DNA of 64,000 nucleotides from an uncultured Pseudomonadota bacterium (GTDB lineage: Bacteria > Pseudomonadota > Alphaproteobacteria > RF32 > CAG-239), in the NCBI GenBank assembly GCA_902494875.1, contig CABUUO010000001.1:192295-256294 (forward strand), written 5' to 3'. The notes under the pieces were generated by a model, which was not told the DNA's origin, searched no databases, and saw only the letters and a list, made by a program, of their open reading frames with translations. The position numbers were made by a program, and so were the translations under genes. Positions 1 through 64,000 of this stretch are shown piece after piece; the first letter of the stretch is position 1; every line of letters starts with the position of its first letter.

Positions 1-472
1 CGCAATCTTCGCACATTCGGGCAAAATCGACCGCGTTTACCGAGTTGTGGTCCCAGCCTTTGCGAAACTTGACGCTGACTTTCAGCCCCGTGGCGGCAAC
101 GGCGGTTCTGATTATGTCAGCCGCCAGTTTCATATCTTTCATCAGATAAGAACCGGAATTGTTATTGACGATTTTTTTCACCGGACACCCCATATTGATG
201 TCAATTGACGCAGCGCCGAGCTCTGCTGCCAACTTGCAGGCGTCGTCAAACAGCGCAGCCTCTCCTCCGACCAACTGCACCACCACCGGATAGGGTTCGT
301 CGCGGACATCGGCGATTTTATAACTTTTGGGATTTTTGCGCTGAATGGCATTAATTGCCACCATTTCCGAAACCATCTGCCCGCCGCCGAAACTTTTGAC
401 CAGACGGCGCATCGGCTTGTCGGTAATACCGGCCATCGGCGCCAAAAAAACTTTTGAATCAAAATCGAGCAT
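1..472 (-). CDS. tRNA-dihydrouridine synthase (Dus family), N-terminal part; the gene runs off the window start
   Basis: The reverse strand translates from ATG(c470-472) as MLDFDSKVFLAPMAGITDKPMRRLVKSFGGG...DINMGCPVKKIV, with the Dus hallmark motifs. It is absent from the ORF track because it has no stop inside the window. Confidence 0.6.
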   Translation of the reverse strand, partial: MLDFDSKVFLAPMAGITDKPMRRLVKSFGGGQMVSEMVAINAIQRKNPKSYKIADVRDEPYPVVVQLVGGEAALFDDACKLAAELGAASIDINMGCPVKKIVNNNSGSYLMKDMKLAADIIRTAVAATGLKVSVKFRKGWDHNSVNAVDFARMCEDC

Positions 473-476
473 TCAG

Positions 477-1076
477 CTATATCCTGTAATCAAAACTGCG
501 GTTGTACCTGTGCATCAGGTCCAGACGGATCTGCGGCTTGTTGTTAACATTAAAATTGAAAGCATAGGTTTTTGTTGCATATTTTATGTCACTGAAAAAG
601 GACTTTTCCAGTCCGTAACTCATATTAACCGTCGAGGGCGCCGATAATGAAGACTGCCTGTAGGCGGCGCTGACATAGGCGGCTGACGGCAAATCCGCCG
701 AATTGTACAATTCATCCTGAAAACTGACCGGATTCGAACCTTCCGTTGTTCCCGTGTCGGGTGCAATGTTTTTTTCACCGGCGTCGTCTGAAACCTGCCC
801 ACGCGGACGGCGGTCTTTGGCGCCCTCTCCCACCGGCATTTCCTGAACAAAGCGCTGCAACGTATATAAAGATGACGGCTCCAGATAAGAAAAAGCCATA
901 TTTTGCAGACTGTAACTGCCGCCCAGCTCTGAGACTGAGACTTTGTCCGAAGCATTATCCGCCGGCAGGCCGAACCCCTGTCCGCGCTTTTGCACAATGT
1001 TTTTTACGGAATCCGCAATTCCTGACGTCAGCGTCCGGTAGATATTTTGCATTTTATCGGCTGATATTGCGCTCAT
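477..1076 (-). CDS. hypothetical protein, 199 aa, Ser/Ala/Tyr-rich
   Basis: Track ORF. It is tightly packed between the giant coiled-coil gene (10 nt gap) and dus (4 nt gap), consistent with one operon. I recognise no domain. Confidence 0.45.
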   Translation of the reverse strand: MSAISADKMQNIYRTLTSGIADSVKNIVQKRGQGFGLPADNASDKVSVSELGGSYSLQNMAFSYLEPSSLYTLQRFVQEMPVGEGAKDRRPRGQVSDDAGEKNIAPDTGTTEGSNPVSFQDELYNSADLPSAAYVSAAYRQSSLSAPSTVNMSYGLEKSFFSDIKYATKTYAFNFNVNNKPQIRLDLMHRYNRSFDYRI

Positions 1077-1086
1077 CGGCTACCTT

Positions 1087-4000
1087 TTAGTTCAATTTAT
1101 CCAACGCTCTGGCCAGAATATAATATACCTTGCCGATATCAGCGCCGGAAATGACCGACAGCAGAATGCCCGAACGTTCGTTGGTTCTGGCCTTGGTAAT
1201 AAGGGATTCAAACTCGGACAGATATTTGGTTACCAGCGTGCGAAACTCCATATTCTTTTCAAACTCGCCGCGGATGGCCAAAACCTGCTGTTTGGTCATG
1301 GTCTTGGAAAGGTAGCGTACAAAGGCCGCCGTATCGCCGTTATAGTACTTCTTCCAAATTTCTTCTTCCGCCGTCGGGTTAAAGATGCGGTTGATATCGA
1401 CCGAAGCGGTTTCCAGTTTTTCTATAATATAAGAAGCGTCTTTCAGGAAGCTGTCAACACGCACGCCCTCATAGCGTCTTTCAAGTTCGGCCAGCTTGCC
1501 GTCAGCCTTCTGTGAGGTCTCGTTCAAAACCTTAAGCTGTTTGTTGACAATATCGCTGAAAGAGATTGACTTTTTAATGATGTCGTCCCCTTTGGCCGAA
1601 AATTCGTTGGTACTGTCATTTAAGACATTCATAACATCGTTGACTTTTTTCAACGTATCGTCGGTTGCAACGACCAAAACGCCGGATTGTTTCAGGAAGA
1701 CTTCGCCCGAAGAACGGATTTCGTTGGAAATGCGCTCGGCATTGGCGGCAACTTCATTCAAGGTTGCGCGCAGTTTGCCGCTTGAGTTTTCAAAATGGGT
1801 GGAACTCATCTTGGTCGCCTCTTCCATCTGCATACTCAAAACTTTCAGGTTCTCGCCGAGGCCTTTGACCTTTTCATAGGCCATATTGGCACGGTTGGAA
1901 AGCTGGAGCGACGTATCGTTCAAAACGGTATTGAAACATTCCACCAGCTGCTTGGTATCTTCGGAAATCTTAATCATCTTGTCGCTCTGAGCGGAGATGA
2001 GATTGTTGATTTCAAAGACGCCGCTGCTGGCTTCAGCCGTAACCGTATTAAAGTTGGCTATGTATTTTTCATAATCTTTCATTACGTTGCCGATTTTGCT
2101 GCTGGAACTGTTAACGTTGACCGCCAAATCGTCAACCAGCTGGCTCAAGGACATGTTAACCTGCTCGACGTTCTTTATCGAATCACGGGAAGATTTGTTG
2201 ATGTCATCATTGACTTTAAGCAGCCTGTCACCCAGTACATTAAATTCATAGGCTATTTTGGCCGAAGTTTCAAATATGGTATCGGTACTGTTTTTGAAGT
2301 TGTTGTTGATTTCATTAACGCGCTGGGCAACTTCAGTCGAAGTGTCGGAAAGATATTTATACTGCTGCGCCAAAGAAGCCTCGCCCAAACGGGTTTGCGT
2401 CGCCACGGTATTGGCAATGTCGGTCAGAACCTCGCGCTGATGTTCGAAACTTTCGCGGATGGAATCCGTCTGGCTGACGGTCCGGTTTAAAATCTCGTCA
2501 ATATTTTTGGCCTGAGCATCCAAAACATCGGTCGTATTTTTGCTTTCAGCCGCCAAATTTTGATTGGCTGCATTAATCTTATCGCAGTTATCCAAAATAG
2601 AATTGGTAAACTCATCAGAACTGACTGTAAGATCTTTAACCGTATTGTTGAAAACCTGAAAGTTTTCTCTGAAAGCCGCGGCAATCTGCGCAATTTTATC
2701 GGAAATCTGCTGAATGAACTTGCTGACGTCATTGTTCTGCACGGCAATCGACTGATTAACCTCCGAAAGCTTGTCAATTGATTTGACGGAGTTGGCCACA
2801 ACCGCCTCAACTCTTTTGTTGACATCCTCTTCCAAAAGCGTCATCCGGGCGAAAACCTTATCGGCGTTCTGCTCAATGACGGCCACCTGTTTTTTGAGAT
2901 TGTTGCCCATATTGTCGGTGTTTTCGGTCAAGCGGTCGCAAATATTGAAAAATTCGTTTTCCTGCTGTTTGAACAACAGATTAATATTTTCAGCCTTTTC
3001 ATCCAAAAGCTGAACCACATCTGCCACATGGTTGACCGTTGCGCCGGTAATCTTGTCCAGCGTTTCATTCTGGCGGGCAAAAGCCTCCGTAATCTGCTGA
3101 AACGCGTTATCGGAGTTGGCAGTAGCAACATTGATGTTGGCAGCCTGTTTTTCCAAAACCTCGGACACATTCTCCGCACGTTCGGAAACACTCTGGGAAA
3201 CCTTATCCAGCTCCTGATAATGGTTGTTTAAAATACCGTCCATACGAATAACCTTATTCAAGGCCTGATCCGCCGTGTTGTCAAAAATGCCGGCCTGCTC
3301 GTTGAGGCTGGCACTGACCATTTTGGTCTTGGCGACAACGTCATTGCAGGAAGAAAGCGTTTCGCCCATCTGCTGTTTAAGCTGGCTGACAGTCGTTTCG
3401 GCTTCCTGCGTCAGATAAGACGCGGCGCGGGTCAACTCATCGATCTGATATTTGAGCTCAACTTTTATTTCTTCAATCCGGTTGACAGATTCCGCAATGT
3501 TTTTCTGCTGCTGAATCAAGGAATTTTCGCCAACCTTACTCTGAGCCACAACCAAGGACGCAGCCTCTTTAAGATTGTCGGTGTGTTTATTGATAACGCC
3601 GCCGATTTCCTCAAGTTCTTTTCTGGAAACATCTGCCTGTTCTTTCAGTCCGATGGTGCTGGCTCCGAGTTCCTGAAGCAGTAACTTCAAGTTCAGTACA
3701 ATACCGTCACTGACCTTCTGCAAAGTTTCACTGCGGCTTCCGACATCTTCGGACAACGCGGCAGACTTAGCCAGATGCTGTTCAGACAATGCCGATAATT
3801 TGGCGGTATTTTCTTCGGCCGAAGAAACCACATTCTGCATATTGTCAATAATTTCGGCTGAACGTTTTTCCAGAGTAACAGAACCGGCAGTCAGACGATT
3901 TTCCACGCCTTTAATATTGTCAAAAATCTCATCGGAAACGCCCTGAAGCTGATTAACCTGCGTGGCAACGCTCTCTTCTATCAAATTGGAACGAGCAATA

Positions 4001-5091
4001 ATCTTGTCGACTTCCATAGAAATCATGGCGTTGTGATCGCTGAATTTTGAAGTCAAAACGTCGCTTTCTTCATTCAGCTTGCCCAAATACCTTTCAACGG
4101 CTTCGCTCTGGCCGCGCAAAACTTCGTCAATTTTGTTAACACCGCCGTCTATCTTGCCATAGATGTCGTCGCAAACGGATACGGCGCCGTTGGCAACTTC
4201 TTCCAGCCGCGCCGTCTGAGAATCAAGTATCTGGATGACATTGTTTACGCTCTGAGCCGCCCGGTCTCCGAAATCAAGCAATGCCTGATTGGCCTTATCC
4301 ATTTTGGAATTGTTGTCATCGGCCATGCTTTGGAGCAACTGAGACGAGGTTTTGAGCTCTTGAATGTGGGGAATGATTTTGCCGAAAAGCTCGCCGCAGT
4401 TATTTTCCAGACCGGCCGCCGTGGCCGAAAAATCATTAATGTAACCCTTAAACATCTGAGTGGAATTCTGCGCACGTTCGGTCACATATTCAAAATTTTC
4501 AACCAGGGTTTTGACGCCGTCGGACAACTCGACAATCGTCTTGGTAGAATAATTGTCCAGCGTGTTGACAAGTTTGGAGAAATCGTTAACGCGGGCGCTC
4601 AGTTCCTTTTTTATCTTTTCGGTCTGCTCGGTTGCATGTTTGGTAACCTCATGGAGTTCAACCACCTGGGAACGGATGGCGTCAGCCATGGCTTTGGCGG
4701 TGTTGGCGCCGCCGTCTTCGGGATAAACGAGCTGATTCATATATGCGCGAAGGAATCTGGCTTCGTTCTTAAAACTGTTGCCGCGGTCAATATAAGCCAT
4801 AACAACCCAGATAATCGCCAAAGGCAGCGTTATGCCGGCCAGAAACGCACCGAACTCGTCGGGCATCATCAGGAAAAGGTTGGACCAGCCAAAAAACTGA
4901 GTAATGTAAATCAGTACGATGATAAACCAGATTACGCTGATGGAAATCATCAGCCTGGTCAGATTATTGTTTAACCAGCTTCCGTTTTCGGTTTCTTCGT
5001 TATAATTAATGCTGCTGGCTTCAGACATAAACCCCGGCAAAGACGAATCACTTTTGGCCGAGTTGTTATTGTCAACTTGTTGATTTGACAT
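1087..5091 (-). CDS. giant membrane-anchored coiled-coil protein, 1334 aa
   Basis: Track ORF. The N-terminus has two hydrophobic helices (ISISVIWFIIVLIYITQFFGW and FGAFLAGITLPLAIIWVVMAYI). About 1150 aa of heptad-like N/Q/E/K/S-rich helical sequence follows, then an approximately 90-aa C-terminal domain. Confidence 0.7.
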   Translation of the reverse strand: MSNQQVDNNNSAKSDSSLPGFMSEASSINYNEETENGSWLNNNLTRLMISISVIWFIIVLIYITQFFGWSNLFLMMPDEFGAFLAGITLPLAIIWVVMAYIDRGNSFKNEARFLRAYMNQLVYPEDGGANTAKAMADAIRSQVVELHEVTKHATEQTEKIKKELSARVNDFSKLVNTLDNYSTKTIVELSDGVKTLVENFEYVTERAQNSTQMFKGYINDFSATAAGLENNCGELFGKIIPHIQELKTSSQLLQSMADDNNSKMDKANQALLDFGDRAAQSVNNVIQILDSQTARLEEVANGAVSVCDDIYGKIDGGVNKIDEVLRGQSEAVERYLGKLNEESDVLTSKFSDHNAMISMEVDKIIARSNLIEESVATQVNQLQGVSDEIFDNIKGVENRLTAGSVTLEKRSAEIIDNMQNVVSSAEENTAKLSALSEQHLAKSAALSEDVGSRSETLQKVSDGIVLNLKLLLQELGASTIGLKEQADVSRKELEEIGGVINKHTDNLKEAASLVVAQSKVGENSLIQQQKNIAESVNRIEEIKVELKYQIDELTRAASYLTQEAETTVSQLKQQMGETLSSCNDVVAKTKMVSASLNEQAGIFDNTADQALNKVIRMDGILNNHYQELDKVSQSVSERAENVSEVLEKQAANINVATANSDNAFQQITEAFARQNETLDKITGATVNHVADVVQLLDEKAENINLLFKQQENEFFNICDRLTENTDNMGNNLKKQVAVIEQNADKVFARMTLLEEDVNKRVEAVVANSVKSIDKLSEVNQSIAVQNNDVSKFIQQISDKIAQIAAAFRENFQVFNNTVKDLTVSSDEFTNSILDNCDKINAANQNLAAESKNTTDVLDAQAKNIDEILNRTVSQTDSIRESFEHQREVLTDIANTVATQTRLGEASLAQQYKYLSDTSTEVAQRVNEINNNFKNSTDTIFETSAKIAYEFNVLGDRLLKVNDDINKSSRDSIKNVEQVNMSLSQLVDDLAVNVNSSSSKIGNVMKDYEKYIANFNTVTAEASSGVFEINNLISAQSDKMIKISEDTKQLVECFNTVLNDTSLQLSNRANMAYEKVKGLGENLKVLSMQMEEATKMSSTHFENSSGKLRATLNEVAANAERISNEIRSSGEVFLKQSGVLVVATDDTLKKVNDVMNVLNDSTNEFSAKGDDIIKKSISFSDIVNKQLKVLNETSQKADGKLAELERRYEGVRVDSFLKDASYIIEKLETASVDINRIFNPTAEEEIWKKYYNGDTAAFVRYLSKTMTKQQVLAIRGEFEKNMEFRTLVTKYLSEFESLITKARTNERSGILLSVISGADIGKVYYILARALDKLN

Positions 5092-5245
5092 AAATATATT
5101 TCCCCAAATATTTATATTTCCCTGTTTTTTGCTTCAAGCAGCCAATTCTTGCCGCTTGAAACTGCATAGATCTTATAATAAAAATCGGGATTTTTAAACC
5201 TTAAACTACAAGTTTAGAAGTTATCCACAGGAGCCTGAAAGAAAA

Positions 5246-6919
5246 TCAGAACAGGCCGGAAACAACACCGTTTTCATCAACGTCGATTTTTTCGGCGGCA
5301 GGTACGGGCGGCAGTCCCGGCATATCCAAAATGCTGCCGGCAAAAACCACCACAAAGCCGGCTCCGGCGGAAACGGAAACGTCTCTCACCGGCAGAACGT
5401 AACCTTGCGGAGCGTTGAGCAGATTTTTATCATGCGAGACGGAATTTTGGGTTTTGGCGATGCAAACCGGAAAGCGCCCAAAACCGTTTTTGGCATATTC
5501 ACGCAGCTTTGCCGCCGCGATTTCCGAAAATTCGACATCTGCCGCCCGGTATATTTCTCTGGCAACGGTACGGATTTTTTCTTCCAGCGGCAGTTCGTCT
5601 TCATACAAAAACTTAAATTTTGCCGGCCGGTCGCAGGCTTTGAGCGTCTCTTCAGCCAAAGAGAGCACGCCCCGACCGCCTTTGGCCCAGCCTTCGGAAA
5701 CAAGCGCCTTGACGCCGCAAAGCGCCGCTTTTTCTTCTATCAGCGCAATTTCGGCATCCGTATCCGAAGCAAAGCGGTTAACAGCCACCACCACTGGAAC
5801 GCCGTATTTTTGCATATTTTCAATATGAAGCTTTAAATTATCAAAGCCCTTATCAAGCGCGGCAAGATTTTCCTGTCCGAGGCACTCTTTCTCCATACCG
5901 CCGTGCATTTTGAGCGCCCGCACCGTAGCAACGACGACGATGACCGACGGCTTGATGCCGCCGAAACGGCATTTGATGTCCAAAAACTTTTCGGCACCCA
6001 AATCAGCCCCGAAACCGGCTTCGGTTACAACATAATCAGACAGTTTCAGCGCTGTGCGGGTAGCCATAAGGCTGTTGCAGCCGTGCGCTATATTGGCAAA
6101 AGGTCCTCCGTGCACCAGAGCCGGCGTATGTTCCAGCGTTTGAACCAGATTGGGTTTCAGCGCATCTTTGAGCAGCGCGGCCATAGCACCGACAACGTTA
6201 AGTTCCCGGGCCCGGACATCGCGTCCAGTCCGGTCTTTGCCGATGATAATCCGTCCCAGACGTTCTTTCAGATCTGCCATATCGCGTGCCAGACACAAAA
6301 CCGCCATAATCTCGCTGGCAACGCTGATACAGAAATGATCCCGGCGTTCAATGCCGTTGATTTTACCGCCCTGCCCGACGGTTATGTCGCGCAGAACCCG
6401 GTCGTTGAGATCCAGGCTGCGTTTCCAGGTTATCTGAGCAGGATCCAGATTAAGAGAGTTGCCCTGATATATATGGTTATCAATGATTGAGGCCAGCAGA
6501 TTGGCCGCAGCGGTAACGGCGTGAATGTCTCCGGTAAAGTGCAGATTGATATCTTCCATCGGCGCAATTTGCGAATATCCGCCGCCAGTGGCGCCGCCTT
6601 TGGCGCCGAAACAAGGACCCAATGACGGTTCGCGCAGCGCAATGGCCGTCTTTTTCCCCAAACGGCGCAATGCGTCTCCCAGGCCAATCGAAACGGTTGA
6701 TTTTCCCTCTCCGGCCGGGGTCGGCGTAACGGCTGTCACCAAAATCAGCTTACCGTCGGGCAAAGAAGAATTTTGCAGTTTTTTTAATGCGGCATAAGAT
6801 ATCTTGGCTTTGAGGCTTCCGTAGGGTTCAATGTCTTCCGCCGCAAGTCCCGCCTGCACCGCAATCTCTGCAATCGGCTTCAAAACGGCCTGCTGGGAAA
6901 TCATGATATCGCTCCGCAT
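5246..6919 (-). CDS. fhs: formate--tetrahydrofolate ligase
   Basis: 557 aa. SDIMISQQAVLKPIAEIA at the N-terminus, the GEGKST P-loop and overall length match FTHFS. Confidence 0.9.
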   Translation of the reverse strand: MRSDIMISQQAVLKPIAEIAVQAGLAAEDIEPYGSLKAKISYAALKKLQNSSLPDGKLILVTAVTPTPAGEGKSTVSIGLGDALRRLGKKTAIALREPSLGPCFGAKGGATGGGYSQIAPMEDINLHFTGDIHAVTAAANLLASIIDNHIYQGNSLNLDPAQITWKRSLDLNDRVLRDITVGQGGKINGIERRDHFCISVASEIMAVLCLARDMADLKERLGRIIIGKDRTGRDVRARELNVVGAMAALLKDALKPNLVQTLEHTPALVHGGPFANIAHGCNSLMATRTALKLSDYVVTEAGFGADLGAEKFLDIKCRFGGIKPSVIVVVATVRALKMHGGMEKECLGQENLAALDKGFDNLKLHIENMQKYGVPVVVAVNRFASDTDAEIALIEEKAALCGVKALVSEGWAKGGRGVLSLAEETLKACDRPAKFKFLYEDELPLEEKIRTVAREIYRAADVEFSEIAAAKLREYAKNGFGRFPVCIAKTQNSVSHDKNLLNAPQGYVLPVRDVSVSAGAGFVVVFAGSILDMPGLPPVPAAEKIDVDENGVVSGLF

Positions 6920-7100
6920 TATTCATCTTCCATTTTTTTCAAAACGTAACTGAGTTTTTTCAAAGCCTGAATCTGCATTTGCTGTTCGGACAGGCCGACC
7001 GGGACAACGACACAGACCTCGGTTCGGGTTTCCGGCTCGATTGCCGTTACCTTTACGTATTGTCCCTGTCTGGCATATTCAAACAAAACTTCAGCCACGT

Positions 7101-9323
7101 TTATTCTTTCAAGAACTTACCTGACTTCGGAAAACCGAACGGCGCCAGCTTGCCGACCTGTGCGCGGTGGCCAAGCCAGGACAACAGATCGGTCTCGGTT
7201 TTGGTGCCGCCGGCACGATTATAGGTAAAACCGTCAGCCTCATTAAATATCTGGATATCGCACAGACCGCCGTCCTTGTATTTTTGCAGCGTTACGCCGC
7301 GTCCGCGAGCCATGGTCGGTACTTCTTCAACCTTAAAAACCAGAAGCTTGCGATTGTCTCCGATAACGGCAACCATATCGCCGGTAATTTTTTTGCAGAA
7401 AGCAGCGTGCTCACCGTTTTCAACGTTCATAATCTTGCGGCCGTTGCGGGTCTGAGCCATAATATGATTTTCATCGACCAGAAAACCGCGACCGGAATTG
7501 GATGCAATGAGATACTGCGCTTTGGGCTCAAAGACAAACATATCGCAAATGTTGTCATTGATGCCGAGGTCAACCATCAGACGCAGAGGCTGTCCGAAAC
7601 CGCGTCCGCTCGGAATCTCATTGGCGGAAATGGTGAAAAACTTGCCTGAGGTGTCAAACAAAATGATTTTATCCGTTGTCTGAGCGTGAATGGCAAACAG
7701 CAGCGCGTCGTCGTCTTTAAACTTGAACTCGTCATTCAGATCGGCATACCCCTTGAGCGAGCGTATCCAGCCTTTTTGTGACAGGATAACCGTAATCGGT
7801 TCCTTCTCAATGAACGCTTCTACAGGAACGTCCACAATTTCTTCAACCTCGGCGAACTCGGTACGGCGGCGGCCTAAGGCCGTTTTTTTGCCGAATTTTT
7901 CCCGGGTGGCCTTAATTTCTCCGGCCAAAGCTTCCCAGCGTTTCCCTTCATCGGCCATTAAGGCTTCAAGCTCTCCCTTCTCTGCCGAAAGGTCATCGTA
8001 TTCTTTGCGGATTTCCATTTCTTCCAGTTTGCGCAGAGAACGGAGTTTCATATTCAAAATGGCCTCGGCCTGATTTTCGCTCAGCTCAAACTTATTCATC
8101 AACGCGGCCTTGGCGTCGTCTTCTTCACGGATAATGCGGATGACCTCGTCCAAGTTAAGATAAGCAATCAGATAGCCGCTCAAAAGCTCCATCCGGGCGT
8201 TGATTTTATCCAAACGGAAGCTGACGCGGCGTTTCAAAACGTTATGACGATGATCCAGAAATTCACGCAAGACTTCCTTGATGTTCATAACTCTGGGAAC
8301 CGTATCCGAATCAAGAACATTCATATTCATGGCAAAACGGACCTCCAAATCCGTCTGCTTAAAAAGATGCTCCATCAGCAACGCCGCATCAACCGTGCGG
8401 TTTTTGGGCTCCAGCACAATACGCACGTCTTGCGCGGATTCATCGCGAATGTCGCTCAACAGCGGCAATTTCTTGTCCATCAGCAAAGCCGCAATTTTTT
8501 CAATCAGCTTGGATTTGACAACCTGATACGGTATCTCGGTAATGACAATCTGATACTGCCCGTGACCAAGGTCTTCCTTTTCCCACTTGGCGCGAATGCG
8601 GAACGAACCTTTGCCCTGCGTATAGGCGTCTAAAATGGTTGAAAACTTGTCAATGATAATACCGCCGGTCGGAAAATCAGGCCCTTTGATGCGTTTGACC
8701 AAAGGTTCCAGACCGCAGTCGGGATTTTCTATCAGATAGAGCAAAGCATCGCAAACCTCGCTCAGATTGTGCGGCGGAATGTTGGTCGCCATACCCACGG
8801 CAATGCCCATTGAACCGTTGCAAAGCAGGTTTGGCACCATGGACGGCATGACCACAGGTTCGCTTTCTTCCCCGTCATAGGTATCGCGAAAGTCAACGGC
8901 GTTTTCGTTCAGCCCTTCCATCATGGCAATGGCAAATTCAGTCAGGCGCGCTTCGGTATAACGCATGGCGGCGGCACCGTCTCCGTCGATGTTGCCGAAG
9001 TTGCCCTGTCCGTCAACCAAAGGATAACGCACCGAAAAATCCTGCGCCAGACGCACCATGGCTCCATATACGGCCGTATCGCCGTGAGGATGATATTTAC
9101 CGATGACATCACCGACCACGCGGGCACATTTCTTAAAGCCGGACTTAGGGTCAAGATGCAGCTGACGCATGGCATAAAGCAAACGGCGGTGCACCGGCTT
9201 CAAGCCGTCGCGCACGTCCGGAAGCGCACGGTCGACAATGGTCGACATTGCATAAGACAAATAGCGGCTGCTTAATTCTTCCGCAAGGTGGACATCTTTT
9301 ATTTTTTCTACTGCGTCTGCCAT
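7101..9323 (-). CDS. parC: DNA topoisomerase IV subunit A (GyrA/ParC family)
   Basis: 740 aa. The N-terminal GyrA/ParC signature includes HRRLLYAM and the YHPHGD active-site region. The length fits ParC better than GyrA. Confidence 0.8.
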
Positions 9324-9332
9324 AATTTCACC

Positions 9333-10049
9333 CTAAAAACCCAAATTATGCAGCAAATTAGCACGGTTCAGCGGGAATTTCAAGCCGTGAGTTTGAAAAA
9401 AGTTTTTGTTCAGGAAAAACTCGGTCATTTTCAGCAAATCCTTCAGTTCCTGCCGTGTCGGCACATAATTTTGCTCCAGAACAAACTGTGGAAAACTGAA
9501 CAGCCTGTTTTTATAAGGTTCGCCGGCTTCCGCACAGACGGCACGTCCGGTTTTGGGCGACACATATTTCAGATTTTCGGTGGTTCCGGTAGCCGAACAT
9601 TCGCTCAGGTCCAGCGAAATACCGAGAAAGTCAAGAAGATAAAATTCAAAATAAGCATAATGTGTTATCCAATTATCTTCAAGTATCAAATTAAAAAAAC
9701 TGTCAACATAGTAGAAAAGACGTTCCAGAGCCATTTGTTCGGGCATACAGACATTGCAGAGCTCGCAGAAAGAGGCTAAAGCTTCCAAACGGGCGGCATC
9801 GCCGAGAAAATTGACGGCGGTCGGCGCCAGCAGTTCCGTTTTCAGGCTCAGCATATTTTCATCTACCCGGGCATAAGCCTCAACCGCCACCAGATTACCC
9901 AGTTGAAAAACGCCGAGGCTTCTTTTGGTAAAGGCATTCTTGACAAAGCCTACGATTTTGCCGTGATGACGGGTCAAAACGGTCAAAATGGCCGAATTTT
10001 CTCCGTGTTTGCGCAGTCTGACAATGTAACCTTCATCATTAAACTTCAT
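9333..10049 (-). CDS. recO: DNA repair protein RecO
   Basis: 238 aa with RecO-like N-terminal OB region; position next to parC. Confidence 0.65.
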   Translation of the reverse strand: MKFNDEGYIVRLRKHGENSAILTVLTRHHGKIVGFVKNAFTKRSLGVFQLGNLVAVEAYARVDENMLSLKTELLAPTAVNFLGDAARLEALASFCELCNVCMPEQMALERLFYYVDSFFNLILEDNWITHYAYFEFYLLDFLGISLDLSECSATGTTENLKYVSPKTGRAVCAEAGEPYKNRLFSFPQFVLEQNYVPTRQELKDLLKMTEFFLNKNFFQTHGLKFPLNRANLLHNLGF

Positions 10050-10172
10050 TTTTCTTTCCTAAAAACAGCTTTATTCTACGTTTTGGCGGTGAAGAGTCAA
10101 CGGGAAAAGAATTAAGTTGAAAAAAGAGCCGGGATTTCAACCCGGCTCTGATTTTAATAAAAAAGTTCCCAA

Positions 10173-11069
10173 TTAACTTGCTTTTTTCTTGGTTGTGGAA
10201 AGCACAAGCTTGGAAGCCTTGGTTATTCTGTCATACTCCATTAAATTGGATAAAACGGCTTCCATATCGCATAAGGCGATCGTATTCGGACCGTCGGACA
10301 AAGCGTGATCCGGATCTTCATGCGTTTCCATGAAGACGGCCGCAACACCCACGGCAACGGCGGCACGAGCCAAAACAGGAGCAAATTCGCGCTGACCGCC
10401 GGAGCAGCCGCCCAAACCTCCGGGTTGTTGTACGGAGTGGGTCGCGTCAAAGATAACGGGGCAGCCCGTATCCTGAATCATTTGGGGAAAAGCGCGCATA
10501 TCGGTTACCAGAGTATTGTAGCCGAAGCTGGTTCCGCGTTCGGTAATGCATACGTTAGGATTGCCCGAAGCCAAAACTTTTTTCACCAAATTTTTAACAT
10601 CCCACGGCGCCAAAAACTGACCTTTTTTAATATTGACAATTCTGCCGGTCTTAGCCGCTGCAACCACCAAATCCGTCTGACGGCACAAAAAGGCGGGAAT
10701 TTGCAGCATATCAACATATTCGGCCACAACCGCACATTGATTTACTTCATGCACGTCCGTGACAATCGGAATGTTGTTATAGAGTTTTTTGATTTCGGCA
10801 AAGGTACGCATACCTTCTTCAAGGCCGACACCGCGCGGACCGTCAATCGACGTACGGTTGGCTTTGTCAAAAGAGGCCTTGAAAATGTAGTTAATGCCCA
10901 GTTTGCGCGTAATTTCAATCATCGCGCCGGCAATGTCAATCGCGTGCTGCCGGCTTTCTATCTGGCAGGGACCGGAAATAACGGATAGCGGCAGATCGTT
11001 GCCGATTTTTATGCCGTTTACCTCAACAACTCTTTGTTTTTCGGGGAATTCTAAAATTTTATTTTCCAT
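10173..11069 (-). CDS. kdsA: 3-deoxy-8-phosphooctulonate (KDO8P) synthase
   Basis: 298 aa; GPCQIES and KASFDKANR motifs typical of KdsA. Confidence 0.9.
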   Translation of the reverse strand: MENKILEFPEKQRVVEVNGIKIGNDLPLSVISGPCQIESRQHAIDIAGAMIEITRKLGINYIFKASFDKANRTSIDGPRGVGLEEGMRTFAEIKKLYNNIPIVTDVHEVNQCAVVAEYVDMLQIPAFLCRQTDLVVAAAKTGRIVNIKKGQFLAPWDVKNLVKKVLASGNPNVCITERGTSFGYNTLVTDMRAFPQMIQDTGCPVIFDATHSVQQPGGLGGCSGGQREFAPVLARAAVAVGVAAVFMETHEDPDHALSDGPNTIALCDMEAVLSNLMEYDRITKASKLVLSTTKKKAS

Positions 11070-11181
11070 ATTTTACTCCTTTTAGGCATTTGTCCTTTTA
11101 ACACTTTAGGAAAATATGTCAATATTTTTCGTTATTTTGTTCAGATAATAATAAAGCCTCCCGTTGCCGGGAGGCTTTAAG

Positions 11182-12816
11182 CTAAATCAGGCGGGACTTT
11201 TCAATCGCGGCCCTGACAAAGGAAACAAACAACGGATGCGGATCAAACGGCTTGGACTTTAGTTCGGGATGGAACTGAACACCGATAAACCACGGATGCT
11301 CCGGAATCTCGACGATTTCGGGCAGACGTCCGTCCGGAGACTTTCCGGAAATGACCATTCCGACGTCATTGAGCTGTTTTTCATATTTGATGTTTACTTC
11401 ATAGCGGTGGCGGTGACGCTCAAAGATTTTTTCCGCACCGTAAACCCGGTTGACCAAGGAACCTGGCTGAAGGTCGCATTCATAAGCGCCCAGGCGCATG
11501 GTGCCGCCCAAATCGCCGTCTTTGTGGCGGATTTGTCTGGCTCCGTCTTTGTCCCATTCGGTCATCAGGCCGACAACGGCTTCGCAGTCCGGCGCAAACT
11601 CGGTGGTTCCGGCATTTTTAACGCCGCAGAGGTCGCGCATGGCTTCAATAACAGCCATCTGCATACCAAAACAGATGCCCAAAAACGGAATGTTGTTTTC
11701 ACGGGCATAACGAATGGCCCTGATTTTGCCTTCCGTACCGCGGGCACCAAAACCGCCCGGAACCAAAATGCCGGAGACATCGCCCAGTTCGGCGGCAATG
11801 TCTTCTTTTTCCAGAGCTTCTGAATCGACCCATTTGATACGAACCTTATATTTGTTGGCAATACCTCCGTGCGTCAGAGCCTCGCCCAAAGACTTATAAG
11901 TGTCAAGCATCTGCGTATATTTGCCGACGACGGCGATTTTCACTTCGCCTTCAGGGTGTTTGATGGTCTCGACTATGTGCTCCCATTTGCTCAAATCAGC
12001 CGGTCCGTCTTCCAGACCGAAGTATTTGCAGACCTGACGATCCATCCCCTCACGCGAATATGCCAGCGGAACGGCATAAATGCTCGGCGCATCCAAAGCG
12101 GCAATAACGTTTTCTTCCTTAATATTGCAGAAAAGCGCAATCTTGCGTTTTTCATTTTCGGGAATCGGCATTTGCGAGCGGCAAAGCAACATATCAGGCT
12201 GAATACCGTATTCCTGAAGCTGTTTGACCGAGTGCTGGGTCGGCTTGGTTTTAAGTTCGCCGGAAGCTGGAATAAAGGGCAGCAGGGTCACATGGATAAA
12301 CATAACCCGGCTACGCCCCAAATCGTAAGCCGTCTGACGAATGGCCTCGAGAAACGGCTGCCCTTCAATATCGCCGACCGTACCGCCGATTTCGCAGAGA
12401 ACAAAATCTTCGTCGGTAATATCCGATTTGATAAAATCCTTAATTTCATTGGTTACATGCGGAATGACCTGAATGGTGGCTCCAAGATAATCTCCGTGGC
12501 GCTCCTTATCCAGCACACGTTGATAAATTTTGCCGGAAGTTACGCTGTCGGTCTTGTGACAGGAAACGCCTGAAAAACGTTCATAGTGACCGAGGTCAAG
12601 ATCGGTTTCGGCACCGTCATCGGTTACAAAGACTTCACCGTGCTGATACGGACTCATGGTTCCGGGGTCTACGTTCAGATACGGATCGAGCTTGCGCATG
12701 CGGACTTTGAAACCTCTGGCCTGCAGGGTTGCCGCCAGCGATGCGGAAGCCAGCCCCTTACCCAAAGAAGAGACGACGCCGCCTGTAATGAAGATAAATT
12801 TTGTATTTTCAGACAT
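11182..12816 (-). CDS. pyrG: CTP synthase
   Basis: 544 aa; N-terminal [16 protein letters not shown] and a C-terminal glutamine amidotransferase domain (GICFGMQ). Confidence 0.95.
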
Positions 12817-12890
12817 TTAATTTTCCCTTGTTTTAAAGTGAGAAAGGCACCTTCCCGAAAAAGGTGCCTTTATGTTCGTTACGATATTCA

Positions 12891-13199
12891 TTATTCACCG
12901 GCAACCGGAGCCTGCGGTTCTGACGGAGCCGTATCGGAAACCTCAATAATGGAATCCAATTTTCTCTCAAAACCCCGATGATAAATAGACAGTGAGATAC
13001 TGGTAATAATGAAAATTGTGGCCAGAATGGCTGTCAGTCTGGTCAAAAAATTTCCGGTTCCTCTGGCCGTTAAAAAACTGCCGGCGCCGCTGCCGCCGCC
13101 CAAACCGTCAAGAGCGCCGCCTTCAGAACGCTGCAACAAAATCACGGCGACCAGAAAAATTGCCGTAATCAAATGGATTACCAATAAGACGTTTCCCAT
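12891..13199 (-). CDS. secG: preprotein translocase subunit SecG
   Basis: 102 aa; SecG-like LLQRSEGGALDGLGGGS region; located between tpiA and pyrG. Confidence 0.8.
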   Translation of the reverse strand: MGNVLLVIHLITAIFLVAVILLQRSEGGALDGLGGGSGAGSFLTARGTGNFLTRLTAILATIFIITSISLSIYHRGFERKLDSIIEVSDTAPSEPQAPVAGE

Positions 13200-13240
13200 A
13201 TTTATTCTTCCTTTTTAATCAGTTTACCGGCAAGACAATC

Positions 13241-14002
13241 TTAGAAACCGGCGTTTTTGGCGATATTTATAAAATCTTCAACCTTCAGGCTGGCTCCGCC
13301 GATCAGAGCACCGTCGACATCAGGCAAAGACAAAAATTCTTTGGCATTGGACGGTTTAACCGAACCGCCGTACAAAATGCGCATTTTGTTGGCATTGCCC
13401 TTTCCGAGCTTTTTGGCCAGAACCTTGCGAACGGCAGCATGAACTTCTTCAACGTCTTCCGCTGTCGGCGTTTTGCCGGTACCGATGGCCCAAACCGGCT
13501 CATAAGCGATGACGGTGTTGGCTGCGGTGGCCGTATCCGGAACCGAACCGAGAATTTGCGTGGTGCAAACGTCAATGGTTTTGCCGGCATCGCGTTCGGC
13601 CAGCGTTTCACCGATGCAGATAATGACTTTCAAACCGGCATCATAGGCGGCCTGAGACTTTTTGCAAATCAGTTCGTTGCTCTCGCCATGGTCGGCGCGG
13701 CGTTCGGAGTGTCCGGTAATGACATATTGGCAACCGGCATCTTTCAGCATAACCGGACTGACGTCACCGGTATGAGCGCCCTTCTCCGCAAAATGGCAGT
13801 CCTGAGCACCGAGAGCGACTTTTGCGCCGCGCAGCGCTTTTTTAACCGAGGTCAGCAAAGTGAACGGCGGACAAACCAGAAACTCGCATTCCGGTTTTCC
13901 CATTTTCTTTACTTCCGCAGCAACGCCTTTTGCCAAAGCCACGCCGTCTTCCAAAAGACCATTCATCTTCCAGTTGCCGGCAATCAGAGTTTTTCTAGCC
14001 AT
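13241..14002 (-). CDS. tpiA: triose-phosphate isomerase
   Basis: The track ORF carries a 25-aa N-terminal extension. The real start is probably [15 protein letters not shown], the canonical TIM N-terminus. Confidence 0.9.
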
Positions 14003-14202
14003 TTTTACTTCCTTAACAATATTAAAAAAACAAATTTGTTTTCTATTTAACATAACAAAAAAAAATATTCCAGACAAAAAAACTTTTCAACACTAATATT
14101 ATTTAAGATTTTCGTGCATTATTTTAAATTATGTGCAGACATATTATAAAAATGCATTATAATCAGCGCAATTAGTAAATATATGGATAGGATTACGATA
14201 GA

Positions 14203-16086
14203 ATGATTACTAAACTGACAAAAATCAAGGATTCTTGGATTATCAAGCTTTTATTGATTTTAACCGCTCTGAGCTTTGTGTCTTTGTTCGGCATTACGGG
14301 CTATATCGGCAGCGCCGGCAAAAACAAACCTGTTATCAGCGTCGGAAGCATAAACATATCTCAGGCCGACATCAACAGCCAGTTTAACCATGAAATGCAG
14401 ATGGCAAAGAACCTGTTCGGCGAGAACCTCGACATTAACGAATCAATGCGGAGCGCCCTGCTGCAGGGAATTATCCAAAAAGAACTGATGAACGCCATTA
14501 TGCAGGAAACAGCAGACGATCTGGGTGTCAGCATCAGCAATGACTATGTCAGACAAATCATCTTTTCACAATCTGAATTTCTGGATGCGGACGGACGTTT
14601 CAGCCCAGAAAAATTCAAACGCCTTTTGAGCGCTTCCGGCTGGAGCGAAGGAAAATACATCCAGACCCTGAAAGAAGACGTTATCAAACAACACCTGATT
14701 CACGGTTTGGTCGAAAACTTCAACGTTCCGAAGTTTATGACGCCGTATCTGGAAAAAATCAACAATCAGAGGAAAGTGTTCAAATATATTACCATTAACA
14801 CCGACAAACTGCCGATTGACCGCAGAATTTCCAAAGACGAACTGGAACAATATTATCAAGACTTTGCGCCCCAGTTTGTTGAACCGGAGAAAAGAGACGC
14901 CTCTTTCATCGTATTGAAAACAGATGACATCGCTGCCCGCTTCAGTCCCGAAGAAGACGAAATCAACGCTTATTATGAGGAAAATATAAGCCAGTTTGTT
15001 ACCCCTGAAAAAAGAAACGTTTTGCAGATGGTTTTTGATCAGGAAAGCGATGCCGAAGCCGCTGCTGCAAAACTCAAAGCCGGCGAAGACTTTTACAAGG
15101 TTGCCGAAACTCAGGCCAAACAGGATAAAAGCGCCACTGAGCTGGGCTGGGTTGCTCAGGATCAGCTGATTGCCGATATGGGCGGAAAAATATTCAGTCT
15201 GAAAAACGGCGAAACGGCCGGACCGGTCAAATCCGAGATGGGCTGGCACATTATGAAAGTCACCGGCATTAAAGCCAAAAGCGAAATGCCAAAAGCTGAG
15301 GCTCGCAAGAAAATCATTGATGAAATCAGAAAAGAAAAGGCTTATGACGAGGCTTACGAGATCGTCTCCCAGATTGAAGACCAGATCGGCGCCGGAAAAT
15401 CTTTGGAAGATATTGCCAAAGAAAACAAAGTCCGGATTTATAAAGTCAAGGCTCTCAGCGACGACGGACAAGCCAGATCTATGCCCGAAGAATATAAGAA
15501 GCTGCTGAAATCCAATGATTTTCTGGACACGGTCTTTTCTTACAATATCGGCGAAATCAGCCAGGTTATTGAAGAAGAAGACGGCTTTGTTATCGTCCGC
15601 GTTGACGCCGTTGCCGATGCGCACCCTAAAGAGATAGCCGAGGTTAAATCCGAGATTGAGGAACTGTGGGAAGAAAACGAACGCAGCGCCATTGCTCAGG
15701 AAATCATTAACGACGTTACCCATGATTTGGAAAACGGCGACAGCATTGACGAAGTTGCCCGGAGATTCAAACTCAGCCTGAATGTAACCAAACCGCTCAA
15801 GAGGAACGAAACGTTCGCCAACCTCAGCAATGCTCAGGTAAAAGAACTCTTTCAGGAACAAATGAATACGCCCAAACTTTATTCTCTGGGCAATATCCAA
15901 ATCATTGCCGTCAATACACAGATTGTCAACGACAGCAAAAACATTTCTTCCGAAGAGGCAAATGCCATGAAGATGAAAGTTGTCTCCGATCTGACTCAAG
16001 AAGCTGCCAATCAGCTGGTTAATGCATACGGCTCTAATTATAAAATTACGGTGGATTATAAAAACGCCGGTTTAAGCGATATCTAA
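14203..16086 (+). CDS. ppiD: periplasmic chaperone / peptidyl-prolyl isomerase, PpiD-like
   Basis: 627 aa. An N-terminal TM anchor (IIKLLLILTALSFVSLFGITGYIG) is followed by SurA-like chaperone and parvulin-type regions. The size matches PpiD. Confidence 0.7.
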   Translation: MITKLTKIKDSWIIKLLLILTALSFVSLFGITGYIGSAGKNKPVISVGSINISQADINSQFNHEMQMAKNLFGENLDINESMRSALLQGIIQKELMNAIMQETADDLGVSISNDYVRQIIFSQSEFLDADGRFSPEKFKRLLSASGWSEGKYIQTLKEDVIKQHLIHGLVENFNVPKFMTPYLEKINNQRKVFKYITINTDKLPIDRRISKDELEQYYQDFAPQFVEPEKRDASFIVLKTDDIAARFSPEEDEINAYYEENISQFVTPEKRNVLQMVFDQESDAEAAAAKLKAGEDFYKVAETQAKQDKSATELGWVAQDQLIADMGGKIFSLKNGETAGPVKSEMGWHIMKVTGIKAKSEMPKAEARKKIIDEIRKEKAYDEAYEIVSQIEDQIGAGKSLEDIAKENKVRIYKVKALSDDGQARSMPEEYKKLLKSNDFLDTVFSYNIGEISQVIEEEDGFVIVRVDAVADAHPKEIAEVKSEIEELWEENERSAIAQEIINDVTHDLENGDSIDEVARRFKLSLNVTKPLKRNETFANLSNAQVKELFQEQMNTPKLYSLGNIQIIAVNTQIVNDSKNISSEEANAMKMKVVSDLTQEAANQLVNAYGSNYKITVDYKNAGLSDI

Positions 16087-16103
16087 CCTAAAAGAACAGC
16101 TGA

Positions 16104-16137
16104 TAAAAAAACCGCTCTCTTCCGGGAGCGGTTTTTT
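16104..16137. terminator. bidirectional intrinsic terminator between ppiD(+) and the autotransporter(-)
   Basis: A7-CCGCTCTC...GGGAGCGG-T6 hairpin flanked by A and T runs. Confidence 0.55.
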
Positions 16138-16174
16138 GTTAAGCCTCCGGTCCGCAGAAGCGCCATATTTGCCG

Positions 16175-18817
16175 CTAAAAACGATACTTTGCGTTAATCA
16201 TGCCGGTATGGTTCTGATAATCCTGCCGGAACTGTCCTTCATAACCAAATTCCGCTTCTAAGCGATCATTGACTTCGACCGAAAATCCGGCACCTATTTC
16301 CAGCCCCAAACGATGGAGCCGATCACCTTTGATGACGTATGACGAATTGTTGCTTAAGCCGACTAACGCATTATCGGTATCGGAAATAATATCATAAGTT
16401 AAGGCCAACCGTGCTTCGGGCTGCCAATTGGTTCCGTTGCAGGTTGTAAAGTTTTTTGCAACTCTGGCACCGGCAACTGCCGTTAAGACGTCCATCGTAC
16501 GGGAAGACACCCCCTGCCCCAGCGTATCCGTATAAGCTCCGCGGTCAATGCGGGCATAGCGCATTCCGCCTTCCGGCGTGACGTCAACATTGCCGACATT
16601 CAGTTCATAACCGCTCATCAATTGCAGTCCCAGCGTATCCGTATCATATTTAGATTTGACAATGCGGCCGTAAGCGCTTTTATGTTCTTTATAGTCAGCG
16701 AAGCTGTATGATGCGACAGCATTGAGATACCACTTTGACGGTTTATATTCTCCGTAAATAAAAATCGTATGCGTATCTATGTCCGTATCACGCAAAAAAC
16801 TTTCAACGTCGCTTTGGGTATATGCATAGCCCACACCTGCTTTGCTATTATCTCCGACAGCCTTTTCAAATCCCATGGCCACACCGCCGGATTTTGTATC
16901 AAAACCGTGCGTTTTAGAATTATCGTCAAGTTTTGATTTGTTCGCCAGCATCTGCACCCAGGAGGCTCCTTTATCAAAAATTCCGTCTCCGGCAGACATA
17001 CCGGGTAAAATGCCGGAGACAACGCCACCCGACAGCCTTGACGATACGGCATTAAAGACCTGAGAACTATGCTCGGTGGCAGCCGTTCTGGCTAACGGCG
17101 CGGCATCGGGAGCCAGAGCATAGGCTCCATCGACTATTTTTCCGCTGTCACTTCCGTTCTGAAGCGAAGTATTTATATAGTCCGCAATATCGTTAAAACT
17201 CTGATTGGAACCGTGACCGTTGGTAAAAGCATTGATGAGGCCGGCATTGTTTTTGCTCGTATTTAAAGCGCCTGCAATTTCCGTCTCTGTTTTCTTACCG
17301 CTGTAGAGTAATGAACCGTCATCGTTCAGTGCAAAATTGTAAAGATTATTGCTTATGTCAAATTTTCCTTCAATATGACCGCTTTGCAAGATGTCATAAC
17401 TGCCGATTTCCGTATCGGAATTAACTATCAGATTAAGCTTGGCGCCATCTTCAATGTTCAGTTCATCGGCTTTAATCGAAGCGTATTCAGAAGTGTCTTT
17501 TATACCGATATTCAGTTTGGAATTGCCGTTAAAGCTAATCGAACCGCCGGAGACCGAAGCTGTCGATGCCAGTGTAACTTCGGCATCGTTGACATTTATT
17601 TCTCCGTTGCCATCTATACCGCCGGTAAAAGATGTATGTCCGGATGAAATAGTCACTACGGAAGCATTATGAATATCATTTAATTTTCCGGCGGCGGTAT
17701 TGCCTTGAAAAATATTGTTCCCGCTCAAAGTCAGCGCTGCGTTTTTCTCTCCCCAAATAGCACCGCCGCTTGATGACGCTTTATTATTTATAAAAACGGA
17801 ATCTGAAATTTCCAATTGGCCGCCATTCCATTCTTCATTATATACAGCTCCGCCATTAACCGCCTGATTTTCTTCAAAACGCGTATTATAAATATGCATT
17901 TTTCCCTGATTATTAATCGCACCGCCTGAGGCATACCAACCGCCGGAGACCTTGTTATTGTAAAAATAGCTGTTGCGAATGGTCGTTTCGGCCGAAGGTC
18001 TGGCAAACAAAGCGCCACCCAAAGCCATAGATCCGACACTCACACTGTTATTGGCCATTATAACATTATCCAAATCGGCTTTACCGGCATTGGTTATTGT
18101 AGCATGAACCGTTCCACCACTTAAGCTGCTGCCCGAAATAGAAGAATCAAAAATTTTCAGGGAGCCGCCTTCTTTATTGAAAATTAACCCGGCATCCCCA
18201 TTGCTGACAAAATTGTACAAACCGCTTTTCTCATCAGCAGAATTACCGATATTTTCAAGGATAAGCTCTTTATCGCTATTTATAACAAAACCGATTTTGT
18301 TGTTGCCATTTATGGAATGACCGTTTCCATTAACAATTAAGACATCTGCACTCTGCCCCTCAATACTATTTTCTAAGGTTATATCACCGGTCAAATTAAT
18401 TTTTTCCGTACCGTTTTGTACCAGAAAAGAAAAATTTTTTCCGTTATCGGTAGTTACATCCCGGCTTAAAACCAAATGCAGAGTACTGTCTTTCCGGATG
18501 GAATAATCCTGAAGCGTATTGCCTGCCGCCAAACTGCTACCGGCAAAAGTCAACAGTTGGTTTTCCGGCGAAACACCTTCTTTATCATATATTTGGGCCA
18601 TAATATCTTCAATTCTGTCTGTCGGTTCGACTTCAAGGGTAATATGCTTGCCGCTCAGCGTTTTTACAAAAATCTGCATTGCCGAGGCATTTTCAGCACC
18701 AAGTATCATTACGGCAAACAATCCGGCATTAATCAACGCGCACTTCTTTAAAACGGAACGATATTTTGAAGTCAATACCTTTAAGGCGGTACGGGAATAT
18801 TTCATAAAGCTCTCCAT
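16175..18817 (-). CDS. autotransporter with an N-terminal ubiquitin-like domain and Pmp-type (GGA[ILV]/FxxN) passenger repeats
   Basis: 880 aa with an extended signal peptide. A 72-aa block, [72 protein letters not shown], is about 65% identical to eukaryotic ubiquitin by eye. It ends in LVLS, not LRLRGG. GGAI/FxxN repeats follow. The C-terminus ends ...NAKYRF, a typical terminal-Phe OM beta-barrel signature. Confidence 0.8.
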
Positions 18818-18908
18818 ATTTTGTCAATTGCCACATTCAATTAATAATGTATACGTATTAACATTATGTAAACATTGTATAAAAAACACTACTTTAAGAT
18901 GCGACAAC

Positions 18909-18947
18909 AAAAAAAAGAGGAAACAGTGCTGTTTCCTCTTTTTTTCT
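18909..18947 (-). terminator. intrinsic terminator downstream of the 193-aa gene
   Basis: Perfect 11-bp stem AGAGGAAACAG/CTGTTTCCTCT with a 2-nt loop, flanked by A8 and T7. Confidence 0.65.
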
Positions 18948-18961
18948 GCCCGTTTAACATA

Positions 18962-19543
18962 TTATTCAATACAGCAGTCTACGGCCTTGCGGACAAAAGC
19001 TTTCATTTTGGCTAAGGCTCCCTGCGGCGCCTTTTCTTCATCTGCGGACGGAGCAGCTGCAACGGCTTCATTAACCTTGGCGGTCAGTTTCTTTACGTCG
19101 TCAACATTGTCTTCAATCCATTTGACATCATTGATGTTGAGCATATTCATATTCAGCCCCCAGAACAGACAATATAGCTCATAAGCCTGATTAAACAAAT
19201 CATACGCGGCTTCCTTATGGCCGAGGCTCTGCTGTTTGGTTCCGACCTCCATCAGACGCATGGAAGAAGCCAGCAGATGTTTGGAGATGCACCATACCTC
19301 CCCTTCATAAGACGGAATGATTTTTTGCATCAGGGTCTTGCGCTTTTCGCGAACTTCTTCAATCAGATCATAAAAAGCAGTTTTACCGGTTTTGGCGCCG
19401 GAAAAGACCAGATGTTCTTCAATCGAAATCAGATTCATAATCGCAATGGTCAGATCCTGGTCCGAAGACAAATCTTTGGGGTTAACTTTTTTGGAGCTGT
19501 CTATTCTTTCAACAAACTCTTTTACGTTTTTGGCTTTGTTCAT
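18962..19543 (-). CDS. hypothetical protein, 193 aa
   Basis: Track ORF. A perfect 11-bp-stem terminator lies just downstream. It sits 4 nt from the next gene. Confidence 0.5.
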   Translation of the reverse strand: MNKAKNVKEFVERIDSSKKVNPKDLSSDQDLTIAIMNLISIEEHLVFSGAKTGKTAFYDLIEEVREKRKTLMQKIIPSYEGEVWCISKHLLASSMRLMEVGTKQQSLGHKEAAYDLFNQAYELYCLFWGLNMNMLNINDVKWIEDNVDDVKKLTAKVNEAVAAAPSADEEKAPQGALAKMKAFVRKAVDCCIE

Positions 19544-19547
19544 GATA

Positions 19548-20084
19548 TTACTCCATAAAATTTAACAGATCATCGGCACGGGCGCACAGCGGATTATAAT
19601 AAAACCAGGTACTGATTAACGCCAATGCAGCAACCGGTACAAAAACCTTTTCAAACGGAAAGTGTGCATGACCGCCGTTTCGGGCTTTCATCCACTGATA
19701 AAATTTGGAAGAATAAATCAGAGCCAGAGCACCGACGATGACGCTGAACAGAAACGGATCAATGTAAAAAATCAAGATAGAAATCGGCTCATAGGTCATT
19801 TTGCTGACATACATAAAACCGATCATGGCAACGGAAAGCGCAATCAGCAAAACGTCACGTCCCTTGAAATTCCAGCCCTTCTTGTCAAACCAGACAATAC
19901 ACCAGTATCCAAGCAAAGCCAGAAAAGCGCCGGCCCAAACACCGACGACGCTGTCGTCAACGCCGAAATGGCGGGCTATTTCCAAAGAAGCGCCGACGGC
20001 AATGGTGCAGACAGCGCAGGCCGGATTGGCCCAGGCATTGAAACTAAAGGCGGTAACGAACATTAAAATTAATATACAAGCCAT
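19548..20084 (-). CDS. hypothetical integral membrane protein, 178 aa, about 4 TM
   Basis: Track ORF with four long hydrophobic segments; co-oriented and adjacent to the 193-aa ORF and SulP. Confidence 0.5.
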   Translation of the reverse strand: MACILILMFVTAFSFNAWANPACAVCTIAVGASLEIARHFGVDDSVVGVWAGAFLALLGYWCIVWFDKKGWNFKGRDVLLIALSVAMIGFMYVSKMTYEPISILIFYIDPFLFSVIVGALALIYSSKFYQWMKARNGGHAHFPFEKVFVPVAALALISTWFYYNPLCARADDLLNFME

Positions 20085-20150
20085 ATTAAAATCCTCTTTA
20101 TTAAAATTTTAGTTTATTATCGCCTTTCGTTTACAAAAAGCAATAAATTT

Positions 20151-21905
20151 CTAAGACTTATCAGAAACTCCGCCGGTTCCGGCTTCTTCTTCCATATTTT
20201 TCAGATAGCGCCTGGTCATTTTCAGCGCATTTTCAAAGGTGGAAGCGGTCGAAATGCAGGAACTGTCAATTCCCTCCTCGTTCAACGCTTCGTGCAGAAC
20301 GCGGCGCGGCTGTTTCTTGACATTAGAAAATATAATCTTGGTATTATATTTTTTAAGCTTTTTTACAAATTCGACAATAACATTGGCACCCGTGGCATCA
20401 ACCACCGGAACATAACCCATACGCAGAATAACGACTTTCGGATGCTGGTGCGGCAGGTTCAGCTTTTTGAAAAAGTTTGAAATCTGCGAAGCAACGCCGA
20501 AAAACAGAGGACCGGAGAAACGCAGCGAGACAACGCCCTGTTGATGCAGAACTTCAGTCAAATCACGGCCGCCGCCGACATTTTCAAGCGTGGTTTCATC
20601 GGTCTCGATTTCAATCTCGCGGCTCATACGGTGCATAAATATAATGCTGGCCATAATGAAACCGACGCTGATGGCGGTGTTCAAATCGACCAAAACGGTC
20701 AAGAGCACGGTGACAATCAAAGTATAACGATCACCGCGCGGCCCTAAAATAAGCTTATACATTTTATCAAAGCCAAGCATATTCCAGCCGATAATAATCA
20801 GAATCGAAGACAGGCAGGCCAAAGGAATGTATTTTGCCAGCGGCGACAACAAGAGCATAAACAGCAACAAAAAGACCGACTGCATCATTCCAGCAACCGG
20901 AGAATAAGCATTCGCCTTAAAGTTGGTTGCGGTGCGGGCAATGGCGCCGGTGGCGGGAACGCCGGTAAAAAACGAACAGATAATATTGGCCAGTCCCTCG
21001 CCGATCAACTCGGCATTGGAATTGTGGTTATCACCGCTCATACCGTCGACAACCGTTGCGCTTAACAGAGATTCAACGCCTGCCAGAAAAGCGATGGTCA
21101 AACCGCTCGGAACGACTTTTAGGAACAAATCCAAATCAAATTCGGGAATTTCCGGCATCGGAATAAAATGCGGAATACCGCCGAACTGACTGCCGATGGT
21201 ATCAACATGAACTCCAAAAATGCTCAGAATCCCAACCAGAAACGTGGTCCCGACCACACTCAGCAGATACCCCGGAAGCTTGGGATATTTGGCTTTAACG
21301 TAAAAAATGATTCCGAACGACAAAACGGCAATCAGCAGGGAAGAAAAACTAAACGTGTTCAAATTGCTCAGATAAGCGCGCCATTTAGGCAAAAATTCTG
21401 CCGGAAGATTTTCAATTTTGAGACCAAGCATATCCTTAATCTGCGTTGTAATCAGAAGCAGGCCGATACCGGCGGTAAAACCAATTACAACCGGATAAGG
21501 AATATATTTGATATAAGTTCCGAAGCGGAGCAGACCGGCAATAATCAGTACCAGGCCGGCAACCAGCATGGTCATGGCCAGCCCCGGGTAGCCAAACTGC
21601 TGAATGACGCCGAAAATGACGACCACAAAGGCACCGGTGGGACCTCCGATCTGATAGCGACTGCCACCTAAAAAGGCAATGAAAAACCCGGCTACGATGG
21701 CTGTATACAGTCCCTGGGCAGGAGTAACACCGGAAGCTATGGCCAAAGCCAGAGCCAACGGGATTGAGATGACAGCTACGGTCAATCCGGCAACGGCATC
21801 ACGGCGAAACTCTTCTTTCGTATAGCCTTTTTTTAAAACTTCAAAGATTTTGGGAGCAAAATTTTTACCATAGAACGCGGTAAGACGATTGAACGACGCA
21901 AACAT
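20151..21905 (-). CDS. SulP-family anion transporter with C-terminal STAS domain
   Basis: 584 aa; multi-TM core followed by a STAS-like tail; typical SulP architecture. Confidence 0.85.
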   Translation of the reverse strand: MFASFNRLTAFYGKNFAPKIFEVLKKGYTKEEFRRDAVAGLTVAVISIPLALALAIASGVTPAQGLYTAIVAGFFIAFLGGSRYQIGGPTGAFVVVIFGVIQQFGYPGLAMTMLVAGLVLIIAGLLRFGTYIKYIPYPVVIGFTAGIGLLLITTQIKDMLGLKIENLPAEFLPKWRAYLSNLNTFSFSSLLIAVLSFGIIFYVKAKYPKLPGYLLSVVGTTFLVGILSIFGVHVDTIGSQFGGIPHFIPMPEIPEFDLDLFLKVVPSGLTIAFLAGVESLLSATVVDGMSGDNHNSNAELIGEGLANIICSFFTGVPATGAIARTATNFKANAYSPVAGMMQSVFLLLFMLLLSPLAKYIPLACLSSILIIIGWNMLGFDKMYKLILGPRGDRYTLIVTVLLTVLVDLNTAISVGFIMASIIFMHRMSREIEIETDETTLENVGGGRDLTEVLHQQGVVSLRFSGPLFFGVASQISNFFKKLNLPHQHPKVVILRMGYVPVVDATGANVIVEFVKKLKKYNTKIIFSNVKKQPRRVLHEALNEEGIDSSCISTASTFENALKMTRRYLKNMEEEAGTGGVSDKS

Positions 21906-22012
21906 TTCTTTTTTCTTCTTTCTTGATTTTTCTATTTTATATTTTCCGGCTGTAGGAATACTACTTTCTTCTGCCGTGTCAAGGGGTTCGGCCGTATTTT
22001 TTGAATATTTTG

Positions 22013-22047
22013 CAAAAAAAAGCGCTTCTTTTATTGAAGCGCTTTTT
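22013..22047 (-). terminator. intrinsic terminator downstream of malQ
   Basis: A8-AGCGCTTC-TTTTATT-GAAGCGCT-T5. Confidence 0.55.
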
Positions 22048-22062
22048 CCGGCAGATATAAAA

Positions 22063-24690
22063 CTATATGATTTTATTTCTCCGCTGCAAAATCAGATAGG
22101 ATGACATATTCCGGCTCTGATCTTCATCCAGATGAACTATCGGAAGATTTTTCTCCCGCATTTCGCGTTTGTGTTGAGAAAAGGCTTCTTTCTGTTCCTG
22201 GTAACGGCGCTGCGTTTCTATCCTTCTGCGCTCAAGACGCTGGCGGGATCTTTCGCTGTAACGTGCCTCTATCAGATTGCTGAACTCATAATCCTGACGG
22301 TTCTTAATGATATTGTAAATCCGCTGATAGTGTTCAAAATCAATGACGGACTCTTTTTCTTCTCCCATACGGTGAAACTGATAAAAGCGGCCTTTGCCGT
22401 TGTTTCCGTCAGGGCGGTATCCGTTAATAATGGAAGTAATTTCCAGAAACTCGGGAACCTTTTCCATATGCTCGACCGGAATGTGCATTTTTTTGCGCCA
22501 GTTGGGATAAGCCTTGTCGCCCAAGATGCACAGCGGCGTTTCCTGTTCGGAAATGTCCAACTCCTTAATGCCCGGAATATTGCCCATTTCCTTGGTACAG
22601 AAAATATCCGAAAAAGGAATGAGCATAACGGCAGAATTGCTTTGCCCCAGATAGTCGGCTACGGCCTGAACATATTTTTCGGGAATATAGCTGGCTTCCA
22701 CCCGCGGATTGCGGCTCGGGCGGCCGCCTACCCGTTCCCAGCTTCCGGTTTCGCTCAAAGCCCAGTTCAGAGCCTCTCTCTGCGTGGCATATTGTTCAAA
22801 CTTGTCATTAGCCTGCGCTTCGTTTAAGAAACCGTATTTTCTCTTTTGATAAATTCCCTGAACGTTCCACTGCCCCATAACCGTTTCCGTATCATGCGTA
22901 GAAGTGGCGCAGACGGATGCCTGAGGATATTCGTCCGGGTGGTGCATGGCATTACTGCCATAACCGCTTTTGAAACCCCATTCGCGCTCAAAAGGCAGTA
23001 CCCGGTATGAAAGGATTCCGAAATCTTCAAGTTTTTCACGGAAACCCAAAGGCAGTTCGCCCAAATCCTCACCGATAATCATGGTTTTGTTCAGATGGCT
23101 TTCCAAAGCAACCATAGCCATCAGTTCATCAGGATTATAATAAATGAAAGTGCCTTCAAGTTCATTTTTGCCTTCAGGAATCATATAAAGGCGCTGTAGC
23201 TGCAAAACATGGTCAATGCGGATGCAGCCCGCATATTTCATATTGGCTTCCAAAATTTTGCGATACGGCTCATATCCGGCTTCCTGAAGTTTACGGGGAT
23301 TGAAACCCAAAATGTTCCAGTTCTGGCCGCTCTGGCTCAAAATGTCCGGGGGCGCACCGGCAGAAGCGCGCAAATAGAGTTCCGGATGGCGCCAGGCTTC
23401 AAAGCCTTTGCAGGAACAACCTACGGCTGCATCCGTATAAAGACCGATGCTCATGCCCGAGTTAAGGCAGGCTTCCTGAACCTTTTGCAGCTGATGGTTA
23501 ACAATCCATTGCGTATATTTGTAGTAGTTGATAGCGTCGCGGTTCTGTTCTCTGAAACGCGTTACGAATTCAGAGTTATAATCCTTATATTCCCGCGGCC
23601 ATTGCTGCCAGGTCACCGGCGCCGGATCCTGCTTGGACATCAGACGGCTTAAAGCGCGAAACGTAGCATAACTTTCCAGATCATCGCCCAAATCGTCACA
23701 GAACACGCAAAAACGCTTATATTCTTCAGTTTTTTTGTCAGAAATGAATTTGGCAAAACAACGGCTCAGAATGTCATCTACCAGCATTTGGGTCGTAGCA
23801 TAGTCAACATAGCCTTTGCGGCGGTTGCGGGTCACTTTTTCCTGAAACTCGGGGCTGTTGTAATAATCCTGAATTTCCTTGGAAGATTTAAACTCTTCGG
23901 TTGCCGTGACATCGACGTAAATGTAGTTGAAAAACTGCCTACTGTCCGGTTCATAAGGACTGGCATTTTCCGGCTGATCGTCACGCATGGCGTGCAGCGG
24001 ATTGACGCCGAGAATGCCGGCGCCGTGACGACCGAGAATATTGCCGATCTGCGCCAGATCGCTGTAATTGCCGATGCCGAGATTGTTTTCGGAAACCTGT
24101 TCATAAAGCTGAACCGGCACACCCCAGGTTTTTTTGCCTTCTTTGACACCAATGCGGTCATAGCATTTTTCCGGCGCGGATATCAGACGCGAATTCTGAC
24201 TGACAGTCTTTCCGTCGCGGTTCTGATAATCAAACTCAATATTATGGTAACCAAGTTTCACCTCAAAAGGAAACCTGAATTTGTATTTGTGATATACAAC
24301 ACCGTCAATTTCGCGCGAGCAGCCGTCATTCCTGAGCTGCTCCAACTCGGCAACGGGCGTTTCTCCGGTATAGGTATTCTTACCGTCTTCCATCAGTTTC
24401 CAATGAATCTTGTCCACACCTTCCGGCAACGAAATCGTTATATCGTTTACACGATTGCGCCGCATAATCGGAACATGGTGCATAATGCTCAGAAAATCTG
24501 CATCTTTGTGTTCTTTAATCAACTGATCGAGAAGGTTTTTATTATTAAAGATATTGTCTCTGTCATTCAGATCAAAATCTTTGCTTAATATTCCCATTGC
24601 TTGAAGAAGGTAGACCTTATTTTCGACACTCGTCCGCATTTCAATGCCGGACAAGTGTGCCAACCGGCATATTTGTTCATCAAGTATCAT
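22063..24690 (-). CDS. malQ: 4-alpha-glucanotransferase (amylomaltase, GH77) with a long N-terminal extension
   Basis: 875 aa. The C-terminal two-thirds carry GH77-like motifs (YVDVTATEEF, IGEDLGELP). The N-terminal ~250 aa are unassigned. Confidence 0.75.
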   Translation of the reverse strand: MILDEQICRLAHLSGIEMRTSVENKVYLLQAMGILSKDFDLNDRDNIFNNKNLLDQLIKEHKDADFLSIMHHVPIMRRNRVNDITISLPEGVDKIHWKLMEDGKNTYTGETPVAELEQLRNDGCSREIDGVVYHKYKFRFPFEVKLGYHNIEFDYQNRDGKTVSQNSRLISAPEKCYDRIGVKEGKKTWGVPVQLYEQVSENNLGIGNYSDLAQIGNILGRHGAGILGVNPLHAMRDDQPENASPYEPDSRQFFNYIYVDVTATEEFKSSKEIQDYYNSPEFQEKVTRNRRKGYVDYATTQMLVDDILSRCFAKFISDKKTEEYKRFCVFCDDLGDDLESYATFRALSRLMSKQDPAPVTWQQWPREYKDYNSEFVTRFREQNRDAINYYKYTQWIVNHQLQKVQEACLNSGMSIGLYTDAAVGCSCKGFEAWRHPELYLRASAGAPPDILSQSGQNWNILGFNPRKLQEAGYEPYRKILEANMKYAGCIRIDHVLQLQRLYMIPEGKNELEGTFIYYNPDELMAMVALESHLNKTMIIGEDLGELPLGFREKLEDFGILSYRVLPFEREWGFKSGYGSNAMHHPDEYPQASVCATSTHDTETVMGQWNVQGIYQKRKYGFLNEAQANDKFEQYATQREALNWALSETGSWERVGGRPSRNPRVEASYIPEKYVQAVADYLGQSNSAVMLIPFSDIFCTKEMGNIPGIKELDISEQETPLCILGDKAYPNWRKKMHIPVEHMEKVPEFLEITSIINGYRPDGNNGKGRFYQFHRMGEEKESVIDFEHYQRIYNIIKNRQDYEFSNLIEARYSERSRQRLERRRIETQRRYQEQKEAFSQHKREMREKNLPIVHLDEDQSRNMSSYLILQRRNKII

Positions 24691-24963
24691 ATTTTCAAAA
24701 ATCCAAAATAGTTATTTACAATGCCCAAAATGTACTATTCGTACGTTTTTTTGTCAATCAAAATCAGCAGACCGACGGCCGCTGCCGCGCAGCTTTCAGG
24801 TTTTGTTCCATACGGGCTTGAGTTTCCTCGCATATTTGCCTTTTTACCGCGAAAAACAAAAAACGACGCTGTGTATAAACAAGTATCTAAAATATATATT
24901 CGATTGCCTTAATTTAAAGTCTGGAGTAAACATAAGTTTGTCAAAATTTCAGTTGAGGAAAAA

Positions 24964-26025
24964 ATGGATATTTTGCTGGAAAAAGCCCAAAACGAACACG
25001 AACTTACCAGGAAAGAACTGACGGTTCTGCTGCAACCCGAATACCCCCTGCCCGATTTGCTGTCTGCCGCAGACAAAGTCCGTAAAAAATATGTCGGCGA
25101 CGAAATACATCTGCGCGGCTTAATCGAATTTTCCAATTTCTGCAAAAATAACTGCCTTTACTGCGGGCTGCGCCGCGACAACAAGCACATCCAACGTTAC
25201 CGCATTGACATTCAGACTATTCTGGAACTGGCTTCACATGCCAAGAACATCGGTCTGAAGACCGTGGTTCTGCAATCGGGCGAAGATATGTGGTTTTCCA
25301 CCGAAAAAATGGTTGAAATCATCCGCGGCATCAAAGCCATGGGGCTGGCTCTGACTTTGAGCATCGGCGAGAAAAGCCGCGAGGAATACAAAGCCTATCG
25401 CAAAGCCGGTGCCGACCGCTTCTTAATCCGCATTGAAACCACGGACAAGAAACTCTATGAAGACAATGATCCCGGAATGAGCTGGGAAAAACGCCGGCAA
25501 TGTATGCTTGACCTGAAAGAGCTCGGCTTCGAGCTCGGCTCCGGCTGTCTGGTCGGACTGCCGGGACAAACACTTGAATCCCTGGCCGATGATATTTTAT
25601 TCTTTAAGGAAACAAGCTGCGACATGATCGGCATCGGCCCTTTTATTCCACATCCGATGACACCGTTGAAAAATGCCGAAGGCGGAAAACTGGAGCCGGC
25701 TCTGCGCGTTATGGCCTTGACACGGCTGCTGCTTCCGGATATTAACATTCCAGCAACAACCGCCATGGAAACGCTGGCGCCTAACGGACAAACCCTGGCT
25801 CTGCAAGGCGGCGCCAACGTAATTATGCCCAACGTAACGCTGACTGCATACCGGCAGCACTATCAGTTGTATCCGGGCAAGACCACGACCGGATATACGC
25901 CGGATGAAAGCCTGAAAAAAGTCATTGCCAAAATAGAAAGCCTCGGGCGCAAAATAGGCACCGGCGCCGGACAAAGTCCCAAATGGCTGAAAGAACAGAA
26001 TACGGAAAAAAAACACGATGATTGA
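24964..26025 (+). CDS. hydE: radical-SAM [FeFe]-hydrogenase maturase HydE-like
   Basis: 353 aa; LIEFSNFCKNNCLYCGLRRDN CxxxCxxC cluster; VVLQSGED, GLPGQT and IGIGPFIPHP blocks match HydE (BioB/PylB/HydE subfamily) as I remember it. Confidence 0.6.
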   Translation: MDILLEKAQNEHELTRKELTVLLQPEYPLPDLLSAADKVRKKYVGDEIHLRGLIEFSNFCKNNCLYCGLRRDNKHIQRYRIDIQTILELASHAKNIGLKTVVLQSGEDMWFSTEKMVEIIRGIKAMGLALTLSIGEKSREEYKAYRKAGADRFLIRIETTDKKLYEDNDPGMSWEKRRQCMLDLKELGFELGSGCLVGLPGQTLESLADDILFFKETSCDMIGIGPFIPHPMTPLKNAEGGKLEPALRVMALTRLLLPDINIPATTAMETLAPNGQTLALQGGANVIMPNVTLTAYRQHYQLYPGKTTTGYTPDESLKKVIAKIESLGRKIGTGAGQSPKWLKEQNTEKKHDD

Positions 26026-27382
26026 ATATAACCTGATAAAGAAAGATTTGAAAGCCATCGCCAAACTGGCGCTGCCGATTACCACCGCCTTTGTCGCCAT
26101 GGGCATTATGGGGATTGTCGACACCATGATTGTCGGTAACTACAATACCGACCAACTGGCCTACATCGGGCTGGCCAATTCTATTTTTGTGGTTTTATTC
26201 ACCATTCCGATCGGTTTGTTGCAGGGCGTTTTGATTAAATCCTCACAGAAATTCGGCGCCCGCAAATTCAAGTCCTGCGGAAAAATTTACAACGAAGGCA
26301 AAAAATATCTGATTGTCTTGTCGTTTATCTTTACGCTTATCGGCATCAACGGCCGGCTGATATTGAAACTGCTCGGACAGGACGCCGATATGGCCGCGCA
26401 CGCGGGAAAGGTTTTGAGCGTGTTTGTCTTTTCCATTCCCTTTATTCTGATTTATGTCAACGCCAATTTCTTTTTACAGTCGATAAAGCGTCCGTATGTG
26501 GCCATGTATGCCATTTTGGCGGCCAACATTCTCAACATTATAATTAACCCGGTTCTGGTATACGGAAAATTCGGTTTTCCGGAACTGGGCGCCGTGGGTT
26601 CGGCTACCTCTACGCTGATTGTCCGCATTTTTCTCGCGCTTTATATGCTCTATTATATCCGACGGATGCGTCTGAATCCCAAGCTGAACAGACGTTTCGG
26701 CCTTGACCGCTCCTATGACACCTGGTGGAACGACAGCCGGACAACGCGGAAAATCGGCTACGGCGTGGCAATTACCACAGTCGCCACCAACGGTTCCTTT
26801 TCCGCGGTCAGCACCTTTGCCGGCTGGATGGGACAGCATACCATGGCCACCTTTGTGATTATGATCAACATCAGCACCATGGTATTTATGATCTGTTTTT
26901 CAATCTCGCAGGCCACATCCATTGTTGTTGCCAACGCTTTCGGCCGCAGGGACAAAGACGGCATTATGACCGGTGCATTGTCCGGCTTTATCATTATGAT
27001 GGGGGTGTTGCTGATGCTTGAAACGCTGATTTTGAGTTTTCCCAATCAGATTTTCGGCATCTTTACCAATGACCCGACAGTTATGGTCGTTATTCACGCT
27101 CTGATATTTTATCTGATGGCCGACGTTTTTATCGACGCTCTGCCGTTGACGGTTATGGGAACGCTGAACGGCCGCAGCGACGTCAAGATTCCCACTATTT
27201 TTCAGATTATCTCATTTTTGGGCGTAAGAATCTCCGCCTGCTACCTTCTGGCGTTTCAATTTGAACTCGGGCTTAAAGGACTGATTATCGGCCTGGCCTG
27301 CGGCGGCGCGTCTTCCCTGCTTCTAAACGGCAGCCGGTTTGTATATCTGCGACGCCGGGACAATTTGTACGGATTAAAATAA
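26018..27382 (+). CDS. MATE-family efflux transporter
   Basis: 454 aa with 12 predicted TM; N-terminal LAxPI-type MATE motif (AKLALPITTAF). It overlaps hydE by 8 nt. Confidence 0.8.
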   Translation: MIEYNLIKKDLKAIAKLALPITTAFVAMGIMGIVDTMIVGNYNTDQLAYIGLANSIFVVLFTIPIGLLQGVLIKSSQKFGARKFKSCGKIYNEGKKYLIVLSFIFTLIGINGRLILKLLGQDADMAAHAGKVLSVFVFSIPFILIYVNANFFLQSIKRPYVAMYAILAANILNIIINPVLVYGKFGFPELGAVGSATSTLIVRIFLALYMLYYIRRMRLNPKLNRRFGLDRSYDTWWNDSRTTRKIGYGVAITTVATNGSFSAVSTFAGWMGQHTMATFVIMINISTMVFMICFSISQATSIVVANAFGRRDKDGIMTGALSGFIIMMGVLLMLETLILSFPNQIFGIFTNDPTVMVVIHALIFYLMADVFIDALPLTVMGTLNGRSDVKIPTIFQIISFLGVRISACYLLAFQFELGLKGLIIGLACGGASSLLLNGSRFVYLRRRDNLYGLK

Positions 27383-27472
27383 AGACAGGCAATCTCATAA
27401 TATTACGCTGTACACTCGGCTCTTCACGATACGGTAATGAAATTTACTTATAAAAAATTGCCGTTCATACCC

Positions 27473-27508
27473 AAAAAAAGCGGCAGTATTAAATACTGCC
27501 GCTTTTTT
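27473..27508. terminator. bidirectional terminator between MATE(+) and the flavodiiron gene(-)
   Basis: A7-GCGGCAGTA-TTAAA-TACTGCCGC-T6, perfect 9-bp stem. Confidence 0.65.
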
Positions 27509-27523
27509 ATTTCTTCCGCTTGT

Positions 27524-28702
27524 TCAGGCTATCATTTCCTTAACGCGTTCTTTTATTTTTTCGACCACGTCGGACTTCGGCGTATATTTTTCTTCAAACG
27601 GAGCGACGGTTTCCCAGCCCAAAGCCTCAAACACGGCTTGAATATTATTGACGACGCCCGGTTTCCAGCCATAAGACCCAAAGGCAAAACCTTTTTTGTT
27701 TTTCGGCTGCAAACCTTTCATATAGGTCAGAAATGCGGCAACTCTCGGGAAAAGCTCGTTATTCAGGGTCGGTGAACCCACGCAGACATATTTGGCGTCA
27801 AGAAAATCGACCATAACTTCAGACACGTCTTTGTTGCTCAGGCAGTATTTGACCACCGGAACGCCGGCATCCTGAAATACGGACATTACGGCATCGGCCA
27901 AAGTGGCAGTAGCTCCCCACATCGTATCATAAACGATTACGGCTTTGCCCTCGTCTTTGCCGCTCGCCCATTTGCCGTAAGCGGCAAGAATGGCGGAAAC
28001 CTCTTTTTCGCCGGACCAGATACAACCGTGTGACGGAGCAATCATCTCAATGTCCAAACCAAGATCACCGGCAGTATTCAGGGCTTTTTCCGCCTGAGCG
28101 CCATAAGGAAACAGAATGTTGGCATAGTAGCTCTGGGCTTCACGCATAACGACATCAAACTTGGCGTCTTTTACAAACAGAGCGTCGGTGCAATAATGCT
28201 GACCGAAACCGTCGTTTGAAAGCAAAAGCTTGTCTTCCTTGACATAGGTCATCATTGAATCCGGCCAGTGCAGCATCGGGGTGGTTACAAACTCCAGACT
28301 GCGTTTGCCGATTGACAAAGAATCGCCGGTTTTGACAATTACATATTCCCAGCCGGCCGTGTCAAAATGATCTTCCAAAGCGCGTTTGCCCATGGCATTG
28401 GTTACGATTTTGGCCTGCGGCGCCAGCTTCATGAGCGCCGGAACACTACCCGAATGGTCTTGCTCAACGTGGTTAACGACGATATAATCAATTTTGGAAA
28501 AATCAACCAAGCTCTGAATGCGCGCCAGCTGTTCGTCCGTCAGATAATGCTTGACGCCGTCAACCAGCGTAATTTTGTCATCCATAATCAGATATGAATT
28601 ATAGGTTGAGCCGTGCGGGGTCTTATATCCATGAAATTCCACAAGATTCCAGTCCTTTACGCCAACCCAGTAGACGTCTTTTTTTACTTCAACAGCATTC
28701 AT
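27524..28702 (-). CDS. flavodiiron protein (FprA/ROO family)
   Basis: 392 aa; a metallo-beta-lactamase-like diiron domain with the H-x-E-x-D-H motif (HVEQDH), then a flavodoxin-like domain. Confidence 0.8.
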   Translation of the reverse strand: MNAVEVKKDVYWVGVKDWNLVEFHGYKTPHGSTYNSYLIMDDKITLVDGVKHYLTDEQLARIQSLVDFSKIDYIVVNHVEQDHSGSVPALMKLAPQAKIVTNAMGKRALEDHFDTAGWEYVIVKTGDSLSIGKRSLEFVTTPMLHWPDSMMTYVKEDKLLLSNDGFGQHYCTDALFVKDAKFDVVMREAQSYYANILFPYGAQAEKALNTAGDLGLDIEMIAPSHGCIWSGEKEVSAILAAYGKWASGKDEGKAVIVYDTMWGATATLADAVMSVFQDAGVPVVKYCLSNKDVSEVMVDFLDAKYVCVGSPTLNNELFPRVAAFLTYMKGLQPKNKKGFAFGSYGWKPGVVNNIQAVFEALGWETVAPFEEKYTPKSDVVEKIKERVKEMIA

Positions 28703-28796
28703 CAGTGCTCTCCTTATTGTCTGAACATATTAATTTGTTGATATAAGCTTTAATATTTAAAATGTTAGTTGACAAGAATAAATTTAAGCTATAAAC

Positions 28797-28815
28797 AATA
28801 ATGAGAATTGTTATT
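28797..28815 (+). promoter_or_regulatory. Fur/PerR-box-like operator in the perR promoter region
   Basis: AATAATGAGAATTGTTATT matches the 19-bp Fur-box consensus GATAATGATAATCATTATC at 14 of 19 positions. It lies just downstream of TTGACA (28769-28774) and TATAAA (28790-28795) and upstream of the perR-rbr start. Confidence 0.4.
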
Positions 28816-28833
28816 AGTTTTAAACAAGAAGCC

Positions 28834-29217
28834 ATGAAATATTCAAGACAACGAGAACTGATATTAAAAACTCTCAAAGAAAATCCGGTCCATCCGACAG
28901 CGGATTTTGTTTATGAGCTTTTAAGAAAAGAATTGTCCAGCATCAGCCTGGCGACGGTTTACCGCAACTTGAACCAATTGGCCGAAAACGGAATTATTAA
29001 GAAAGTGCCCGGCCTGGACGGAAGCATACATTTTGATCATTCTATCCACCCGCACTATCATTTTATTTGCACAAAGTGCAATAAGGTATATGATGTACCT
29101 TATGACGTTGCTCCCAATCCGGCTGAAAAGCTCTATGAGCGAACCGGCCTGACTGCGGAAAGCTGCGATCTCTCTTTCAAAGGAATTTGCAAAGACTGCC
29201 GCAAGGATTTTAACTAA
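28834..29217 (+). CDS. perR: Fur-family peroxide regulator (PerR-like)
   Basis: The likely start is [14 protein letters not shown]; the track ORF starts 33 nt upstream. It carries a winged-helix region, HYHFIC, and CxxC...CxxC zinc sites. Confidence 0.75.
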
Positions 29218-29236
29218 CTTATTTGGAGAAAAAATA

Positions 29237-29779
29237 ATGGAACTTAAAGGCTCTAAAACTGAAAAAAACCTCATGGACGCATTTGCCGGCGAATCTATGG
29301 CTCGCAACAAATATACCTATTATGCGTCCAAGGCCAAGAAGGAAGGCTACAACATTATTGCAGACAAATTCGAACAGACTGCAAACAATGAAAAAGAACA
29401 TGCCAAATTGTGGTTCAAACTGTTGCACAACAATGAAGTTCCCGACACTATTACCAATTTGAAAGACGCTGCAGCCGGCGAAAACTACGAATGGACAGAC
29501 ATGTATGCCCGCATGGCCAAAGAGGCCGAAGAAGAAGGCTTTACCAAAATTGCCTATCTGTTCAAAGCCGTCGGCGAAATTGAAAAAGGCCATGAAGAAA
29601 GATATCAGGCTCTGTTGGACTCCCTGTGCGAAGGCAAAATTTTTGAACGCCCGACCAAAGTTATCTGGGAATGCGGCAACTGCGGCCACCGTGTAGAATC
29701 TCCGAAAGCTCCGGCCAAATGCCCGGTTTGCGATCACCCGCAGGCTTATTTCTTCCAGTTACAGGAACAGGAATTCTAA
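29237..29779 (+). CDS. rbr: rubrerythrin
   Basis: 180 aa; N-terminal ferritin-like diiron domain with EKEHAKLW; C-terminal rubredoxin-like CGNCGH...CPVCDHP. Confidence 0.9.
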
Positions 29780-29795
29780 TTTAGGAAAGAACATG

Positions 29796-29828
29796 AAAAA
29801 AGCCTCTCGTTTGAGAGGCTTTTTTTTA
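29796..29828. terminator. bidirectional terminator between rbr(+) and the 506-aa ORF(-)
   Basis: A5-AGCCTCTC-GTTT-GAGAGGCT-T7. Confidence 0.65.
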
Positions 29829-31346
29829 TTTCCCGGCATTGCCGCGATTGGCGGCGCGAACAATCTGCAACGGTTTGAGCAGCTTTTCCGTCAATCCTTT
29901 GGCAGGAGAAACCTTGTCTGCCGCCTTTTCATTTTTCGGCAGAACAATTTTTACCTCTTTGGTGTAGTCTTTCGGATCTTCCGGAACTAACAAACAGCGT
30001 TCGGCGTTCAGAACCTGTCCGACCGGACTGGCAATAAATTTTTTATGAAAGTCTTTCCAAACATACAGACGTTTGGCATCGTCCGGTTCGTTCAAGGCCT
30101 GGCTGACCTGGGCGCTCATTACCGAAAGATTGCTGTTGACCAGTTTCTGGGTCAGATTCTTATAAGGGCTGTTTTCGGGAAGTTTGGCATTGTCGACCGG
30201 TTTGGCAAAATGGCGTGCCAGTTTTTTCCAGCTCAGAGATATTTTGCTGTTCAGATATCCCAAATCAATGAACGTAACGACCGAACGATAGACTTTTTTC
30301 AGAGAGCCGAGCAGATTTTCTTTAAATGTTTTCAACGCTTTGGGCTGTTCTTTCAAAAAACGGAATAATGACGGCGCCTTGACTTTTGCCGCAGGATTAT
30401 TGTTATGCACGGCTTGGGCAATATTGGAAGCGGCATAGGAACTGACGCCCACATTGCCGGCGATGATGCCCATATTCGGCGCTTTAGCCAACGGGCGTAA
30501 TACCATAAAAGCATCGGGATATGTTTTGGAAATCTTTTTATCCAGCAGCAAAACCTTATCGGTCAGGGCTTTGGAGGCTGTATGTTCCCGCATTTGAGAA
30601 GCCGCGTTATCCAAACGGTTTACCTCGGCGAGCTGTGTGCCGATGATGTTGACGTTACTCAGCTTAAACTTGGCTTTGTTGTTCGGATTGATGATCGCTT
30701 CAAAACGTTTTTCCACCTCATTGGCAATTCTGGCCTTTTCCTGAATGGAAAGCTGACTGTGCTTGGTATGTGAAACATTTTCGACAATCTGGTTGGAAAC
30801 CATAACAAAGACATTTTCCTCCATAGCCATAACAAAGGCTTTGGCATAGGCGTCTTTCTGTTCTTCCGGTTTCAGTCTGGCAAAATTTTTATTCAGGCAG
30901 ATTTCCTTCAAGGCACTGACGCGAGCGATTTCAGCATTCTGCGCAAACAGATTTTCAGTCTTTACCGGTTCGGCAGAAGGCTTGTTCTCAACTTCAACAC
31001 GTTTATAAAAATTGAAAACAGGCAGCAAAGACTTTTGCAACGAACGATCCAGCGTATCAAAATTAAAGAGACTGAAATCCGGTTCTTTGTTTTTTCCGAC
31101 AACCAAACCGATGCTTTGTTCCACGGCCTTTACGGCTGCCATATTGTTATTGATGGCAGTCTGCATTTCCAAAGATTTTTGAGACAGTCCCAGCCCGGCC
31201 GCCGTATTTTGAAAAATGACCAGATACTGTAATGCCCGCGGATCATTGGAGGAAGACAGAACATCTTTAATCTGCCACAAAACTTCAATGTCCAATTCGT
31301 TCAGACGGTCGCTTTCAATCAGTTGTATTGCGTCTTTAACATCCAT
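29826..31346 (-). CDS. hypothetical protein, 506 aa
   Basis: Track ORF, bounded by terminators at both ends; no recognisable domain. Confidence 0.55.
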   Translation of the reverse strand: MDVKDAIQLIESDRLNELDIEVLWQIKDVLSSSNDPRALQYLVIFQNTAAGLGLSQKSLEMQTAINNNMAAVKAVEQSIGLVVGKNKEPDFSLFNFDTLDRSLQKSLLPVFNFYKRVEVENKPSAEPVKTENLFAQNAEIARVSALKEICLNKNFARLKPEEQKDAYAKAFVMAMEENVFVMVSNQIVENVSHTKHSQLSIQEKARIANEVEKRFEAIINPNNKAKFKLSNVNIIGTQLAEVNRLDNAASQMREHTASKALTDKVLLLDKKISKTYPDAFMVLRPLAKAPNMGIIAGNVGVSSYAASNIAQAVHNNNPAAKVKAPSLFRFLKEQPKALKTFKENLLGSLKKVYRSVVTFIDLGYLNSKISLSWKKLARHFAKPVDNAKLPENSPYKNLTQKLVNSNLSVMSAQVSQALNEPDDAKRLYVWKDFHKKFIASPVGQVLNAERCLLVPEDPKDYTKEVKIVLPKNEKAADKVSPAKGLTEKLLKPLQIVRAANRGNAGK

Positions 31347-31430
31347 AACCTTGGGTCTCCATCCTGTTTATTGAATGCCATAATATACTATTTTTGAGTA
31401 TAAATCAACCGCTTTTGTCAATTTTTTCTA

Positions 31431-31468
31431 AAAAAAGGTCTCCGATGACACCACCGGAGACCTTTCTT
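31431..31468 (-). terminator. intrinsic terminator downstream of cspA-like gene
   Basis: GGTCTCCG/CGGAGACC stem; the minus-strand transcript carries a T7 run after the hairpin. Confidence 0.5.
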
Positions 31469-31488
31469 TGAAAGTAATATGGAACAAC

Positions 31489-31692
31489 TTAAGCCAACTT
31501 CAAATTACCGGCTACGGTTTTTCCTCTTTCGGTCAGAAGTTCGTAAGCGATTTTTGCGCCTTCGTCCAAGCTTCTCAGACCGGCTTTCTGAACTGCGGAA
31601 ATATGCACAAACACATCGCTGCCGCCTTCGTCAGGGGTAATAAAACCATAACCCTTTTTGTTGTTAAACCATTTTACTGTTCCTGTTGCCAT
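31489..31692 (-). CDS. cold-shock protein (CspA family)
   Basis: MATGTVKWFNNKKGYGFITPDEGGSDVFVHISAV; the track ORF has a 6-aa N-terminal extension. Confidence 0.85.
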   Translation of the reverse strand: MATGTVKWFNNKKGYGFITPDEGGSDVFVHISAVQKAGLRSLDEGAKIAYELLTERGKTVAGNLKLA

Positions 31693-31980
31693 AACTTTTA
31701 TCCTTTGCATTAACAGGTTAATCCATTCAAATATAACTATTCAAGATGTGGTTAAGCTGCTTGGCCAAGACAAAGTTTTGTTATGGTATCAACATTAAAA
31801 GACTTAACTTTTAAAACCACCGAATTTAGTTATGGTTTGAGTCTAATATAACTAAATTAATTTGCAAGTGGTTTTTGATTACTTTTTTATCCGCAACGAA
31901 TGTATATATTGTCTTTGCCGCAATCGCAATTATATCTGTTTCGGTTTACTTCCAAACAACAGACTGAGAAAGGATATCAC

Positions 31981-32475
31981 ATGAAAAAACTTTTGCTGGC
32001 GACGGCTCTCGCCCTGCCCCTGCTTCTGAGCGCAAACGCTCAGGCTCAAAGAGCCAACCATACCAAAAAAGACGTATCGACACAAATTTCCGAAACCTAT
32101 GACAAGGCGGCCGACAAAACCAAAGAAGCCATGCACGACATGAAAGACGGCGTTTCAAAAAAAATGGACCAGATGAAGAAAAAACACTCTCCGGAACATA
32201 AAATGAAAGAAGAACAAAAAGAAATTGCCGAAAACTATGACAAGGCCGTCAAGAAAATCAATAAATCATCATTCAATCAGGATCAGAAAAATATGCTGCT
32301 CAAACAGGCCGCAGAAAACCGGGATCTGATGACAAAACAGCTTCAGGACCGAAGCAACCTGATGACAAAGCACTGGGACGCGCGTAAAAACGCCGACGGG
32401 TTCCCGGCAGCGGCAAGGTCCGAAAAAGACAATCGCAAAGCCGTTAAAGCCGTCAGGAAAATTCTCGACGACTAA
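31981..32475 (+). CDS. secreted Lys-rich repeat protein, about 164 aa
   Basis: The real start is probably MKKLLLATALALPLLLSANAQAQ, a signal peptide. Internal repeats include ETYDKAADKTKE and ENYDKAVKKINK. Confidence 0.5.
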   Translation: MKKLLLATALALPLLLSANAQAQRANHTKKDVSTQISETYDKAADKTKEAMHDMKDGVSKKMDQMKKKHSPEHKMKEEQKEIAENYDKAVKKINKSSFNQDQKNMLLKQAAENRDLMTKQLQDRSNLMTKHWDARKNADGFPAAARSEKDNRKAVKAVRKILDD

Positions 32476-32555
32476 TTCTTTTTCTTTGTAAACTCCCAAA
32501 AAAAACAGTCCCTGAAAAAACTTCGGGGACTGTTTTTAGTCAAACATGTAAAAAA

Positions 32556-33173
32556 TTAATGGAGAAACGCTTCCTCGTATTGACTGCTGTCAAAGCAGAT
32601 TTGAGGAAATCTTTCGGCAAAGTAGCCGAAAACGGCAGAACTGCCAATATTCTCCCCGTCCAGACATTCGTCTCCCTTGTCTTCCTCAACCCTGACGGCC
32701 AGACAAGTCAGAAAAGCCTCCACCTCGTTTTTATCAGCCTCAGGAAACAAGCGGACAATTTCGCCGCTTAGCTTTGGCATTTCCCTTCCGCCGTACAGCG
32801 ACATCTGCCAAACGGCATTGAGAAGATAAGTTATCTCCGGCACGGGAAAAACGGCGCAAGAAGCGTTCTGTACCTTTACCATTGCGGCCAGATGACGCAA
32901 CAGACGCGGAAGTCCGGCATAAAGCAAGGCTTCTTCATAGCTTCTGAACGGATACTGCGGCGCCTTGACCAAACGCTGATCATCCAAAATGCAGTATTGG
33001 AGATGCTTGCCTTTGGCCGTTTTGTTGAAGTTGGCACAAAAATAAGAACCGACCAAAAGCGGATAACCGTTAAGTTCTCCGTCGCAAACAAAACTTTTTT
33101 CTCCGTTGCCGAGCGTAATCACGAATCCCTTGAGAGCCTCTTCTCTAGAGACGGCTTTAATAATTTGTCTCAT
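32556..33173 (-). CDS. hypothetical protein, about 205 aa
   Basis: The track ORF, GTG-initiated at 33365, overlaps the proS start region. The first ATG that clears it is MRQIIKAVSREEALKG at c33171-33173. No domain recognised. Confidence 0.4.
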   Translation of the reverse strand: MRQIIKAVSREEALKGFVITLGNGEKSFVCDGELNGYPLLVGSYFCANFNKTAKGKHLQYCILDDQRLVKAPQYPFRSYEEALLYAGLPRLLRHLAAMVKVQNASCAVFPVPEITYLLNAVWQMSLYGGREMPKLSGEIVRLFPEADKNEVEAFLTCLAVRVEEDKGDECLDGENIGSSAVFGYFAERFPQICFDSSQYEEAFLH

Positions 33174-33348
33174 AATGTGAATATATTTAAAATTAACTTT
33201 TATGTTATACGCCATTTTAGACAAAATTGCAAGAAAAAAATATTGTGTATTTACAACCGGGATTTGTTCTGTTATCTTTTGTGAGCCTGCGCCATTGGGG
33301 GCGCGGGCTTTTAATTGCGATATTAAACTAAAAAATAGGAATAAACTT

Positions 33349-34866
33349 ATGACACTGAAAAACACAAGAGCAGGAAATTATCCTGAATGGTATCAAAACG
33401 TTGTGGCCGAAGCAGACATGGCGGAAAACTCCTCCAGCCCGGGATGTATGGTGATCAAACCGTGGGGATACGGCATCTGGGAACGCATTCGCGACGTTTT
33501 TGACGAGAAAATCAAAGAAACAGATCATGAAAACTGTTATTTTCCAATGTTTATTCCGCTTTCTTTCTTTCAAAAAGAGGCTGAGCATGTGGACGGCTTT
33601 GCCAAAGAGATGGCGGTTGTTACCCATTCACGTCTGGCGATGGAAGACGGTAAACTGGTTCCTTCCTCCGAACTGGACGAACCGTTGATCGTGCGGCCGA
33701 CCAGCGAAGCCATTATTGCCGACTCTTTTTCAAAATGGGTTAAATCTTATCGCGACCTGCCGGTTTTGATTAACCAGTGGGCTAATGTCGTTCGCTGGGA
33801 AATGCGTCCCCGCCTCTTCCTGCGTACCCGCGAATTTTTATGGCAGGAAGGACACACCGCTCATGCAACGGCCAAAGAAGCCGAAGAAGAAACAACCAGA
33901 ATGCTCGAAGCTTACCGCGAGTTGTGCGAAGACACGCTGGCCATGCCGGTAATTAAAGGCCGCAAACCCGAGTTCGACAAGTTTCCGGGCGCGGTCGACA
34001 CTTATTGCGTCGAAGCCATGATGCAGGACGGCAAAGCCCTGCAGGCCGGAACGTCTCATTTTCTGGGACAGAATTTTGCAAAGTCTGCCAACATTTCATT
34101 CATCAACGCCAACAACCAGCCGGAATTTGCCTATACGTCTTCATGGGGCGTTTCCACCCGCCTTATCGGCGGCGTTATCATGACGCATGCCGATGACGAG
34201 GGAATGGTCGTTCCACCGAGGATTGCCCCTTATCAGGTCGTTATTATCCCGGTAGTGAAAAAAGCCGAAGACGAAGAAACCGTGACGGCCTATATCAATG
34301 AACTGGCCAAACAGCTCAAAACACAAACTCCGTTCGGCGAAAAAATCCGCATTAAAATTGACAAACGCGACCGTAAGAGCGTTGACAAGTTCTGGGAATG
34401 GACCAAGAAAGGCGCTCCGGTTATCTGTGAAGTCGGCATGCGCGACGTCGAGAACGGCGGCCTGATGGTTAAAGAACGTCTGAAACTAGGCACTCCCGAA
34501 GGCAAAGAAATCGTGAACAAAGATGCTTTTGCATCAACCATTGCCTCTCGTTTGGAAAACATACAGAAAGCTATGTTCAACAAAGCCAAGGCAATGCTGG
34601 AAGCCAATATCCGTACCGATATTGACACACCGGAAGCTTTCAGAGAATATTTCAGCCGATCCAACGCCTGGATAGAAGACGGCAAGCAAGGCAAGGTCGC
34701 TTTCGTCCGCGGCAAGTGGAGCGGCGACGAAAACAGCGAAGCCCTGCTCAAAGAGCTGAAAATAAACATTCGCTGCATTCCCTTTGACCAGGACGGAAAA
34801 GAAGGGAAATGTCTCCTGACCGGAAAACCGGCCACAATCGACGTTATCTACGCACGTTCTTATTAA
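33349..34866 (+). CDS. proS: proline--tRNA ligase, archaeal/eukaryotic-like type
   Basis: The real start is MTLKNTRAGNYPEWYQNVV, in frame with track ORF 33202. The architecture is the approximately 505-aa archaeal/eukaryotic form with a conserved C-terminal ...IYARSY Tyr terminus. Confidence 0.8.
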   Translation: MTLKNTRAGNYPEWYQNVVAEADMAENSSSPGCMVIKPWGYGIWERIRDVFDEKIKETDHENCYFPMFIPLSFFQKEAEHVDGFAKEMAVVTHSRLAMEDGKLVPSSELDEPLIVRPTSEAIIADSFSKWVKSYRDLPVLINQWANVVRWEMRPRLFLRTREFLWQEGHTAHATAKEAEEETTRMLEAYRELCEDTLAMPVIKGRKPEFDKFPGAVDTYCVEAMMQDGKALQAGTSHFLGQNFAKSANISFINANNQPEFAYTSSWGVSTRLIGGVIMTHADDEGMVVPPRIAPYQVVIIPVVKKAEDEETVTAYINELAKQLKTQTPFGEKIRIKIDKRDRKSVDKFWEWTKKGAPVICEVGMRDVENGGLMVKERLKLGTPEGKEIVNKDAFASTIASRLENIQKAMFNKAKAMLEANIRTDIDTPEAFREYFSRSNAWIEDGKQGKVAFVRGKWSGDENSEALLKELKINIRCIPFDQDGKEGKCLLTGKPATIDVIYARSY

Positions 34867-34984
34867 CTGTGACAGACAAACATAGTGCCCCGGAGCCAAA
34901 ACTCTGGGGCTTTTTTTGATTATTATTTTGACTATGTATTCTATTTACAATAGACTCTCTGCTGTAAATTAAGGAGAAAACAGA

Positions 34985-36118
34985 ATGAAAAAGCTTTGGT
35001 ACTCTCTGGCTTGGGGATTGCTGTGTACGACGGCCGCCGCAACAGCGCAGGAAAATGCCGGACCGTTTCCTAAACCGGCAGCAGAAAGAATACAGAAAGA
35101 ACCCGCGGCAGATTTTCCCCGCCCGCTTCAGCCCGTACAACAAAACGAAAAAGACAACGAAAGTTTTATCGTTTTACCCGAAGAAGTTTTACAAGCTGAA
35201 GAAAATGACGAAGACAACGAACTGAGAGCCGCATCGCTTATCGGCGACGATACGGACGAAGAAGCTCCGGTCGAATTTCCCAAACCCAGAGATCCGGTTT
35301 TGCCGCAGCCTCAGGATAACGATACCCCACCGTCTGAAAACATTGCCGTTCCAGAGATGCCTTCCAACATAAAGCAGCCGCGGCCTGCCGTCGTTTCTGC
35401 CCCCGCAGCAGCTTCTGACCATAAGACTGTTCCCGCCGCCGAACCGACAGGACCTCAAACTCTGAAAGAAGAACTTAAAGCGCCGGTTTCGGAGCCTCTC
35501 ACGCAGCCAGAAGAAAATACAGCAAATTCAGAAGCATCTTCAGAACAAATTAAACCAAAAGATGAAGTTTCTTCATCTTCCAAAGAAAACCAGACTTCAG
35601 TCTCCGCTCCGCAGGAAAATCTGCCTAAACCAAAGGAACCGGCAGCGGTCTCTGCTGAAGAAAAAACTGTCGCAGAAGAAACTCCGCCGGCAGAAACAAA
35701 CGATAAAGCATCGGATACGGGCAACGACGATGAGACTTCCAGCCTGCAAGATGCCATTCATGCGCAAACACCGGCCGGCCCTTACGCCTTGAGCAAAGAC
35801 GCTCCCATTCCCTCCAAACTCTTGGGAGATTCCGGTTTTGCACCGGCTTTGCTAAACAAAACGATTGAAATTTCTCCCGAACAGCGCGTCAAGATGCTGA
35901 TGAAAAAGAAATATGACGAAATGGACGCCAACCATGACGGAATGGTTTCCGAAGAAGAATTTGTCACTTACAAAACCGAAGAAGCGCGCAAAATCGCCAA
36001 GGAAATATTCAAACGCGTTGACCGCAACAGCAACGGCCTGCTCTCTGAATATGAATACGGAATCTTGATGAACAAAATGATTGAAAATTATATAAAGCAG
36101 CCCAAAATACCAAAATAG
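34985..36118 (+). CDS. secreted Pro/Glu-rich protein with C-terminal EF-hand pair
   Basis: A signal peptide (LAWGLLCTTAAATAQ) and an approximately 260-aa acidic/Pro-rich low-complexity region precede two EF-hand loops (DANHDGMVSEEEF, DRNSNGLLSEYEY). Confidence 0.6.
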   Translation: MKKLWYSLAWGLLCTTAAATAQENAGPFPKPAAERIQKEPAADFPRPLQPVQQNEKDNESFIVLPEEVLQAEENDEDNELRAASLIGDDTDEEAPVEFPKPRDPVLPQPQDNDTPPSENIAVPEMPSNIKQPRPAVVSAPAAASDHKTVPAAEPTGPQTLKEELKAPVSEPLTQPEENTANSEASSEQIKPKDEVSSSSKENQTSVSAPQENLPKPKEPAAVSAEEKTVAEETPPAETNDKASDTGNDDETSSLQDAIHAQTPAGPYALSKDAPIPSKLLGDSGFAPALLNKTIEISPEQRVKMLMKKKYDEMDANHDGMVSEEEFVTYKTEEARKIAKEIFKRVDRNSNGLLSEYEYGILMNKMIENYIKQPKIPK

Positions 36119-36129
36119 GAGAAGATTTT

Positions 36130-36531
36130 ATGAATAAAACAATATTGACATTAACGGCGGCGGTTCTCATTTCCGGAAGTGTCGCGGCATACGCCAAGGA
36201 ATGTCCTGACGGCGATCAAAGCCCAGAATGCACGGTCCAGCAGCAGCGCGCGGCGTTTGCCAAGGCTCAGGATAAGGCGCGGGTCAAAATGAATCAGAAT
36301 TTAAGAAAGCAGTTTTCCGCCATGGATACCAATCAGGACGGAAAAGTAACCAAAGAAGAGTTTGTTACCTACCGTCTCAAAAATCTTGAAAAACAACAAG
36401 CGGAAATTTTTAACAAGATAGACGCCGACGGCAAAGGGAGCATTACCGAAGACGAATATGTGGGCAGCGTCAACAATTTGTTGAATGACATTGCTTCTCA
36501 AATTGCCAACAGCATAAAAAAGAATATGTAA
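36130..36531 (+). CDS. secreted EF-hand calcium-binding protein
   Basis: 133 aa; signal peptide; two EF-hand loops (DTNQDGKVTKEEF, DADGKGSITEDEY); followed by a hairpin-T9 terminator. Confidence 0.6.
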   Translation: MNKTILTLTAAVLISGSVAAYAKECPDGDQSPECTVQQQRAAFAKAQDKARVKMNQNLRKQFSAMDTNQDGKVTKEEFVTYRLKNLEKQQAEIFNKIDADGKGSITEDEYVGSVNNLLNDIASQIANSIKKNM

Positions 36532-36550
36532 GAAAAGCATTCTTTACGGA

Positions 36551-36577
36551 AAAACCGCCTTTCGGCGGTTTTTTTTT
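36551..36577. terminator. bidirectional terminator between the EF-hand gene(+) and the 137-aa ORF(-)
   Basis: A4-CCGCC-TTTC-GGCGG-T9. Confidence 0.6.
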
Positions 36578-36578
36578 A

Positions 36579-36992
36579 CTAATTACGGTTTTGTTTCAGC
36601 CATTGTTCCCAATTCTGCCCATTTATCAGCAGATGTTTCAAATGCGGCTGCTTGTCGGCCGGATAAGCAAAAACCAGTTCCAACGTCAAATTTTCCCTGC
36701 GGATAACCTTGTCCAGATATAAGGCATCGCCTTCCGGGAGATAGTAGTTATAAACGCTCTGGAACCGGCTTGGATGGCAAAGATTGTCACTAAACTGGCG
36801 ACAATCCGTTTCCTGCCAGTTCAACCTCAGGCTCAGATAATGTCCGGAAATAAGGCTGCGGGGATCAAATCCTTCGGCTCTGATCGTTATTTCCTGAGCA
36901 TGTTTGATTTTATATTCGACCGAAGCGGCCCAAACTGCCAGAAAAATTACCGGCAAGGCCAATGCCGCCATGAGCAGTATTCTTTTCTTCAT
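36579..36992 (-). CDS. exported hypothetical protein, 137 aa
   Basis: N-terminal signal/anchor (LLMAALALPVIFLAVWAA); overlaps the upstream membrane-protein gene by 1 nt (ATGA-type coupling). Confidence 0.45.
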   Translation of the reverse strand: MKKRILLMAALALPVIFLAVWAASVEYKIKHAQEITIRAEGFDPRSLISGHYLSLRLNWQETDCRQFSDNLCHPSRFQSVYNYYLPEGDALYLDKVIRRENLTLELVFAYPADKQPHLKHLLINGQNWEQWLKQNRN

Positions 36993-38161
36993 TATTTGGG
37001 TTCCCTTACATCTATAAACTTTTCAATATGCAGGCGTTTCCACAGACAGATGATGCCGAGGAACACAAAGCCAGAAACAATCAGCCCGATGCCGGTTGTC
37101 AGCAGACTGCCGAAAACTTGTATATAAACAATGAAAAAACGCAGAGCCATCAATCCGGTTGCCAAATTAAGCAGCTTGTGCCGCCCCTTAATCAGAGCAT
37201 AGGCACAAAGGCAGCTCAAAGCCGACATAGTTAGCAGAAAACCCCAGACGTCCAAAACGTCGGTATTGTGCGGAAGGCTGGTATATATAAAGGAAAAGCC
37301 GAGCAGAATCGCCAGAATGCAGGTCAAAAGACGAGAGTAGTTATATTTGTGGCTGAAGTAACCGAAACCAGCAACCGTAACTACCAGAAGCGATATGACG
37401 ATTGAAGACACATAGCTGCCGGCGGAATGCATATGGCCGAACATACCTGAAACAAAAGGATTGCCGGCACCGAAATCCATCATCAGCACCAAGACGACAA
37501 TGTCAAACACCAGCCAGAATTTCAACGCTTTTACAACCGCGGCCAGCCTGGTGCGGAAATGGATGGCCAGCAGGCGATAAACAAATGACAGAACTAAGAT
37601 GCCGGTAATGGAAATGGCAAACGGAAAAGAACGTTCTACAATGCCCAAAATGCGGTCAATCCAGCTTATGTGGGTCAGCAGGTCAATCGTCGAAGCGGTA
37701 AAAACCGGAAACCAGACAATCGGCAGTACCAGTTTTTGCGTATAGAACAAAAGCGGCGCGGTCAGCAGGGACCAGATGAAATATGCCTTATAGCCGTCCG
37801 GCTGGATCTGGTATATCTGCGCAATCAGTCCGATGCTGGCCAGAATCATTACGGCATAAAGCACTATCGTCGTCTCAAACCAGAGCGTTTTTTCATTACG
37901 GGCAAAGCGATATGCCGCAACTGCCAGAACAATAAGAAAAACAAAGTCAAAAAAGAGCTTTACGCTCCCCGGAATGAGCTGCCAGTTGGCTGATATCAGC
38001 GAAACAATGCCCAGTCCGATACAAAAGACGGACAAAGCCAGAAAAGAATACATAAACATCGGTTTACGGCATTTTTGTTCATAGGCCAGAATGGCCTCTG
38101 CCTGAGAAGCCGTAATTAGGTTACGCTGTTGCCAGCCGGCCAGTTTTTTTGTCAGATTCAT
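36992..38161 (-). CDS. polytopic membrane protein, 389 aa (DUF2157-like architecture)
   Basis: About 10-11 TM helices after a short cytoplasmic N-terminus; translationally coupled to the downstream 137-aa exported protein. Confidence 0.5.
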   Translation of the reverse strand: MNLTKKLAGWQQRNLITASQAEAILAYEQKCRKPMFMYSFLALSVFCIGLGIVSLISANWQLIPGSVKLFFDFVFLIVLAVAAYRFARNEKTLWFETTIVLYAVMILASIGLIAQIYQIQPDGYKAYFIWSLLTAPLLFYTQKLVLPIVWFPVFTASTIDLLTHISWIDRILGIVERSFPFAISITGILVLSFVYRLLAIHFRTRLAAVVKALKFWLVFDIVVLVLMMDFGAGNPFVSGMFGHMHSAGSYVSSIVISLLVVTVAGFGYFSHKYNYSRLLTCILAILLGFSFIYTSLPHNTDVLDVWGFLLTMSALSCLCAYALIKGRHKLLNLATGLMALRFFIVYIQVFGSLLTTGIGLIVSGFVFLGIICLWKRLHIEKFIDVREPK

Positions 38162-38232
38162 ATTGTTTTTCCAATGTTATCAAGACTTTTAAGTATTGTT
38201 ATGTAATAATAAGGCATTGTCAATCAGATTAT

Positions 38233-38261
38233 AAAAAAAGGAGATGATATTTCACATCTCC
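38233..38261 (-). terminator. intrinsic terminator downstream of ppa
   Basis: GGAGATG/CATCTCC stem followed by T7 in the minus-strand transcript. Confidence 0.5.
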
Positions 38262-38272
38262 GGGAATGTATA

Positions 38273-38824
38273 TTACCCGCCGTAACCGGCCAAGGTGGTT
38301 TTACATTCTTCATAAAGGCGACAAGCGTCGACAACCGCCTTTTTGGCTTCTTCGGGGCCTAAGAAGGCCTCGATTTTGACTTCTTTGTTTTCCAGCACTT
38401 TATAGTCTTCAAAAAAGCGTTGCAGCGTTTTCAGAACATGTTGGGGAAGCTCGTCAATCGATTTGTACTGTGCATATTCGGGATCGTCTACATGGACGGC
38501 AATGATTTTGTCATCAGCCTCACCCTGGTCAATCATCTTCATAACGCCGATCGGTTTGGCGCGCACGATGGACAGCGGAACCACGGCCTCCTGCCCCAGA
38601 ACCAGAATGTCCAACGGGTCATTGTCATCGCAATAGGTTTTGGGAATGAAACCATAATTGGCCGGATAGTGAACGGCACTGTACAAAATGCGGTCAACTT
38701 TGAGCAGACCGCTTAACTTGTCAAGCTCGTACTTGGTTTTGGAACCTTTGGGAACTTCAATTATCGCCGTAATGATTTCGGGCATATTTTTACCGGTTTC
38801 AACACCGTGCCATGGATGCAGCAT
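38273..38824 (-). CDS. ppa: inorganic pyrophosphatase, family I
   Basis: 183 aa; DPLDILVLG and surrounding family-I PPase motifs. Confidence 0.9.
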
Positions 38825-38902
38825 TATTCAATTCCTTTTTGTTGTCGATTAAGGATTAAAATAGAGATTTTTGCCCGAATGTCAAAGCTTTTATTTACGC
38901 AT

Positions 38903-38931
38903 AAAAAAACAGCCGTCGTTGCGGCGGCTGT
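38903..38931 (-). terminator. intrinsic terminator downstream of the 173-aa ORF
   Basis: CAGCCG/CGGCTG stem followed by T7 in the minus-strand transcript. Confidence 0.45.
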
Positions 38932-38951
38932 CTAAATCTTCATAAGCGCGG

Positions 38952-39473
38952 TTATCGTTCGTTTTCTTCGCGTTCGGTAAAAAATTCGCGATAAGCGCGG
39001 ACAAAGTCCTCTTCATTTCCAAGCTTTCCCTTTACAAACTTGCAGCAGGCCACGTTGATAAGCTCCGGCAACGAAATCTGCATGGTTTCAAGCTCCAAGC
39101 GTTCCGAAATCAGCTTTTTCATTCTCGGCGTACGGCGGAAGAAATAGTTCCAGAGGCTGACTTCCGAAAGCTCCGCATTTATTTCCTTATGGCGCCGATG
39201 ATCCCGATGAAACTGACTGATTCTGTTCTCGGCGGCGGCAATATCCGGCTTGAAAGCGTTGACCGCTCCGGACATTGTTATTTTCAAGAAATCGTCCTTG
39301 CCGGCCAAAACGAGCACATTGGACAATTCGTCGTGGATTCCGCAACCTGAAACAATCGGCTGGTTTGCATAATAGTCTCTGACTACGGCATTATACAACA
39401 AACGGAAAATGCCATTGGCGTCAAGTCCTTCTTCCTGGAAAAACGAACTTGCATTGTAAACTTTGATGTTCAT
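38952..39473 (-). CDS. hypothetical protein, 173 aa
   Basis: Track ORF with its own hairpin-T7 terminator. Confidence 0.45.
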   Translation of the reverse strand: MNIKVYNASSFFQEEGLDANGIFRLLYNAVVRDYYANQPIVSGCGIHDELSNVLVLAGKDDFLKITMSGAVNAFKPDIAAAENRISQFHRDHRRHKEINAELSEVSLWNYFFRRTPRMKKLISERLELETMQISLPELINVACCKFVKGKLGNEEDFVRAYREFFTEREENER

Positions 39474-39570
39474 AGATTTACATTTTAGAGTGATAATATT
39501 TTAATAACAAACATGCTAATTGACGATATGTTTATCAATTAGCATGTTTTTGGACAAAACTCAATATAAA

Positions 39571-40698
39571 TTATTGTTTTTCGCAAACAATCAACGGAAC
39601 AAGCATTTCCTTTTCGCTCAAACCGGCGTGGTGTGCCACAAAATCAACCGGTTCGACACCGTTCGGCGTTTGATACTGAATGATGATGTCGCCGACGGCC
39701 AGCGCAACATAATCCCCCATAAAACCGCGGAAGCGAGGATGTATTCTGCCGGTGCCGGCGTAACCTTCCGCAATATAATCTTCCGTCTTGAGCAGGATAT
39801 AGTCTTGGCCGAAGCGTTCGCGGAACAGTCGTTCAAAGTCTGCCTCTCTTCCCGGTTTGACATAAAACGCGATCGTCCGGGGTTCAACCGCCGGCGGCAG
39901 ACGCAGGCAGTCGTCAAGCTCTTTGATTTCATTCAGCAAAACCGAATCTTTAATGTCAAGCAGTCCGTGGTCGGCCGTAACAATCAGCATACTGTCCTCC
40001 AGCGCCTGATAAAGCGCCTCAAGCTTTGCATTCAGAGAAGTGATACAGTTTTTGGTCTCTTCGCTGTAACAGCCGGTTTTGTGCATGATACCGTCAGGAT
40101 TTTTCCAGTAAGCGAGCACGAACTTCTTTTCGTCTTTGCGCGACAGTTTTTCCAAAATGCGGCATATATCATCAAAGCTTTTCACCTCAAAATTTCCCCA
40201 GGGCTGAGCCACGCCGTATCCTTCGGCCGCACCGCTCTCGGCGATTTGCTCGTTCAAACGCTTAAAGCCCATTATCTGTTCCGGCGAAGGCGTTGACAGC
40301 GGCTGCTGGGTATAATAGTCAAAATTACGGAACAGTTCGACACAGCGGCCGTATTCCTCAAAGTAACACTGCCAGCCGGCCCAGCCGTGTTCCAAAGGCG
40401 GCAAACCGGAATAAATGCTGGTGGTGGCTGCCGCCGTCGTCGGCGGATAAACAGAAGAAATCGGTTTTATGATATGCGAACGGAGAAAACTGTTCTCTGG
40501 AAGATTGTGCTCCAGCATATCGGTTCCCATACCGTCCAATACCAAAAGAATAACCGTGCGCGGATTTTTTTCCGCCAGAGCAGCGTCCAGTTCCGGCAGC
40601 GTCTGATGCCGGGCGGGAAGACCGTAGTGTTTCAATATCGAGTTTGACAAACTGACCAGCGAATTTTGATAATCGGGTTTAAAAATCTTCTGCTTCAT
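39571..40698 (-). CDS. alkaline-phosphatase-superfamily enzyme, type I phosphodiesterase/nucleotide pyrophosphatase-like
   Basis: 375 aa; VILLVLDGMG, a T-rich Thr nucleophile region (SVYPPTTAAATTSIY) and VTADHG metal-site motif. Confidence 0.55.
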   Translation of the reverse strand: MKQKIFKPDYQNSLVSLSNSILKHYGLPARHQTLPELDAALAEKNPRTVILLVLDGMGTDMLEHNLPENSFLRSHIIKPISSVYPPTTAAATTSIYSGLPPLEHGWAGWQCYFEEYGRCVELFRNFDYYTQQPLSTPSPEQIMGFKRLNEQIAESGAAEGYGVAQPWGNFEVKSFDDICRILEKLSRKDEKKFVLAYWKNPDGIMHKTGCYSEETKNCITSLNAKLEALYQALEDSMLIVTADHGLLDIKDSVLLNEIKELDDCLRLPPAVEPRTIAFYVKPGREADFERLFRERFGQDYILLKTEDYIAEGYAGTGRIHPRFRGFMGDYVALAVGDIIIQYQTPNGVEPVDFVAHHAGLSEKEMLVPLIVCEKQ

Positions 40699-40756
40699 AT
40701 TCTTATGCCTAAATAAATTATTCCGACAGAAAGTTTAGAAGAAGATTTTTGCGATG

Positions 40757-41434
40757 TCAAAGTTTATTTATGCGATAATGCTTTCTTCCGCGGCGCCACA
40801 AGTTAAGAACCAGCAGCAGACAGATTATGCCCAGTGAACCGCTGACCGCGGTCAGAATCTGCTGACGACTCCAAGCCCGGGTGATTTCATTGACATTAAC
40901 GGCCGAACCGACAATTTTGAAATCCGGCGTATTATTCTTGTGCAGAACCGTCACGGTTATTTGGTTGCCGGGATTTAAGAAATCAAATTTTATGACTATG
41001 GCACCGCCGATGTCTTCCAGTTCAGCCGTTACGGCCGGCGAAGTCTGATTATTGTCTATGGTGTAATGTGTGACGCCCGCTCCTTTAGGAATGACGATGC
41101 GGATCGGATCATGACCGATTTTGGAAACGTCGGCTCCGGCCAGCGCCTGCTCACCGCTGTTTACTAAAGTTACATCAGTTTGATATAAGTCTTTATACTC
41201 TTCCGATTTGACAATGATTTTAAAGTCATTTTTATTGTTGGAAGATATTATATTGTTTGTCGTCGTGACATATTCCAATATCGGACGGTTGATATAAAAC
41301 TGGTAAGAACCGACCAGAATGGCCGAAACGCCTATCAGAAAGGCCCCTGTCTTGCTGGTCAGAAAGTCCCAACAGTGTTTTAAAAAGCGCTTAAATCGGC
41401 TGCGATGAAAAAAGTAGCGGTGTTGTCCAAACAT
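40757..41434 (-). CDS. hypothetical membrane-anchored protein, 225 aa
   Basis: Track ORF with N- and C-terminal hydrophobic helices. Confidence 0.4.
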   Translation of the reverse strand: MFGQHRYFFHRSRFKRFLKHCWDFLTSKTGAFLIGVSAILVGSYQFYINRPILEYVTTTNNIISSNNKNDFKIIVKSEEYKDLYQTDVTLVNSGEQALAGADVSKIGHDPIRIVIPKGAGVTHYTIDNNQTSPAVTAELEDIGGAIVIKFDFLNPGNQITVTVLHKNNTPDFKIVGSAVNVNEITRAWSRQQILTAVSGSLGIICLLLVLNLWRRGRKHYRINKL

Positions 41435-41539
41435 ATTGTTCCTCCATAAATCAGCTTAATATGTAATCATTATGCCCGGCCTTTAAATACTTTTACTTCC
41501 GTTTTTCGCAACAAAAACAAAAATAATTAAAAATACCCC

Positions 41540-41568
41540 TTGCCTAACCGCCAATTTGCGGTTATATA
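41540..41568 (+). promoter_or_regulatory. sigma70-like promoter for the csp gene (TTGCCT-N17-TATATA)
   Basis: TTGCCT at 41540-41545, a 17-nt spacer, TATATA at 41563-41568; it would give an approximately 155-nt leader before the csp ATG. Confidence 0.35.
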
Positions 41569-41731
41569 TAAACCCGTAACTAAACTCTGTGGTCTAAGAG
41601 TGACTCTTTATCTAATGATTTTTATCCTTATATTTTAAAGAAACATCGTTCCCCACATTAATCTAGTTTATTGTATCAAGGCATTGTGCCTTGGTTTGTT
41701 TTAACCTGTTTCTTTATAAAGGATTTTCAAA

Positions 41732-41935
41732 ATGACTACAGGTATCGTAAAATGGTTTAACCCGGCCAAAGGTTTCGGCTTTATTTGCCCCGATAACGGC
41801 GGCACCGACGTGTTTGTTCATATTTCCGCCGTTGAAAAAGCCGGCTTTCGGACATTGAACGAAAATGACAAGATCGCTTTTGACCTTATCAGCGAAAAAG
41901 GAAAAGTTTCGGCCGGAAATCTGAAAAAAGCCTAA
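41732..41935 (+). CDS. cold-shock protein (CspA family)
   Basis: MTTGIVKWFNPAKGFGFICPDNGGTDVFVHISAV; an approximately 300-nt upstream leader and a hairpin-T terminator downstream. Confidence 0.85.
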   Translation: MTTGIVKWFNPAKGFGFICPDNGGTDVFVHISAVEKAGFRTLNENDKIAFDLISEKGKVSAGNLKKA

Positions 41936-41946
41936 GCCAAACCCGT

Positions 41947-41980
41947 TAAAAAAATCCCCGTTCTCCAACGGGGATTTTTT
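41947..41980. terminator. bidirectional terminator after csp(+) and the GNAT gene(-)
   Basis: A7-ATCCCCG-TTCTCCAA-CGGGGAT-T6. Confidence 0.6.
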
Positions 41981-42560
41981 ATTTATACTCACCTTTCAAT
42001 TTGGCAAAAACATTAATGTCGCGAAACTTGTCTTCGGCCCGGTTCCAGGACGACTGACGAAGAATCCCTTCCAGCCGGTAACCCAGTTTCTGCGGAACAT
42101 TGGCCGACTTAATGTTCAAGACGTCCGTATGAATCGCAATACGGTTAATTCCCAACGCAAAAAACTCTTTTTCAATCAGGCGCACCGCTTCTTTCATAAA
42201 GCCGCGACCGGCAAAACGCGTCGATATCCAATAGCCGATTTCCAGAGATTTATAATCTTCGTTAACATTCAGCGCGGAAATCATCCCCATAAACTGTCCG
42301 GACAAATCGCAAAGCATATAATTATATCCTTTTCCTTCTTTCCACTCTTTATCACAGCCCTGCAGATATTCATAGGCGTCTTCAAGTCCGTACGACGGCG
42401 AGGCCCAGCCCAGCCAGGGATAAAGCTCGGCCCGGCTTGCGTCAACTTCCGCCAGGGAAATCTGCGCCTGTTTGAATGTCTTGTCGGCTTTTTTCAAAAT
42501 AATTCTGGTTCCGGTAATTGTTTCTGGCGGATTCAGCATAAAATTTCTCCTCTTTTTCAT
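41979..42560 (-). CDS. GNAT N-acetyltransferase (RimJ/RimL-like)
   Basis: 193 aa; GNAT fold motifs (ISTRFAGRGFMKEAV). Confidence 0.65.
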   Translation of the reverse strand: MKKRRNFMLNPPETITGTRIILKKADKTFKQAQISLAEVDASRAELYPWLGWASPSYGLEDAYEYLQGCDKEWKEGKGYNYMLCDLSGQFMGMISALNVNEDYKSLEIGYWISTRFAGRGFMKEAVRLIEKEFFALGINRIAIHTDVLNIKSANVPQKLGYRLEGILRQSSWNRAEDKFRDINVFAKLKGEYK

Positions 42561-42610
42561 TAAGACTAGATTTTAATTGTTTATTGTGCAATAAATAATT
42601 TATAAAGGAG

Positions 42611-43183
42611 ATGAAAATGTTAAGATTAGTTCTACCCTCCCCTGAATATACCGAATCCGTCAAAAACGCCGTTGAAGAATATAAAGCGCACCCGTCGCCG
42701 TTTGATATTCATGCCGTTCGAAAACTGATTGAATTTGCCGACAGTAATTTTGAAGGTTATTTTGAGTATGTCGAAAACCAGCGAACGGGTATAAACCTTA
42801 TTCCCGGACATGTTCCGTCAACAAGCCTATGGCTGGTTGAAGACGGAAATTATATCGGCTCTTTTGACATTCGCCATGAGCTTACGCCCCAGCTGGAAAA
42901 AAGCGGCGCACATATCGGCTATCAGATTATTCCGTCTCAGCGCCGCAAGGGCTTTGTCAAAGCCGGACTGAAATTGGCTTTAAGTTATGCGCGGGAAGTT
43001 CTGAAGCTTGAGCGCGCGCTTCTCACCTGCGAAGAAGAAAACATCGGTTCTTATTTGGCCATGACTTCCGTTATGCGCGAATACGGCGGCGAGGAAATCG
43101 AACCGGCAGTTACAGACGGACATAAAGAACGCCGGGTATGGATTGAAACTGTGCCCTATAAGAAAAAAAGTGCTTGCATTTAA
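42611..43183 (+). CDS. GNAT-family acetyltransferase
   Basis: 190 aa; Q/R-x-x-G-x-G/A acetyl-CoA motif (SQRRKGFVKAG). Confidence 0.6.
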   Translation: MKMLRLVLPSPEYTESVKNAVEEYKAHPSPFDIHAVRKLIEFADSNFEGYFEYVENQRTGINLIPGHVPSTSLWLVEDGNYIGSFDIRHELTPQLEKSGAHIGYQIIPSQRRKGFVKAGLKLALSYAREVLKLERALLTCEEENIGSYLAMTSVMREYGGEEIEPAVTDGHKERRVWIETVPYKKKSACI

Positions 43184-43215
43184 GTATGGATGGTTTTATA
43201 TAGTTTCTTGTCGTT

Positions 43216-43292
43216 CGGGACGTAGTTCAGCCTGGTAGAGCGCTTGCATGGGGTGCAAGATGTCGGAGGTTCGAATCCTCTCGTCCCGACCA
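43216..43292 (+). tRNA. tRNA-Pro (anticodon GGG)
   Basis: A hand-folded cloverleaf: acceptor CGGGACG/CGTCCCG, D-stem GTTC/GAGC, anticodon stem CTTGC/GCAAG with loop ATGGGGT, T-arm GGAGG-TTCGAAT-CCTCT, discriminator A plus CCA. A hairpin-T9 terminator follows. Confidence 0.85.
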
Positions 43293-43298
43293 GATATA

Positions 43299-43331
43299 AA
43301 AAGCCTGCTCAAAAGCAGGCTTTTTTTTTAC
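43299..43331 (+). terminator. intrinsic terminator after tRNA-Pro
   Basis: AGCCTGCT-CAAA-AGCAGGCT followed by T9. Confidence 0.6.
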
Positions 43332-43396
43332 GATTATTTTCAAACGGGACACCGTTTTTACTCATCAAACCGGCAGAGGATTATCACTTAAAGCAT

Positions 43397-44140
43397 TTAG
43401 CTTTCGGACAGGTATCTGCTGAGAATTTTTTCCAGCAGGTCAGCCCATTCTTCCACCCCCTGCTCCAGATTGTCAAACTCGTCGTCGCGGATTTCTATTA
43501 AGGCATAGTCAAATCCTTTGCGTTCTCCGCAGAAGACAGCCGCGCCCGTATCATAGGCGCGCAGATCATAAGGAACGTTTTCACCGATCCGTTTATCGGA
43601 TTTGCACAGTTCTTCGTACATAAAAGAAGCCAGTTTTTGCGGCCGGCGATATAAAATTCCGGCTTGCCACGGACGATAGTTTCCGCCCCGAAGCTGCGGC
43701 GTAAAACTGTGAACGGAAAAAATGACCGGCTGTTTTCCCTTCTTTTGCAGTCTGGATATCTGCTTTTCAATTTCAGCATAATAAGGACGATAATAGCGGC
43801 TGACGCGTTTTTCTTTTTCTTCCGCCGACAACGACTGATTGCCGGGAACCGGAACCTTGTCGCTTTCCGCCACAATCAGTTCGTCTTCATCAACAGCGCG
43901 GTTCAGGTCTATTAAAAGGCGCGAATATCCGCCCATTACGGCAAAACATCCCAGTCGCTCCGCCAGTTTCTGCGTAACTTCTTTACAGCCCTTATCACGG
44001 GCAATGTGCGTATCCAACGCTTGCTCCGATAATCCGAGATTGCCATATTCGCCGGGGATGCGGGCCGAAGCGTGCTCACAAGTCAGAATCAGGCTATGTT
44101 CGGAATTTTCATTAACGATATTAAACACATTAGCGGCCAT
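43397..44140 (-). CDS. N-formylglutamate amidohydrolase (FGase) family protein
   Basis: 247 aa; LTCEHAS...; size and motifs resemble the FGase/HutG-like zinc amidohydrolase family. It overlaps the upstream 572-aa gene by 11 nt. Confidence 0.45.
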   Translation of the reverse strand: MAANVFNIVNENSEHSLILTCEHASARIPGEYGNLGLSEQALDTHIARDKGCKEVTQKLAERLGCFAVMGGYSRLLIDLNRAVDEDELIVAESDKVPVPGNQSLSAEEKEKRVSRYYRPYYAEIEKQISRLQKKGKQPVIFSVHSFTPQLRGGNYRPWQAGILYRRPQKLASFMYEELCKSDKRIGENVPYDLRAYDTGAAVFCGERKGFDYALIEIRDDEFDNLEQGVEEWADLLEKILSRYLSES

Positions 44141-45848
44141 TTCTCTTCATCTCCATAAATTTCTTGTTAAAACCGGCGTTAACATAAGGCACTTTGCCGG
44201 TTTCGTTCAAGGCGTGCATTATCAAAAGCCAGCACTTCTGCTCCTGCTCGATTACATCTTTTGAAACCGGCTTTTTCTGCGGATGGAAAGAATCATATTC
44301 ATACTGATAGAAATACGGCAGCGCATGCATAACGGTTTTGGTATCCGTCTGCCGGTTTTGACGCCAGGAATATTTGTTCAACAGCTGACGGTTTACATGA
44401 TCTGAACTGTTTTCCGCCGCAGATTTTACAAACTCACGATTAAACTGCAAAAAACCGCGGACAAAGCTTTTGTTGAAGTTGGCATTCATAAAGCGCATTT
44501 CCACCGTATGTTCGGGCATTATGTTCAAGGTTTTGTATTTATGACCGAAAGAGGTGAATTCCTGTAATTCACGCTTGTCTTCGCACAACTCGGCCATGAC
44601 GCACAAAAACGGATAGTCTCTTTTGCCGTCATCACTCAGGTTGCGGCTGATGTAAGTGGCATACAACAACCTGTTTTCCCGTCTTTCAGGCGCGGCAAAA
44701 GCGGCAACGACCTCTTCTTCATGCTGCATCATCCGTTTAACCAATCTTTTGTATACGTCAAGGTCAAATCCGTCCGCCGACAAATGCTGATGAAGAGAAC
44801 AATGGGCGTTGACATGTCCCTGCTCAAAAGAATCGAAAATTTTGAGACAGGATTCCTCGTCTTCCCGGCTTTTCAAAATGCGGCTGGCATACTCCACGGC
44901 CGCCAGTTTATTGTAGCGAACCAAACTTTCGTCACGCATGATGACACCAGCAGAATTTTCGTCATGATAAACCGCCGCGTCTTTATTGGTCGAATAAAGT
45001 TTTTTCCAACCGTTTTTATCTTTAAGATAATCTATCAGACGGCCATAGTCCTTATATTCTTCCGGTACGTAGAATTCCAGTTCAAAACCGCTGGGCCAGT
45101 AACCGCCGGAAGTTTTTCCGGGACGCGTTTCTTCGGCCTGGAACAGTTTTTTCATGGCCGGGCTTGCGGTACCTTCCCGCGCATAGTCCTGATAAAGACG
45201 TTCTTTCATCGCCGCCATATCTTTCATAAGCCGGCGGCGGGTTTTGAAATTGTAACTTCCGTCATAGCGATATGCTCCGGCCATTTTCTCGCGCATAAAA
45301 CAATCGGCAGCATATAACGCTTTTTCATAACAATTTTCGCCCTGAACCAATTTTTGATAGTTTTTATCCAGAAAACGCAGAATATCCTCGGCAGCCATCA
45401 TTCCGTAGAGCATGGAATAAGGCATATTGGTCTTTATCGGCCAACCGCTGAAAGCTTTGTCATGGTCATTTTTGTCGGCAAAATTATACATAAACTGCCG
45501 AAACTCAAAACCAAAGGTTTCCACGCCGTCAATCAGCGATGACAGCATTCCGTCCCCCGATTTTGAAAATTTTGAATTTTTCAAAACGCTGAGCTGCGGC
45601 TTGTCGACATTGTAAACGCTGACGGATGCCCGGATATCTTCGACAAATTCGTGAAATATGTGCGGCGCTTCCGCCCCGTACTGTTTGCTGAAATATTCGG
45701 CCAGCCCGGCGAACGGCGCCAGCATATTGTCAATATGCCAGTCATAGTAAAATTGTTTAAACTTTCTTCCGCCGATGGTTGAAAAATAATCGGCAAACAA
45801 TGAGTTACATTCTTTAACGCTGTTTTCTAAATTTTGATTTGATGACAT
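44130..45848 (-). CDS. hypothetical protein, 572 aa
   Basis: Track ORF with no recognisable domain; operonic with the FGase-like gene. Confidence 0.55.
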   Translation of the reverse strand: MSSNQNLENSVKECNSLFADYFSTIGGRKFKQFYYDWHIDNMLAPFAGLAEYFSKQYGAEAPHIFHEFVEDIRASVSVYNVDKPQLSVLKNSKFSKSGDGMLSSLIDGVETFGFEFRQFMYNFADKNDHDKAFSGWPIKTNMPYSMLYGMMAAEDILRFLDKNYQKLVQGENCYEKALYAADCFMREKMAGAYRYDGSYNFKTRRRLMKDMAAMKERLYQDYAREGTASPAMKKLFQAEETRPGKTSGGYWPSGFELEFYVPEEYKDYGRLIDYLKDKNGWKKLYSTNKDAAVYHDENSAGVIMRDESLVRYNKLAAVEYASRILKSREDEESCLKIFDSFEQGHVNAHCSLHQHLSADGFDLDVYKRLVKRMMQHEEEVVAAFAAPERRENRLLYATYISRNLSDDGKRDYPFLCVMAELCEDKRELQEFTSFGHKYKTLNIMPEHTVEMRFMNANFNKSFVRGFLQFNREFVKSAAENSSDHVNRQLLNKYSWRQNRQTDTKTVMHALPYFYQYEYDSFHPQKKPVSKDVIEQEQKCWLLIMHALNETGKVPYVNAGFNKKFMEMKRNGR

Positions 45849-46219
45849 TTTTTCCTCTTAATTATCAGTTTTAATCCGTTTGGCTGGCTAAAGTGTGTCA
45901 CTTTATTCTCCCTGAGCACCCACACTTTATAAAAAAACGGACGGAAATGCTCAGAGACTGATAATGAGGAGGGAAATGAGAATAAGAATCAGGGGAAGCG
46001 CATAGGCCAAAACACCGCGGATTTTATCAGCGGCCATATCAGACAATATGTTTTGGTCCAAATTAAACATTTTATTCCCTTACAAAACTTGTATCAGAAT
46101 ATAAAGAAGATAAAATTTAGGCAAGAAATTTTTTGCGCTTTTATAATTTTTTTTGAAAATCAGATTTGTTTACAGCCGTTTCTTTATATGCTATTATGTA
46201 AAAAAACAAAGGAAAAACG

Positions 46220-47068
46220 ATGTCTTACAAGAAAACGCTCATTCTAGGCGGCATCATTGCCGCCAACAGCCTAAGCCTGAACACATCGGCGCGGCAGGAT
46301 TTTAATTTGGGCGACTCCGACACAAAAACGGAATTGCCGGCTATCCGCAGCGATGAAAAAGACATTATGTCTGCACTTATCTTCTTTGAAGGATTTTCCA
46401 AGGTGCCGTATCGGGACTGCGTCGGTATATGGACCAACGCTATCGGCATGACCAAACTTCCCGACGGTAAAGCCGTGACGGAAAAAGACACCATCCGCTC
46501 TTTTTCCGAAGCCAAAGAAGCCACGGACTATCACTTGGAAACGGAAGTCAATCCGGCAATTGAAAAATATATTTCGGCAAAGCTAAACAGCAAGCAAAGA
46601 GCGGCTCTCACCAGCCTTGTCTACAACTGCGGCCCCGAAGCGCTGGGAACGGACAAAGGCCCGACGAAGCTGGCTTTGGCCATCAACCGCGGCAACGAAC
46701 CCGAAATTGAGAAATGTTTTATGAAATACTGCTATGCCGGAGGAAAATACAATAAAGGGCTGGCCGTACGCCGCTATATGGAAGCTGCTTTATATAAAGG
46801 ATTGCTGGATTTTTCCGACTTTTACATTTGCAGTTACGGCGAACTGGCTTCTTCTTATCTGATAAAAAACGGCAAACCTGACTTCAGCCGGGCCAAGCTC
46901 GATTATGTCAAGAAAATATGCACGCAGGCTCCCAGCCGGGAAAAAACCGAAAAATTCGCATGGTTCGGATATGGTTCCAAAGTCAAAGACATTTTTATGC
47001 CGGAAAATGCGCAAAAACCTTCGAAAATATTATATTCCCAGGTCTCCGTCAACAAACGCGGCCGCTGA
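46220..47068 (+). CDS. secreted lysozyme-like muramidase (GH24-like N-terminal domain) with C-terminal extension
   Basis: 282 aa. A signal peptide precedes a GH24-like catalytic region (FEGFSKVPYRDCVGIWTNAIGMT). An approximately 120-aa C-terminal extension follows. Confidence 0.6.
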   Translation: MSYKKTLILGGIIAANSLSLNTSARQDFNLGDSDTKTELPAIRSDEKDIMSALIFFEGFSKVPYRDCVGIWTNAIGMTKLPDGKAVTEKDTIRSFSEAKEATDYHLETEVNPAIEKYISAKLNSKQRAALTSLVYNCGPEALGTDKGPTKLALAINRGNEPEIEKCFMKYCYAGGKYNKGLAVRRYMEAALYKGLLDFSDFYICSYGELASSYLIKNGKPDFSRAKLDYVKKICTQAPSREKTEKFAWFGYGSKVKDIFMPENAQKPSKILYSQVSVNKRGR

Positions 47069-47110
47069 AAACTCCTGCGGCCGCATTTTTTTATGGTTTC
47101 GATATCCTAT

Positions 47111-47653
47111 TTATTTTACGTTTTTACCCATTTCATAGGCTTCTTTCATAGCCGGCATGCCTTTTATGTCGCCGGCATTCCAGGCGCCGGTACCATAAAT
47201 CACACCTTTTTCTTTGGTTCCGGGCAGACAGTCTTCGGTGAAGCCGCGGAAGCCTTCCAACGTTTTTTCCATATTGGCATGCGAGCCGTCAGCCGCAGCG
47301 ACAATAAAATAAAAGTCTTTGCCGCTGATCTCTTCATAACGCGGCACCGTGCGGTCGATCAGTGTTTTCATCTGACCGTTCATGGTATAAAAATAAACCG
47401 GAGTGGCCATAACAATGACATCGGCATTAACCATTTTATCCAGAACGGCCGCCATATCGTCCTTCTGGACGCAGCGGTGTGTCGTGTTGCAGACACCGCA
47501 GCCGCGGCAGTAGTTGATCTTTTGGTCATTCACATAAATTTTTTCAACCTGATGTCCGGCTTCTTTCGCACCGCGGATAAATTCATCGCACAATAGGTCG
47601 GAGTTTCCGTGTTTGCGGAAGCTTCCCGATAAAACCAACACTTTTTTACTCAT
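47111..47653 (-). CDS. iron-sulfur flavoprotein (NADPH-dependent FMN reductase family)
   Basis: The likely start is MSKKVLVLSGSFRKHGNSD; the family is flavodoxin-like with an extra Cys cluster (YCRGCGVC...HRC), as in Isf proteins. Confidence 0.6.
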   Translation of the reverse strand: MSKKVLVLSGSFRKHGNSDLLCDEFIRGAKEAGHQVEKIYVNDQKINYCRGCGVCNTTHRCVQKDDMAAVLDKMVNADVIVMATPVYFYTMNGQMKTLIDRTVPRYEEISGKDFYFIVAAADGSHANMEKTLEGFRGFTEDCLPGTKEKGVIYGTGAWNAGDIKGMPAMKEAYEMGKNVK

Positions 47654-47664
47654 ATTTAATCCTT

Positions 47665-48468
47665 TCATTTTTCCTGAGAGTATACTTCATTAATCAGCGC
47701 AATGGCATTGAGACTGCGCGGATAGCCTATATAAGGGAGTATCTGGGTTACTGTATCAAGCAACAGGACACGGCTGTTGCCGACGTTTTGATTGGCTTTG
47801 GCATGTGCCCGAGCTTGGGGTTCGGCACCTCCCATGGAAACCAAAATAACAAACGTAACAAGTTCCCGTTTTTTTATATCCAAACCATCTCGGGTGTAAT
47901 AGTCGCCGAAACAGTTTGCCGAAAGAAAATCCTGAATATGTTTCAATTCTTCCGGCGCGGAAGCTCGCATCGAATCAATATGTCCGGCTCCGAAAATTCC
48001 GCGCTGAACAGCCAGTCCTTTTTCCAAACGATCTGCCTCCGTCGTGGTCGACTGATCCGGCAGCGGCAGCCTGACGTTCCGATCAGCGAACACCTCATTG
48101 GTCAGGCGGAAAAAATCATAAACTTTAGCCATTCCCGCATAAGGCACGGCATGATAAAGCACTTCTTTGGCCTTGATCGGAGAAAGCCCCTGCTCCAGAG
48201 CCTCGTTTAAGACATTTTTATACCCGTCGCGCGATTGTATGGCAATATGGGCGGCCAAAAGCGCCGTGTAGCGCGTATCTCGGTCAAGACTTCCATGCTT
48301 TTTGACGTCTTTTTCCACAAAACTGTTCCATAAGGCCATAAATCCAGGATCTGTTTGATTAAAATCGTTCATATTCTTTTCCTGATTAAAACTGAAAGAC
48401 CAAACAGCCGCCAGAACTGACAACGCAGCAACCGCGGCCAAAACATATCGCTTACTCATATTCTTCAT
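47665..48468 (-). CDS. carboxymuconolactone decarboxylase/AhpD-like family protein (exported)
   Basis: I trimmed the track ORF to a start at MKNMSKRYVLAAVAALSVLAA (signal peptide) so it does not overlap the cupin gene. The domain is a tandem CMD/AhpD-like alpha-helical domain. Confidence 0.5.
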   Translation of the reverse strand: MKNMSKRYVLAAVAALSVLAAVWSFSFNQEKNMNDFNQTDPGFMALWNSFVEKDVKKHGSLDRDTRYTALLAAHIAIQSRDGYKNVLNEALEQGLSPIKAKEVLYHAVPYAGMAKVYDFFRLTNEVFADRNVRLPLPDQSTTTEADRLEKGLAVQRGIFGAGHIDSMRASAPEELKHIQDFLSANCFGDYYTRDGLDIKKRELVTFVILVSMGGAEPQARAHAKANQNVGNSRVLLLDTVTQILPYIGYPRSLNAIALINEVYSQEK

Positions 48469-49117
48469 CGGCAACCGGCTCCAGCCAGGTCGTTTGGTTG
48501 TCCGGAAGGTTGGTCTCAACCGAAATATGCGTCATCCAGGCACCGGGAGCGGCTCCGTGCCAGTGTTCAACATCCGGCGCAATGCGGACAACGTCGCCTT
48601 TGCGCAAGACTTTCATTTCTCCGCCTCTTTCACGATAACGCCCCTCTCCGTTCAAAACCAAAAGAATCTGTCCGCCGCTGTGTTTGTGCCAGTTGGTGCG
48701 GGCACCGGGTTCAAACGTAACGTTTGCCAGCGAAGAATGCCAGACATCGTCGTTGGCACTCAGCCTGGTGAGATAGGTTTGTCCGGTAAAAAAACGGCCG
48801 TAGGGATTGGGTTCTCCCTGCGCAAAAACAGTGTCAATCGGGGCTTTTTTCATTTCTTTTTCTCCATTTTCCGTGGTTAGTTTTAAAATTGCAGGTTCCG
48901 ACTGCGCCTGAACGCGGTCCGCTCCCAAAGATGCAGACACGGGAAAACAGGCCGCCAATATGCATACAGCAAAAGATTTTTTCAGAAGGCCCAAACCTAA
49001 ATTTCCGGCACAGAAAAACAGCAGTACCAAGCAGCTTAAAACCCCAAGCAGTTCCGCATAGGTCATTATCATTTCAATACTCCGCAAAAAATTAAATTCC
49101 GAGTCTGTTTTTATCAT
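48452..49117 (-). CDS. cupin-domain protein, exported
   Basis: 221 aa; N-terminal hydrophobic leader; C-terminal cupin barrel (WHKHSGGQILLVLNGEGRY...HWHGA). Confidence 0.55.
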   Translation of the reverse strand: MIKTDSEFNFLRSIEMIMTYAELLGVLSCLVLLFFCAGNLGLGLLKKSFAVCILAACFPVSASLGADRVQAQSEPAILKLTTENGEKEMKKAPIDTVFAQGEPNPYGRFFTGQTYLTRLSANDDVWHSSLANVTFEPGARTNWHKHSGGQILLVLNGEGRYRERGGEMKVLRKGDVVRIAPDVEHWHGAAPGAWMTHISVETNLPDNQTTWLEPVADEEYE

Positions 49118-49204
49118 AAACTTTAGAGTTAACTTTAAGTCAAGCTTTTTCTTGACTCAAGGCAAATTTTGTGCTTTTTTATAGCTAACAACGGAGGTAA
49201 AATC

Positions 49205-49642
49205 ATGGGATATTCAATCGGACAAGCCGCCCAAATGACCGGCTTGACGGCACACACTCTGAGATATTATGAAAAAGAAGGCCTGTTACCTTTTGTAAAG
49301 AAAAGCGGTTCCGGCCTGCGTGTTTTTTCCGACAACGACATCGGCTGGCTACAGATGATCGAGTGCCTGAAAGGCGTCGGAATGCCGCTGAAAGGCATTA
49401 AACAATACATAGACTGGTTTATCGAAGGCGACTCAACGCTTGAAAAACGTCTGCAAATGTTCAAAGAGCAGAAAGCCAATCTGGAAGCGCAAATGGCGCA
49501 ACTGCAAAAACACATGAACAAAATCAACTATAAAATCAACCTTTATTCCAAAGCGGTTGAAAAAGGCAGTCTGGCTCTGGTTCAAAACGACCCTGAACTG
49601 TTAAAAGAAAAAGAACGGGTTTACGGACAAGAACAACACTAG
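49205..49642 (+). CDS. MerR-family transcriptional regulator
   Basis: The real start is MGYSIGQAAQMTGLTAHTLRYYEKEGLL, a MerR helix-turn-helix, followed by a coiled-coil dimerisation helix. Confidence 0.75.
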   Translation: MGYSIGQAAQMTGLTAHTLRYYEKEGLLPFVKKSGSGLRVFSDNDIGWLQMIECLKGVGMPLKGIKQYIDWFIEGDSTLEKRLQMFKEQKANLEAQMAQLQKHMNKINYKINLYSKAVEKGSLALVQNDPELLKEKERVYGQEQH

Positions 49643-49651
49643 GAAGCATCC

Positions 49652-50407
49652 ATGATTTTTTATTTTTCAGGTACGGGAAACTCACGCTGGGCAGCCTTGG
49701 AAACAGCCAAACTGACGGGAGACCGCGCCGTTTTTATTCCCCGCGCAGAAGCAAACTGCAGGCTCCGGGACAATGAGCCCGTCGGTTTTGTTTTTCCGAT
49801 TTATGCCTGGGCCCCGCCCTCTTGCGTGACGGCATTCATAAAATCCGTCCAGCTTGACAATTATCAAAACAATTTCTGTTATTTCATTGCCACCTGCCAC
49901 AGCCAGACCGGAAACATCGACGGCATAATGAAAAAAGCTCTGGCATCCCGGGGCTGGCGGTGTGATGCCGGTTTTTCAGTTCGGATGCCCAACAACTATC
50001 TGCTGGCGCCCTTGGTTAAAACTGATACGCCGCAAAAAAGAAACGAACTTCTGCGCAATGCACAAATGCGTCTCAAAGACATTGCTGCTGATATATCCCG
50101 GCGTACTTCAAAATTTGATCTGCGCAGAGGTTCAAAACTTCTCAGCCTGATTACTCCCCTGTTTCAGAAACACATGACAGCAAAAGGCTTTCGGGTTGAA
50201 CGGGACAAATGCGTCAAATGCGGCAAATGCGCGGAAATATGTCCGGTAAACAACATCCGCCTTACTCCCTTTCCGCAATGGGGAAGTCGCTGCGAAATGT
50301 GTCAGGCCTGCCTAAGCGTATGTCCGACGGCAGCCATTCAGTACGGCCGCTATACCAAAGGCAAGCAGCGCTATATGTTTTCGGAAGAATATCTGAATGA
50401 AGATTAA
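49652..50407 (+). CDS. flavodoxin-like / 2x[4Fe-4S] ferredoxin fusion (EFR1-like)
   Basis: 251 aa; MIFYFSGTGNSRW flavodoxin-type start; C-terminal CVKCGKCAEICP and CEMCQACLSVCP clusters. Confidence 0.6.
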   Translation: MIFYFSGTGNSRWAALETAKLTGDRAVFIPRAEANCRLRDNEPVGFVFPIYAWAPPSCVTAFIKSVQLDNYQNNFCYFIATCHSQTGNIDGIMKKALASRGWRCDAGFSVRMPNNYLLAPLVKTDTPQKRNELLRNAQMRLKDIAADISRRTSKFDLRRGSKLLSLITPLFQKHMTAKGFRVERDKCVKCGKCAEICPVNNIRLTPFPQWGSRCEMCQACLSVCPTAAIQYGRYTKGKQRYMFSEEYLNED

Positions 50408-50918
50408 GGCTATGAAAAAAAGTGAAAATATTCTGCACTGTTTTGAACCGGTTATCGACCAAAACACCAAAGTGATGATTATCGGCACCATGCCGGGAGA
50501 AGCGTCTCTTGTTGCCAACGAATATTATGCGTATAAGCATAATGCCCTGTGGAAAATTATGGCACGGCTGTATAATTCCGACCGGAAATTTGCCGATTAC
50601 GGAGAAAAGTTATCATGTCTGCGGGAAAATGGGATCGGTCTCTGGGACAATTTGCACAGCTGCGAACGCAGCGGCAGTCTGGACAGCGATATAAAAAATG
50701 CCGAACCGAATGATTTTGAAACGCTGTGTATCCGCTATCCTGCCCTGAAGCGCTTTTTATTCAACGGTCAGCAGTCTTACAAGTTTTTCAAAAAATTCCA
50801 TCCGGCGCTGTTGGAAAAATACGAGTATTATATTTTGCCGTCTACCAGTCCTGCCAACGCCTCCATTTCATTTGACGAAAAGTTGAAACACTGGAAAGAG
50901 GCTTTGTTTCAGGCATAA
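50397..50918 (+). CDS. uracil-DNA-glycosylase-superfamily protein (DNA-deoxyinosine/hypoxanthine glycosylase-like)
   Basis: 173 aa; IIGTMPGEASL motif typical of UDG family members; overlaps the upstream gene by 11 nt. Confidence 0.45.
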   Translation: MKIKAMKKSENILHCFEPVIDQNTKVMIIGTMPGEASLVANEYYAYKHNALWKIMARLYNSDRKFADYGEKLSCLRENGIGLWDNLHSCERSGSLDSDIKNAEPNDFETLCIRYPALKRFLFNGQQSYKFFKKFHPALLEKYEYYILPSTSPANASISFDEKLKHWKEALFQA

Positions 50919-50946
50919 AAAAAGCGGTTTCTTCACCGCTTTTTTA
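50916..50946. terminator. bidirectional terminator between the DNA glycosylase gene(+) and the MerR gene(-)
   Basis: A7-GCGGT-TTCTTC-ACCGC-T6. Confidence 0.55.
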
Positions 50947-50947
50947 T

Positions 50948-51355
50948 TTATTTGACCTTATCAACCGCCAACTGGAGCTCATTGCGCATTTCTTTCAACT
51001 CCGCAATAAGGGAAGTGATGAACTCACGGCTTTGCAAATCAAGTTGAACCTCTGGCACCGTTTCCTCAAAAAAATCTTTTTGAATTTCTTCGCCCAATAA
51101 ATTTTTTAATCCTTTTTCTTTAAAGAGCTTTTGAACGCCTTCAATCGTATAGCGTTTTTCATAAAGAAAGGTTTTTATGACTTTAACGATTTCAACATCG
51201 TCCGGACGATAGTAGCGGCGGCCGCCGTTTCTCTTCATTGGCTTTATCTGAGGAAATTTGGTTTCCCAAAAACGCAGCACATGCGTTGCGACTCCGAGTT
51301 CTTCAGCCACTTCGGCAATTGTTCTGAATGCTGCTTTGCTTTTGTTTACAACCAT
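50948..51355 (-). CDS. MerR-family transcriptional regulator
   Basis: 135 aa; [26 protein letters not shown]; directly downstream of ihfA, the arrangement conserved in alphaproteobacteria. Confidence 0.7.
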
Positions 51356-51375
51356 TTATGCCTCGTGAAGAAAAT

Positions 51376-51660
51376 TTAGGCGTTGATGATTTTTCTCATG
51401 GTTTGAGAAGGCTTGAAAGAAATGACGCGACGGGAAGAAATAACAGCTTCAACACCGGTTTTAGGATTGCGGCCGGCACGGGCTTTCTTATCCCTCAAAG
51501 AGAAGGTGCCGAAAGACGACAGTTTGACATCGTTTCCGGAAGTGAGTTCCTGTACAATCTCATCAAGAATCATATCCAAAATATCTGTAGAATCTTTACG
51601 GGAAAGACCAATTTCTTCATAAATTGTCTCTGCAACATCTGCACGAGTAATTGTCTTCAT
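51376..51660 (-). CDS. ihfA: integration host factor subunit alpha
   Basis: 94 aa; HU/IHF fold with GRNPKTGVEAVISSRRVISFKPS arm. Confidence 0.85.
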   Translation of the reverse strand: MKTITRADVAETIYEEIGLSRKDSTDILDMILDEIVQELTSGNDVKLSSFGTFSLRDKKARAGRNPKTGVEAVISSRRVISFKPSQTMRKIINA

Positions 51661-51758
51661 TTCTTAATACCTCTATTATTTACTTATTTTTACTTTGACA
51701 GACTTATATCAAATCAGAGTCCGTGACAAGTCCGTGATGGTGTTTTATCCAGATTTAT

Positions 51759-52739
51759 TTAAATCCGCACTAAGGCGCCGCCCCAGGTAAAACCGGCTCC
51801 CATGGCGTTGAACACGACCAAATCGCCTTTCTTGATTTTTCCGGCTTCCATGCATTCGGACAGAGCCAGCGGAATGGAGGCAGCCGACGTATTACCGTGG
51901 TGATCGACGGTAACGACGACTTTTTCTTCCGGCAGACCCAGTTTTTGACCGACACCGGAAATGATGCGGATATTGGCCTGATGCGGGATCAGCCAGTCTA
52001 AATCTTCGGCCTTTACGCCGCACATGGACATAACATCTTCTGCGCCTTGTGCAAGCGAATTGATTGCATATTTGAAAACTTCTTTACCGTTCATCCAGAT
52101 ATGTCCGGCCGTTTGGGTCGTGGAAACACCGCCGTTAGTCAGCAGATTGTCAAACTGGGAACCATCGGCATAAACCTTAGTGGCCAGCACACCCGTATCG
52201 GCCGCCGTTCCCTCTCCTTCCACCGCACGCAGGACAACCGCGCCGGCACCGTCGCCAAACAAGACGCAGGTGTTGCGATCTGTCCAGTCGGTAATTTTTG
52301 ACAAGGTTTCGGCACAAACGACCAAAGCCGTTTTGGCCTGCCCCAAACGAATCATATTGTCAGCCATGGTCAGGGCATAAACAAAACCCGAGCAGGCCGC
52401 AGAAATGTCAAATGCAGGCGTTCCGGCCTTAACACCCAGACGGGCGGCAATCTTGGCAGAAGTAGCCGGCGTAGTATTATCCGGCGTAACGGTTGCCAAA
52501 ACAACAACGTCAAGCTCAGCCGCTGAAATTCCGGCAGTTTTGAGCGCCATCTGAGCGGCATTGAACGCCAGGTCAGAAGTATATTCCTTTTCGGCGGCAA
52601 CGTGGCGGCTCTTGATGCCGGTACGGGTGCTGATCCACTCGTCGTTGGTATCAACCATCTGTGCCAAATCATCATTTGTTAAAACTTTTTCAGGCAGAAA
52701 ATGCCCGTGGCCAATAATTTCAGATCTAATACACTTCAT
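51759..52739 (-). CDS. fabH: 3-oxoacyl-ACP synthase III
   Basis: 326 aa; Cys-His-Asn active-site context (SAACSGFVYAL; HQANIRI; GAGFTWGGALVR). Confidence 0.9.
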   Translation of the reverse strand: MKCIRSEIIGHGHFLPEKVLTNDDLAQMVDTNDEWISTRTGIKSRHVAAEKEYTSDLAFNAAQMALKTAGISAAELDVVVLATVTPDNTTPATSAKIAARLGVKAGTPAFDISAACSGFVYALTMADNMIRLGQAKTALVVCAETLSKITDWTDRNTCVLFGDGAGAVVLRAVEGEGTAADTGVLATKVYADGSQFDNLLTNGGVSTTQTAGHIWMNGKEVFKYAINSLAQGAEDVMSMCGVKAEDLDWLIPHQANIRIISGVGQKLGLPEEKVVVTVDHHGNTSAASIPLALSECMEAGKIKKGDLVVFNAMGAGFTWGGALVRI

Positions 52740-53775
52740 AAAATACTTCCTGAGATAATTCGTCTAAATCTACTTTTTCAACTTCAGAACGGATGGTGGC
52801 GACAAAGTCCTGACGGACCAGATTTGCCGCATTGCCGACAGCAACCGAAAAGCCCAGGGCATCGGTTCCGCCGTGGCTTTTAACGGACAGGCCGTTCAGT
52901 CCGACCAGCATTGCACCGTTGTAAAGCCTGGGATCCATCGTTTTTTTGACTTTGAGCATAACGCCCAGCATAAACGGCAGGCCGAGTTTGGCCAGAAAAG
53001 AATGGTTAATGGCGTCTTTCAGCAGTCTTACAACCAGACGCGCCGTTCCTTCAATGGACTTTAGAGCTATGTTGCCGGTGAAACCGTCGGCAACTATAAC
53101 GTCGGCAATGCCGTTGGGAATTTCGTGCGGCTCAATATAGCCGATAAAATCAATGTTCATGTGAGAATGTTTCATGATTCTGGCAGCCTGGCGAATCTCT
53201 TCCTTGCCCTTCATTTCCTCGGCGCCGATGTTCAGCAGCGCCACCCGCGGCTTTTTCACATTCAGGGCATGCCGTGCTAAGATGTCTCCCATCAAAGCAA
53301 ATTCGGCCAGATTAACGGCATCGCATTCCGTATTGGCGCCCAAGTCAAGCATAACATAGCGGCCGTAACGGTGCGGCATAATACTGACGATTGCCGGGCG
53401 GTGAATCTTGGTAATTGTTCTCAGCACAATTTTGGAAATAGCCATCAGGGCGCCGGTATTTCCGGCAGATACCACAGCTTTCGCCTCGCCCTTGCGGACG
53501 GCGTCAATTGCCATATACATGCTGGTGTTTTTATTACGGATGACCTGAGAAGGCTTATCTTCGTTGTGCACCACTTCGTTTGCGTGGCGGATTTCGCAGA
53601 CTTTTTTCAGAGCCGGATAAGTATTGAGGATGGGATTTACTTTGTTTTCATCGCCAAACAGCAAAAACCGTATGTCTGGATTTTTTTTGGCAGCGATAGC
53701 AAGCCCTTCTATCACGACTCTGGGGGAATTATCTCCCCCCATAGCGTCTATTGATATGACCAGATTATTAGACAA
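52726..53775 (-). CDS. plsX: phosphate acyltransferase PlsX
   Basis: 349 aa; ISIDAMGGDNSP N-terminus; overlaps fabH by 14 nt. Confidence 0.9.
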   Translation of the reverse strand: MSNNLVISIDAMGGDNSPRVVIEGLAIAAKKNPDIRFLLFGDENKVNPILNTYPALKKVCEIRHANEVVHNEDKPSQVIRNKNTSMYMAIDAVRKGEAKAVVSAGNTGALMAISKIVLRTITKIHRPAIVSIMPHRYGRYVMLDLGANTECDAVNLAEFALMGDILARHALNVKKPRVALLNIGAEEMKGKEEIRQAARIMKHSHMNIDFIGYIEPHEIPNGIADVIVADGFTGNIALKSIEGTARLVVRLLKDAINHSFLAKLGLPFMLGVMLKVKKTMDPRLYNGAMLVGLNGLSVKSHGGTDALGFSVAVGNAANLVRQDFVATIRSEVEKVDLDELSQEVFYEVY

Positions 53776-53838
53776 GAAACCTGCTCCATATAGAATTGAA
53801 CATACACAGACACACTTCGTATGTTCAAATGATTTTAA

Positions 53839-54030
53839 TTATTCTTGAGTAGCTGCTTTTTTAGCAACAACTTCGCGACTGTCATACTGTCCGCAGCTCG
53901 GGCAGACGTTATGAGGTCTCTTCAATTCGCCGCAGTTCGGGCACTCATGATAAGAATTTGCTTCTAAGGCATCATGAGAACGGCGCATATTGCGACGAGA
54001 TTTTGATGTTTTGTGTTTTGGTGTAGCCAT
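53839..54030 (-). CDS. rpmF: 50S ribosomal protein L32 (zinc-ribbon type)
   Basis: 63 aa; [22 protein letters not shown] with CPNCG...CPSCG. Confidence 0.9.
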
Positions 54031-54218
54031 TTTCTTATACTCTAGTTATTAAATTACACTTTTATTTTCTTAGCCATTAATAAACCAATTAGTTTTTTAA
54101 ATCAACTAATAAAACAAGGTTTATGAATTCTAGCTGACGTTTTATATAAAAATTTTGCATTTGGCAAGTCTTTTTTGCGGCAAAATGCCGCTTTATGCCG
54201 CCGGGATATACTTTAAAG

Positions 54219-54737
54219 TCATTTTTTAAGTTTTTTCAACACGCTGAACGGATTTAGCTTTTCCGAATCCTCGTCGTCGAATTCCGACTTGAAAACAAAA
54301 ACTTCGCCTTCCTTGCGGGGGTTGTCTTCCATAACCAAGGCCACCTGTTCAATGGCAATCTGGCCAAGATCTATCTGCCCGTTGACAACGACATCGGGCT
54401 CGTCTTCATTGAAATCAATCTCGAGTTCTTTGATTTCTTTCAGCGTAGCCTTGGTATCGAAACTGATTTTAAATTCAGGCGAATAGGTCTTGTAAAAATT
54501 TTCCAAGCTGATGACGCTTTTTAACTCCAACTCGGCATCTACCCGTCCCCAAACATCAAGGCGGTGTTCCTTTTTATACAGCTTGAGCATTATTTCGGCA
54601 CCAAAAGAACGCACCCCTTCAACCTGAAGCACATCTTTTAAATAATCCAACTCTTGTTTATCGGCATTCAGATGATATCTTCTTTCCGTTGAAGGAAGAT
54701 CATCTACAACGATAGGATAAGAAAAAAGATTTTGCAT
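54219..54737 (-). CDS. yceD: YceD/DUF177 family protein
   Basis: 172 aa, acidic; conserved position upstream of rpmF-plsX-fabH. Confidence 0.7.
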   Translation of the reverse strand: MQNLFSYPIVVDDLPSTERRYHLNADKQELDYLKDVLQVEGVRSFGAEIMLKLYKKEHRLDVWGRVDAELELKSVISLENFYKTYSPEFKISFDTKATLKEIKELEIDFNEDEPDVVVNGQIDLGQIAIEQVALVMEDNPRKEGEVFVFKSEFDDEDSEKLNPFSVLKKLKK

Positions 54738-54801
54738 TAATTTTTTCCATATGATATAAATTTACAAAAATCTTAAATGATATAACTGCAAGGAACCACA
54801 T

Positions 54802-55260
54802 ATGTCAATAAACAAAATACGTTTTCTGGGGCTGTTAGCGCTGTTTTCAATCTGCGGATGTTCCAACGACCTGTTTTTAACCCATAACGGCAATATGCCT
54901 TCCAACGAACGGATCGCCAAGGTAAAAGTAGGCGATTCAAAAAATCAGGTCATTTCACAGCTCGGCTCGCCCTCTTCCGTCGTATCTTTAGACCAGAATA
55001 CCTGGATATATATGTCGTCAGACATTAAGCGCGTGGCTTTCATGGCGCCCAAGGAAGTCAGCAGAGACGTTCTGACCATTGAATTTGATCCCAAAGGCAA
55101 AGTTGAAAACATTAAACGTCTGACCAAAAAAGACGGCGTTGAGGTTGCCGTCAGCGAGGAAAAAACCGACGCACTCGGTCATCAGCCCGGATTTTTTGAG
55201 AAATTTTTCGGCGGTATCGGCAACTATGCACCATTTCCGGGTATCAAAGATCAGATGTAG
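54802..55260 (+). CDS. bamE: outer-membrane lipoprotein BamE (SmpA/OmlA)
   Basis: 152 aa; lipobox LFSICGCS; SmpA/OmlA-like core; followed by a hairpin-T6 terminator. Confidence 0.65.
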   Translation: MSINKIRFLGLLALFSICGCSNDLFLTHNGNMPSNERIAKVKVGDSKNQVISQLGSPSSVVSLDQNTWIYMSSDIKRVAFMAPKEVSRDVLTIEFDPKGKVENIKRLTKKDGVEVAVSEEKTDALGHQPGFFEKFFGGIGNYAPFPGIKDQM

Positions 55261-55275
55261 TCCTTTAAATTTTCA

Positions 55276-55304
55276 GAAAAAGCGCCCCACAGGGCGCTTT
55301 TTTG
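55276..55304 (+). terminator. intrinsic terminator after bamE, at the boundary of the low-GC island
   Basis: A5-AGCGCCC-CACA-GGGCGCT-T6. Confidence 0.6.
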
Positions 55305-55468
55305 TTATATTTTATTCTACTTTTAGTTTTATTATGTATTTTTAATTGATATAAAATCACTTTTAAATTGCATTATTAAAAATAATAGGTATTATACCTC
55401 TGCATAGCCCCTGACCCGGGACAAAAACTTAAAGAAATACATTTTTTATGTTAGGCGTGTTCAGATAA

Positions 55469-56386
55469 ATGCAGAAAAAATATCCCCATAAAATTGCGGT
55501 TCAGATATTCGGCCATTTGCGCAGTTATAAAAACTGCATTTCCGCTCTGAAGAAAAATCTTTTGGATCGATATGACTGTGATGTATTTATGCATTGCTGG
55601 GACGTTTCGGACTACACTCAAAATACATCCGTCACTAAAGATGAGATTGCACATATTAAAAGTATGTACGCCTTAAAAGATTTTAAAATGGAATCTCAAA
55701 AAAAACATGAGCCCATGCGTATTCCGTGTCTCGCAACGAGCAAAGCACAGCACATTGACATTTATGCGATGAAAAATATGCTGTATTCAATGCAGCAGGC
55801 CAATCACCTGAGAAAACTGTATCAACAGAAAAAAAACATAAAATACGATATTGTTATCTGCATCCGCCCTGACATATATCTGAAGAGTCCCATCCCCCTT
55901 GATTTGTTTTTATCCGAAATGTCCGTTTTGGGCGCATCACTAAAAAACAAACGTTTTTGCGCTGTTAATTATAATAAGCGGCAAAAAAATTATATTTTAA
56001 GTACCGATTTGGCCAGTGACATTATAACCTTTGCAGAACAGGACACTATGGATGCCATTATATCGGCTCTGTCACAAATTGACTTTGTCAAAGAACAAAA
56101 ACGGTTTTGGAATCCGGAAAGTTTTTATTCTGCCGTTTTGGAAGAACACGGCATTTCGTCGTATGCCATTACCTATAATTATCGGGACAACTGGGAAATT
56201 ATGCGTCCCATATATTTAAAATCTTTGAATGTTCGGCGGCTGCGTAAAAAAATCATTAAAATTCATATCAACAAGCGGGAGCTGCGCGTTTTTTTATTTA
56301 ATTTCATTCCCAAAGAAGTTTTTAATTTTGAAGCCGTTTTTTTTGAGAAATTTACAATACAATTTTGCATAGGAATTCCGAAATGA
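55469..56386 (+). CDS. hypothetical protein, 305 aa; first gene of the low-GC island
   Basis: Track ORF in about 30% GC DNA; the stop overlaps the next start (ATGA). Confidence 0.5.
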   Translation: MQKKYPHKIAVQIFGHLRSYKNCISALKKNLLDRYDCDVFMHCWDVSDYTQNTSVTKDEIAHIKSMYALKDFKMESQKKHEPMRIPCLATSKAQHIDIYAMKNMLYSMQQANHLRKLYQQKKNIKYDIVICIRPDIYLKSPIPLDLFLSEMSVLGASLKNKRFCAVNYNKRQKNYILSTDLASDIITFAEQDTMDAIISALSQIDFVKEQKRFWNPESFYSAVLEEHGISSYAITYNYRDNWEIMRPIYLKSLNVRRLRKKIIKIHINKRELRVFLFNFIPKEVFNFEAVFFEKFTIQFCIGIPK

Positions 56387-58008
56387 CAAATACCATCATT
56401 TTATCTGCAGGAAAATTTAACCCCAAGAACATTTCAGCCGGCATGATCAGCGATCCCGGTTTGTTGCCAATCAGAGGTAAACCAGCTATCAACTGGTGCA
56501 TAGACTCTGCAATGAAAAACGGAGCTGAGAATATTAAAATTATTCTCAGAGAAAGCAATACGCGCCTCAGCCGCTTTCTAGGATACAGTTACCCCGAAGT
56601 TCAGCAGTATTTCATTGACAGCAACTCTGACTTTTCATCATCCGTATTGAACATTTTATCCGATTGCGACGAAAACCAGCCCACACAAATTATTCTCGGA
56701 GACACGCTTATTGACGAACCGTTTCCGGATGAGGCCGATGTTTTCTTATCTTCACCAAACATCAAAGCTTCCAAGCAATGGTGTCTGGTTACGAAAGACG
56801 ATCAAAACCATATTGAAAGAATATATAACAAAGAACGTGACATATCTATTGCCGGCAAAGAGGCCTTGGTTGGTTATTATAAATTTTCAGACACAGCCCT
56901 GTTAAAGAAACTCACCGCTCTGGAGTTAAAATCACCAAATTGCAGTTTTATTAACATTTTGCTCAATTATAACCGCAAACATCCGATTGTTATTAAAACG
57001 ACGCAGAGATGGTTCGACTTCGGCCATATCAGCGGCGCGGTTCAGGCCAGATTGGGATTGTTCAGCGCTAGGGAATTCAATTCGCTCAAAGTTGATGCCG
57101 TACGCGGAACCATTACCAAAATATCAAAGAAAAAACAAAAGCTTTTGGATGAGGCAAACTGGTATCAAAAACTTCCGGCGGACGTATCGTGTTACGCTCC
57201 CCGGGTTTTCAATGTTACCGAAACAGATGAACTTGCCAGCGTAGAAATGGAGCTTTACGGCTATGCCAATTTAGCAGAAACTTTTATTTACGGTTCCAAC
57301 AATCTGGAAGACTGGTACAACATTATTGAAGCGTTGTTAAAGGTGCATAAAGTCTTTGAAAATTATACCGAACCACAAAACAAAGAAGAGCTGGAAGAAA
57401 TTTACCGCAGCAAAACCCGGCAAAGAATAAATGACATTCAGAACAAAAATCCTGAAATTGCCAAAATGATGCAAAGCGATTATTTATCCATCAATAATGT
57501 TCATTATAAAAATTATCCTTTGTTGAAAAAAAGCCTAGATAAAGAAATTGATGCTCTGACAAACTATCCCAAAAGGACAATTGTCCATGGAGACTATTGT
57601 TTTTCCAATATTTTATTTGACCCGATGCATTATATTTTCAAACTGATTGATCCCCGCGGCAGATTCAAAACGCAAAGTATTTACGGAGATCCCCGTTATG
57701 ATATTGCAAAACTTCGCCACAGCATCGTCGGACTGTATGATTTTATAGTCGCCGGATTATACAAATTGAAAATTGCGGCTCCGGACGTATATGAATTTCA
57801 AATTTCTACGCCGATTTTAACTGAAAAGCTCGAACCTTTCTTTGACGAACTGGTTGTTGAATACGGATATGACCGCAGAGAAATAAAACTTATTGAGGCT
57901 CTGCTCTTTTTAACCATGATTCCTCTGCATGCCGACGACGTTAACAGACAAAAAGCTTTTTACCTTACTGCAATTCAAAAACTAAACGAGGTTTTATATG
58001 ATGAATAA
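56383..58008 (+). CDS. bifunctional nucleotidyltransferase / APH-choline-kinase-like kinase fusion
   Basis: The real start is MTNTIILSAGKFNP. The N-terminal ~230 aa are sugar-phosphate nucleotidyltransferase-like. The C-terminal ~300 aa carry the kinase catalytic loop HGDYCFSNILFD and IDPRG of the APH/ChoK fold. Confidence 0.55.
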   Translation: MTNTIILSAGKFNPKNISAGMISDPGLLPIRGKPAINWCIDSAMKNGAENIKIILRESNTRLSRFLGYSYPEVQQYFIDSNSDFSSSVLNILSDCDENQPTQIILGDTLIDEPFPDEADVFLSSPNIKASKQWCLVTKDDQNHIERIYNKERDISIAGKEALVGYYKFSDTALLKKLTALELKSPNCSFINILLNYNRKHPIVIKTTQRWFDFGHISGAVQARLGLFSAREFNSLKVDAVRGTITKISKKKQKLLDEANWYQKLPADVSCYAPRVFNVTETDELASVEMELYGYANLAETFIYGSNNLEDWYNIIEALLKVHKVFENYTEPQNKEELEEIYRSKTRQRINDIQNKNPEIAKMMQSDYLSINNVHYKNYPLLKKSLDKEIDALTNYPKRTIVHGDYCFSNILFDPMHYIFKLIDPRGRFKTQSIYGDPRYDIAKLRHSIVGLYDFIVAGLYKLKIAAPDVYEFQISTPILTEKLEPFFDELVVEYGYDRREIKLIEALLFLTMIPLHADDVNRQKAFYLTAIQKLNEVLYDE

Positions 58009-58384
58009 TGAAAAAAAGTTGAGAATATGCATAGATCTTGACGGAACAATCTGCGAGATCAGAAAAGATCCTCAAACTTATGCCGACGTTAAGGCCAAGC
58101 CCGGTGCCAAAGAACGTATTCATGCGTTAAGGGCCGCCGGCCATACCGTTATTATCAATACTGCACGCAATATGGGATCAACCGGACATAATGTCGGCAA
58201 GGCTCTAAAAAATGTCGGTAAGATGACTTTTGAATGGTTAGAGAAAAACGGAATTGAATATGACGAGATATTTTTCGGCAAACCTAATGCAGATATTACC
58301 ATTGATGACCGAGTTGTCCGTTTTGAAGACAACTGGGAAGAAATGACAGAAGATGTGTTAAATAAAGCTGCAAAAGCGAAATAG
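57998..58384 (+). CDS. small HAD-superfamily phosphatase
   Basis: 128 aa; DxDGT motif (CIDLDGTIC), later GKPN and IDD motifs; overlaps the upstream gene by 11 nt. Confidence 0.55.
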   Translation: MMNNEKKLRICIDLDGTICEIRKDPQTYADVKAKPGAKERIHALRAAGHTVIINTARNMGSTGHNVGKALKNVGKMTFEWLEKNGIEYDEIFFGKPNADITIDDRVVRFEDNWEEMTEDVLNKAAKAK

Positions 58385-58392
58385 GTGTTAAA

Positions 58393-59112
58393 ATGTTAAA
58401 TATTGTAATTCCGATGGCCGGTGCCGGCAGCCGTTTCAAAGCGCAAGGCTATGATTTGCCCAAGCCGTTTATTGACATTAACGGCAAAATGATGATTGAG
58501 CATGTTCTTGACGGTATAAACTATCCGAACGCACACTATACCCTGATTATTCAAAAGCAATTTGAAACAGAAAATCGTGACCAGTTGGAAAAACTTTCCA
58601 AACACTATCATGTTGCGTTTCTTTCTGTTGACAAACTGACACAAGGAGCTTGCTGCACGGCTCTGGCCAGCCATGAAATCATCAACAACAATCTTCCCGT
58701 TATTTTTGCAGATTCTGATAATATTTTTGATAATCTGGCCTTTCAAAATTTTGTCAAAGACTGTTTGGATCGGAAGCTCGACGGCAGTCTGCTTACATTT
58801 AACACGCAAGAGGCTTGTTTTTCTTTTGTGGAAACGGATGAGAACGGCTATGCCCTGCGAACAAAAGAAAAAGAAGTTATCTCCAATCATGCAATTACGG
58901 GAGTTTATATGTTTCGCCGCGGAGCCGATTTTGTAAAAAACGCTATAGACATGATGATATACGGCGATAAGGCAAAAAATGAATATTACATGAGCAATGT
59001 CTATAATCACGCAATAAAAAACGGAGCTCAAATAGGCATTTATGACATTCATGTTCAAGACTGGGCGTGTGTCGGCACCCCCGAACAATTGAAAAAATAT
59101 CTGGGAGACTGA
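58393..59112 (+). CDS. sugar-phosphate nucleotidyltransferase
   Basis: 239 aa; N-terminal MLNIVIPMAGAGSRF and C-terminal DWACVGTPEQL match the NDP-sugar pyrophosphorylase fold signature. Confidence 0.7.
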   Translation: MLNIVIPMAGAGSRFKAQGYDLPKPFIDINGKMMIEHVLDGINYPNAHYTLIIQKQFETENRDQLEKLSKHYHVAFLSVDKLTQGACCTALASHEIINNNLPVIFADSDNIFDNLAFQNFVKDCLDRKLDGSLLTFNTQEACFSFVETDENGYALRTKEKEVISNHAITGVYMFRRGADFVKNAIDMMIYGDKAKNEYYMSNVYNHAIKNGAQIGIYDIHVQDWACVGTPEQLKKYLGD

Positions 59113-59113
59113 A

Positions 59114-61089
59114 ATGCATAGTACCCTCTCCGAAACCCATTTGTTCATTCTTTGGCCGAACGGAAGACAAAAAGAAAAAGAAGTTATGGAAATTGTAAAG
59201 AAAAATTTCCAGATTTTGAAGCTTTATGAAATATTATGGTCGCAAGATAAAATTTTAGATAACTACACTTCCTTTTACGGCTTTGACCACTCTCAAAACC
59301 ACAACATAATCAATGAGCGAGGGGGGGGTATTTTCTACTTATGATTGTTAGAGACAATAATCCAAAGTACGAAAACAGAATGACTTCAAAAGGAATGGTT
59401 CCTGTTAACATTAATACATCAGATGTTAAATCATATATCAGAAATGTTATTTTTCAGGGAATAAACCTGCTTCATGGAACCAACTCTGAAGAAGAAACCA
59501 GACATGACTTAGCTCTGTTACTGGGACGCAGCCTTTCTGACTTTTTAAAAGAAACCAAACTTGATGGGGCATTAGAAAAATTATCTCAAAATCTTCCGGC
59601 AGTAGACGGATGGAAAAGTCTTTCTCAGGTATTTTATATTCTTAATGAAACATGCAGATACGCTGTTTTGAGAGGTTTTGAAAAACTTCCAGGCAATTTT
59701 ACTCCTTTTGACGGGGATATCGATCTTTTGATTGAAGACCCTCAGTGCTTTACTTATACCTTAATGTCAGCCCAGTCTGACGGTTCCAATGATTTCGCTT
59801 TTGCCAATTTAGTAAAAGTTAAAGACAGTATTTTCAGTTTTCATACCAAATATATAGGCGACGGTTATTATGACACCCGGATGTCGCAAAAAATTATTGA
59901 CACGAGACAAAAAAATAAAGCAGGCATTTATATTCCGTCTGATGAAATGTATTTTTACGAACTTTTATACCATGGCATTATACATAAAACCAATTATTTA
60001 AAATATGCTGACATTTTTAAAACCTTGGCTTCAGAATTAAAAATAGAAAAATTTAACCTAGAGTTTTCTTATTTAAAAAAACTGATAAATACGTGGCTGA
60101 AAAACAACAATTACAAATGCCCTCTTCATTTAGACCATACGAGAAGCAGGCATAATGAGAACATATCCGAAAAAAAACTGATAAAAGATATTCCCGATAT
60201 ATATATTTATCAAAATCATACGGATACAATCATCTTCAGTTCTTTATTAATAGCACGGCATCCGGGCCTAGCCTCCAGATATACAAAAATATGCGGTCCT
60301 TATCATAATTGGCAGCAGCATCTCTTGTCTCCGGAACATAAACTTTACAAAGAGATGTCTCGTAAGGCGGCAAAGGGACAAATTGCCTGGATTTTCAAAA
60401 AAAGATTTGGCCGGATAATGTTGACGACATTGACGGTAAAATCCGGAGAAACCATTTTTACCAGAAAGATATTAGGAACCCCGCAAGATATTGAATCTCC
60501 ATATCTGATTGTCACGGCAGATAAAAAAAGGAAATTTATTGCCGGAAACAACGTAGGAAATATCTTAAGTTCAATAAAAGATTCAAATATTCTCAAGATA
60601 GAACTGGAGAAATTCGTTGGTGAAGTTTTTTCGCAGTATCGTACCGGCAATGCTGCTTTATTGCAGCCAAACGCATGGGATGCCGTACCTCATAATTGCA
60701 TTTTAACCAATGAAAACAATTATTGTTTTTTTGATTTTGAGTATTCATTAAAACACGGCGTTGACAAGTCATATATGCTATGGAGAATTATCCGTCATAC
60801 CAATATGATAATACAAGACAAATTTTCTCTATATGATGAATTCTGCAAAAAGTTTAATCTTGAAAATAAGTTTTTCTGGTGTGAATTTCTGGATGCTAAA
60901 ATTCATGAAAGGCTCTTAGACGCATACTCTATGCCTCCGAGTTTTATTAATAAAATAAAAAAGTTTTTAATTAATCTGACGGTTACACCAATCGCTCAAA
61001 AAAATTTACGAGATAAATACAGAAAAAAACTGGAACGTCATTTTCTTTTTTTCAACCAAAAATTATGGAAAAGATATTTTATTAACTAG
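59114..61089 (+). pseudogene. large hypothetical protein split by a G8 homopolymer (76-aa ORF plus 582-aa ORF); G9 would give one 658-aa product
   Basis: ORF 59114..59344 is in frame 2 and ORF 59341..61089 is in frame 1. The frame-1 reading is open from 59317, across the G tract at 59321-59328. Inserting one G fuses ...NERGGG to YFLLMIVRDNN... without a stop. Confidence 0.55.
59321..59328 (+). repeat. poly-G homopolymer (G8), candidate slipped-strand phase-variation tract
   Basis: GGGGGGGG in a region of roughly 30% GC; its length determines the reading frame of the 658-aa gene. Confidence 0.6.
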
Positions 61090-61105
61090 CAAATGAGAGG
61101 TTTTA

Positions 61106-61923
61106 ATGAATAAAAATAAAATTTATAATAAGCTTATAAAGTTATTATCTTATTTCATTCCGCTGTCAAATAACAGAAAAAACTTTCGTAAAAAATTTCT
61201 AAAAAACAACATTTGTGCTGATGTTTCTTCCAGTATAGTAAATTATGGTCATAACAACATTGTAAAATTAATTCTGGAAAATGGTGAAGAAATTATAAAT
61301 CCTGCTATTTCTGGCCTAAAAATCATATTTTACGGAAATAATAATCTGGTTGTCTTGCATTCTCCAATTCAATTTCGGGCATCTACATTTGAGATGCAGT
61401 CTGATTCTTTGATTAACATACAAAAAAGCAAATATTTTTTATGTAATCTAAATATTTCTCCTATGAACAATAATACACTATTAATAGGCAGAGATTTTTC
61501 CTGTTCATCTGTTAATATCCGTTTACATGATGAACCCAAGCTTACTGTTAAAATAGGCGATGATTGTATGTTTTCTCATGATATTGAAATTCGTTCGAGT
61601 GATGGGCATACAATATTAAACAGAAAGACAAAAGAGATATTAAATCCAGCAACAGACATTAAAATTGGCAACCATGTTTGGATTGGCATGAGATGTATTT
61701 TATTAAAAAATACACAAATTCCAGATCATTCTATACTCGGCGCTAATTCTCTCATAAATAAATCTTTTTCCGCCTCACACAACCGGGGGGGGTGGTTATT
61801 GCAGGGATACCCGCCAAGATTGTCAAGAACGATATTGTTTGGCTTAGGCACAGTACAAATCTAGCCTCTGAAGAAATTATAGACGATTTCTACAAAGAAT
61901 ATAAAATTAATATGAAGGAATAA
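61106..61923 (+). pseudogene. hexapeptide-repeat (left-handed beta-helix) acetyltransferase truncated by a G8 tract; G9 would give a 272-aa product
   Basis: The track ORF ends ...SHNRGGWLLQGYPPRLSRTILFGLGTVQI*. The +1 frame after the tract reads VVIAGIPAKIVKNDIVWLRHSTNL...KINMKE*, the canonical C-terminus of LbH acetyltransferases. The upstream part has IKIGNHVWIGMRCILLKNTQIPDHSILGANSLI hexapeptide repeats. Confidence 0.65.
61785..61792 (+). repeat. poly-G homopolymer (G8), candidate slipped-strand phase-variation tract
   Basis: GGGGGGGG followed by TGG; inserting one G restores the acetyltransferase C-terminus. Confidence 0.6.
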
Positions 61924-61927
61924 TAGT

Positions 61928-63148
61928 ATGAAGACGCTACAGAAAGCTATAATTACGCCAACTTTTTCAGGACATTTTGGTTATATAAAAAACTATTTAA
62001 AAAGTTTCGATCGTTATCTTATAGATCGTGATTTTCCAATATTTTTTATTATAAATAAAAATGAAAACAGTATTTTTTCTCCTATTATCCAAAAGTACCG
62101 TAATCGTTTAAATTTAAATGTAATTTTTCTTGATGATATTTTTGAACATTTCAAAATTGACGAAACACCGGAAGAAGCCTTAAGCAAATATGGACGTTTA
62201 TCTTTTCAAACATTAAAAAAATTTTACGGGGCATTATACGTTAATGCTAAAGAATTTTTATTTCTTGATTCAGAGAGTATGTTAATAAAACCAACGAACA
62301 TATCTCTGCTTTTCGATGATTATTTTAAAAAACCAACATTTTTTATTTCTCGAATATCTGAGAGGGCTCAAGGCTTCAAAGAAAACTTTACATATGAATT
62401 TTTAAATGCGGTTACAAACCTTTTAGGAAAAAAACCAGAGTACTGGAGTATTGAATCTTATGAATGGTTTTATAAACTAGACATATTGAAAGATCTGATA
62501 AATGATTTGGGAACACCTATCGAAATTGTAAAGAACTATAAAATGCCCGGTAAGTTTCCAAATATCGAAGGAATTCTGGAAGCTCTTCTTTATTATCAAT
62601 ATATTTTATACCACAATGACAAATACGGCTATACAATCAAAATAATAGAAGATGAGCTCAGAGAAGCTCTGGGAGATAATAACTATAAGAGATTCCGTCA
62701 GTATTTTGACAAATCGCCCTTTTTTATATGTGGCGTTTTAGAAACGGCAATGTTTTTTATCGATAAGGACAATGCTGATGGTTTCATTCATTTCCTAAAC
62801 AAATATAAAATCCGTTTATTACGTGTAGAAGATCCTAAAATTAACAATGCAACGGCCCAAATAAAAATAATTAAGAATACGGGAATTCATATTTGTCCAT
62901 CTTCTCAGAACCATATCTTTGGAATAAACAGTACAATAAAAAAACGTTTCAATATACTGATAGGAAATAACAGAAATATTCAAAAACTGAAAAAACATTT
63001 TACTAAATTTGCCAAACCATTCATTTTTATTTGCAAGCCATTTCTGGCTACGATTAAATGGATGTTTGAAATTATTCCCATTTGCATTTATTCATTGAAA
63101 TCATTGAATATCGTTTTGAAAAATCTAAAAAATATATTGTTTGGGTGA
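61928..63148 (+). CDS. hypothetical protein, 406 aa (possible glycosyltransferase-like)
   Basis: Track ORF in the island; no motif I can name with confidence. Confidence 0.45.
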   Translation: MKTLQKAIITPTFSGHFGYIKNYLKSFDRYLIDRDFPIFFIINKNENSIFSPIIQKYRNRLNLNVIFLDDIFEHFKIDETPEEALSKYGRLSFQTLKKFYGALYVNAKEFLFLDSESMLIKPTNISLLFDDYFKKPTFFISRISERAQGFKENFTYEFLNAVTNLLGKKPEYWSIESYEWFYKLDILKDLINDLGTPIEIVKNYKMPGKFPNIEGILEALLYYQYILYHNDKYGYTIKIIEDELREALGDNNYKRFRQYFDKSPFFICGVLETAMFFIDKDNADGFIHFLNKYKIRLLRVEDPKINNATAQIKIIKNTGIHICPSSQNHIFGINSTIKKRFNILIGNNRNIQKLKKHFTKFAKPFIFICKPFLATIKWMFEIIPICIYSLKSLNIVLKNLKNILFG

Positions 63149-63157
63149 TTTGCAAAA

Positions 63158-64000
63158 ATGACTAATATACAAAAATCAGACATCACATTCATATGCAGCG
63201 GCAAGATATTTGCAGGAAAAAAATTTAATACTCTTGCATCAATAAAATCCGTAAAAAAATATTTTCCTGAATCCAAGATAATTCTTTCGACATGGGAAGG
63301 AGAAAATATTGAGCCTTTTGAAAAATTCTGTGATTTAATAATATTAAATCCATGCATGGAAATGAAATATCATACTTGTTTGGAATCATGTTCTTGGTAC
63401 CCTAAATTGAATTCTTATGATTTGCAGCAAAAGAGCGTCAATGCCGCATTACGACAATGTAAAACTAAATATGCCGTTCGGTTCAGAACCGATTTTGTTC
63501 TTAAAAATGACAACTTTTTAAAAAAGTACATTGAATTTGAAAATATCTTTGATCGGTTTGTACCTGAATATAAAATATTTCAGAACAAAGTTCTGATTCA
63601 TCAAACCGGAACAATTTCTCCTTATACCAAAGATGTTCCGATGCTTCATCATCCTTCAGAATTATTCCATTTTGGTCTAACTGAGGATTTATTGAAAATA
63701 TGGACCGGAAAGAATATGCCAGAAAAGATTGCAGATTACTTTCATGATGAAAACCATAATGAGAGCAATCCGTGTCTTTTTAATCATAGATATACACCAG
63801 AACAGTATATTTGGTTAAAAATGCTTGATGATTCCGGTGTCGGCTACGAAAAACCGGACTATTATCTTTCCTTTTCCGAAAAAATGAGACAAGAACAAGA
63901 CAGGCTTTTCATTTCTAATTTCATTATTCTTGATGCGCAAGGCTTGGGAATATCATCGAAATTTGATGAAAAATTGAAACATGTACAACATCGTTTTTAT
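63158..64000 (+). CDS. hypothetical protein, 5' part; the ORF is open to the window end
   Basis: ATG at 63158, which I translated by hand as MTNIQKSDITFICSGKIFAGKKFNTLASIKSVKKYFPESKIILSTWEGENIEPF... The frame stays open to 64000. It is absent from the track because it has no stop in the window. Confidence 0.5.
   Translation, partial: MTNIQKSDITFICSGKIFAGKKFNTLASIKSVKKYFPESKIILSTWEGENIEPFEKFCDLIILNPCMEMKYHTCLESCSWYPKLNSYDLQQKSVNAALRQCKTKYAVRFRTDFVLKNDNFLKKYIEFENIFDRFVPEYKIFQNKVLIHQTGTISPYTKDVPMLHHPSELFHFGLTEDLLKIWTGKNMPEKIADYFHDENHNESNPCLFNHRYTPEQYIWLKMLDDSGVGYEKPDYYLSFSEKMRQEQDRLFISNFIILDAQGLGISSKFDEKLKHVQHRFY

Follow-up and report, generated by a model that had tools for sequence, protein, structure and literature searches.

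A length-variable G tract as a likely on/off switch in a NeuO/OatWY-like O-acetyltransferase gene of an uncultured alphaproteobacterial lineage

Described repeat switches and their likeness to the locus

To our knowledge, work on phase-variable O-acetylation has been confined almost entirely to pathogens such as E. coli K1, Neisseria, Campylobacter and pneumococcus. The products of pglI (Neisseria) and wciZ (Streptococcus pneumoniae) are membrane acyltransferase-3-type enzymes, not soluble hexapeptide-repeat (LbH) trimers, and the wciZ repeat is a TA dinucleotide. The protein-glycan O-acetyltransferase gene pglI is switched via an intragenic G tract (PMC5445459, PMC9187656), and wciZ is a reversible O-acetylation switch of serotype 15B/15C that operates by slipped-strand mispairing (PMC4432689). 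The LbH enzyme NeuO, a polysialic-acid O-acetyltransferase encoded by prophage CUS-3 of E. coli K1 (PDB 3jqy), is phase-variable by slipped-strand mispairing within its coding sequence, which gives rise to full-length or shortened protein (PMC3046976, PMC9659370). In PMC3046976 we found no account of a repeat-based switch inside the gene for the related capsule O-acetyltransferase OatWY of Neisseria meningitidis serogroups W and Y (PDB 2wlc-2wlg). In Campylobacter jejuni, a single A/T-rich surface-polysaccharide cluster has several G8-G11 tracts within its glycan-modifying genes, and these switch independently, generating combinatorial 'phasotypes'; the portion of the source drawn on here names eight capsule/LOS genes, including the glucosyltransferase gene wlaN and the methyltransferase gene cj1426, and describes no acetyltransferase among them (PMC8437040). 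G-tract slippage is also described in a gut commensal, Bifidobacterium breve, in which an intragenic tract (G9-G12) fuses two ORFs of pilus genes (PMC9187656).

The locus described here was found in the window, i.e. the whole stretch of 64,000 nucleotides that was analysed, to which all coordinates refer (+ strand). It contains two G8 tracts, designated T1 and T2. T2 lies in an acetyltransferase gene and, as in pglI and wciZ, slippage within the gene would toggle O-acetylation of a glycan. The slippage-switch mechanism is already well known, and the T2 acetyltransferase is a further case in an uncultured alphaproteobacterial lineage. Its predicted product is of the same LbH enzyme type as NeuO and has in common with it the active-site residues M, H, W, W and R, but the two proteins are only ~21-23% identical (Foldseek alignments). 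Both genes are accessory, and neuO was horizontally acquired. The switch of neuO is a 5' heptanucleotide VNTR (AAGACTC), the copy number of which also tunes activity, whereas T2 is a G run near the 3' end of the gene, in the part that encodes a surface loop; because of this position the OFF form is, unlike that of NeuO, nearly full-length, minus its last 43 residues. Neither sialic-acid genes nor a prophage context was seen at the T2 cluster. OatWY is the best solved relative and its catalytic residues are conserved in the T2 protein, which differs in an extra N-terminal region of ~70 aa, with two helices predicted in the AlphaFold model, and in a 4-residue loop insertion that bears the tract. 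The intragenic poly-G device and its layout are the same as in the C. jejuni capsule/LOS clusters (cj1420-cj1437, wlaN and others); the lineage and the gene families are different, and here two tracts occur in 64 kb. The B. breve system is a gut-commensal precedent, but in another phylum and with pilus genes, not glycan modification, as the target.

The G tract, its reading frames and its length alleles

The original prediction, made from the window alone, was of a G8 tract truncating the acetyltransferase. By direct reading, the tract sits exactly at 61785-61792, where it spans codons 227-229 (CGG GGG GG.) of an ORF at 61106..61864. A likely ribosome-binding site, GAGAGG (61095..61100), is found 5 nt before the ATG at 61106. 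The ORF encodes a 252-aa OFF form (identical to P0001, with Hexapep/LbH matches), in which residues 1-229 are genuine and the final 23 aa are out-of-frame junk, terminating in ...NRGGWLLQGYPPRLSRTILFGLGTVQI* as had been proposed. The proposed +1-frame C-terminus was likewise borne out: this frame reads (V)VIAGIPAKIVKNDIVWLRHS... to a stop at 61921-61923, and insertion of one G gives a protein of 272 aa. The true C-terminus (VVIAGIPAKIVKNDIVWLRHS...KINMKE*; 61792..61923) is in frame in P0097 (L005, L006, L094), and the codons for W246 (61840-61842) and R248 (61846-61848) lie inside this continuation, 3' of T2. Frames were computed for each tract length; G9 is ON and both G8 and G10 are OFF.

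The two G8 tracts are the only G runs of at least 6 nt in the 64 kb, where G5 occurs five times and G6 and G7 not at all. Their number is not significant, since dinucleotide shuffles of the whole window gave a mean of 1.0 G8/C8 run, and at least two in 26/100; under a local first-order model of the low-GC last 10 kb, 0.02 G8 runs are expected. What makes the tracts special is that their length is polymorphic in other assemblies, not how many there are.

Length variation was scored in the window and in 11 more public assemblies, which share 97.9-99.9% identity with it, that is, in 12 sources, all of them consensus assemblies from different samples. T2 is G8 in seven (the window, L001-L004, L093 and L009), G9 in three (L005, L006 and L094) and G10 in two (L007 and L008), so that the allele is OFF in 9/12 sources. 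L009 belongs to a diverged lineage (97.9% identity); G8, G9 and G10 are all present on backgrounds that are 99.7-99.9% identical. The three products, of 252 aa (G8), 272 aa (G9) and 247 aa (G10), fall in one protein cluster, and the predicted 272-aa ON protein is found verbatim in public assemblies (P0097). Across 6.9 kb and eight haplotypes, 30 SNP sites were counted and indels occur at the two G tracts only, the length of the 17 A/T runs of 7-8 nt within this region being constant. A single haplotype group contains G8, G9 and G10, which hints at recurrent change. A scan of JGI metagenomes with a DNA pattern across T2 gave no match, and the acetyltransferase gene is absent from the GTDB species-representative genomes, in which the nearest matches are 42-43% identical.

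Since near-identical genomes carry 8, 9 or 10 G's, a slippage on/off switch is indicated. Two features that characterize contingency loci, a repeat in coding sequence that sets the reading frame and a repeat-length polymorphism that exceeds other indels, were both found at T2. We consider it likely, and hold with good confidence, that T2 is a simple-sequence contingency switch in a surface-glycan O-acetyltransferase gene and that it is OFF in the window.

The acetyltransferase and the proposed switch

The Pfam Hexapep model (PF00132) matches residues 184-219 (36.3 bits against a cut-off of 27, E 3.9e-9), and alignments to the WbbJ, LacA and Maa profile models span T2, through residue 242. In searches of PDB sequences the best match was OatWY (2wlc, E 1.7e-23), aligned over query residues 71-264 and to the last OatWY residue, followed by NeuO (3jqy, E 6e-21); LacA was the next family (E 1.4e-9). 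It had been proposed that the G9-repaired protein would align to maltose, galactoside or capsule O-acetyltransferases; a hexapeptide O-acetyltransferase of the capsule type was recovered, but the maltose/galactoside enzymes are not the closest. With the AlphaFold model (pLDDT 78) as query, Foldseek also ranked OatWY and NeuO first. It returned 51 matches at E <= 0.001, and nearly all of the best 50 are LbH-fold proteins (O- and N-acyltransferases and gamma-type carbonic anhydrases). TM-scores reach only a moderate level (0.4-0.6), owing to lower confidence in the central part of the model. On these sequence and model matches, the T2 gene is that of a hexapeptide-repeat (LbH) O-acetyltransferase closest to the NeuO/OatWY capsule type.

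Five active-site residues are conserved in the alignment to the two solved enzymes: M155, H168, W192, W246 and R248, which correspond to M134, H147, W171, W220 and R222 of NeuO and to M108, H121, W145, W195 and R197 of OatWY (roles in these enzymes from PMC3046976). The codons of H168, the predicted catalytic histidine (61607..61609), and of W192, the conserved acetyl-CoA-site tryptophan (61679..61681), are upstream of T2, and both residues are invariant in an alignment of 20 homologues. The C-terminus recovered by a +1 G had been called canonical and the conserved end of LbH O-acetyltransferases, and both descriptions hold: the added G brings back G234, P236 and W246, all invariant in the 20 homologues, and restores the active-site pair W246/R248. 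As both residues of the pair follow T2, the G8 and G10 forms are without them. No match to sialic-acid synthesis or capsule-export families was obtained among the seven proteins of this cluster. The enzyme probably acts like NeuO and OatWY, on a different acceptor glycan.

The switch would operate as follows. Slipped-strand mispairing at replication would add or remove a G. With a G count divisible by three, of which G9 is the one observed, read-through would produce the 272-aa LbH O-acetyltransferase; with G8 or G10 the frame would shift at codon 229/230 and the final beta-strands and helix, with W246 and R248, would be lost. In NeuO the equivalent C-terminal element also forms the trimer interface. 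Because active-site residues and this interface element are lost together, the OFF form is expected to be inactive and the glycan to remain unacetylated. Switching would be rapidly reversible within a population, and its benefit would be escape from antibodies or phages specific for one form of the glycan, acetylated or unacetylated. Phase-variable O-acetylation alters the bacterial surface that antibodies and phages meet.

If T2 is read as G9, 10/10 sources have an intact coding sequence, which is identical among the nine close ones; dN/dS against L009 is ~0.34, a value from only 16 substitutions. These data were weighed against decay of an accessory gene, in which the G run would be a mutational hot spot, the G8 and G10 forms pseudogenes, and no reversible switching would have been selected. 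Although 9/12 sources are out of frame, the acetyltransferase gene is missing altogether from many otherwise near-identical strains and the cluster is a low-GC variable island, we regard decay as improbable: the tract aside, neither a stop codon nor a frameshift is present in any of the ten sources, ON alleles occur, and the 2%-diverged lineage has kept an uninterrupted tract despite altered flanking codons. A 42%-identical homologue also bears a G tract in the corresponding loop, family members repeatedly show tracts at many positions, and the upstream gene of the same cluster bears the same device (see below), all of which argue in the same direction.

Homopolymer runs are sites of RNA polymerase slippage, and G GGG GGT fits the X XXY YYZ slippery pattern in the zero frame. 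Both would favour recoding, by which G8 would still yield full-length enzyme through -1 frameshifting or transcriptional slippage and the OFF state would be leaky or absent; this reading is less probable again, in that DNA-level length polymorphism already accounts for ON and OFF, the G10 alleles are left unexplained, and no stable 3' RNA structure was predicted (MFE -15.1 kcal/mol, z = +0.55; 137/200 shuffles fold as well). That the true genome is G9 and the G8 of the window a miscall is hardly credible. Homopolymers are error-prone and G tracts difficult for Illumina sequencing (PMC9187656), but seven contigs from NCBI, ENA and Logan assemblies carry the same G8 product, the three length classes recur across independent samples, and the A/T runs of the same 6.9 kb do not vary.

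Natural ON and OFF alleles are now documented in an uncultured alphaproteobacterial lineage, and such switches are legible directly in public metagenome assemblies. Genes of this sort are liable to be mis-annotated as truncated or as pseudogenes, and one assembly is insufficient to infer the strain-level surface chemistry of such commensals.

The upstream tract, homologues in other lineages and neighbouring genes

Two G8 switches within 2.5 kb, turned on by the same +1 change, had been claimed. T1 is at 59321..59328, 2464 bp upstream of T2, and encodes the conserved RGxG motif of a 658-aa protein (G70 invariant, G72 in at least 90%). In the window T1 is G8 (OFF) and the gene (59114..61089) is split into a 76-aa ORF (59114..59344) and a 582-aa ORF (59341..61089) with an ATGA overlap; G9 (ON) joins the two ORFs into 658 aa, in agreement with the claim. 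Gene calls from other assemblies include the intact form, of 658 aa or, with a later start, of 634 aa, and homologues cover 99% of the length of the protein. By sequence the T1 protein had no match in Pfam, NCBIfam or PDB; a fold search with its model gave an NDK-like fold in the N-terminal part, in which H121 is invariant, and a kinase-like part C-terminally. T1 would switch its gene independently of T2, 2.46 kb away, and together the two tracts would produce four surface states. The pair makes a simple marker for within-host population dynamics.

Both switches are inside a low-GC (30-39%) surface-glycan gene cluster (55469..64000). Its genes encode a DUF7796-like protein, an APH-type phosphotransferase (kinase) domain protein with an additional weak N-terminal nucleotidyltransferase-like match, a capsule-type HAD phosphatase, a nucleotidyltransferase, the T1 protein, the acetyltransferase and a 406-aa protein. 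Full-length loci show that the cluster extends past the window, with two WavE genes.

Tracts were also found in homologues of the acetyltransferase gene. L104, a 42%-identical homologue whose gene cluster resembles that of the window, carries G11 in the loop that holds T2, and its ON lengths are G10 or G13. G/C runs of at least 8 nt are enriched in the homologous genes of other taxa, which make up 4.7% of the sequence but contain 7/19 of these runs (binomial p = 1.5e-5). Tract-bearing homologues belong to Gastranaerophilales (L012, with two paralogues, and L042), Candidatus Adamsella avium (L041), Muribaculaceae (L058), Lachnospiraceae (L039), Spirochaetia (L027) and another Alphaproteobacterium (L014), and four further contigs bear tracts (L104, L105/L106, L108 and L140). 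They come mostly from gut or rumen metagenome-assembled genomes, and the homologues hint at a gut habitat for the lineage of the window too. Their tracts, G/C runs of 8-14 nt at about eight codon positions, in most cases put the gene out of frame as deposited; neighbouring glycan genes often carry tracts as well. A Gly triplet does not always reflect a tract, for G runs do not underlie the GGG motifs of homologues P0055 and P0058. The occurrence of tracts at about eight different positions suggests repeated evolution of switches, and we give an even chance to the family being a repeated target of homopolymer switches across distant, mostly gut-associated lineages. If the homologue tracts are real switches, stochastic on/off O-acetylation of surface glycans would serve uncultured gut commensals generally as a source of diversity, one that has gone unrecognised so far.

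A phage origin, as for neuO, was considered and rejected: 31 homologues are on IMG/VR contigs, yet the window cluster is without phage genes. L108 is the sole tract carrier among the IMG/VR homologues and is flanked by oxidoreductase, radical-SAM and FkbM methyltransferase genes, with no phage genes.

The acetyltransferase gene is part of a cassette (61105..61944) that is absent from strains ~99.7% identical to the window (L095 and L098, compared with the window by blastn), in which ~28 bp are found in its place. In these strains the product of the downstream gene begins MNNDINMLERAIITP..., as against MKTLQKAIITP... in the window. The downstream gene of the window (61928..63148) encodes the 406-aa protein; its translational coupling to the acetyltransferase gene may differ between phases, because its ATG is 4 nt past the stop codon of the ON form but 63 nt past that of the OFF form.

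Tract reading frames and natural length variants

The plus strand of the window reads ...CACACAACC GGGGGGGG TGGTTATTGCAGGG..., in which a run of exactly eight guanines (T2) at 61785-61792 encodes residues 227-229 of an acetyltransferase. The ORF at 61106..61864 specifies 252 aa and ends in NRGGWLLQGYPPRLSRTILFGLGTVQI; in the +1 frame the tract is followed by (V)VIAGIPAKIVKNDIVWLRHSTNLASEEIIDDFYKEYKINMKE with the stop codon at 61921-61923, and computed insertion of one G into the G8 run gave a protein of 272 aa. Direct reading and the computed insertion bore out the original prediction of a G8 tract, an out-of-frame end and a 272-aa product in the +1 frame. A second, nearby G8 tract (T1, 59321-59328) is located in the upstream gene (59114-61089) and, as had also been proposed, is turned on by one additional G, which fuses ORFs of 76 and 582 aa into one of 658 aa. 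T1 and T2 were the only G runs longer than 5 nt in the window. As a bare count, two G8 runs are weak statistics (at least two G8/C8 runs were found in 26 of 100 whole-window dinucleotide shuffles; under a local model of the low-GC last 10 kb the expectation was only 0.02), and the case was therefore rested on other evidence.

The decisive evidence was provided by natural length variants of T2. At 90% identity, the window product falls in a protein cluster of four sequences (two of 252 aa, one of 272 aa and one of 247 aa), and the 272-aa member (P0097) was identical to the computed G9 repair. Contigs were fetched for the cluster proteins and for neighbouring window genes, yielding eleven further assemblies, the loci of which carry L-numbers. 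T2 was G8 in L001, L002, L003, L004, L093 and L009 (the last of a more diverged lineage, at 97.9% identity), G9 in L005, L006 and L094, and G10 in L007 and L008. At T1, the window and L098 had G8, most loci had G9, with which the gene was annotated at 658 aa or, from a later start, at 634 aa, and L002, L009 and L004 had G10, the frame being kept in L004 by a T-to-G change. The loci matched the window at 99.7-99.9% identity over 10 kb. When eight haplotypes were aligned over 6.9 kb, there were 30 SNP sites and gaps at T1 and T2 only; none of the 17 A/T runs of 7-8 nt in this stretch varied, which speaks against miscalling of homopolymers in general. Two haplotype groups were defined by the SNPs, one with G8, G9 and G10 at T2 and the other with G8, G9 and G10 at T1. 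Tract lengths have thus changed repeatedly, on a time scale comparable to that of the few SNPs separating the genomes. With T2 set to G9, the coding sequence was intact in 10/10 sources, and the dN/dS ratio against L009 was ~0.34, a value only indicative because 16 substitutions lie behind it.

T2 is best explained, and in our judgement quite probably, by replication slippage at a contingency tract. Slippage during replication would alter the length of T2, G9 or any multiple of three giving the full-length protein (ON) and G8 and G10 causing loss of frame at the tract (OFF). The ATG of the next gene lies 4 nt after the ON stop versus 63 nt after the OFF stop, so that translational coupling to this 406-aa gene could also differ by phase. 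Pseudogenisation at a mutational hot spot would fit the preponderance of OFF alleles and a dispensable acetyltransferase gene, but is unlikely given that the ORFs are otherwise intact, that ON alleles exist, that the tract is kept in diverged relatives and that a parallel switch is present upstream at T1. Recoding, by frameshifting or transcriptional slippage, is distinctly improbable: the T2 motif is slippery, but RNA structure was not found 3' of the tract (z = +0.55). An assembly error is hardly credible, since the same alleles were found again in independent assemblies in which the A/T runs were stable.

The acetyltransferase and the loop encoded by T2

The repaired 272-aa protein scored above the Pfam Hexapep threshold, and the NCBIfam WbbJ, LacA and Maa models aligned to residue 242, passing through residues 227-229. 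A search of all PDB sequences gave two capsule O-acetyltransferases as the best matches by a wide margin, OatWY from N. meningitidis (E 1.7e-23) followed by NeuO from E. coli K1 (E 6e-21). Residues 71-264 of the query aligned with OatWY, up to the final residue of its chain. The predicted assignment to the hexapeptide, left-handed beta-helix (LbH) O-acetyltransferases was thereby upheld. OatWY and NeuO were also retrieved first with an AlphaFold model (mean pLDDT 78), with only moderate TM-scores.

The alignments were projected onto residues in or beside the NeuO active site as described (PMC3046976). By this mapping, M155 corresponds to NeuO M134 and OatWY M108, H168 to H147 and H121, W192 to W171 and W145, W246 to W220 and W195, and R248 to R222 and R197, respectively. 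In NeuO, the strand and helix after the beta-helix form the trimer interface (PMC3046976). Across 20 aligned family sequences, G234, P236 and W246 were invariant and A237 and R248 were present in at least 90%; all five are encoded 3' of T2. The G8 form retains the histidine and the first tryptophan and lacks two active-site residues and the equivalent of the NeuO trimer interface, from which loss of enzyme activity can be strongly inferred.

T2 is located in a tolerant loop. In the family alignment, the segment from '...KSF..E' to 'N.VIAG.PAK' was four residues shorter in most homologues than here, and the R-G-G encoded by T2 was part of the insertion; model confidence was 72 at residues 221-230 versus 96 on both sides. 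In L009, three of the six amino-acid changes fall directly before T2, in the adjacent codons of residues 223-225 (A223T, S224R and H225C; L009 10667-10674, equivalent to window 61772-61779), with G8 retained, a local burst of change adjoining a conserved tract.

The upstream gene and the glycan cluster

The 658-aa form of the T1 protein was conserved over its whole length in homologues sharing 38-46% identity and had no match in Pfam, NCBIfam or PDB sequences; more distant relatives were GT2 or GT8 glycosyltransferase fusions or had a protein-kinase Pfam match. T1 codes for the glycines of an RGxG motif (G70 invariant, G72 in at least 90% of homologues), and the run was probably built through codon choice on these required residues. 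A confident model (pLDDT 90) had an N-terminal nucleoside-diphosphate-kinase (NDK)-like fold of ~140 residues (Foldseek E ~1e-3, target TM-scores 0.5-0.6) and, elsewhere, a weak choline/ethanolamine-kinase-like match. H121 is invariant and lies within HGTNSEEE, which we take to resemble HGSDS, the catalytic motif of NDK. With G8 at T1, the stop of the 76-aa ORF overlaps the start of the 582-aa ORF (ATGA), so that a split product is conceivable.

The cluster containing T1 and T2 is tightly packed on the plus strand at 30-39% GC, against 42-52% in the rest of the window. The drop, from ~42-52% at 1-54000 to 30-39% at 54001-64000 across the glycan cluster, suggests horizontal acquisition. Longer contigs placed the cluster between bamE and mfd. 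Its members encode a DUF7796-like protein, an APH-type phosphotransferase (kinase) domain protein whose N-terminal part has a weak nucleotidyltransferase-like match, a HAD phosphatase (matching a 'capsule biosynthesis phosphatase' model below the curated cut-off), a nucleotidyltransferase, the T1 protein followed by the acetyltransferase, and the 406-aa protein of unassigned function; two WavE-family LPS genes continue it past the window. Export or sialic-acid genes were not recognised among the cluster genes, which makes an LPS/LOS-type or other surface glycan more likely as acceptor than a polysialic capsule.

The acetyltransferase gene is an accessory, presence/absence cassette: several ~99.7% identical strains (L095 8723-8750, L098) have ~28 bp in place of ~61105-61944, and no obvious repeats flank the cassette. 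In cassette-less strains the downstream gene product begins MNNDINMLERAIITP (410 aa), and the window version MKTLQKAIITP (406 aa). Other strains (L096, L100, L101, L103) carried different gene sets downstream of the 656/658-aa T1 gene, either a 586-aa WavE-Hexapep fusion or a 385-aa protein together with an additional WavE gene. This cluster is a hot spot for gene-content variation.

Tracts in distant homologues and known switches

Distant acetyltransferase homologues, many of them from gut and rumen metagenome-assembled genomes, were scanned in 80 loci (26-48% identity, 1.4 Mb). Seven of the 19 G/C runs of at least 8 nt fell inside the homologous genes, which made up 4.7% of the scanned sequence (binomial p = 1.5e-5). 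Tract positions were obtained by frame-by-frame inspection and taxa from record titles. Two tandem paralogues in L012 (Gastranaerophilales; 7977 and 8761) have G10 and G8 just before the IGNHVW motif, both out of frame; directly before the same motif, L058 (Muribaculaceae; 10266) has an in-frame G10. Near residue 118, L041 (Candidatus Adamsella avium; 10003) and L042 (Gastranaerophilales; 9995) have out-of-frame tracts of unequal length (G12 vs G11) with identical flanks. C14 was found near residue 140 in L027 (Spirochaetia; 8741), C8 in the N-terminal region in L014 (another Alphaproteobacterium; 9918) and, just outside the counted intervals, G10 ahead of the LbH domain in L039 (Lachnospiraceae; 9910). 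In-frame tracts were present in L105 (1007) and L106 (G8 at codons 19-21) and in L140 (G9 at codons 82-84), where both neighbouring genes have tracts as well, of G9 and G11 (the three L140 tracts are at 1562, 2244 and 3284). In the IMG/VR contig L108 (3528), an out-of-frame G9 lies five codons after the T2 position.

The 42%-identical homologue in L104 has an out-of-frame G11 in exactly the T2 loop. Its cluster, of low GC and from another organism, resembles that of the window (HAD, two nucleotidyltransferases, acetyltransferase, two WavE genes) and contains four G10-G11 tracts (1417, 5378, 6035, 7229), one being that in the acetyltransferase loop; both WavE paralogues have G10 at the same site. 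Overall, the homologue tracts were 8-14 nt long, at many positions and mostly out of frame; some of these frame states, coming as they do from assembled genomes, may be wrong, and a number of the tracts are related by descent. By frame inspection, the GGG motif was not coded by a G run in two homologues, and the device is not universal. The number of distinct tract positions gives roughly even odds that homopolymer switches were acquired repeatedly and independently in this family, and this wider pattern is the part most worth following.

The system resembles NeuO in being an accessory LbH O-acetyltransferase with a slippage switch inside its own coding sequence (PMC3046976; PMC9659370). In repeat type, a G tract, it resembles Campylobacter jejuni, in contrast to NeuO; several G8-G11 tracts in C. 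jejuni capsule and LOS modification genes generate combinatorial surface states (PMC8437040). Neisseria pglI, a glycan O-acetyltransferase, is under poly-G control (PMC5445459; PMC9187656), pneumococcal wciZ is under slipped-strand control (PMC4432689), and G-tract switches are present in the gut commensal Bifidobacterium (PMC9187656). The mechanism is not new; the gene, the host lineage and the 3'-proximal tract position, by which only the last 43 residues are removed, are.

As to the host, an uncultured lineage, the only named ParC relative was an Alphaproteobacteria MAG at 83% identity, and the plsX-fabH-ihfA-merR gene neighbourhood is in keeping with this class.

Elsewhere in the window, the minus strand carries a 1334-aa ORF (1090-5091) with no NCBIfam match at E <= 1e-20 and an 880-aa ORF (16178-18817) with a C-terminal autotransporter beta-barrel domain.
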